35,712 bases of DNA. It comes from Bacteroidia bacterium. GTDB taxonomy: Bacteria > Bacteroidota > Bacteroidia > UBA4408. Shown here piece after piece: positions 1 to 35,712 of the stretch. The notes under the pieces were generated by a model that saw only the letters and a program-made list of their open reading frames with translations, had not been told where the DNA came from and did no database searches. Both the position numbers and the translations under genes were made by a program. Each line of letters begins with the position of its first letter. The stretch's first letter is position 1. The stretch lies in NCBI GenBank assembly GCA_040080595.1, contig JBEBIC010000002.1:1-35712 (forward strand), in the 5' to 3' direction.

Positions 1-25
1 CTATTTTAGCATAAAAATAAATACA

Positions 26-352
26 ATGAAAAAATCAGATATAACATTTAGCGTAGAGCTTGACGAAACCAAGATGCCCATAAACATAGAGTGGCAAGCC
101 TCCGATGCTGGCGAAGAAGCCAACAACTGCAAAGCTATGATGCTAAGTATGTGGGACAGAAAAGAAGAAAACACCATGCGTATAGACCTATGGACAAAAG
201 ATATGAAGGTGGACGAAATGAAATTATTTTTTCATCAAACATTTGTATCTATGATAAACACGCTGGAACGTGCTACTGGTGCGGATAACACCATATTAGA
301 GATGAGAGAATATAGCAAGCATTTGGCAGAACAAATGAAATTGATTAAGTAA
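26..352 (+). CDS. gldC: Gliding motility protein GldC
   Basis: The 108-aa product carries the GldC-type core 'MLSMWDRKEENTMRIDLWTKDMKVDEMKLFFHQTF', recalled from Flavobacterium GldC. Size also matches. Confidence 0.8.
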   Translation: MKKSDITFSVELDETKMPINIEWQASDAGEEANNCKAMMLSMWDRKEENTMRIDLWTKDMKVDEMKLFFHQTFVSMINTLERATGADNTILEMREYSKHLAEQMKLIK

Positions 353-375
353 AAAATATTTTGTGTAACTAAGTA

Positions 376-924
376 ATGCACCCTACAAAAAACAACACTG
401 TCGTTATACCTAAGCGTACTCGTATGCTTGTGTTTGCAGTACTTGCACTTGTTGTTTTGGTTGCGTTACTTCCTACTATTAACTTGAGTGTGCGCAAGGT
501 TATACACGCTAATCAGTTAGCTAAGTTAAGTACTTTAACTGCTACCAATGCTCAACTAATTACGCTTACATTTACACCAGTACAGTATGCACAATTAAGT
601 ATTGATGATAATGAGTTGGAATACAATGGTAAAATGTACGATATAAAAAGTAGTACAACAACCAACGCCAACACTACACTAACACTCCTACCCGATAGCC
701 TAGAGACTTACGTAATAGCCTTGTTTAAACATTTAGCACGTAATAATAATGAGGAACTAACAGCCTCCAATTTATTTTTGTTTTATTACTGCGAAAGTAT
801 TCCTGTTATCCAGTTTAAACCAATTAGTACTACATACATAAGCAAAAACTACATTGCCTATGTGTGTTTTTATGTAAATCCATTACATAAAAACACAACA
901 CCTCCTCCACAATTATTGAGTTAA
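376..924 (+). CDS. Hypothetical membrane-anchored protein
   Basis: 182-aa ORF with one N-terminal hydrophobic helix (MLVFAVLALVVLVALLP). No recognisable catalytic motif. It sits 23 nt downstream of gldC. Confidence 0.5.
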   Translation: MHPTKNNTVVIPKRTRMLVFAVLALVVLVALLPTINLSVRKVIHANQLAKLSTLTATNAQLITLTFTPVQYAQLSIDDNELEYNGKMYDIKSSTTTNANTTLTLLPDSLETYVIALFKHLARNNNEELTASNLFLFYYCESIPVIQFKPISTTYISKNYIAYVCFYVNPLHKNTTPPPQLLS

Positions 925-1029
925 AATAAAAAATTAAATTAACGTTATAACCCAACGTTAGCAATGTTTTGATGACTCCATCAAACCCATATTTATTTTA
1001 TTATTAACTCATTAATTATTCATTAAACA

Positions 1030-3207
1030 ATGAAATTAATTTTACTAACTGTTGCCTTTGTTGCAACAATAGCTAGCTATGCGCAAGATACGCTTACTAC
1101 ACAATCGTTAAACGATGTGGTAATATCTGCCACAAAATTTGAAACTAATCCTAAACAAATAGGACAAAAAATACAAGTAATAAACGCCAAAGAACTACAA
1201 TGGCAAAACGCAGCCAATAGCGCCGATGTGCTTAGCAATACAGGAAACATACTGGTGCAAAAAAGCCAAGGTGGAGGCGGAAGTCCTATTATACGTGGCT
1301 TTGAAGCCAATAAAGTAGTAATAGAAATAGATGGAGTACGTATGAACAACGCAATATTTAGAGGAGGGCATTTGCAAAATGCCTTGCGTATAGATAATAA
1401 TGCGTTGGATAAATTGGAAGTATTATATGGTCCGTCATCAACCATATACGGTAGCGATGCCTTAGGTGGTGTAATGCACTTTATTACCAAAAAACCAAAG
1501 TTAAATATGTTTGAAGGAAGTGCTGTAACCCGCTACAGTACAGCCACACAAGAAACGGTAGGTAACTTAAATTTTAATATTGGGGGTAAAAAATGGGCTT
1601 CGTTTACCAGTATAACATTTGCAAACTATGGCGATGTTGTGCAAGGAAAAGTACGTAAAAGTGCGTATGCCGATTTTGGAAAAAGACCTAACTATGTAGC
1701 CCGTATTGACAATAAAGATTACGTTATTACTAATGCTAATGTAAACAAACAAGTGGGCTCGGGCTATGAACAGCACGACATTATTGAAAAACTACGCTAT
1801 CAGCAAAACGCTACTACTAATCATACCTTTAACTTTCAGTACTCTGCCACTGGCGATGTAAACCGCTACGACCGCCTTACCGAAACAAGCGCAGGTAAAC
1901 CTAAATTTGCAGAGTGGTATTATGGCCCTGAAGAACGATTAATGGCGAGTTATAAATTAGAAAAAGATATTGATAAAAAATTAATAGATAAACTAATTGT
2001 AACAACTGCATATCAAAACAACAAGGAAAGCCGTAATACACGCAGGTTAGGTAGCAACAAACGCAAATCGCAGTTTGAAAACGTAAATGTATATTCTGTA
2101 GATATAGACGCATTAAAAAAACTCAATCGTCACGAAATTAACTATGGTGCAGAGGCATATTTTAATACTGTACAATCATCAGCTATATTCTTTGATATAA
2201 ATACCGCAGCTACATCTATTGCCGATAGTCGCTATCCTAGTGGCGGAAGCACTATGAACAACGAAGCTGTGTATGTGCAAGATAAAATTACATTGGCTAC
2301 TAACAAGTTGTTTTTGAATTTAGGCGCACGTTATAATCTTAGTCAGTTACAATCAACGTTTGGCGACACTACTTATTTTGCATTTCCATTTGATAACGTA
2401 AAACAAAACAACACGGCACTATCAGGCAATGTAAGTTTAGTGTATTTGCCCACGCAATACACTAAATTATCAGCACTAACATCAACAGGTTATCGCACGC
2501 CTAACGTGGACGATATGAGTAAAGTGTTTGAAAGTTCGGCGGGTAATATTATTGTACCCAATGGTGCGTTAAAACCCGAATATACCAAAAACTTAGAGCT
2601 ATCAGCATCACAAACTATTGCTAAAAAAATAACGCTTGAAGCAGGTGCATATTACACACAAATAAGTAATGCAATAACAGTAGGAGCAGCAACCTATAAC
2701 GGAAAAGACAGTGTGAATTATGGTGGAGTTACTAGTAAAGTATATACAAGCCAAAACAAACAAAATGCTTACATACAAGGGGCTTACGGAGCATTGATAA
2801 TAAATGCCACTAAACACCTATCAGTAAACGGCACTATAAATTATACGTACGGACGCATTAAAACCGACACAGTAGAAATTCCTTTAGACCACATAGCGCC
2901 CACATTTGGCAAGGCGCAAATGTTATACACGCATAATAAATTGCAAGCAGATGTATCGTTTATATTTAATGGTAAAAAAGAATTAAAAAACTATTTGCTT
3001 AATGGCGAAGACAATGAGCAATATGCCACCAAAGACGGTATGCCTGCGTGGAGTACACTTAATGCTCGTGTAGCTTATAATGTGTGTAAATACTTAAATG
3101 TACAACTTGCGTGCGATAATATACTAGACGCTAACTACCGTGTGTTTGCATCGGGAATGAGTGCACCAGGTCGTAATTTTAGAGTTACATTACGTGCTAA
3201 TTTTTAA
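1030..3207 (+). CDS. TonB-dependent outer-membrane receptor
   Basis: Signal peptide ending SYAQD. Plug-domain motifs 'SPIIRGFEANKVVIEIDGVRMNN' and 'LEVLYGPSSTIYGSDALGGVMHF'. 725 aa with a terminal aromatic residue (RANF). Confidence 0.9.
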   Translation: MKLILLTVAFVATIASYAQDTLTTQSLNDVVISATKFETNPKQIGQKIQVINAKELQWQNAANSADVLSNTGNILVQKSQGGGGSPIIRGFEANKVVIEIDGVRMNNAIFRGGHLQNALRIDNNALDKLEVLYGPSSTIYGSDALGGVMHFITKKPKLNMFEGSAVTRYSTATQETVGNLNFNIGGKKWASFTSITFANYGDVVQGKVRKSAYADFGKRPNYVARIDNKDYVITNANVNKQVGSGYEQHDIIEKLRYQQNATTNHTFNFQYSATGDVNRYDRLTETSAGKPKFAEWYYGPEERLMASYKLEKDIDKKLIDKLIVTTAYQNNKESRNTRRLGSNKRKSQFENVNVYSVDIDALKKLNRHEINYGAEAYFNTVQSSAIFFDINTAATSIADSRYPSGGSTMNNEAVYVQDKITLATNKLFLNLGARYNLSQLQSTFGDTTYFAFPFDNVKQNNTALSGNVSLVYLPTQYTKLSALTSTGYRTPNVDDMSKVFESSAGNIIVPNGALKPEYTKNLELSASQTIAKKITLEAGAYYTQISNAITVGAATYNGKDSVNYGGVTSKVYTSQNKQNAYIQGAYGALIINATKHLSVNGTINYTYGRIKTDTVEIPLDHIAPTFGKAQMLYTHNKLQADVSFIFNGKKELKNYLLNGEDNEQYATKDGMPAWSTLNARVAYNVCKYLNVQLACDNILDANYRVFASGMSAPGRNFRVTLRANF

Positions 3208-3228
3208 TAATAACCACGAGTAAAAACA

Positions 3229-3275
3229 ATACGCTTAGATATATGTAAACCTTACCATATCTAAGCGTATTTTTA
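3229..3275. terminator. Bidirectional hairpin terminator between the convergent TonB receptor gene and katG
   Basis: Perfect 14-bp arms ATACGCTTAGATAT (3229-3242) and ATATCTAAGCGTAT (3257-3270), followed by TTTT. Confidence 0.6.
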
Positions 3276-3288
3276 GTTGTAATTAATT

Positions 3289-5574
<2,286 letters not shown>

Positions 5575-5597
5575 TTAGTGTTATTATTTTAACACTA

Positions 5598-5605
5598 CAA
5601 ATGTA
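5598..5605 (-). promoter_or_regulatory. Putative Bacteroidota -7 promoter box (TAcaTTTG) for katG
   Basis: The plus strand reads CAAATGTA, so the minus strand reads TACATTTG. This matches the TAnnTTTG consensus about 60 nt upstream of the katG ATG. Confidence 0.35.
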
Positions 5606-5609
5606 TGGC

Positions 5610-5643
5610 ATAACAAACTATTGAACTAAACAATAATTTCTAT
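5610..5643. promoter_or_regulatory. Putative OxyR operator in the katG-oxyR divergent region
   Basis: Two ATAA-N3/4-CTAT units, ATAACAAACTAT at 5610-5621 and ATAATTTCTAT at 5633-5643. Their CTAT elements are 22 bp apart (two helical turns) and lie between the two putative -7 boxes. Confidence 0.3.
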
Positions 5644-5648
5644 ATTTG
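5641..5648 (+). promoter_or_regulatory. Putative -7 promoter box (TAtaTTTG) for oxyR
   Basis: TATATTTG lies 27 nt upstream of the oxyR ATG and matches the Bacteroidota TAnnTTTG consensus. Confidence 0.35.
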
Positions 5649-5674
5649 TTATTGACAACATCAATACTTAAAAA

Positions 5675-6610
5675 ATGAATTTACAACAATTGCAATACAT
5701 AGTAGCCTTACATAAACTAAAGAGTTTTAGTAAAGCTGCCGACGCTTGTTTTATTACGCAAGCCACACTTAGTACTATGGTAAAAAAGTTGGAGGAGGAG
5801 TTAGATATTGTAATTTTTGACCGCAAAACCAGCCCTATTATTACCACCGATAGTGGACTTGAAGTAATAGAAGAGGCAAAAAAAATACTGTTGCACGCCG
5901 AAAACTTAAAACAAATGGCATCGGTTTTAACTCGTAAAATAGAGGGCGAGTTGCGTATAGGTATAATACCAACTGTGGCTAGTGGCGTGCTTTACCGCAT
6001 AGTACCACACTTAATGGCCAAGTACCCAAAGTTGAAATTATTTATATCGGAAATTACTACCAAAAACATTATTCAACAACTAAAAACAGGCGAGTTAGAT
6101 GTGGGTATAGTTTCTACACCGCTAAATAATACTGATATTGAAGAAGAGTTATTGTACTACGAAAAATTAATGGTGTACGGCAACAAAACCATCAACAAAA
6201 AATACATACTACCCAAAGATATAGCTACCCAAAAAATATGGTTGCTGGAAGAGGGCAACTGCCTGCGCAATCAAGTAATGAACGTGTGCGCACTTAATGC
6301 TAAAAAATTAAATAACAACTTGCATTTTGAACCCAACTCGTTTGAAACCCTCATAAGTTTTGTAGATAAACTAAACGGACTTACGCTTATACCTGAGCTA
6401 TATTACATGGGTTTATCTGCAGATAAAAAAGCTAAAGTAATAGATTTTAAAGCGCCTGTACCTGTACGAGAAATAAGTATAATATACCACCGCCCTTATG
6501 CAAAACAACGCTTAATAAATGTACTAACTACCGAAATTAAAGAAATTATAACCCCACTATTGCAAACAAGCAAACTAAAAAACAAGGATATGATAATAGC
6601 AAAAATATAA
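5675..6610 (+). CDS. oxyR: LysR-family hydrogen-peroxide sensor/regulator OxyR
   Basis: N-terminal LysR HTH (LQYIVALHKLKSFSKAADACFITQATLSTMVKKLEEEL). 'LLEEGNCLRNQVMNVC' reproduces the E. coli C199-X8-C208 redox pair spacing. The gene is divergent from katG. Confidence 0.85.
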   Translation: MNLQQLQYIVALHKLKSFSKAADACFITQATLSTMVKKLEEELDIVIFDRKTSPIITTDSGLEVIEEAKKILLHAENLKQMASVLTRKIEGELRIGIIPTVASGVLYRIVPHLMAKYPKLKLFISEITTKNIIQQLKTGELDVGIVSTPLNNTDIEEELLYYEKLMVYGNKTINKKYILPKDIATQKIWLLEEGNCLRNQVMNVCALNAKKLNNNLHFEPNSFETLISFVDKLNGLTLIPELYYMGLSADKKAKVIDFKAPVPVREISIIYHRPYAKQRLINVLTTEIKEIITPLLQTSKLKNKDMIIAKI

Positions 6611-6637
6611 GTTGTGCGGAGGGGGTATTAATAGTGA

Positions 6638-7309
6638 TTAGCTCAATACTTTAAACAATAAATCTGTAATAAAAATAGTAGTAAAATTTGTTTTGTTTTT
6701 AGCGGTAGCACTAGTAAGTTTGGGTAAGTTTGCAGTAAAGTATTGTTGCTGATGGGCTGTTTCTATTATAGTTGTGCTTAACGAGCGTGCGTATTTATAC
6801 GTGGGGTTGTATGCCGAAATTACTGCCGCTATTTTAACGCATAAATCTTTGTAAGGCTTAAACACTTGGGCTTTGTTTATTTCCAACACTTCTTTTACCA
6901 AATATACCTTGCTGCTTTCGCTAATAACTATTTGGTTTAAATATTTTTTGTTGTAATCGTACTGGTTAGTACTTGTGCCTAAATCATGTGTTAGCAAGTT
7001 TACAATTATCTTTAAGCGTTCTTTTTTATCGCTTACGTTTTCGAGTTTAAACGTTACCAAAAACTCCATATAACTCCAGTACCAATTAAGTATATAAAGC
7101 AACAAGCGGTGTTTGTTTTCAAAATACCTATACATAGTAGCCTCTGTACTGCCTATTTCTAGGGCTAATTTTTTAAATGTAAATTGTTCAAACCCCAATT
7201 CATATATTAAGTCTATGGCAGTTTTTACCATAAGCTTACCTACTTCGCTAGTTTCGGGATTGCGCAAAAATATTTTTTCGTTAATATCAAACTTTACTTG
7301 AAACTCCAT
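6638..7309 (-). CDS. TetR/AcrR-family transcriptional regulator
   Basis: N-terminal TetR-type HTH 'FEQFTFKKLALEIGSTEATMYRYFENKHRLL'. 223 aa, all-helical. Confidence 0.75.
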   Translation of the reverse strand: MEFQVKFDINEKIFLRNPETSEVGKLMVKTAIDLIYELGFEQFTFKKLALEIGSTEATMYRYFENKHRLLLYILNWYWSYMEFLVTFKLENVSDKKERLKIIVNLLTHDLGTSTNQYDYNKKYLNQIVISESSKVYLVKEVLEINKAQVFKPYKDLCVKIAAVISAYNPTYKYARSLSTTIIETAHQQQYFTANLPKLTSATAKNKTNFTTIFITDLLFKVLS

Positions 7310-7387
7310 TTTTTGTTTTTTTTACAAAAATAGGGTTTGTTTTCAATAATAGTAATTATATCTATAAATTAATAAAAAAACTATTTG

Positions 7388-7404
7388 TAATAGTATTACT
7401 ATTA
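7388..7404. promoter_or_regulatory. 17-bp perfect palindrome, candidate TetR operator
   Basis: TAATAGTATTACTATTA, with 8+8 arms around a central T, lies in the divergent TetR / beta-carbonic anhydrase intergenic region. A related half-site AATAGTAATTA is at about 7346-7356. Confidence 0.35.
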
Positions 7405-7458
7405 TTAAAAATAGTTTTATATGTTTGTAAAACACTTAACGTTTAAAACTAAAAAAAC

Positions 7459-8085
7459 ATGCGCACACATTCCAAAGAAACTCAAAGTAACTTAACGCCA
7501 GAAACTGCTCTTCAAATTTTAAAAGAGGGTAACGAACGATTTGTAAATAATTTAAAAGCAAATAGAAACCTTTTGCAACAAGTAAACGACACTTCTACAG
7601 GTCAGTTTCCGTTTGCTACCGTATTAAGCTGCATAGATAGTAGAACATCAGCAGAACTTATATTTGACCAAGGCTTGGGCGATATTTTTAGTATTCGTAT
7701 TGCTGGCAATATACTCAACGAAGATATTTTGGGCAGTATGGAATTTGCTACCAAAATAGCAGGCACAAAAGTTATAATGGTACTCGGACATAGTAAATGC
7801 GGAGCAATAATAGGTGCATGCAACCATGTAGAAATGGGTAACTTAACTACGTTACTCAACAAAATACAGCCCGCTATATTTAACGAAAAAATTACACTTG
7901 ATAACAGAACAGGTACTAACCAAACGTTTGTAAACAACGTAACCGAAATAAACGTACACCTAACCATAGAAAGAATACGCCGTGAAAGCCCAATAATAGC
8001 CGAAATGGAACAAACCGAACAATTAAAAATAGTAGGTGGCGTGTATGATGTAGAAACAGGTGTGGTAAGTTTGTTTAATAACTAA
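7459..8085 (+). CDS. Beta-class carbonic anhydrase
   Basis: Zinc-ligand motifs 'SCIDSR' and 'GHSKCGA'. 208 aa. Confidence 0.9.
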   Translation: MRTHSKETQSNLTPETALQILKEGNERFVNNLKANRNLLQQVNDTSTGQFPFATVLSCIDSRTSAELIFDQGLGDIFSIRIAGNILNEDILGSMEFATKIAGTKVIMVLGHSKCGAIIGACNHVEMGNLTTLLNKIQPAIFNEKITLDNRTGTNQTFVNNVTEINVHLTIERIRRESPIIAEMEQTEQLKIVGGVYDVETGVVSLFNN

Positions 8086-8113
8086 GAGCACAACTACACA
8101 ACTAGTGTTAAGC

Positions 8114-8148
8114 AAAAGCGCTGTTTCTATTAAGAAACAGCGCTTTTT
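8114..8148. terminator. Bidirectional rho-independent terminator
   Basis: Stem AGCGCTGTTTC (8117-8127) pairs with GAAACAGCGCT (8134-8144). It is flanked by AAAA on one side and TTTTT on the other, between convergent genes. Confidence 0.7.
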
Positions 8149-8172
8149 GATATAAACAAACGTACGTAAATA

Positions 8173-8697
8173 TTACGCTTTAGCCAACTGTATGTTTAGT
8201 GCTAATTTTATGTCTTCGGCTACTAATAATCCGCCAGCTTCGGTTACTGCATTCCAAGTCATGCCAAAATCTTTACGGTTTATAACTCCATTAATTTCAA
8301 AACCAGCTTTGGTGTTTCCCCATGGGTCTTTCATTATACCGCCAAGTGTTACTTGTAACGTTACTGGCTTTGTAGTTTCTTTTAGGGTAAGATGCCCGTT
8401 TAATTCGTAATCATCGTTGTTCTTTTTAGTTAGTACACCATTACTAAACGTAATTTTAGGGAACTTTTCTACATCAAAAAACTCTGCCGATTTTAAGTGA
8501 TTATCTCTATCTATTTGATTAGTAGATATACTAGCCACGTCTAAATTAAATGTTACTGCGGCATTGTCAAACGAGTCTTCGCTTGTTGCTACTACAGTTC
8601 CTTCATAGTTAGTAAAATTGCCTGTTACGGTTGATATTACTAAGTGTTTTACTTTAAATTGTACTTCAGAGTGTGTTTGGTCAATGTTCCAGTTCAT
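8173..8697 (-). CDS. YceI-family (polyisoprenoid-binding) protein, no signal peptide
   Basis: 'WNIDQTHSEVQFKVKHLVISTVTGNF' and 'RDNHLKSAEFFDVEKFPKITF' are typical YceI motifs. Confidence 0.85.
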   Translation of the reverse strand: MNWNIDQTHSEVQFKVKHLVISTVTGNFTNYEGTVVATSEDSFDNAAVTFNLDVASISTNQIDRDNHLKSAEFFDVEKFPKITFSNGVLTKKNNDDYELNGHLTLKETTKPVTLQVTLGGIMKDPWGNTKAGFEINGVINRKDFGMTWNAVTEAGGLLVAEDIKLALNIQLAKA

Positions 8698-8740
8698 GAT
8701 TTTTGTTTTGAGTTATTATTAAATTTAGTTTGTTGTTTAT

Positions 8741-9619
8741 TTAAGCTATAGTCATGGGTACGTCCATTACCAACACTTCTACGTTGTTGGTTTTTGCTTG
8801 TATGTTTATTTTTTCAATGTCCCAAATACCAAAGCCATCTCGTTTGTTAAGTTCGTGTCCATTTACAGTAACGTCGCCATTTATTACAAATAAATACACT
8901 CCGTTTCCTTTGCGTTTTATCGTGTAATCTACTGCCACATCTTTGTCAAAAACACCTTGATGAAACCAAGCGTCTTGATGTACCCATACCCCATCATCAT
9001 CGGTATTGGGAGATAGTATTTGTTGCAAATTATTCTTACTTTTTGTTTTGTCTAAGGTTAATTGGTCATAACGTGGAGTAACATTTTTTTTGTTAGGAAA
9101 CATCCATATTTGTAAGGTGTTGGCGTCCTTATCTTTGTTTGGATTAAACTCGCTGTGCTGTATGCCAGTACCTGCGCTCATACATTGTATATCGCCGTAG
9201 TTAATTATTTTTCCGTTACCCATACTGTCTTTGTGTTCCAAAGCACCAGCTAGCGGTATGGTTATTATTTCCATATTATCGTGTGGGTGTGTGCCAAAGC
9301 CCATTCCTGCTGCTATTATATCGTCGTTCATTACTCTAAGTACCCCAAAGTGCATACGCTCGGGGTTGTGATAATTGGCAAAACTGAACGAGAAATTTGC
9401 TTTAAGCCAACCATGGTCAGCAGTGCCACGTGTGTTGGCTTTGTGTATAACTATGTTTTCCATTATTTTGGTTGTTGGTGGTGGTAAATGATTGTATCCT
9501 ATGGGTGTAAGTTCGGCTAATTCGTCAATATCGTTTTTTAATACATTGGCTATAGCACCAGTACTTACTAGCATAGCAGTACCAAGTAAACCTTTCCTAA
9601 GAAATTCTTTTCTGTCCAT
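8741..9619 (-). CDS. Pirin-family protein (cupin) with a Tat-like signal peptide
   Basis: Cupin metal-site motif 'GFGTHPHDNMEIITIPLAGALEH'. The N-terminus is 'MDRKEFLRKGLLGTAMLVSTGAIA'. Confidence 0.85.
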   Translation of the reverse strand: MDRKEFLRKGLLGTAMLVSTGAIANVLKNDIDELAELTPIGYNHLPPPTTKIMENIVIHKANTRGTADHGWLKANFSFSFANYHNPERMHFGVLRVMNDDIIAAGMGFGTHPHDNMEIITIPLAGALEHKDSMGNGKIINYGDIQCMSAGTGIQHSEFNPNKDKDANTLQIWMFPNKKNVTPRYDQLTLDKTKSKNNLQQILSPNTDDDGVWVHQDAWFHQGVFDKDVAVDYTIKRKGNGVYLFVINGDVTVNGHELNKRDGFGIWDIEKINIQAKTNNVEVLVMDVPMTIA

Positions 9620-9736
9620 GATTATAAATTTTAATAATTGTGTTAATTAACTTTTACAAAAATGAAACATTACCAACACATATTCATTAACCTAGATTAA
9701 GAAATAAGGTATTTATTGTGAGTGGAGTTACGCCCT

Positions 9737-10315
9737 CTATTTCTTTGAAAGTTTAGCACGAGTTTTACTCAAAAACTCAGGTGTAATACCCAAGTAAGAG
9801 GCTATCATGTGTTGCGGAACACGCAACGGAATGCTAGGATATCTTTTTATAAACTGTAAATATCTGCTTTCGGCGGTTTCCGAAATAGTGGCTAACAGCC
9901 TATTCATCATTGTTTCAAATGCTTTTTGCACCATTAGTCTAAACAAGCGTTCGAGCGCAGGAATTTTATTAAACAACAATTCTTTGTTTTCATAGCTTAT
10001 TAGCAGTACTTCCGAATCTTCAAGCGCTTGTATATATAATTTTGATGGAATGCGCTGCGAAAAGCTTATTAAATCGCCAATCCACCAGTCTTCGCTCGCA
10101 AATAGCAAATCGGTTTCGTTGCCACTTTCGTTTATGCAATACATTCTAAACAGTCCTTTTAGTACATATCCTTCAAAATTACACACCACTCCTGGCTCTA
10201 AAATAATTTCTTTTTTCTTAAACGTTTTATGTTGTAATTTATCATTAAAGTAGTCGTACTCACTCTTAGTAAGCGACACTCGTTTTGCAACAAATTCATT
10301 TATTTTTGAGAACAT
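9737..10315 (-). CDS. Crp/Fnr-family transcriptional regulator
   Basis: 192 aa with a cNMP-binding-like N-terminal barrel and a C-terminal HTH 'PQHMIASYLGITPEFLSKTR'. Confidence 0.8.
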   Translation of the reverse strand: MFSKINEFVAKRVSLTKSEYDYFNDKLQHKTFKKKEIILEPGVVCNFEGYVLKGLFRMYCINESGNETDLLFASEDWWIGDLISFSQRIPSKLYIQALEDSEVLLISYENKELLFNKIPALERLFRLMVQKAFETMMNRLLATISETAESRYLQFIKRYPSIPLRVPQHMIASYLGITPEFLSKTRAKLSKK

Positions 10316-10469
10316 GTGTGGTGTTTTTTTTAAGTTTTTTTATAATACGAATATGTGGTGGATTCAATTCATAAATTCAACACTAAACTGCACTTTTAAG
10401 TTTAAGTTTTTCGTTAGTAGATAAAAATTCAATCTTTTTATTGGTCTATTATTTAGTTGGTTTTAAATG

Positions 10470-10495
10470 TAATTCGTAATTTTTAATTCGTAATT
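10470..10495. repeat. Four heptad-phased TAATT repeats (TAATTCG TAATTTT TAATTCG TAATT)
   Basis: Read directly from the sequence: TAATT starts at 10470, 10477, 10484 and 10491. Equivalently, the 12-mer TAATTCGTAATT occurs twice, 14 nt apart. Confidence 0.6.
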
Positions 10496-10519
10496 AATTC
10501 AATAATTTATCTAAAAACC

Positions 10520-10556
10520 AAAAAACGCCAAGTAAATAATTACTTAGCGTTTTTTT
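10520..10556 (-). terminator. Rho-independent terminator downstream of tRNA-His
   Basis: An 11-bp hairpin with one mismatch spans 10524-10551. It is flanked by A6 (U6 on the minus strand) and by T7. Confidence 0.6.
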
Positions 10557-10567
10557 ACTTTATTACG

Positions 10568-10642
10568 GGTGGCTGACCGGGCTCGAACCGGCGACCCTCG
10601 GCACCACAAACCAATACTCTAACCAACTGAGCTACAGCCACC
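10568..10642 (-). tRNA. tRNA-His (anticodon GTG) with genome-encoded G-1
   Basis: The reverse complement folds by hand into a cloverleaf. The acceptor GTGGCTG/CAGCCAC has an extra 5' G opposite discriminator C. The D arm is GCTC/GAGT, the anticodon stem-loop is TTGGT-TTGTGGT-GCCGA (GTG), and the T arm is GCCGG-TTCGAGC-CCGGT. CCA is not encoded. Confidence 0.9.
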
Positions 10643-10701
10643 ATAATTGTTGTACAAAAGTAGTATAATTTTTTTTGTATGAAAATTATTTTTCAATTAA
10701 A

Positions 10702-12063
10702 TTATACCATTTCGTATAATGGATGCGGAATAGGTTTATTTAGCTTACCGTTTTTAATTTTAGCTACTTCGTTAGGGTTGTTTACATACCATTCAAACTC
10801 GTGCCTAAAGTGGCGTATAGCAGCAGCTACAGGCCATGCAGCCGCGTCTCCAAGTGGGCATATAGTATTTCCCTCTATTTTTTTTGCTACTTCGGCTAAC
10901 AAATCTATGTCGGCTAATTTTCCTTGTCCATCTATTACCATACGTTTTAATATACGCTCTAACCAGCCTGTTCCCTCACGGCATGGCGAACATTGCCCGC
11001 ACGATTCGTGATGATAAAAGCGTGCTAAGGTGTATAAACTGTAAGGTATTGAAGCGTCTTCATCATACACAAAAAACCCGCCCGAACCTAACATTGAGCC
11101 AGATACAAATCCACCATCGGAAAGGCTTTCATAGGTCATTAAACGTTTTTCGCCAGCAATGTTATTTAATAACAAATGCCCTGGAACTATGGGTACTGAT
11201 GAACCTCCAGGAATACATGCTTTTAGTTTTTTACCATTGGCAATACCGCCACAATATTCATCAGAATATAAAAATTCTTCAACCGTAATGCCTAAATCTA
11301 TTTCATATACACCAGGTTTGTTAATGTTTCCGCCTGCGGAAATAAGTTTAGTACCCGTACTTTTGCCTACGCCTATTTTGGCATATTCGTCGCCACCCAT
11401 ATTTACAATAGGTACAACAGCCGCAATAGTTTCTACGTTGTTTACCACAGTTGGGCAAGCGTACAAACCAGCAATAGCAGGGAATGGCGGTTTCATACGT
11501 GGGTTACCACGTTTACCTTCCAAGGACTCTAACAAGGCAGTTTCTTCGCCACATATATATGCACCTGCGCCTGCTTGTACGTATAAGTCTAAGTTATAGC
11601 CTGTGCCTAATATATTTTGCCCTAACCAACCAGCTGCATAAGCTTCGGCTATAGCTTTTTCTAATATTTTAATTACGTAAAAATATTCGCCACGCACGTA
11701 TATGTAGGCTGTGTTAGCGCCCAACGCTACGCTTGAGGTTATCATACCCTCAATAAGTGCATGCGGTATTTTTTCCATAAGGAAACGGTCTTTAAACGTA
11801 CCTGGCTCCGATTCGTCGGCATTGCACACCAAGTAACGTGCTTTGCCTTCGGGCTTAGCCAAGAAACTCCATTTCATACCTGTAGGGAAACCCGCACCAC
11901 CACGACCACGCAGCCCCGATTTTTTAACCTCTTCTACTATGGCGTCAGGCGTCATTTCTTTAAGTGCTTTTTCTACACTTTTGTAACCACCCTTTTCTCT
12001 ATATACTTGTAATGTTTGAATACCTGGTACATGTAGGTGTTCGAGTAATAATTTCTTTCCCAT
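10702..12063 (-). CDS. nuoF: NADH-quinone oxidoreductase subunit F (51-kDa subunit)
   Basis: 'GRGGAGFPTGMKW' (NADH site), 'GAGAYICGEETALLESLEG' (FMN site) and 'ESCGQCSPCREG...ICPLGD' (N3 4Fe-4S ligands). Confidence 0.95.
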   Translation of the reverse strand: MGKKLLLEHLHVPGIQTLQVYREKGGYKSVEKALKEMTPDAIVEEVKKSGLRGRGGAGFPTGMKWSFLAKPEGKARYLVCNADESEPGTFKDRFLMEKIPHALIEGMITSSVALGANTAYIYVRGEYFYVIKILEKAIAEAYAAGWLGQNILGTGYNLDLYVQAGAGAYICGEETALLESLEGKRGNPRMKPPFPAIAGLYACPTVVNNVETIAAVVPIVNMGGDEYAKIGVGKSTGTKLISAGGNINKPGVYEIDLGITVEEFLYSDEYCGGIANGKKLKACIPGGSSVPIVPGHLLLNNIAGEKRLMTYESLSDGGFVSGSMLGSGGFFVYDEDASIPYSLYTLARFYHHESCGQCSPCREGTGWLERILKRMVIDGQGKLADIDLLAEVAKKIEGNTICPLGDAAAWPVAAAIRHFRHEFEWYVNNPNEVAKIKNGKLNKPIPHPLYEMV

Positions 12064-12091
12064 TTTGTATTTTATATAAAAATTGGTGCTA

Positions 12092-12640
12092 TTAATTTCT
12101 TCTAAACGTATCGCTATCTACATAGCTACTTTGTACGTTGGCGGTGCGCAAGTCGGTAAGTATGGTATCTACTTTATCAGTAGTTAAATCTTCGTAAAAC
12201 GTAGCTCCACATTGGAACATTGGCGCAGTACCACAGCTACCTAAGCACTCTACACGTTTAAGTGTAAACATACCGTCAGGGGTAGTTTCGCCAAATTGTA
12301 TGTTTAATTTTTTTTCTAAATGCGCTGCAATATCCTCTGCACCACGCAACCAGCATGGTGCGGTGTGGCACAGTTCTATAAGACATTTGCCCACAGGTTT
12401 AAGATTATACATACTATAAAACGAAGCTACTTCGTACACTTCTATAGCTTGTATATTAAGTATAGTGGCTACATAATCCATAGTGGGTGCGCTTAACCAA
12501 CCACCAAATTCTGCTTGCGCAAGGTGGAGTATAGGCAATAGTGCCGATTTTTGTTTTCCCTCGGGGTAACGTTTTATAAGGCTGTGTACTACCTCAAGTG
12601 TATCTGCGCTAAATGCAGGTGTTGGTTCTATTGATGACAT
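12092..12640 (-). CDS. nuoE: NADH-quinone oxidoreductase subunit E (24-kDa subunit)
   Basis: 2Fe-2S ligand pattern 'CHTAPC ... CLGSCGTAPM'. The gene lies 28 nt upstream of nuoF. Confidence 0.9.
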   Translation of the reverse strand: MSSIEPTPAFSADTLEVVHSLIKRYPEGKQKSALLPILHLAQAEFGGWLSAPTMDYVATILNIQAIEVYEVASFYSMYNLKPVGKCLIELCHTAPCWLRGAEDIAAHLEKKLNIQFGETTPDGMFTLKRVECLGSCGTAPMFQCGATFYEDLTTDKVDTILTDLRTANVQSSYVDSDTFRRN

Positions 12641-12734
12641 GGTGTAGGTATTTTATATTTAGTTGCTCAAAATTAATTTTTTATTGCAAATAATGGAAAG
12701 TAAAAAGTGGAGATTTTTTTGATTGAGTTTTTGT

Positions 12735-13574
12735 TTAAATAAACACGCTCATTTCCTGTTGTAATTTTTGTGCTTCTATGCCTGCTGCTTGGGCATAATC
12801 TGTACCATTGCTTGCGTATATAATACTGCGCGATGAGTTAATGAGCAGGCCGTATTCGTTAGGAATACTACCGTTTTGTATTACCTCTTGTAAGTTGCCA
12901 CCTTGCGCACCCACGCCAGGTATCAACAAAAAATGGTTGGGTATAGTTTGGCGTATTGCTTTTATTAATACACCTTGTGTAGCACCTACTACAAACATGG
13001 TATTATCAGTACTACCCCATGTAGCTACCTTGCGCATAAGTACTTCGCACAATAGTTCTACTTCTATTTTGCCTTGTGCGTTAAATTTTGGCAAGGGTAA
13101 TTTCTGAAAATCTTGCGCACCCACATTTGATGTTAAACCCAGCACTACCGCCCATTTGTTGGGCAATTGCATAAATGGTTTTACAGAATCTTCGCCCATG
13201 TAGGGTGCAACTGTAATGGCATCGCCTGGCATGTTTTGCAAATAGGCTTTGGCGTACATAGTGGCTGTGTTACCAATATCGCCACGCTTAGCGTCTATTA
13301 TTATAAACTGATTGGGGTAGGTTGTTTTTATGTACTGTACTGTTTTTTCGAGGCTTGCAAACCCTTTGCTACCATAGCATTCGTAAAAAGCAGTATTGGG
13401 TTTATAAGCTATGCAGTAAGCTTGGGTAGCGTCTATTATGGCTTTGTTAAATTCAAATATAGGGTCTTCGGTTTGGAGTAAGTGTTGGGGTATTTTGTCC
13501 ATATCTACATCTAAACCAACGCATAACATTGTTTTTTTCGTTTTGATGTTTTGTATAAGTTCTGCTTTGGTCAT
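12735..13574 (-). CDS. pyrF: Orotidine 5'-phosphate decarboxylase (type 2)
   Basis: 'LCVGLDVD', 'IIIDAKRGDIGNT' and 'LIPGVGAQGG' motifs. 279 aa. Confidence 0.9.
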   Translation of the reverse strand: MTKAELIQNIKTKKTMLCVGLDVDMDKIPQHLLQTEDPIFEFNKAIIDATQAYCIAYKPNTAFYECYGSKGFASLEKTVQYIKTTYPNQFIIIDAKRGDIGNTATMYAKAYLQNMPGDAITVAPYMGEDSVKPFMQLPNKWAVVLGLTSNVGAQDFQKLPLPKFNAQGKIEVELLCEVLMRKVATWGSTDNTMFVVGATQGVLIKAIRQTIPNHFLLIPGVGAQGGNLQEVIQNGSIPNEYGLLINSSRSIIYASNGTDYAQAAGIEAQKLQQEMSVFI

Positions 13575-13584
13575 AGGTGTAAAA

Positions 13585-14157
13585 TTACTTTGCTTTAGTG
13601 GTGTTTAAAATTATAGAAACATCTACATTATTAGCCATTACTACACTTGGTAAGCCTACTCCAAAATCGAGTCGGTTTAACTTTAGTGTTCCTGTAAATG
13701 CAGCTTGATTGTTTATTTTACTAAACTTAAACGGAAACAATACCTCTTTGGTTTTACCTTTTATTGTTAATTGACATACCGCAGTATAATTGCCTTCCGA
13801 CTCTTGTTTAATAGACGTGCTTTTAAATAAGATTTGCGGGTGTTTTGCTGCATCAAAAAACTCCTGTTTTTTTAAGTGTTTATCTCGTAGGTCTATACCT
13901 GTTTTTATACTTATTACATTTATTACGCCGTCAAAATGGCTTTTGTTTAACACAGCTGGGTCAAATGTTATTTTGGTATTTACATCAGTAAAATTGCCTG
14001 TTACATTTAACTTAGCATTTTTTATTTTAAACAAAACACTTGATGAGGTTACTTCCCACGATGTTGGGGTTGTGTTTATTGTTTTAAACGAATATACTAG
14101 TGTACTTAACACTAGTATAAAAACAGATAAAAAGAAACGATTGGTTTTTACATTCAT
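13585..14157 (-). CDS. YceI-family protein with N-terminal signal/anchor
   Basis: N-terminal hydrophobic segment 'FFLSVFILVLSTLVYS', then YceI motifs 'SSVLFKIKNAKLNVTGNF' and 'RDKHLKKQEFFDAAKHPQILF'. Confidence 0.8.
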   Translation of the reverse strand: MNVKTNRFFLSVFILVLSTLVYSFKTINTTPTSWEVTSSSVLFKIKNAKLNVTGNFTDVNTKITFDPAVLNKSHFDGVINVISIKTGIDLRDKHLKKQEFFDAAKHPQILFKSTSIKQESEGNYTAVCQLTIKGKTKEVLFPFKFSKINNQAAFTGTLKLNRLDFGVGLPSVVMANNVDVSIILNTTKAK

Positions 14158-14308
14158 TTTATATGGATAGTAATATGGTGTGTTTTTGATGTATTACGTA
14201 ACAAAAATAACAATTTAAACACCTCGCCATCAAAAAATAGCGTTGCAATGGGAGATAAGGATTCAATAGCTCGTTTTATTTTCTATTTTTGGTTAAAATA
14301 ATTAAAAT

Positions 14309-15694
14309 ATGAACTATTACATTGCACTAACAGCACTATTACTCTACTGTACAACTACTTTTGGTAGCAATAGCCACAAAGACTCCCTTGCGCAGTTTAA
14401 TTTAATGATAGCCGAATTACCAAAAGTAAAAGAGGATTCTGCACGATTAAATGAGTTAGTTAAGCTACATTATTATCAGCAAGCTATAGTAGGAGAGCTC
14501 AACAAAAATAATAGCCAAACCTTTAAACTAATGTATGCTAAAGAAGCCATTGGTTTAGCAATTAAACTTAACAAATTAGACACCTTAAAAGCACTGACTG
14601 TTGATGCAGGATATATTTTTGATTTGAACCAAGAGTACGATTCTTCTTATGTATATTATAGCAATTGCCTTAATATACTTGAGGCACAAGGAGCATACGA
14701 CATATCTTCGTCTATAGCTCAAAACATACTGTACAACAACAACGAGTTGCAAAACACATTAAAACAAAATAGAATAATAGAAATAGCTCAACAAAAAAAA
14801 ATAGATAAACTTATATGGCTTGCAATTATTGTTTTGATGCTTTTTTTATTAATGTTGTTTTTTTATATTTTAAAAGCGCGCAAAACCAATACACTACTTA
14901 CCAGCCAAAAAGATGCAATACAAAAAAGCAAATTAGAAATAGATAGTAGTATAGTATATGCAAAAAATGTGCAACAATCTATCATAACTACAGAGCTAAA
15001 ATTTAAGTGGTTTTTTAAAGACAGTTTTGTATTATTTACACCCAAAGACACACTTAGTGGCGATTTTTTGTGGACATTAAAAAAAGATGATTTAACTTAC
15101 TTTGCCGTTGCCGATTGTACAGGGCATGGAGTTCCTGGGGCACTTATATCCATAGTAGGAACACTGTTGTTAGATTCTATTTTAACTGAAGAAACTTATA
15201 AATCTCCTGCAACAATACTAACAGAACTTCATTTAAAATTAGTAGATGCTTTAAATCAAAATGACCCAAACAATAAACATAATCATGACGGTATGGATAT
15301 AGGTGTTTTTGAAGTAAACGAAACGCTAAACACACTAAAATTTGCAGGAGCAAACAGACACTTAACCTATATAAGAAATGGAATTGTTACAGATTACCCT
15401 GGCACAAAACGCCCAATTGGTGGTACACAGGTAACATACGATAAACCCTTTGTTGATGATGAGATAGTTATACAAAAAAACGACATAATGTATAGCTATA
15501 CCGATGGTTACCAAGACCAAATGGGAGGCTTAAAGGATAAAAAAATACAACGAAAGGGTTTATTAGCATTATTACAAAAAGGATTTACAAACCCAATGGT
15601 ACAACAAAAACAACTGTTACACAGCGCATTTACACAACACATGGGTACTAATGAGCAGGTAGATGATGTGTTGGTAGTAGGAATTAAGTTTTAA
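14309..15694 (+). CDS. Membrane-anchored PP2C/SpoIIE-family serine phosphatase with an N-terminal repeat (TPR-like) domain
   Basis: Signal peptide, a roughly 150-aa helical repeat region and a TM helix (LIWLAIIVLMLFLLMLFFYIL). SpoIIE motifs follow: 'SGDFLW...AVADCTGHGVPGA', 'HDGMDIGV', 'YSYTDGYQDQ' and 'DDVLVVGIKF'. Confidence 0.75.
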   Translation: MNYYIALTALLLYCTTTFGSNSHKDSLAQFNLMIAELPKVKEDSARLNELVKLHYYQQAIVGELNKNNSQTFKLMYAKEAIGLAIKLNKLDTLKALTVDAGYIFDLNQEYDSSYVYYSNCLNILEAQGAYDISSSIAQNILYNNNELQNTLKQNRIIEIAQQKKIDKLIWLAIIVLMLFLLMLFFYILKARKTNTLLTSQKDAIQKSKLEIDSSIVYAKNVQQSIITTELKFKWFFKDSFVLFTPKDTLSGDFLWTLKKDDLTYFAVADCTGHGVPGALISIVGTLLLDSILTEETYKSPATILTELHLKLVDALNQNDPNNKHNHDGMDIGVFEVNETLNTLKFAGANRHLTYIRNGIVTDYPGTKRPIGGTQVTYDKPFVDDEIVIQKNDIMYSYTDGYQDQMGGLKDKKIQRKGLLALLQKGFTNPMVQQKQLLHSAFTQHMGTNEQVDDVLVVGIKF

Positions 15695-15698
15695 GGGA

Positions 15699-17519
15699 AT
15701 GAAAAATATCATTGCGTTATTATTCATGGTATGTTGTGGTGCGTGCAATGCGCCTCAACCAAAAACCAACGACCAATTATTTGCTAATTTGCGTACTCGT
15801 TTTGAAAAAAACGCAGAGGTGTCGGACGATAGTGCTGTGAGTATTTTAAACGAGTTAAATGCAAACGCCTCAACTAAAGACCCCCGTATTCATTGGCTTA
15901 CAGCGCAAATAAAAGGAGGCTTATTTTTAAGACAAAGTAATTACGAAAAAGCGTTATACAATTATACTATAGCCGAAAAACGATTATTAAACATACCTAA
16001 TACCGATACTTTTTTAATAAAAACATATAACGGCATAAGCAATTGTTATAAGTGGAAAGCTAACCATACTCAAGCGATTGCTTACGCCTTAAAAGCAAAA
16101 AAAATAGCAGAACAGTTAGCGATTGAGAAAACTATTTTAGGTATAAATACCAACCTTGCGCAATTATATTTGCTAGCTAATAAAGATAGTGATGCCTTGG
16201 TATTGTTAAATGAAAGTATTAAGCATGGAACAGTGTCTGTTAAATTAATAACAATGCATACTTTGGCTAACTATTACGGCGAGCGTGGTTTAATAGATAG
16301 TGCATTAAGTATAGATAACAAAGCTATGCAAATAGGTAAAAAATATCCCCTATTACTAAGTCCTATTTACAACAACAAGGCGTTGTGTTTTGTAGAAAAA
16401 AAGAACATAGACTCAGCATTGTGTTATTTGCAAAAATCATATACCATAGATTCGTTAAACAAGCACCGCAAAAATATGGCGGCCAACATTGAGTTACTGG
16501 GTAATATTTATGAGTTAAGTAACGATGATGTAAGGGCTGAATTAACCTACAAAAAAGCCCTACAAGAGTTTGATTTAATGGGGAATAAAAAAAACGCAGC
16601 AGGGGTATTTATGATGTTAAAACAATTGGCTGTAAAGCACCACAACTGGCAATTGGCGTACGCTTACAAAGACTCGGCAACTAGTATATTAAAACAAATA
16701 GACAACGCCAACATTGCCAACAACATTGCCTTACTAAACATAGATTACGAAACCGAAAAAAAGAACGCTACCATAGCACAACAATCAGAAACATTAGCCA
16801 ACAAAAACAATACTATTTTATTGCTACTTGCTATTGTATTACTAGCAAGTGTATTAGTTTGGTATGCTTATAAAAACCATACTACTAAAACAGAATTAAA
16901 ACTGCAAAACCAACAACAAAATGCAGCCTTACAAATAATAGCTGCCGAACAAAAAGAACGTATGCGCATAGCACAAGAACTACACGATGGTATAGGGCAA
17001 AAACTTACTGTGCTTAAAATGTACGCATCGGTTGATGAGCATAAAAACACATTGCAACTTAACTTACTTAATGATACCATAAACGAAGTGCGCAGTATAT
17101 CGCACAAGATGATGCCCGAAATAATAAATCTGGGTTTAATACCCGCACTAAAAGATTTATGCGAAAAAATAAATGTAGCCAAGTTAGTAACGTGTTCGTT
17201 TACTATAGACGAAACCTCGCAAAAGCTAACATTAGCTAGCGATATAGAACTTTCTATATACCGTATTGTGCAAGAGGTATTAAACAATATGCTAAAACAT
17301 GCGCAAGCAAAAAAAATTAGTATTAACATTGCTACACACGCATCAATATTAACTATAGAAATAAACGATGACGGCAAAGGCTTTAATACCAAAGCTATAC
17401 ACGCATCTAGCGGTATAGGTTGGGGAAATATTATAACTCGTGCCAAAATTATAAAAGCTACGGTAGATGTAGCAAGCTCAGCCAAAGGTACTAACATTGT
17501 ATTAAACATAAACGTATGA
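15699..17519 (+). CDS. Sensor histidine kinase (TPR-like sensor, TM, HisKA_3, HATPase_c)
   Basis: Lipoprotein-like signal (LFMVCCGAC), TPR-like repeats and a TM helix (ILLLLAIVLLASVLVWYAY). H-box 'ERMRIAQELHDGIGQKL', N-box 'VQEVLNNMLKHA' and G-boxes 'DDGKGF...GIGWGN'. Confidence 0.85.
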   Translation: MKNIIALLFMVCCGACNAPQPKTNDQLFANLRTRFEKNAEVSDDSAVSILNELNANASTKDPRIHWLTAQIKGGLFLRQSNYEKALYNYTIAEKRLLNIPNTDTFLIKTYNGISNCYKWKANHTQAIAYALKAKKIAEQLAIEKTILGINTNLAQLYLLANKDSDALVLLNESIKHGTVSVKLITMHTLANYYGERGLIDSALSIDNKAMQIGKKYPLLLSPIYNNKALCFVEKKNIDSALCYLQKSYTIDSLNKHRKNMAANIELLGNIYELSNDDVRAELTYKKALQEFDLMGNKKNAAGVFMMLKQLAVKHHNWQLAYAYKDSATSILKQIDNANIANNIALLNIDYETEKKNATIAQQSETLANKNNTILLLLAIVLLASVLVWYAYKNHTTKTELKLQNQQQNAALQIIAAEQKERMRIAQELHDGIGQKLTVLKMYASVDEHKNTLQLNLLNDTINEVRSISHKMMPEIINLGLIPALKDLCEKINVAKLVTCSFTIDETSQKLTLASDIELSIYRIVQEVLNNMLKHAQAKKISINIATHASILTIEINDDGKGFNTKAIHASSGIGWGNIITRAKIIKATVDVASSAKGTNIVLNINV

Positions 17520-18169
17520 CAACAGTAATAAACATAGTACTTGCCGACGATCATCAAATAGTACTGGACGGTTTGCAATTTATGCTAAGTAGCGAAAAAC
17601 ACCTGCAAGTAGTACACACAAGCCTTAATACCAACGGTGTGTTGCAGTATTTGGAAACTAACGCTAACCATATACACCTACTGGTTACGGATATAAATAT
17701 GCCTACGGTTTCGGGTATTGAATTGTGTAAAAAAGTAAAGGAACTTTACCCACACATAAAGGTGCTTGTGCTAAGTATGTATAGTAGTACCGAAATAGTA
17801 AAAGAGGCTATATTAGCCGAGGCCGATGGCTATATGCTTAAAGATGGAGGTAAAGAAAAACTACTTGCCGCAATACACAAAATAAGCAACGACGGTACGT
17901 ATTATTCCGAAGAAATTATACCCATAATATACAACCAGTTTAATATTGAAAAAAAAGCAACGCTTACTGTAAGTAATCTTTCCGACCGAGAAAAAGAAAT
18001 ACTCGTACTTATAGCCAAAGAATACTCAAGCGAACAAATAGCCGATAAATTATTTATAAGCATAAAAACAGTAGGTAATCATAGGCAAAATATATTGGCT
18101 AAGTGCGAGTGCAAAAGCTCTGTTGGGCTTGTTAAATATGCTATTAAAGCAGGTTTAATAACGGTATAA
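17516..18169 (+). CDS. NarL/FixJ (LuxR)-family response regulator
   Basis: Receiver domain 'IVLADDH...LLVTDINMP' and LuxR HTH 'LSDREKEILVLIAKEYSSEQIADKLFISIKTVGNHRQNI'. Its ATGA start overlaps the kinase stop codon. Confidence 0.9.
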   Translation: MTTVINIVLADDHQIVLDGLQFMLSSEKHLQVVHTSLNTNGVLQYLETNANHIHLLVTDINMPTVSGIELCKKVKELYPHIKVLVLSMYSSTEIVKEAILAEADGYMLKDGGKEKLLAAIHKISNDGTYYSEEIIPIIYNQFNIEKKATLTVSNLSDREKEILVLIAKEYSSEQIADKLFISIKTVGNHRQNILAKCECKSSVGLVKYAIKAGLITV

Positions 18170-18176
18170 TAATTAA

Positions 18177-18196
18177 AATAGGGAGTACTCCCTATT
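18177..18196 (+). terminator. Hairpin (perfect 20-bp palindrome) after the response-regulator gene
   Basis: AATAGGGAGT/ACTCCCTATT. No clear U-tract follows, so terminator function is uncertain. Confidence 0.35.
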
Positions 18197-18295
18197 AATT
18201 AGCGGAACGCTCCTTACGTGTGGTAATGTGTAGCGGTGTAAGTTTGTAATGTAAAAAATAACAATACAAATTAACACACTTAAAACCCACACAAC

Positions 18296-18739
18296 ATGAA
18301 AAAAATTACACTATCGGTAGCAGCTGTTGCAGCAGTATTATTTACAACATCGTGCTCGCAAAAAATTAACAGTGCATCAAAAAATGCAGTAAACTTCCCA
18401 GGTATGACAGTAAGCCGTACCGATTACAAATTATCTAAAGATGTAACTGCTGATGTTGAAGTAAAAGAATTTACTATGTTAGGTGGTTTTATACACACCG
18501 CAAAAACAGTTGGCGAAGCTAAAAACGAAAAACATTATGGTATGGTTTCGGGCTTTGGTTTAGATGCAGCTTCGCAAGTAGCGGTATATCGTTTGTTGGA
18601 AGCTAACCCAAGTTTTGATTACTTAACCAACATTAGAATTACCAAAGCATACGAACGCAAATGGATGTTGTTTTTTAATAAATACAATACCAAAGTTAAA
18701 ATTACAGCTAAGGGCATTACACTTAATACCGAAAAATAA
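18296..18739 (+). CDS. Lipoprotein of unknown function (paralog family A)
   Basis: Lipobox 'LFTTSC'. The C-terminal block 'VYRLLEANPSFDYLTNIRITK...VKITAKGITLNTE' resembles the next gene's product. Confidence 0.6.
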   Translation: MKKITLSVAAVAAVLFTTSCSQKINSASKNAVNFPGMTVSRTDYKLSKDVTADVEVKEFTMLGGFIHTAKTVGEAKNEKHYGMVSGFGLDAASQVAVYRLLEANPSFDYLTNIRITKAYERKWMLFFNKYNTKVKITAKGITLNTEK

Positions 18740-18801
18740 TTAGTAGCTCATTGCTCTTAATTATTCGCTTAATTTTTTAATCACTTAACACATTTATTCT
18801 A

Positions 18802-19374
18802 ATGAAAAAAATAAACAGCATACTAGCTTTAGCCATTGTAATTGGTGGACTGAGCTCGTGCGGATCGTCTCGTAGTCTTAATACAAAAGATATTAAGTAC
18901 ATGGACATTCGTTTTAAACCACTTACACGCAACGATGTAACTTTAGTAGGTAACTTAGAAGCTACAGCAACGGTAAGTCTTGTAGAAAAGAAAAACGCAG
19001 CAAAAACAACTTACAACAAAGGATTAGTAACCTCTAACGATGCCAACGAGGTAATGTATTTTGCACCAGGTGCAGGCGAAGCTATTACAGGTTCGTTGTA
19101 CGAAAATACATTGTTTAGCAACATATATTCGCCAACAGTAAAAGGCTTAAAAGCCAAAGGTATATTAGCCAAATTATTTGCAGGTTTTAAAAAGTTTACG
19201 CCTGCTGATAAAGGTATGGACTTTGGATACTATGCCTTAGTTGAAAAATATCCTGACGTAGATTATTTTATAAACGTACGTTTTGACCGTAAAACCATTA
19301 CCGACAAAAAAGGTGGTATGACACAAACCGTAATAGTAAAAGCCGACGGCTTAAAACTTAAAACAGATAATTAG
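18802..19374 (+). CDS. Lipoprotein of unknown function (paralog family A)
   Basis: Lipobox 'GGLSSC'. The C-terminal block 'YYALVEKYPDVDYFINVRFDR...VIVKADGLKLKTD' parallels the preceding protein. Confidence 0.6.
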   Translation: MKKINSILALAIVIGGLSSCGSSRSLNTKDIKYMDIRFKPLTRNDVTLVGNLEATATVSLVEKKNAAKTTYNKGLVTSNDANEVMYFAPGAGEAITGSLYENTLFSNIYSPTVKGLKAKGILAKLFAGFKKFTPADKGMDFGYYALVEKYPDVDYFINVRFDRKTITDKKGGMTQTVIVKADGLKLKTDN

Positions 19375-19396
19375 TAACACACATTTAGTACACAAT

Positions 19397-19430
19397 AACA
19401 AACGAGCTTAAATTTAAGCTCGTTTGTTTT
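19397..19430 (+). terminator. Rho-independent terminator
   Basis: Perfect 32-bp palindrome AACAAACGAGCTTAAA/TTTAAGCTCGTTTGTT, followed by TT. Confidence 0.65.
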
Positions 19431-19478
19431 ATACCATTACATTAAAAAAAACACAAACTAACTTAAAACGAATAAGCC

Positions 19479-19934
19479 ATGAAAACATATATATTAAGTT
19501 TAGCAGTAGTATTAACAATAGTATCCTGCAAAAAGAAAGAGGCAGAAACAGCAACACCTACACCAGTAGTAGTAAGTACTCCTGTAGTAACACCCGTAGC
19601 CACAGCAGGCTTTAAATGGACAGAGAACGGAGGTGCTGAAATTACTGCGGACTCATCTCGTTTTACCGCACAGTACAGTACATTAATTGCATTTAAAGGA
19701 GGTAGTGTAAAGTTTGAAATAAACTTAACGGCGGGCACTGTTGCTACTTATACTATTGGTACTAACAATGTGCTTACATTAGTAGGGGGCGGTGCAAACC
19801 ACGTTGCAACTGGCGGTAGTGTAGTCGTAACTGCTAATGCAAGTAGCAAAATGAGCGGTACATTTGACGTAACTATGAACACAGGTGGTTTTACTAATGT
19901 AAAGGGGGCTTTTACTGATGTAGTTATTAAATAG
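19479..19934 (+). CDS. Lipoprotein of unknown function with a T/P/V-rich linker
   Basis: Lipobox 'LTIVSC' followed by 'ETATPTPVVVSTPVVTPVATA'. The gene lies 15 nt upstream of the T9SS cargo gene. Confidence 0.6.
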   Translation: MKTYILSLAVVLTIVSCKKKEAETATPTPVVVSTPVVTPVATAGFKWTENGGAEITADSSRFTAQYSTLIAFKGGSVKFEINLTAGTVATYTIGTNNVLTLVGGGANHVATGGSVVVTANASSKMSGTFDVTMNTGGFTNVKGAFTDVVIK

Positions 19935-19949
19935 TTAAAAATAAAAACT

Positions 19950-21662
19950 ATGAAACAATTTTACACACTAGCTATTGCAATATCCTTAACAACAGTAGCA
20001 CAAGCACAAAACAACGCACAAGCCTTTGATTGGGCATTTAACCCAGGTTCGGCCAACAATATTTTAAAAGCTATGAAATACGACTCGCAAGGCAATGTAT
20101 TGGCCTTGTGTGCTATGTGGGACTCCGCTAATTTTGCAGGCGCACAAGTGGTGTCTCCTGCCGTAAGCGGTTATCCATCAACTAATTATTATATAGGCAA
20201 ACGCACCACAACAGGCACAGCCCAAATATTAATTGAACGCGGCTCAGCTAATACACTTGCTGATTTTAGCACGTTTAATTTAGATGCTAACGATAACATA
20301 ATAGTTGCAGGCGCAGCTACGTGGACTACAGGTTATGATTTTGGTAACGGGGTAAGCGTTGTGGGCAAAGGCTATATGATAGCTAAGCACAACGCTAGTG
20401 GTGTAGCACAATGGGCTAGGCTATACAACTTTGGCAACCCTACTATGAACTCGTTTTATAGTAACCCTTGGAAAATACAAACATTAGCAGATGGTAGCGT
20501 AATAGCACTACTGCGAGTAAGCAATAAGTTTGCCCTTATAAAAATAGATGCCTTAGGAAACGAGCTGTGGTATAAGGAATATGCAGTGGCAACTAATGGT
20601 AGTACATCTACTATTACAACATCAAACAATAGTTTTTTTGTTGATGCTACAGGTAATATAACCTTAAGTTATTTAACCGCTGTAAACTCGGGTACGCCTT
20701 ATTTATCTTTAAACAACGACACTACTAAAATTAATAACGGAGCGCATCCTGCAGTAACTTTTTTAGTACAATTTGATAGTAATGGTAACAAAAAATGGAA
20801 CAAAGGCTTTAGAGGTTTTATTACCGATTTGGCTGTGGAGCACCTAACGGGTAATGTATTATTGCTTTATGGGCAGTATGGTGGACAAAACAATGTGGCG
20901 CCAATGGATAGCCTGTATGGTAATAATTTATCGTTTAGTAATACTTATGGTGGTATTTTGGCGGTTGATTCTACTGGTAAATTTATTAAAGCTTCGCCCA
21001 CACAATTAAATACGTCAGAGTATAAATCAATATTGCCATTAGGAGGATTTAAAACAATAGTAACACGTAAGTATCAAACTACAGATGTACTTACGGCTGG
21101 TGCGCAAAACTATAGTGTTAGCACAGGTAGCGTATTTGCTTGGACGGAACTAGACGCTAACTTATTACCTGTATATTTTATAGCAGAGCCAGCAATAAGT
21201 ACGCAATTTGCCGAACCTGAAAACTTAATGGCTGTACAAGGCAATAAGGTAGCGGTGTGCGCCGCATGGCAACGTACCGACCAATTAAGTATAAACGTAA
21301 ACGGCACAACACTTACCGCTAATGATAAAAACACCTCGTTTGCTACACGCTACAATCCACCATTTAATATGTGGGGCGAGGATATTATGTTGGGACAATA
21401 CGACCGTACATTGCAAGGAACTACAGGTATTACAAAATTAACCAACAACACCATGAAAATATATCCTAACCCCAGCAACGGTACGTTTACAGTATTATCA
21501 ACACTTGTAGGTAAAACACTCACCATTACTGATGTTGCAGGTAAGCAAGTGTATAACACCACACTTACATCGGTAACACAACAAATAAATGCTGAACTTA
21601 ACGCAGGTATTTATTTTGTAAAAGTTGGTAATACTAAAACTCAGAAATTAATAGTTGAATAA
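19950..21662 (+). CDS. Secreted beta-propeller-like protein with T9SS type A C-terminal sorting domain
   Basis: Signal peptide ending AQAQ. Recurring 'D(A/S)xGN' strands (DSQGNVLAL, DANDNIIVAG, DALGNELW, DATGNITL, DSNGNKKW, DSTGKFIKA). The CTD reads 'KIYPNPSNGTFTV...GIYFVKVGNTKTQKLIVE'. Confidence 0.8.
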   Translation: MKQFYTLAIAISLTTVAQAQNNAQAFDWAFNPGSANNILKAMKYDSQGNVLALCAMWDSANFAGAQVVSPAVSGYPSTNYYIGKRTTTGTAQILIERGSANTLADFSTFNLDANDNIIVAGAATWTTGYDFGNGVSVVGKGYMIAKHNASGVAQWARLYNFGNPTMNSFYSNPWKIQTLADGSVIALLRVSNKFALIKIDALGNELWYKEYAVATNGSTSTITTSNNSFFVDATGNITLSYLTAVNSGTPYLSLNNDTTKINNGAHPAVTFLVQFDSNGNKKWNKGFRGFITDLAVEHLTGNVLLLYGQYGGQNNVAPMDSLYGNNLSFSNTYGGILAVDSTGKFIKASPTQLNTSEYKSILPLGGFKTIVTRKYQTTDVLTAGAQNYSVSTGSVFAWTELDANLLPVYFIAEPAISTQFAEPENLMAVQGNKVAVCAAWQRTDQLSINVNGTTLTANDKNTSFATRYNPPFNMWGEDIMLGQYDRTLQGTTGITKLTNNTMKIYPNPSNGTFTVLSTLVGKTLTITDVAGKQVYNTTLTSVTQQINAELNAGIYFVKVGNTKTQKLIVE

Positions 21663-21680
21663 CAAATAGTTTTACAAACA

Positions 21681-21725
21681 AATCGTCCGCAAGGCTTATA
21701 TAATAGGCCTTGCGGACGATTTAAT
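21681..21725. terminator. Hairpin between convergent genes
   Basis: Perfect 15-bp arms AATCGTCCGCAAGGC (21681-21695) and GCCTTGCGGACGATT (21707-21721). The flanking T-tracts are weak. Confidence 0.5.
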
Positions 21726-21739
21726 TTAACAAAATTATA

Positions 21740-22966
21740 CTACCTTATAGCATTAGCTTCTATTATTCGTACATTAAGTTGCAACTCGCTCAAGTGGCGA
21801 AACACCAACTCAAACGGAGCATGATAAAATTTACTTTCCCAAGTAAAATCTACTTTTTGTCCATCTATTACTTGTGTGGTGTTTTCAATACTTAACAGAG
21901 CAACATCGTGTACGTTATATGTTGTTTTTACAAGTGTAGCGTAATTTTGCAATGCGGTTTTAAGTGCTGTTAATTGTGGCGCAGGAGTATTTATACCATT
22001 AGCAAATAATAAACTTGTTGGTATGTCGTAGTTGCCATTACGCTCACGCAAAAACTCTACTTCGGTAGGGCGAGGTTGCGTATTGTTAGTAGTACCATCT
22101 ATCACAAAGTATTTTAGTTTATCTATTTGTGCGCACAAGTCATTGCTTGCTTTTTGCAACGCTGCATTATTTGTAGCATTGGCGGTATTACTCACATACT
22201 TTTGTGTGTTTGCATTAGTAGTGTACGCATAGGTTTCGTTTAAATATTTATTAGCCGAAAGATACACCGTTTCGTTCCATTGGTTTTGACGTGTGTTAAA
22301 TGGTAAAAACAATACACCCGCAGCACCCAATATAAGTATGGAGGTAATAATGGTGTTGGTTTTTGTATCCGCATTACGAATACCCGTAAAAAAATAAATG
22401 GGTAAAAACACAAACACTAATAGTTCCAAAGCACCCCACCACAGTACGTTTGCGCCAGGCCAATGCTGTACTTTAAATACTGCGCCTGTACTTATTAATA
22501 TACCAAATACAGTGGCAACGCCTATTATTAGCTTATTGCGTGTGGTTGCAGCTTCTTGTATTTTTAACACACACAGTAGTGGCAAAAACAATACACTCAT
22601 GCAAAACACCGCCAACATTAGCATTGCGCCAGCTCCAGGCCAGTGCATTAGTTTAAAAAACGACCCAATTATAAATCCGACAGCAGAAAACGTTCCGCTT
22701 ATTAACATTACTTTTTTCATAGCATAATAGTGTTTAAAGGTGAGTAATAAATTAGTTTCTTCCTGTATTTCATACAACTCTCGCTTAAAAAAACGAGGCA
22801 TTACACTTTGGTAACACTCCTCAAAACTGTGGTTGGGCAATAGTTCATCTTCCACTATACAGCAAATATGGTCCAACAGGTTAAGCTGCAGCTCTTCCGT
22901 TTCAATGCCACTACGTCTAATGTCGTTGAGTATAAACGCTACTTGCTCATGGGTTAATACCACCAT
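21740..22966 (-). CDS. PadR-linked multi-pass membrane protein with duplicated GldL/PorL-like 'FKxxHWPGA' hairpins and a GldM-N-like periplasmic domain
   Basis: Soluble N-terminal domain of about 80 aa, then TM helices across aa 85-222. These carry 'FFKLMHWPGAGAMLM' and 'VFKVQHWPGANVLWWGALELL'. The C-terminal 180 aa ends 'WESKFYHAPFELVFRHLSELQLNVRIIEANAI', which is reminiscent of the GldM N-terminal domain. The domain assignment is from memory of those families. Confidence 0.5.
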   Translation of the reverse strand: MVVLTHEQVAFILNDIRRSGIETEELQLNLLDHICCIVEDELLPNHSFEECYQSVMPRFFKRELYEIQEETNLLLTFKHYYAMKKVMLISGTFSAVGFIIGSFFKLMHWPGAGAMLMLAVFCMSVLFLPLLCVLKIQEAATTRNKLIIGVATVFGILISTGAVFKVQHWPGANVLWWGALELLVFVFLPIYFFTGIRNADTKTNTIITSILILGAAGVLFLPFNTRQNQWNETVYLSANKYLNETYAYTTNANTQKYVSNTANATNNAALQKASNDLCAQIDKLKYFVIDGTTNNTQPRPTEVEFLRERNGNYDIPTSLLFANGINTPAPQLTALKTALQNYATLVKTTYNVHDVALLSIENTTQVIDGQKVDFTWESKFYHAPFELVFRHLSELQLNVRIIEANAIR

Positions 22967-22969
22967 TGC

Positions 22970-23323
22970 TTACACGGTTTTTAATTTTAAGTCAAGCAAA
23001 AAAATCATCGTATTCATAAAATCCTGAAACTCCGTTACCTTTTCCTCCGCCAACGATTTTCCCGTTGGCGTTATGGTATAGTACTTACGTATGCGGTTAC
23101 CTACATTAACTGCATTGGTGGTTAATATTCCGTTGGCCTCAAGTGCGTGCAATGTAGGGTACAGCGCACCTTCGGTTAGTTGAATTTTACCTCCTGTAAG
23201 CTCTTTTACCTTTTGGGTAATTTCGTAGCCGTACATTTTATCGTTTTCCGATAATAACTTTAAAATAATTGTTTTTAAAGTTCCTTTTATTAGTTCTGAT
23301 GAATACATAATACAAATATACAC
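22970..23323 (-). CDS. PadR-family transcriptional regulator
   Basis: 'LKTIILKLLSENDKMYGYEITQKVKELTGGKIQLTEGALYPTLHALEANGIL' is a classic PadR winged helix. The true start may be the second Met at 23308. Confidence 0.85.
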   Translation of the reverse strand: MYICIMYSSELIKGTLKTIILKLLSENDKMYGYEITQKVKELTGGKIQLTEGALYPTLHALEANGILTTNAVNVGNRIRKYYTITPTGKSLAEEKVTEFQDFMNTMIFLLDLKLKTV

Positions 23324-23439
23324 TTTTATTTTTATATACCTAATTTTCTTATGTATTATTTATTTTTTAATCATATTCACATAATTCTATTAAATTTGAA
23401 TAAACATTTTACAAAAACAATAATTAAAAACTACTTATT

Positions 23440-23853
23440 ATGAACGGTGTAAACAAAGTTATTTTATTAGGTAATGTAGGTAAAGACCCCGAAATACAAC
23501 ACTTAGAAGGTGGTGTATCGGTAGCACGTTTTCCTATGGCAACTACCGAAAGCTACAAAGATAAAAACGGAAATAAAATAGACCAAACCGAGTGGCACAA
23601 CATAGTGGCATGGAGAGGATTGGCCGATGTAACCGAAAAAATAGTACGCAAAGGGTCGCAATTATACATTGAAGGGCGCTTACGTACACGCCAATGGGAA
23701 GATAAAGACAAAAACAAACGTTACACGACCGAAATAGTAGCTGATGTAATTACGGTTACTGGACGCCGCCCTGAGGCTGGTACTACTGGTACTGACGGTG
23801 CAGCATCATCATTTGATATGAATGCCAACGACGGTAACGATCTACCCTTTTAA
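23440..23853 (+). CDS. ssb: Single-stranded DNA-binding protein
   Basis: OB-fold 'MNGVNKVILLGNVGKDPE...TEWHNIVAW...LYIEGRLRTRQWEDKDKNKRYTTEIV', a G/T/A-rich linker and the C-terminal tip 'DLPF'. Confidence 0.9.
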   Translation: MNGVNKVILLGNVGKDPEIQHLEGGVSVARFPMATTESYKDKNGNKIDQTEWHNIVAWRGLADVTEKIVRKGSQLYIEGRLRTRQWEDKDKNKRYTTEIVADVITVTGRRPEAGTTGTDGAASSFDMNANDGNDLPF

Positions 23854-23887
23854 TTCTTTTTTATATTAACTAATCCCCACCCTTATT

Positions 23888-25237
23888 TTGGACGACCCCT
23901 CCACGAGTTACACTACGCTTTGTTCTATAATTCAACTACACGCCGAAGGTTTTGCTAACCCAACCAATTGGCTTATGGTACTATTACTTATTGTACTATT
24001 AATTTCGGCAGCATTTATATCGGCGGCTGAGGTAGCGTATTTTAGCCTTACGCCTGCATTATTAGAAATACTTAAACGTGGCGAAGATGCCACAAGTAAG
24101 CTGGTATTACAGCATTTACAATCGCCCAAAAAATTAATAGCAACGTTCCTCATTGCTATTAATTTAGTAAATATTGGTGTAGTTATTTTGTCGTCGTCGC
24201 TTATTAATAATACTGAACTTATAGTGTTCGAGTCCGAGTCGGTAAAGTTCGTATTTCAAGTAGTAATAGTTACGTTTTTAATATTGATAATAGGCGAAGT
24301 TGTACCTAAAATATATGCTTCGCTTAACGCACTATCATTAGTAAAACTAATGAGCGTACCGCTTAATGTTGCCACTAAAGTATTTAAGCCATTATCGGCA
24401 GTATTAGTAGGCTCTACAGCGTATATAGAAAAACGTTTTGCCAACAAACAAACTACAGTTTCCGTTGCCGATTTATCGCACGCATTAGAACTTACGCACG
24501 ACAACTCTGTACAAGAAAAATCGTTGCTAAAAGGTATTGTAAAATTTGGCAGTACCGAAGCTAGGCAAGTAATGACACCTCGTATTAATTTGGTAGCGTT
24601 TGATAACAAATTATCGTTTGAAGAATTAGTAAAAAACATAGAGGAACAGGGCTTTTCGCGCGTTCCTATTTACGAAGACAGTATTGAAAACATAGTAGGT
24701 ATTTTGCACATAAAAGACCTATTAAAACACCTTAATAATCCAGCCGATTTGGACTGGAACACCTTGTTGCGCCCCGCTTATTTTATACCCGAAAATAAAA
24801 AAATAGACGATTTATTAAAGGAATTTCAAACCCGAAAAATACACATAGCCCTAGTGGTTGATGAATACGGAGGCACATCAGGACTCATTACTTTTGATGA
24901 CGTGATAGAGGAAATAGTAGGCGAAATAAATGATGAGTTTGACGAGGACGATATTTTTTATTCGAAATTGGACGACAACAATTATTTATTTGAAGCCAAA
25001 ACATCTATTAACGATGTGTGCAAAGTATTGCAAATAGACAGTTCGCAGTTTGACCGTGTAAAAGCTGATGCCGATACCTTAGGCGGTTTTATATTGGAAA
25101 TGGAAGGGCGTATTCCATTAAAAAACGAATACATTAATTTTGAAAACTACACCTTTACTATAGAATCGGCAGATAGACGAAAAATAAAACGAGTAAAAAT
25201 AGAAATACACCCAGTAAATGAAGTTAATAGCAACTAA
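23888..25237 (+). CDS. gldE: Gliding motility-associated protein GldE (CNNM/DUF21 TM domain, CBS pair, CorC_HlyC)
   Basis: DUF21-type TM region, CBS pair ('TPRINLVAF...FSRVPIYEDSIENIVGILHIKDLL') and CorC C-terminal domain. The ssb-gldE-gldD order matches Flavobacterium johnsoniae. The ORF track uses a TTG start, so the exact start is uncertain. Confidence 0.8.
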   Translation: MDDPSTSYTTLCSIIQLHAEGFANPTNWLMVLLLIVLLISAAFISAAEVAYFSLTPALLEILKRGEDATSKLVLQHLQSPKKLIATFLIAINLVNIGVVILSSSLINNTELIVFESESVKFVFQVVIVTFLILIIGEVVPKIYASLNALSLVKLMSVPLNVATKVFKPLSAVLVGSTAYIEKRFANKQTTVSVADLSHALELTHDNSVQEKSLLKGIVKFGSTEARQVMTPRINLVAFDNKLSFEELVKNIEEQGFSRVPIYEDSIENIVGILHIKDLLKHLNNPADLDWNTLLRPAYFIPENKKIDDLLKEFQTRKIHIALVVDEYGGTSGLITFDDVIEEIVGEINDEFDEDDIFYSKLDDNNYLFEAKTSINDVCKVLQIDSSQFDRVKADADTLGGFILEMEGRIPLKNEYINFENYTFTIESADRRKIKRVKIEIHPVNEVNSN

Positions 25238-25811
25238 ACCTACACTCATTTTTACATTGTTTTGCATAGCATTAGCAAGTTGCAACACCAACTCTGAAGA
25301 CCTTGCTATACCTAAGCCCAAGGGATATTTGCGCATACAACTTCCTACCAAAACCTATACACACAACACCACAAGTTGCGGCTACTCGTTTGATGTGCCT
25401 ACTTATGCCACCGTAGAAAATAATACGCAAAGCAAAACCAACGAATGCTGGAAAAATGTAGAGTTTAAAACATTTAATGCCACGGTACATTTAAGCTATT
25501 TTAAGCTAGCAAATAATTTGGGCCAATACATTGAAGACGCTCGTAGCCTTGCTTACCGCCACACTGTAAAAGCAGAATACATAAACGAAACATTTTTTAA
25601 AAACGATACCAACAAAACATACGCTGTAGTGTATGATATTGGCGGTAATGCAGCAAGCAACTGCCAGTTTTTTATAACCGATAGTACACGCCATTTTGTG
25701 CGTGGTGCGTTGTATTACAACGTAGCGCCCAACTCCGATTCCCTACAACCCGTTAACGATTTTATAAAACAAGATATTCAACGTTTGATAGAAACGTTTG
25801 AGTGGAGGTAG
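25218..25811 (+). CDS. gldD: Gliding motility lipoprotein GldD
   Basis: Lipobox 'ALASC'. 'IPKPKGYLRIQLP' and 'YDIGGNAASNCQFFITDSTRHFVRGALYYN' match remembered GldD conservation. The gene overlaps gldE by 20 nt. Confidence 0.85.
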   Translation: MKLIATKPTLIFTLFCIALASCNTNSEDLAIPKPKGYLRIQLPTKTYTHNTTSCGYSFDVPTYATVENNTQSKTNECWKNVEFKTFNATVHLSYFKLANNLGQYIEDARSLAYRHTVKAEYINETFFKNDTNKTYAVVYDIGGNAASNCQFFITDSTRHFVRGALYYNVAPNSDSLQPVNDFIKQDIQRLIETFEWR

Positions 25812-25825
25812 AGGTGTAAAAAAAT

Positions 25826-25886
25826 ATAGCCCACGGTTTAAACCGTGGGCTATGAATAGCAGGGCGTGCTAACCGTTTCAACGGTT
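25826..25886. repeat. Two adjacent hairpins sharing an AACCGT core (possible gldD terminator or REP-like element)
   Basis: A perfect 28-bp palindrome ATAGCCCACGGTTT/AAACCGTGGGCTAT sits at 25826-25853. A second hairpin AACCGTT-TC-AACGGTT sits at 25871-25886. No U-tract follows either one. Confidence 0.5.
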
Positions 25887-25921
25887 TGTAAATATGAGTA
25901 TGTTTATTAAAACAACAAAAA

Positions 25922-26239
25922 ATGGAACTAAGCCAAAAACTAAAAACATTTATTGCAGCACAAAAATGGATTTTTGCTAAAACCTATGCTGCCACATGGC
26001 CTCACGAATATATTGTGCAAGAAAAAGTGGACAACGAATTGTATTTAGAATTAGCTACGCACATTGATACATTTGGCTATGAGAGTTATTTTTACAAAAC
26101 GAAACAAATTTATTTTGACTACGATGGATTTACTTACTGGCACATGGAAAACATAATTAATCGTTGTGTTGAGCGAGATACTTTTCATAGGAGAGAAATT
26201 GATGGGAGATTGCCAGAAGACAAACAACACAGCCATTAA
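25922..26239 (+). CDS. Small conserved-looking protein of unknown function (cassette gene A)
   Basis: 105 aa with aromatic-rich motifs 'WIFAKTYAATWPHEYIV' and 'YFDYDGFTYWHM'. A near-consensus -7 box TATGTTTA lies at 25899-25906. The stop codon overlaps the next start (TAATG). Confidence 0.55.
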   Translation: MELSQKLKTFIAAQKWIFAKTYAATWPHEYIVQEKVDNELYLELATHIDTFGYESYFYKTKQIYFDYDGFTYWHMENIINRCVERDTFHRREIDGRLPEDKQHSH

Positions 26240-27027
26240 TGAATAGCTGGGAAATTTTTGACGATTGGGGTTTAGAAAAAAAGAGTGTAAATAATTCCAA
26301 CGTACTAAATTGGAGCGACTTTGATGTGTTGAATAAATCGTTCAACACCATTATTGAAGCGCAATACAAAGAGTTGATACCACTCATTGAACAGTGGGAT
26401 AGCCTAACTATAGATTTAGGTAAAGATGCTACACATAAAAACTGGAGCAATTTTCGTCCTTTAAATTTATCAAGAGAAGAAGATTGGAGTAATTGGTTAG
26501 CTTTTCTTATTGAACATAGCGAGAGCGGAATGTTTTCCTATTATTTACTCAACGAAAAAGAAGGGAAAAACCCCAAAAAAGTACATAGAGAATTATCATG
26601 TGGAAACTATAGAGCAGATATTGTAATAAATTGGGAGGGCAATAATTATACACACATTGAAGTAAAGATTGGCGATGAAAATTTATTAAAAACATTTAAC
26701 ACATGTTTAACGTTAGAAGATAAATTCTCAAACACAAACTGGAAACACTACATTCTATTACTTTCTAATCAGGTAAATTCGTGGAATCAAGTAAGCTTTT
26801 TTCAATCTAAACACATAAGTCTTATAACGTGGGAAGATGTATCAATAGCGCTACGAAAATCTATATTAGGCGAAGAAAGTATAACGTGGAAAGTTTGGGC
26901 GTATTCGTTTATTGGCGTTATTGAACAAAAACTAATTGGTTTTAATGGACACTTGTTAAATGATAAACCAAAAGAAAATTTAGAAGTAAAATTGAACATA
27001 TTAAAACAAGGTTTAAAACATGAATAA
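26239..27027 (+). CDS. Predicted PD-(D/E)XK-fold nuclease-like protein (cassette gene B)
   Basis: 'SREEDWSNWLAFLIEHS' is a helix with acidic residues. It is followed by 'YRADIVINW-EGNNYTHIEVKIGD', giving D127...E141-V-K143, the D...(D/E)XK spacing of restriction-endonuclease-like folds. No other domain was recognised. Confidence 0.45.
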   Translation: MNSWEIFDDWGLEKKSVNNSNVLNWSDFDVLNKSFNTIIEAQYKELIPLIEQWDSLTIDLGKDATHKNWSNFRPLNLSREEDWSNWLAFLIEHSESGMFSYYLLNEKEGKNPKKVHRELSCGNYRADIVINWEGNNYTHIEVKIGDENLLKTFNTCLTLEDKFSNTNWKHYILLLSNQVNSWNQVSFFQSKHISLITWEDVSIALRKSILGEESITWKVWAYSFIGVIEQKLIGFNGHLLNDKPKENLEVKLNILKQGLKHE

Positions 27028-27481
27028 TGAACATATCAATTTTGTAAAAGAAGGGATTTTAAAATATAAAAGTGCAACCAATACTTATTTTTCGTTTAGG
27101 AAATATGTAAAAGAGGAGTTGCAAGAAATTTTAAAGGAAAAACAAAATTGGAGTGGTTTTACACCCAACCTCAAATCAATAAAAAGCACAACGTATGGAG
27201 ATAGTTATCCATTAATTAATGCAAGAGTTGAATGCGAGTATAACGGACAAAAACTGACATTAACCATTGCCATCAATTGGTATCAGGCTGATGCAGACAT
27301 TCCGTTTTATTGTGTATGGTTTGAAAGTGATAGTTTATTAGGCGAAACTTTGAATGAAAACTATTCGCTTGTTCAAAATCAATTACGGTTTTATCCTAAC
27401 TTTGAACAGCTGAATATGAAACAAGATTTTAATTTATTGATAGACGAATATTTAAGTCTTTTTTCAAAACAGAACCACTAA
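27020..27481 (+). CDS. Hypothetical protein (cassette gene C)
   Basis: 153-aa ORF overlapping gene B by 8 nt (ATGAATAA). No recognisable motif. Confidence 0.5.
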   Translation: MNNEHINFVKEGILKYKSATNTYFSFRKYVKEELQEILKEKQNWSGFTPNLKSIKSTTYGDSYPLINARVECEYNGQKLTLTIAINWYQADADIPFYCVWFESDSLLGETLNENYSLVQNQLRFYPNFEQLNMKQDFNLLIDEYLSLFSKQNH

Positions 27482-27558
27482 TCCAACATAACTTAGTTTA
27501 TAAGAGCCTCGTGCTATTTTCAATAACTACAAGTAAAAAATCTACCCTACATTTAACC

Positions 27559-27599
27559 AAAAAAATAGCGCTACTAAAATTTTAGTAGCGCTTTTTTTT
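27559..27599. terminator. Strong bidirectional rho-independent terminator
   Basis: A perfect 26-bp palindrome spans 27567-27592 (AGCGCTACTAAAA/TTTTAGTAGCGCT). It is flanked by A7 and T8, between the cassette and the convergent DUF3127 gene. Confidence 0.75.
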
Positions 27600-27616
27600 G
27601 TAATGTTATGTATTAG

Positions 27617-28027
27617 TTAAAACGGCATATCGTCATCAACTACTGCTGTAGAGTTTTGCATTGTTTGGCTAAATGTATCTTGTATTGGAGCCGAACCGCC
27701 TTGCGCTTGGTACGCTGGTGCGCCTTGCTGTGCAGGTGCTGCTGTTCCGTTATCTAATACTACTCTCCATGCTTGCAACGAGTTAAAATAACTTTTTACA
27801 CCTTGTGCATTAGTCCATGCTCTACCACGTAAGTTAAACGATACATCAACCATACTACCTACTGGCATGTTATCTACTATAGATACTTTGTCTTGTATTA
27901 ATTCAAACTTAATGTACTCTGGGTACATTGCATTTTCGGCAAATTCTAACACAAAATCACGTTTTTTAAACGTTTCTTTTACTTGTGTAATTTCCGACAC
28001 TTCGATGATTTTTCCTTTTACGTTCAT
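27617..28027 (-). CDS. DUF3127-family OB-fold protein with SSB-like disordered linker and acidic 'DDDMPF' tip
   Basis: The N-terminus 'MNVKGKIIEVSEITQV...DFVLEF...YPEYIKFELIQDKV...VSFNLRGRAW' fits the remembered DUF3127 pattern. The C-terminus has an A/Q/G/P-rich linker and ends 'VVDDDMPF'. Confidence 0.7.
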   Translation of the reverse strand: MNVKGKIIEVSEITQVKETFKKRDFVLEFAENAMYPEYIKFELIQDKVSIVDNMPVGSMVDVSFNLRGRAWTNAQGVKSYFNSLQAWRVVLDNGTAAPAQQGAPAYQAQGGSAPIQDTFSQTMQNSTAVVDDDMPF

Positions 28028-28085
28028 TTTTATTTATTTTTAGTTGTTTATATTTTTTCGGTTTCAAAATTTAAGGCGTAGTGCC

Positions 28086-28769
28086 TTAGTACAAAAGTAC
28101 GTGAAGTTGTTTATTAAACAATAACTCCAACTCTAATTTATTACTGCGATGCAATAATACTAAATTACTATTTATTTTTTGCGCATAATAATTAACAATT
28201 TCTGTTATTGTTTTGTCGCCATATTCGTTTTTTATTACTTCGCTAAAACAGGCTCTCCCCTCGTCGTTAAACGCTCGTATGTAAGGGCGTAGGTGTATAG
28301 CGGTTTGCATTACCTCTAAGTCGCTATTGCCTTTGGCTACACTACTTACCACTATTTTTAGCTCTTTTTTTAATATTGTTTCAAATGCAACACCCTCATT
28401 GGTGTAGGTAGAATTAGCATCAAACAACAAGCCATTGGTAATAGCTACTCCGTTAGTATTTAGTACAAATGCAAATGGGGTAGTAGTGTTGTGCACCCAA
28501 TTAAGTTGAGCTGTAGTGGCATATACTACATTGTATTCGGTAGTGTTAAATACGCTCAACACCTCGTTAATGTTGGGTAATATAGTTTGTAGCGCTGTTA
28601 ATAATTGGGGCGTTATACTAAAATCAATACCGTACAAATTATAACTATTGCATGGCACAAAGTATTGCGCATTGGCTATACATGTAGCTATGGCTTTAAA
28701 ATCGTGTTCGTTACCCGCAATAATACACCCTTGTGTGTTCATATTAATTAGTATTTTTTTATTGTGCAT
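28086..28769 (-). CDS. Hypothetical protein
   Basis: 227-aa ORF with no signal peptide and no recognisable motif. It lies 58 nt upstream of the DUF3127 gene on the same strand. Confidence 0.5.
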   Translation of the reverse strand: MHNKKILINMNTQGCIIAGNEHDFKAIATCIANAQYFVPCNSYNLYGIDFSITPQLLTALQTILPNINEVLSVFNTTEYNVVYATTAQLNWVHNTTTPFAFVLNTNGVAITNGLLFDANSTYTNEGVAFETILKKELKIVVSSVAKGNSDLEVMQTAIHLRPYIRAFNDEGRACFSEVIKNEYGDKTITEIVNYYAQKINSNLVLLHRSNKLELELLFNKQLHVLLY

Positions 28770-28868
28770 AAATGGTAACGCTTACTTTTACGCTAAAGTA
28801 AAATATTAAAACAACAATTCAAACAATAATTCAAATTAAACAGTTTAACTAAAACACATTGTATTAAA

Positions 28869-29738
28869 ATGAACAAAATAGGCGACTCCGAACTTATACT
28901 TAACCCCGATGGTAGCGTATATCACTTACACCTAAAACCCGAAAACGTAGCCGAAAACGTAATAGTAGTGGGCGACCAAGGGCGTGTAGAAATGATATCA
29001 AAATACTTTGATAAAATAGAATTTAAAGCCCAAAGTCGTGAGTTTGTTACCCACACAGGCACATTTAACGGTAAGCGTGTAACGGCACTATCTACAGGTA
29101 TTGGTACTGATAATATTGATATTGTGATGAATGAATTGGACGCTGCTGTAAATATAGACTTAGTAAATCGTGTACCCAAAACTACACATACCGCACTAAA
29201 CGTAGTGCGTATAGGTACTTCGGGCGCATTGCAAGGCGATATTCCTGTAGATTCGTTTGTGCTATCTACCCACGGTTTGGGTATGGATGGTTTGCTTAAT
29301 TTTTATGATGTAGATAGTATTAATGATGCCGCTTTGGAACAAGCATTTATAGCGCATACTAACTGGAACAAACGTTTTAATCATCCTTATTTTGTAGAGG
29401 GTTCGCAAGAGTTAATAAATAAACTTGCACCAGGTAAGCACTTGGGCATAACTGCTACAGCCTGCGGTTTTTATGGCCCACAGGGCAGAGTGTTACGTTT
29501 GCCATTGCAAATGAACGACCTTAACGAAAAGCTAACTTCGTTTAATTATAACGGACACCGCATTACTAATTTTGAAATGGAAACCTCCGCATTATTTGGT
29601 TTGGGTAAATTACTTGGGCACAATACCGCCACAGTATGCACCATTGTTGCCAACCGTATTCGTAAGGAATTTAGCAAAGATTACAAAACAAGTGTTGATG
29701 CTTTAATACAAAACGTACTACAAACGCTAACCGCATAA
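28869..29738 (+). CDS. Nucleoside phosphorylase (PNP_UDP_1 family, uridine/purine nucleoside phosphorylase-like)
   Basis: 'VVGDQGRV', 'STGIGTDNIDIVMNEL', 'VVRIGTSGAL' and 'NFEMETSALF' motifs. Confidence 0.8.
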   Translation: MNKIGDSELILNPDGSVYHLHLKPENVAENVIVVGDQGRVEMISKYFDKIEFKAQSREFVTHTGTFNGKRVTALSTGIGTDNIDIVMNELDAAVNIDLVNRVPKTTHTALNVVRIGTSGALQGDIPVDSFVLSTHGLGMDGLLNFYDVDSINDAALEQAFIAHTNWNKRFNHPYFVEGSQELINKLAPGKHLGITATACGFYGPQGRVLRLPLQMNDLNEKLTSFNYNGHRITNFEMETSALFGLGKLLGHNTATVCTIVANRIRKEFSKDYKTSVDALIQNVLQTLTA

Positions 29739-29764
29739 GTACTATTTAATATTATTTTATACCA

Positions 29765-30637
29765 ATGAATACAAACGAATTAGCAGCACTTATAAATTTA
29801 TTGGACGACCCCGACGACACTATTTTCACGCACGTTGAAGAAAAAATAGTAACACTTGGAGCGCCCGCCATTCCTGTGCTTGAAAGCGCTTGGGAAACCA
29901 ATATGAATAGTGTGTTGCAAAGTAGAATTGAAAATATTATACATAAAATTCAGTTTGAAAGCGTTGAAAAAAACTTAACACAATGGATAGATAACGGCGC
30001 ACAAAGTTTGCTAGACGGCTTACTTATTATTGCCAAATATCAATACCCCGATATAGATGAAGAAACAATACACGAGCAAATAAACTCCATAAAAAGAGAT
30101 GTGTGGGTGGAGTTACGCGATGACCTTACAGCCCTTGAAAAAGTAAAAATATTGAACCATATATTTTTTAATATTCATGGCTTTGCAGGTAACACCTCTA
30201 ACTTTCATTCGCCCAATAATTCGTTTGTAAATGCGGTGTTGGAATCGCACAAAGGTAACCCGCTTATGATGTGCGCTATATACAGTATTGTGGCGCAAAG
30301 CCTTAATATACCGCTTATGGGCATAAACTTACCCGAGTTGTTTATATTGGGTTATGTAGATGAACACGCTACAGGTACAAGTAGCGTATTTGAACACGGT
30401 AGCAACATATTATTTTATGTAAATGTATTTGCCAAAGGAACAGTGTTTGGACATAAAGAAATTGATAAATTTTTGTTGCAAATAAAACTACAGCCCAATG
30501 CCACACACTACGAGCCTTGCCACAATGTAGATATTATAAAACGTGTGTTGCGTAACTTAATATTTGCATTTGAAAAAAACAGCGACCTTAAACGTGTAAA
30601 CGAAATAAAATATATACTGGCACGCATTGCGGAGTAA
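29765..30637 (+). CDS. Transglutaminase-like/SirB1-family protein
   Basis: 'FVNAVLESHKGNPLMMCAIYSIVAQSLNIPLMGINLPELFILGY' is typical of the SirB1 N-terminal/transglutaminase-like family. Confidence 0.65.
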   Translation: MNTNELAALINLLDDPDDTIFTHVEEKIVTLGAPAIPVLESAWETNMNSVLQSRIENIIHKIQFESVEKNLTQWIDNGAQSLLDGLLIIAKYQYPDIDEETIHEQINSIKRDVWVELRDDLTALEKVKILNHIFFNIHGFAGNTSNFHSPNNSFVNAVLESHKGNPLMMCAIYSIVAQSLNIPLMGINLPELFILGYVDEHATGTSSVFEHGSNILFYVNVFAKGTVFGHKEIDKFLLQIKLQPNATHYEPCHNVDIIKRVLRNLIFAFEKNSDLKRVNEIKYILARIAE

Positions 30638-30646
30638 ACTAATAAT

Positions 30647-30674
30647 AGATGTTAGATAACAGATATAAGATGTG
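30647..30674. repeat. Four tandem heptads AGATNNN (AGATGTT AGATAAC AGATATA AGATGTG)
   Basis: Read directly from the intergenic region upstream of the LbH/PaaY-like gene. Confidence 0.6.
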
Positions 30675-30706
30675 ATTCTTATGTTGTTTGATTTATAAAA
30701 CAAATA

Positions 30707-31288
30707 ATGATATACGAATTTAACGGTTACAAACCTGTAATACACCCCTCATCGTTTATACACCCGCAAGCCACAGTTACTGGCAATGTTATTATTGGTA
30801 AAAATGTATATGTAGGCCCAGGTGCTGCTATACGTGGCGATTGGGGGCAAATAATTATTAAAGATGGTTGCAATGTACAAGAAAATTGTACTATACACAT
30901 GTTTCCAGGTACAACAGTAACCCTGCACGAGGGTGCACACATTGGGCATGGCGCTATTATACATGGCGCTACAGTAGGTAAAAATGCGCTTGTGGGTATG
31001 AATGCCGTGCTTATGGACGATGTGTTAATAGGTGATGAATGTATAGTGGGTGCGTTATCATTTGTGCCTGCACGCACCGAGTTTGTTGCTCGCCAAGTAA
31101 TTGTGGGTAATCCTGCTAAGGCAGTAAAAGAAGTAAGCGATGCTATGATAGCGTGGAAAACAAAAGGTACTGCGCTATACCAACAACTACCCGCCGATTG
31201 CTACGCTACACTAAAGCCTTGCGAACCCCTTACAGAAATAGAACCCAACCGCCCCACACAACAAGCGGTATATAGCACTTGGAAATAG
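30707..31288 (+). CDS. Left-handed beta-helix protein of the gamma-carbonic-anhydrase/PaaY/CaiE family
   Basis: Hexapeptide repeats with 'RGDWGQIIIKDGCNVQENCTIH...GAHIGHGAIIHG' and a C-terminal extension as in PaaY. Confidence 0.8.
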   Translation: MIYEFNGYKPVIHPSSFIHPQATVTGNVIIGKNVYVGPGAAIRGDWGQIIIKDGCNVQENCTIHMFPGTTVTLHEGAHIGHGAIIHGATVGKNALVGMNAVLMDDVLIGDECIVGALSFVPARTEFVARQVIVGNPAKAVKEVSDAMIAWKTKGTALYQQLPADCYATLKPCEPLTEIEPNRPTQQAVYSTWK

Positions 31289-31293
31289 GTTTA

Positions 31294-32025
31294 CTACAAT
31301 CTATACCCTATGTGTACGCCAAGCTGATATTCTACACCTGTGGTGTTGTAGTTATAAGCAACAGCATTATATGCGCCAAGCCCAGCATCAACAGTTATGT
31401 TTAAATACGGAGTAGCCTGTACTGATAATCCATTGCTTAGTAATGCTGCTATGTATGGGTTGTTGTCAAAATCGCTATTGGCGGTACGCATGCCGTACTG
31501 TTGGTTTTCTTTGTAACCAACCCTAAAACATGGCGCTATAAAATAACGCACTGCACCTTGCCGTGTAGGAAAACATTTAAAATCAATACCAATGTTAAAA
31601 TTAGCGTAGCTATAATTAATAGTAACAGGAATTTTTACACTTAAATTTCCTTTGGTATTAAAGTGTTCGTAGCTCAATTGTAAGCTATTAAAAAACGGAC
31701 TTAATACATTAAACGAAAGCATATCTTGTCCGTATTTTATTTTAAGAGTGTCTTTAGTTGCTTTGTTTGCGGTAGGCGTAGCGGTTTTTATTAATTCGCT
31801 CTCGCCATTTTTATACAATATAAGTAAGGCGTCTGTTTTGTTAATGGTATAAAGTGGACTATCGGTTACTGCCCATTTTTTGTACTTAATTTCTAGGGGA
31901 GTTACTTCTATTAGTTGCACTTCAATGTATGTTCCGTCGGGTTTAAATAACTTATCTTGTGCGTAGCTGTTAGCACACACGCATAGCAATAGGGCGGCTG
32001 TAAATAATTTGGTTTTCATAAGCAT
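31294..32025 (-). CDS. Putative outer-membrane beta-barrel protein
   Basis: Signal peptide ending 'NSYAQD'. The C-terminal half has alternating hydrophobic strands and ends 'GVHIGYRL'. Confidence 0.5.
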   Translation of the reverse strand: MLMKTKLFTAALLLCVCANSYAQDKLFKPDGTYIEVQLIEVTPLEIKYKKWAVTDSPLYTINKTDALLILYKNGESELIKTATPTANKATKDTLKIKYGQDMLSFNVLSPFFNSLQLSYEHFNTKGNLSVKIPVTINYSYANFNIGIDFKCFPTRQGAVRYFIAPCFRVGYKENQQYGMRTANSDFDNNPYIAALLSNGLSVQATPYLNITVDAGLGAYNAVAYNYNTTGVEYQLGVHIGYRL

Positions 32026-32155
32026 AGCGTTTTTTTAATTGAAATACTTTATTACTAACTTACAATTTGCCCTTTTATTGTGTTACTTTGTACCTATTGG
32101 GTAGTAATAGGCTATTCGTTATTTTAATAATCATATTTAAACATTACCTTACCCA

Positions 32156-32881
32156 ATGAGAATAGATACAGTACTTGTAACGCTTGGTTTAATAGAGTCG
32201 CGCACTAAAGCACAATTAGCTTTAACCAAAAAATTAGTAACTTACAATGGTGTTATTATTACCAAAGCATCGTTTGATGTTGAAGATGAGTCTTTACTAA
32301 AATTATCAGCCCCTCCCTTGCGCTACGTTAGCCGTGGTGGCGATAAATTAAAGTTAGCGATAGATACTTTCGGGTTAAATTTTGAAAACAAAACTGTGCT
32401 TGATGTAGGCGCAAGTACAGGTGGTTTTACCGATTGCGCACTACAACACGGCGCTAAACATGTAACCTGTGTTGATGTGGGCTGTAATCAATTACACGAT
32501 ACCATTAAAAGCAATAAAAAAGTTACGTGGCACGAAAACCAAGATATACGCACGTTCGAAACCAAAACAAAATTTGACTATGTAGTAGTAGATGTTTCAT
32601 TCATAAACATAGAATCAATAGTAGAAGCCTTATCAAGTTTTGTACACGAAAAAACAGAACTAATTATATTAGTAAAACCACAGTTTGAACAAGCCTCTCG
32701 TATTAAGTTTGGCAACGGTATTATTAAAGACGAAAAGATACAACGCTTTAGTTTGGATAACGTAAAAAAAATATTGTTTAAAAACAACTTACGCAGCCTT
32801 GTAAGTGTGAGCACCGAAGGGCTTAGCGAAGATAAAGAGCGCAACGTAGAGTTTGTATTGCGTGTAGAACGTATAATGTAA
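32156..32881 (+). CDS. tlyA: TlyA-family rRNA (cytidine-2'-O)-methyltransferase
   Basis: N-terminal S4-like domain 'RIDTVLV...', then 'YVSRGGDKLKLAID' and the SAM motif 'VLDVGASTGGFTDCALQHGA'. Confidence 0.85.
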   Translation: MRIDTVLVTLGLIESRTKAQLALTKKLVTYNGVIITKASFDVEDESLLKLSAPPLRYVSRGGDKLKLAIDTFGLNFENKTVLDVGASTGGFTDCALQHGAKHVTCVDVGCNQLHDTIKSNKKVTWHENQDIRTFETKTKFDYVVVDVSFINIESIVEALSSFVHEKTELIILVKPQFEQASRIKFGNGIIKDEKIQRFSLDNVKKILFKNNLRSLVSVSTEGLSEDKERNVEFVLRVERIM

Positions 32882-32981
32882 TACGTTAGCTATAACTTTA
32901 TAAAGATGTATAAACTGATAGTATTAAGTATCTTGACATAGAAGAGTAGCTGACTATACACCACAGACTTTCAGTTTGCTT

Positions 32982-33020
32982 AAACCAAATCTATGGAAAA
33001 AATGCACATAGATTTGGTTT
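32982..33020. terminator. Hairpin between tlyA and the convergent LamG gene
   Basis: 14-bp arms AAACCAAATCTATG and CATAGATTTGGTTT. The 3' arm overlaps the stop codon of the minus-strand gene. ATTTT follows on the plus strand. Confidence 0.5.
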
Positions 33021-34074
33021 ATTTTAAAAGTGTAAAAAAACCATTTTCAGTTTTTGTTTCGCCGCTTAATGTGGTGTAATTAGCTTGCCAATAATACGTT
33101 CCTTCAGTGGCATCAGTGGCATTTATTTTTCCATTCCAACCTGCATTTATTTCATAGCTAAGGGCAATTCTCTTTCCCCATTTATTGTATATGCTAAGTG
33201 TTTGATTGTTAGGCTGTACATTAACAAATTGTGTAGGTTTAAATACATCGTTTTTATCATCGCCATTAGGCGTAAATACATTAGGCATTGTAAGTATTGC
33301 TTCGGCTGGAGTGTTAGGCGTAGTAGGCTTTACAATAACTATCTCCGTTGCTTTGGTAGTATATAATGTGTTTATTTCGGAGGCATTTAATGCAATGTTA
33401 TACAAGCGCAAATCGTCTATTTTTCCATGAAACGGAAATGCTTTATCAAACCTATTACCAATAGTAGCACTTAGTGCCGCAGACCCATAATAAGCCACAT
33501 CGCCCGCTTGCAAAGTTATAGAATCTACAAGTGTATTATTTACATAACTTTTAATAACACTAGGCGTGCGAGTTACTACCAAATGGTACCATTGGTTTAA
33601 CTGTGCAGTATCGTATTGATAAATAAAACCAAGCGGATGATTAGTGTTATAACCACCACCTCCCCAACCATTAATAATAGGAGTTGTAAACGTAGCGTTG
33701 TTGTTATAATTTATAAACTGGTCGCCAGAGGTACTCCCTATAGATAAAGCAAAATAAGCTCTATCAGCTTGCGCAATTGGGTACGATGCCAAGCTTGCCC
33801 ACAACGAGTAGGTGTATTGATTGGTATTAAGCCCTGTTGGCGGTATTGTTATGTAACTATTGGTAGAACCATCAAAACTATACGCAGCATTTGCAGTTCC
33901 AAACCTATCTGTGGTTAGTGTTGCACCTACTACAGTACCGTTTAAACCGTTAGCGCTTACATCGTTCGCATTGCCCGTAAACGGATAATCTCTGACAATA
34001 CCATTGCTTGCAACTTGCCCTATGGTACTACTTGCACAACAAATACTTATAACTAAGGGGAGTAGGTTTTTCAT
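33019..34074 (-). CDS. LamG/concanavalin-like domain protein with T9SS type B (gliding-associated) C-terminal sorting domain
   Basis: LamG-like 'GLNGTVVGATLTTDRFGTANAAYSFDGS...HGKIDDLRLYNIALNASEI'. The CTD reads 'MPNVFTPNGDDKNDVFKP...LSIYNKWGKRI...WNGK...GTYYW'. Confidence 0.75.
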   Translation of the reverse strand: MKNLLPLVISICCASSTIGQVASNGIVRDYPFTGNANDVSANGLNGTVVGATLTTDRFGTANAAYSFDGSTNSYITIPPTGLNTNQYTYSLWASLASYPIAQADRAYFALSIGSTSGDQFINYNNNATFTTPIINGWGGGGYNTNHPLGFIYQYDTAQLNQWYHLVVTRTPSVIKSYVNNTLVDSITLQAGDVAYYGSAALSATIGNRFDKAFPFHGKIDDLRLYNIALNASEINTLYTTKATEIVIVKPTTPNTPAEAILTMPNVFTPNGDDKNDVFKPTQFVNVQPNNQTLSIYNKWGKRIALSYEINAGWNGKINATDATEGTYYWQANYTTLSGETKTENGFFTLLK

Positions 34075-34161
34075 TGGGGTTATAATTTAATACCGCTTAA
34101 CTAACTTAGCTAAGCGGTATTAAATATAAGGTTATTATCTGCAATAATTGGCAAATTGCGG

Positions 34162-35334
<1,173 letters not shown>

Positions 35335-35428
35335 TCAATAGTTGTACCCAACTTTATTTTAAGTACAATTTGTCATATTTGGTTAATACAGTTGTTTAAA
35401 TGACATATTTGTGCGCTTGTTTTAAACC

Positions 35429-35465
35429 AAAAACTCCATAATGTTGCCATTATGGAGTTTTTTTT
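35429..35465. terminator. Bidirectional rho-independent terminator
   Basis: 13-bp arms AAACTCCATAATG and CATTATGGAGTTT with loop TTGC. An A-run precedes and a T-run follows. Confidence 0.7.
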
Positions 35466-35484
35466 AATTGGTGTAAATTAGTAC

Positions 35485-35712
35485 TTATTTAGTGCAAGTA
35501 ATGCGTGTGTATTGGTGTTTTTCGTAGTTGGCTTTATTTTCAATAAAGTCTTTATTGTATTCTGGTCCACCTACTATGTTTTCTATTTTACCAAACTTAA
35601 TTTGGCTTTGTTTAACTCCTTTTGCACCCAATGCTTTAATAACTGCTAATCTTGCTTCTTTAGCACGTTTCAACGAAAGTAAATCGTTGGTTTTAAATGT
35701 TTTGGTAGGCAC
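35485..35712 (-). CDS. C-terminal fragment of a hypothetical protein (runs off the window edge)
   Basis: The reading frame is open to the window boundary. No motif was recognised. It is not GrpE-like. Confidence 0.35.
   Translation of the reverse strand: MPTKTFKTNDLLSLKRAKEARLAVIKALGAKGVKQSQIKFGKIENIVGGPEYNKDFIENKANYEKHQYTRITCTK

Follow-up and report, generated by a model that had tools for sequence, protein, structure and literature searches.

A horizontally acquired three-gene cassette beside gldD encoding a predicted PD-(D/E)xK nuclease: a candidate restriction-type defence module

Three small genes, here called A, B and C, occupy the interval between gldD and a DUF3127 gene in the window, the whole 35,712-nucleotide stretch of DNA from a Bacteroidia bacterium (contig JBEBIC010000002.1) that was analysed here. 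We propose, at a probability of roughly one half, that this cassette is a self-contained nuclease module, acquired horizontally and serving restriction or defence, that has so far escaped description. Homologs of A accompany other nucleases and restriction systems elsewhere, which makes a restriction-like defence module the probable reading of the cassette.

Searches with A, B and C against Pfam, NCBIfam and PHROGs gave no family above noise, and none of the 5,027 PADLOC models (PADLOC-DB v2) matched any of them at E <= 1, in keeping with the original prediction that no family could be named for the three proteins. Weak matches of A to T3RM_EcoP15I_C (E = 0.09) and of C to DUF6204 (E = 0.055) were rejected. 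Full-text literature searches using motif strings and topic words returned no description of the A, B or C families.

Organization and boundaries of the cassette

The cassette had been described as three tightly coupled open reading frames, and re-examination reproduced their coordinates (Table 1) and both junctions exactly. A and B meet in a TAATG junction with a 1-nt overlap, and B and C overlap by 8 nt (ATGAATAA, positions 27020-27027). The neighbours originally named as gldD and DUF3127 were borne out by family matches (GldD_lipo, E = 7e-69; DUF3127, E = 1e-24).

Table 1. Positions of the genes and flanking palindromes within the window
Feature	Position	Strand	Description
Upstream palindrome	25826-25853		Perfect, 28 bp, 13-bp stem, just past gldD
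Gene A	25922-26239	+	105 aa; ORF call
Gene B	26239-27027	+	262 aa; ORF call
Gene C	27020-27481	+	153 aa; ORF call
Downstream palindrome	27560-27599 including flanks; core 27567-27592		Perfect, 26 bp, A7/T8 flanks

The upstream palindrome, which is the left boundary of the cassette, folds together with its neighbouring bases at -31.6 kcal/mol, a stability reached by none of 200 shuffled sequences (z = -4.8 on the plus strand and -6.5 on the minus strand). Since its A7 run lies on the 5' side and a U-run appears solely when the minus strand is read, it constitutes a hairpin-plus-U-run terminator on the minus strand only. The downstream palindrome (z = -7.0 and -6.7) is scored as a terminator whichever strand is read and lies between gene C (plus strand) and the convergent DUF3127 gene (minus strand), which identifies it as an ordinary bidirectional intrinsic terminator; it is the right boundary of the cassette and is common to the two genes. 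Both strong palindromes that had been reported to bracket the unit are real, but the second upstream hairpin (around 25872-25885) has a stem of just 5 bp, and the palindromes are ordinary terminators rather than the insulating elements that they had been taken for.

Accessory status at the gld locus

Relatives of the gld locus were obtained through an SSB search (61-71% identity), and the order ssb-gldE-gldD is kept in 29 related loci. A, B and C were absent from all 19 related loci that extend at least 2 kb beyond gldD, in agreement with the suspicion that the cassette is not part of the conserved gld locus; it was found at the same place only in the near-identical contigs L007 and L008. DUF3127 is not conserved beside gldD in the relatives found by SSB, and a GldD search of metagenome contigs for close cassette-free relatives gave no match. 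The cassette is accessory, and has been horizontally acquired and spread.

Flanking direct repeats of the kind left by target-site duplication were not convincing (the best was a 30-nt match at 77% identity), no tRNA gene was found near the cassette and an Rfam scan gave no family above threshold. The G+C content of the cassette is 0.315, compared with a mean of 0.363 (s.d. 0.026) over equal-sized segments of the window, 3.8% of which are as low, with a stretch near 13.4-15 kb lower still. The low G+C content claimed originally was therefore right in direction, but the difference is small.

Gene B encodes a predicted PD-(D/E)xK nuclease

The proposal that B is a nuclease with a D127/E141/K143 triad was upheld by conservation and by modelling. 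All three residues are invariant across 46 B homologs (35-67% identity), as are the stretches FRPLxLxREEDW (72-83), R117-E118, R125-x-D127 and E141-x-K143-x-G145-D146; Glu80 and Glu81, also invariant, sit on helix 80-93. The AF2 model of B (pLDDT 90.9) has a helical N-terminal region and an alpha-beta-beta-beta-alpha-beta core, comprising helix 80-93, strands 114-121, 124-131 and 136-142, helix 151-162 and strand 167-174. A Foldseek search of the PDB with this model returned SfsA, SduA, EndoMS, MspJI, Cdn1, Card1, Can2, PspGI and PaqCI as the best matches. PD-(D/E)xK nucleases, several of them from defence systems, thus lead the list, although the matches are weak (best E = 0.012, TM 0.25-0.29) and span the core alone, about 110-135 residues. 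SfsA (PDB code 4dap; E = 0.012) and EndoMS (PDB code 5gke; E = 0.029) each match with a probability of 1.0. Sequence and profile searches of the PDB gave no significant match to B. On the strength of the invariant residues and the modelled core, we assign B as a putative PD-(D/E)xK nuclease of a new family.

SfsA and EndoMS/NucS, although structurally closest to the catalytic core, show no sequence similarity to B and differ from it in domain architecture and gene context; nearly all members of their lineages possess them as housekeeping genes, in contrast to the rare and mobile B.

B and C form an obligate pair

A scan for B covering one genome from each of 185,579 species located it in 31 loci from several bacterial phyla, and in every complete locus among these C lies directly 3' of B, mostly overlapping it. 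The pair also occurs on two haloarchaeal megaplasmids; in total, about 35 B-C loci are distributed over several bacterial phyla and haloarchaeal megaplasmids. B was found neither in IMG/VR nor in the phage genome collection searched, indicating a cell- or plasmid-encoded gene rather than a phage gene. B and C are fused into one protein twice independently (P0017 and L037). The conserved unit of the cassette is this obligate pairing of B with C. The natural fusions, together with an A-B fusion (L069), imply that the genes form a physically interacting unit.

C evolves far faster than B, with 13-59% identity among its homologs. Its invariant positions are Phe8, Gly12, Ala19 and Phe26, with no conserved residues of catalytic appearance; no significant match was found among PDB sequences, and hhalign detected no relationship of C to A or B. 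Such a conserved enzyme with a fast-evolving partner in a two-gene overlapping operon, occasionally fused, is reminiscent of type II toxin-antitoxin systems and of fused toxin-antitoxin defence proteins. In such a scheme B would be a nuclease toxin, C a neutralizing antitoxin or immunity protein and A an extra regulator, and the cassette would persist by post-segregational killing or would mediate abortive infection upon inactivation of C. The tight two-gene B-C arrangement, kept everywhere and with stop and start codons that overlap, the rapid evolution of C without catalytic-type residues, as is often seen in immunity proteins, the location of some B-C loci on plasmids and beside toxin-antitoxin genes, the XRE-HTH or MerR regulators upstream in some loci, and the presence of split, degraded copies of B (L036 and L041) are all consistent with an addiction module. 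However, the two independent B-C fusions speak against a labile, separately degraded antitoxin (even though fused toxin-antitoxin defence proteins are known), and the effector-first order with a larger downstream partner lacking a recognizable DNA-binding domain is atypical of type II systems. No PADLOC or Pfam toxin-antitoxin family was matched, and the broad coupling of A to restriction nucleases such as McrBC fits restriction better. We consider an addiction module rather unlikely.

Gene A within the cassette

A joins B-C in five of about 35 distinct lineages, the A-B-C loci being that of the window and L007, L012, L013, L041 and L069; in L069 a single A-B fusion protein is followed by C. 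Bacteroidales and Spirochaetota both show the A-B-C order, and the B proteins linked to A group together on a single branch of the tree of B. A is facultative in B-C systems and belongs to the unit in the subtype represented by the window. The expected co-occurrence of the trio stands for B and C, which are linked in every complete locus, and extends to A in these five lineages only.

A has more than 425 clusters, the large majority of them lacking B-C, and about 30 lineages have B-C without A. This is what would be seen if three unrelated hypothetical genes simply lay side by side, A being independent of B-C and no function existing at the level of a system. Against such a chance arrangement are the translationally coupled TAATG junction, the repetition of the A-B-C order in Bacteroidales and Spirochaetota, the single A-B polypeptide of L069 and the proximity of A to a nuclease gene, always within about 150 nt in the nine independent contexts examined, and we regard it as very improbable.

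Other B-C loci carry a short SSB, an XRE-type HTH or a MerR gene in the upstream slot. Two unrelated lineages have the short SSB directly beside B (L002, and L019 with two tandem copies), an observation that could point to DNA repair or recombination. B-C might then be an accessory of mobile elements without an immune role, a structure-specific nuclease acting with SSB on single-stranded or branched intermediates, much as NucS/EndoMS, RmuC or pairs of an exonuclease and its partner do. The presence of EndoMS/NucS, a repair nuclease, among the top fold matches of B, the adjacency of A to RmuC in Patescibacteria and the housekeeping neighbours of many B-C loci would agree with such a role. The distribution of B-C is, however, very patchy (31 loci in the scan of one genome per species) and includes degraded copies, unlike that of a steadily selected repair function; B is missing from IMG/VR and from phage genomes, both rich in recombination modules, no recombinase or annealase recurs as a partner, and McrBC and HNH-like genes are among those to which A is linked. 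A repair function thus appears improbable.

A as a widespread companion of nucleases

A belongs to a family of 1,497 clusters at 50% identity, characterized by the motifs W-x-FAKTY..(W)PHEY, YW.M and INR. Homologs from Bacteroidota and Patescibacteria are 65-94% identical, and conservation across phyla is about 70% identity, an unusual degree for a domain meant to read features that vary among phages. The AF2 model is of high confidence (pLDDT 93.4), and a fold search with it against the PDB and BFVD found no structural match; the best matches, faint ones to roadblock/LAMTOR-like folds (probability 0.12), were rejected. PDB sequence and profile searches gave nothing significant for A, and it bears no detectable similarity to known DNA-binding or modification-reader folds, which, like its high conservation, counts against the mode of action proposed below.

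In two lineages A precedes McrB-McrC by 25-143 nt. Its neighbours in Patescibacteria are RmuC and small ORFs whose Cys/His motifs look HNH-like by eye, and in two contexts it precedes by 0-2 nt an ORF of 355-363 residues with an RPD..IEAK motif, also identified by eye. It is fused to PDDEXK_4, RNase_H-like exonuclease and HD_4 domains and, in L012, to a domain whose PD..ExK motif, like those of L159 and L162, was recognized by eye. In each of the nine independent contexts examined, a nuclease gene is no more than about 150 nt from A. A thus represents a large undescribed family of general nuclease companions that is independent of B-C.

Some further readings found no support. The 355-residue partner of A was considered as a B+C-like fusion, its C-terminus being colinear with C, but that alignment is not significant (E = 0.068) and the protein shows no similarity to B. 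A GIY-YIG domain read by eye in P0248 had no Pfam support and was dropped, and the HNH-like N-terminus of P0192, likewise read by eye, had no Pfam match.

In phages, A-like genes lie amid genes for ParB-like nucleases, DNA methyltransferases and PAPS reductases. In Microbacterium phage Hendrix an A-like domain forms the N-terminus of a methyltransferase, the gene for which is flanked by glucosyltransferase, acyltransferase and PAPS-reductase genes; weak cases of A-like fusions are P0249 (ParB_N) and P0327 (methyltransferase). These DNA-modification clusters, which recall IbrA/IbrB-like ones, thus hold divergent A-like domains that are embedded or fused to methyltransferases. The window differs from them in containing no modification enzymes, and cellular A is a tightly conserved stand-alone protein of 100 residues paired with nucleases.

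Genomic neighbourhood and comparison with known systems

Restriction-modification, CRISPR, toxin-antitoxin or type IV genes lie near roughly one quarter of the B-C loci. Type I restriction-modification genes are found beside B-C in L001/L018 and one further locus, a PLD-helicase, SocA and HEPN/MNT in L002, a DUF262 gene next to the archaeal pair L072, and type I-B cas genes, an IS and an integrase in L073. The 122 neighbour proteins of B-C fall into 124 different Pfam families, among which housekeeping ones are numerous, so a classical defence-island score would be low. Enrichment of defence genes around B-C, given here as counts uncorrected for background, is modest, and the defence-island profile envisaged in the original prediction applies to about a quarter of the loci, but the remainder lie beside housekeeping genes. 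This limited neighbourhood signal and the absence of a PADLOC match are observations that run counter to a defence role.

Among known systems, type IV restriction (McrBC, the MspJI family, GmrSD/DUF262) offers several parallels. It likewise combines a PD-(D/E)xK-type cleavage module with a separable small recognition module, swaps modules promiscuously among nuclease types and has a patchy phyletic distribution; A immediately precedes genuine McrB-McrC operons, MspJI is among the fold matches of B, and DUF262 adjoins one archaeal B-C pair. Unlike these systems, the cassette has no AAA+/GTPase motor and no known reader fold (SRA, EVE, YTH or ADAM), A having no structural match, and it contains C as an extra obligate subunit; its modification dependence is a matter of pure inference.

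Shedu also has a PD-(D/E)xK effector with a helical N-terminal region and variable add-ons, either N-terminal (SduA) or upstream, and SduA (PDB code 8ps5) is the second-best PDB fold match of B. However, neither Pfam DUF4263 nor the SduA models of PADLOC match B at E <= 1, its global superposition on SduA is poor (r.m.s.d. 16 Å, TM 0.25), and Shedu is a single-gene system, in contrast to the obligatory second subunit of the cassette.

Proposed mechanism and implications

For a restriction-type module, the following scheme may be envisaged. B would be the effector, a Mg-dependent PD-(D/E)xK endonuclease, and C would bind B as an obligate subunit with a regulatory or specificity-conferring role. 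A, carried on the same transcript as B and coupled to it, may serve as an optional adaptor or sensor that detects some property of DNA entering the cell, a base modification of the phage type being the likeliest and another non-self DNA state the alternative, and would license or recruit B-C to cut the DNA so recognized. Such an arrangement would resemble a modification-dependent (type IV-like) restriction enzyme made of new parts. The anti-phage role of the cassette, DNA sensing by A and the part played by C are points that we infer.

A bolder possibility, which we put forward tentatively, is that A is a structurally novel sensor domain that reads a specific DNA state, such as a hypermodified phage base or a modification of the phosphorothioate or PAPS-reductase type, and that bacteria have attached to five or more kinds of nuclease (the B-C pair, McrBC, HNH-like proteins, other PD-(D/E)xK proteins and an exonuclease) as well as to an HD-domain protein. 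Phages would then use A to target their own modification enzymes, and A-B-C might be the founding example of a three-component type IV-like restriction system.

If confirmed, the cassette would add B-C as a new nuclease-based immune module, present in Bacteria and on haloarchaeal plasmids, and would give a function to the large, highly conserved and unannotated A family, for which neither Pfam nor PHROG has a model. With A-B and B-C fusions occurring in nature, the idea that the proteins interact can be put directly to the test. As a portable domain A would help in the annotation of defence islands and, if it reads modified DNA, it could serve as a tool.

Organization of the cassette

The three-ORF arrangement of the original prediction was reproduced in the window, with lengths and junctions as claimed. 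Genes A and B meet at TAATG, where one base is common to stop and start, and genes B and C overlap by 8 nt (ATGAATAA). Gene gldD (Pfam GldD_lipo, E = 7e-69) precedes the cassette, and an oppositely oriented DUF3127 gene (E = 1e-24) follows it.

Both strong palindromes that had been noticed at its borders fold far more stably than shuffled controls (z = -4.8 upstream and -7.0 downstream, with 0 of 200 shuffles equally stable in each case); a claimed second upstream hairpin is merely a 5-bp stem. Flanked by A7 and T8 and lying between convergent genes, the downstream palindrome is a textbook bidirectional terminator. The upstream palindrome, which follows gldD and resembles the terminator of a leftward gene, has a U-run solely in the minus-strand reading. 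Possibly it once terminated the DUF3127 gene and was parted from that gene by the inserted cassette; no cassette-free close relative was found for comparison of this hairpin.

A low G+C content had been right in direction (0.315 for the cassette versus 0.363 for the window, s.d. 0.026) but is small in size, as 3.8% of equal-sized windows are as low and one other region is even lower. Composition thus gives a genuine, though weak, signal. The other region, at about 13400-15000 (0.30-0.31), has the lowest G+C of the whole window. The cassette is bracketed by a 30-nt direct repeat that is imperfect (77% identity) and probably due to chance in AT-rich DNA.

Coordinates of the cassette and of related features (those with no locus prefix refer to the window)
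Feature	Coordinates	Strand	Description
Gene A	25922-26239	+	105 aa ORF
Gene B	26239-27027	+	262 aa ORF
Gene C	27020-27481	+	153 aa ORF
Upstream palindrome	25826-25853		perfect, 28-bp
Downstream palindrome	27567-27592		perfect, 26-bp; A7 + T8 flanks
Direct repeat	25763-25792; 27415-27444		3' ends of gldD and gene C
SSB genes upstream of B-C	L002:293-634; L019:2714-3067; L019:3119-3469		113-117 aa; two unrelated lineages
Split B	L036:4841-5510; L041:9992-10716		two ORFs in each; Flavobacteriaceae and Spirochaetota MAGs
355-363-aa partner of A	L159:5318-6409; L162:5314-6381		two copies, 57% identical
Phage Hendrix gene 156	L161 (NC_047977):94990-95985		'methyltransferase', A-like N-terminal domain

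Sequence and structure of the B protein

That none of the three proteins belongs to a nameable family was borne out by searches of Pfam, NCBIfam, PHROGs and the PADLOC models, and neither single-sequence nor profile queries matched any PDB sequence. Homologues of B form 57 clusters, all of them without annotation. An alignment of 46 of these clusters revealed the invariant residues FRPLxLxREEDW, R117-E118, R125-x-D127 and E141-x-K143-x-G-D146, so that the catalytic triad proposed earlier (D127, E141, K143) was correctly named. In the AlphaFold2 model (pLDDT 90.9), these residues are borne by an alpha-beta-beta-beta-alpha-beta core. The leading Foldseek matches in the PDB are PD-(D/E)xK nucleases, with weak E-values (>= 0.012) and coverage of the core alone; they include SfsA, Shedu SduA, EndoMS/NucS, MspJI, Cdn1, Card1, Can2, PspGI and PaqCI. 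Motif, core fold and structural matches together indicate that B is a predicted nuclease representing a new sequence family within this known superfamily.

The B-C unit and its upstream partners

A word-indexed search returned just three clusters of C. In iterative HMM searches of the B-bearing loci, every complete locus proved to have a C homologue directly after B; B-C is the invariant unit. C itself is poorly conserved (13-59% identity), with F8, G12, A19 and F26 invariant and W87 almost so, and shows no relationship to A or B. Counting contigs with one genome per species, the pair occurs in 31 loci from Bacteroidales, Flavobacteriaceae, Leptospiraceae and other Spirochaetota, Aminicenantes, Myxococcota/Deltaproteobacteria, Verrucomicrobiae, Gemmatimonadales and one MAG labelled Streptomycetaceae, among others. 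It is also carried by megaplasmids of the haloarchaea Halobaculum limi (NZ_CP120469) and Halorubrum lacusprofundi (pHLAC01, NC_012030), both cultured, experimentally tractable organisms; the Halorubrum genes overlap by 8 nt, exactly as in the window. B and C are fused in two cases (P0017, 442 aa, and locus L037). Two loci contain a split B, representing either decaying copies or assembly frameshifts, and C was not found in the Flavobacteriaceae one (L036).

Gene A precedes B-C only in the window, two near-identical contigs (L007/L008), two Bacteroidales MAGs (L012, L013), the Spirochaetota MAG L041 and locus L069, in which A and B form one 394-aa ORF followed by C. The A-linked B proteins group in one branch of a neighbour-joining tree. 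Elsewhere the upstream slot holds a short SSB gene (L002), two tandem SSB genes abutting B (L019, a Leptospiraceae MAG, where they fill the position of A), an XRE-type HTH gene (L031, L070) or a MerR gene (L017). The A-B fusion, the recurrence of A-B-C and the varied upstream slot indicate that the trio is a genuine functional unit and represents a subtype of a wider B-C system whose upstream component can be exchanged. The fusion contradicts chance juxtaposition of the three genes, which we regard as very improbable.

Synteny of ssb-gldE-gldD is kept in 29 metagenomic loci (SSB 61-71% identical); the ssb gene of the window, 2 kb upstream of the cassette, belongs to this conserved arrangement. 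Sequence extends 2 kb or more beyond gldD in 19 of these loci, and in all of them A, B, C and DUF3127 were absent from that interval. Searches of 2.9 million IMG/VR contigs and 50,697 phage genomes likewise gave no B. Such extreme patchiness and the absence from phages weaken the idea of a repair or recombination nuclease acting with SSB, which we consider distinctly unlikely.

Neighbours of B-C include type I R-M and an AAA_15 ATPase (L001), PLD-helicase, SocA_Panacea and HEPN/MNT (L002), a DUF262 gene (Halobaculum) and type I-B cas, IS, integrase and parA genes (Halorubrum). Many other loci have housekeeping neighbours, and the 122 neighbouring proteins comprise 124 Pfam families; the association with defence islands is suggestive rather than strong.

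The gene A family

The A family comprises more than 425 clusters (64-94% identity) from Bacteroidota, Patescibacteria and others; an exhaustive profile search gave 1,497 representatives of 50%-identity clusters. Structural searches with the model of A (pLDDT 93.4; alpha-beta-alpha-beta4-alpha) gave no match in the PDB (best E = 0.58, probability 0.12) or in BFVD.

In every independent context inspected, A adjoins or is fused with a nuclease or nuclease-like gene, some of these calls being read by eye. McrB-McrC lies 25-143 nt downstream of A in two lineages, one of them Lutibacter and the other found in several samples. In Patescibacteria, A neighbours RmuC and small ORFs whose Cys/His motifs, read by eye, are HNH-like. 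A also starts 0-2 nt ahead of a 355-363-aa ORF with a PD-(D/E)xK-type motif, E..RPD..IEAKFW (read by eye); one copy is preceded by an integrase and the other by a Fic/Bro-N gene, and its C-terminal 100 residues align colinearly, not significantly (E = 0.068), with the C profile. Fusions of A involve PDDEXK_4 (E = 2e-10), an RNase_H-like 3'-5' exonuclease, HD_4 and DUF6508 and, more weakly, methyltransferase and ParB_N domains; in L012, the domain fused N-terminally to A shows a PD..ExK motif (read by eye). Five further members (P0182, P0206, P0238, P0248, P0255) have N-terminal extensions of 130-390 aa, without matches in Pfam, which are further uncharacterized partner domains. The tie to McrBC, like the B-C fusions, weakens an interpretation of the cassette as a toxin-antitoxin or addiction pair, which we consider unlikely.

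Divergent A-like genes (25-56% identity) occur in 26 IMG/VR viral contigs, where neighbours within two genes mostly belong to PAPS-reductase-like, DNA methyltransferase and ParB-like nuclease families. Gene 156 of Microbacterium phage Hendrix is flanked by glucosyltransferase, N-acyltransferase and PAPS reductase genes, in what looks like a DNA hypermodification cluster. In phages Leaf and Dewdrop, the A-like match also falls within a gene annotated as a methyltransferase.

Functional implications

SRA, EVE and YTH domains are DNA or modified-base readers of type IV restriction. A is small, portable and found with varied nuclease partners; common to unrelated cellular nucleases and phage DNA-modification enzymes, its distribution resembles that of these recognition modules. 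The best-supported reading, to which we assign a probability of about one half, is that the cassette is a mobile restriction-like defence module, in which the effector nuclease would be B, acting with its obligate partner C, and A would sense DNA as an adaptor common to other nuclease systems. The leftover probability belongs to explanations beyond those considered here.

Neither the A-B-C nor the B-C architecture was found in PADLOC, Pfam or the searchable literature, and A and C went unmatched by sequence and by profile. The surprise is tempered by the large number of candidate nuclease defence systems; of most interest is the A domain family.
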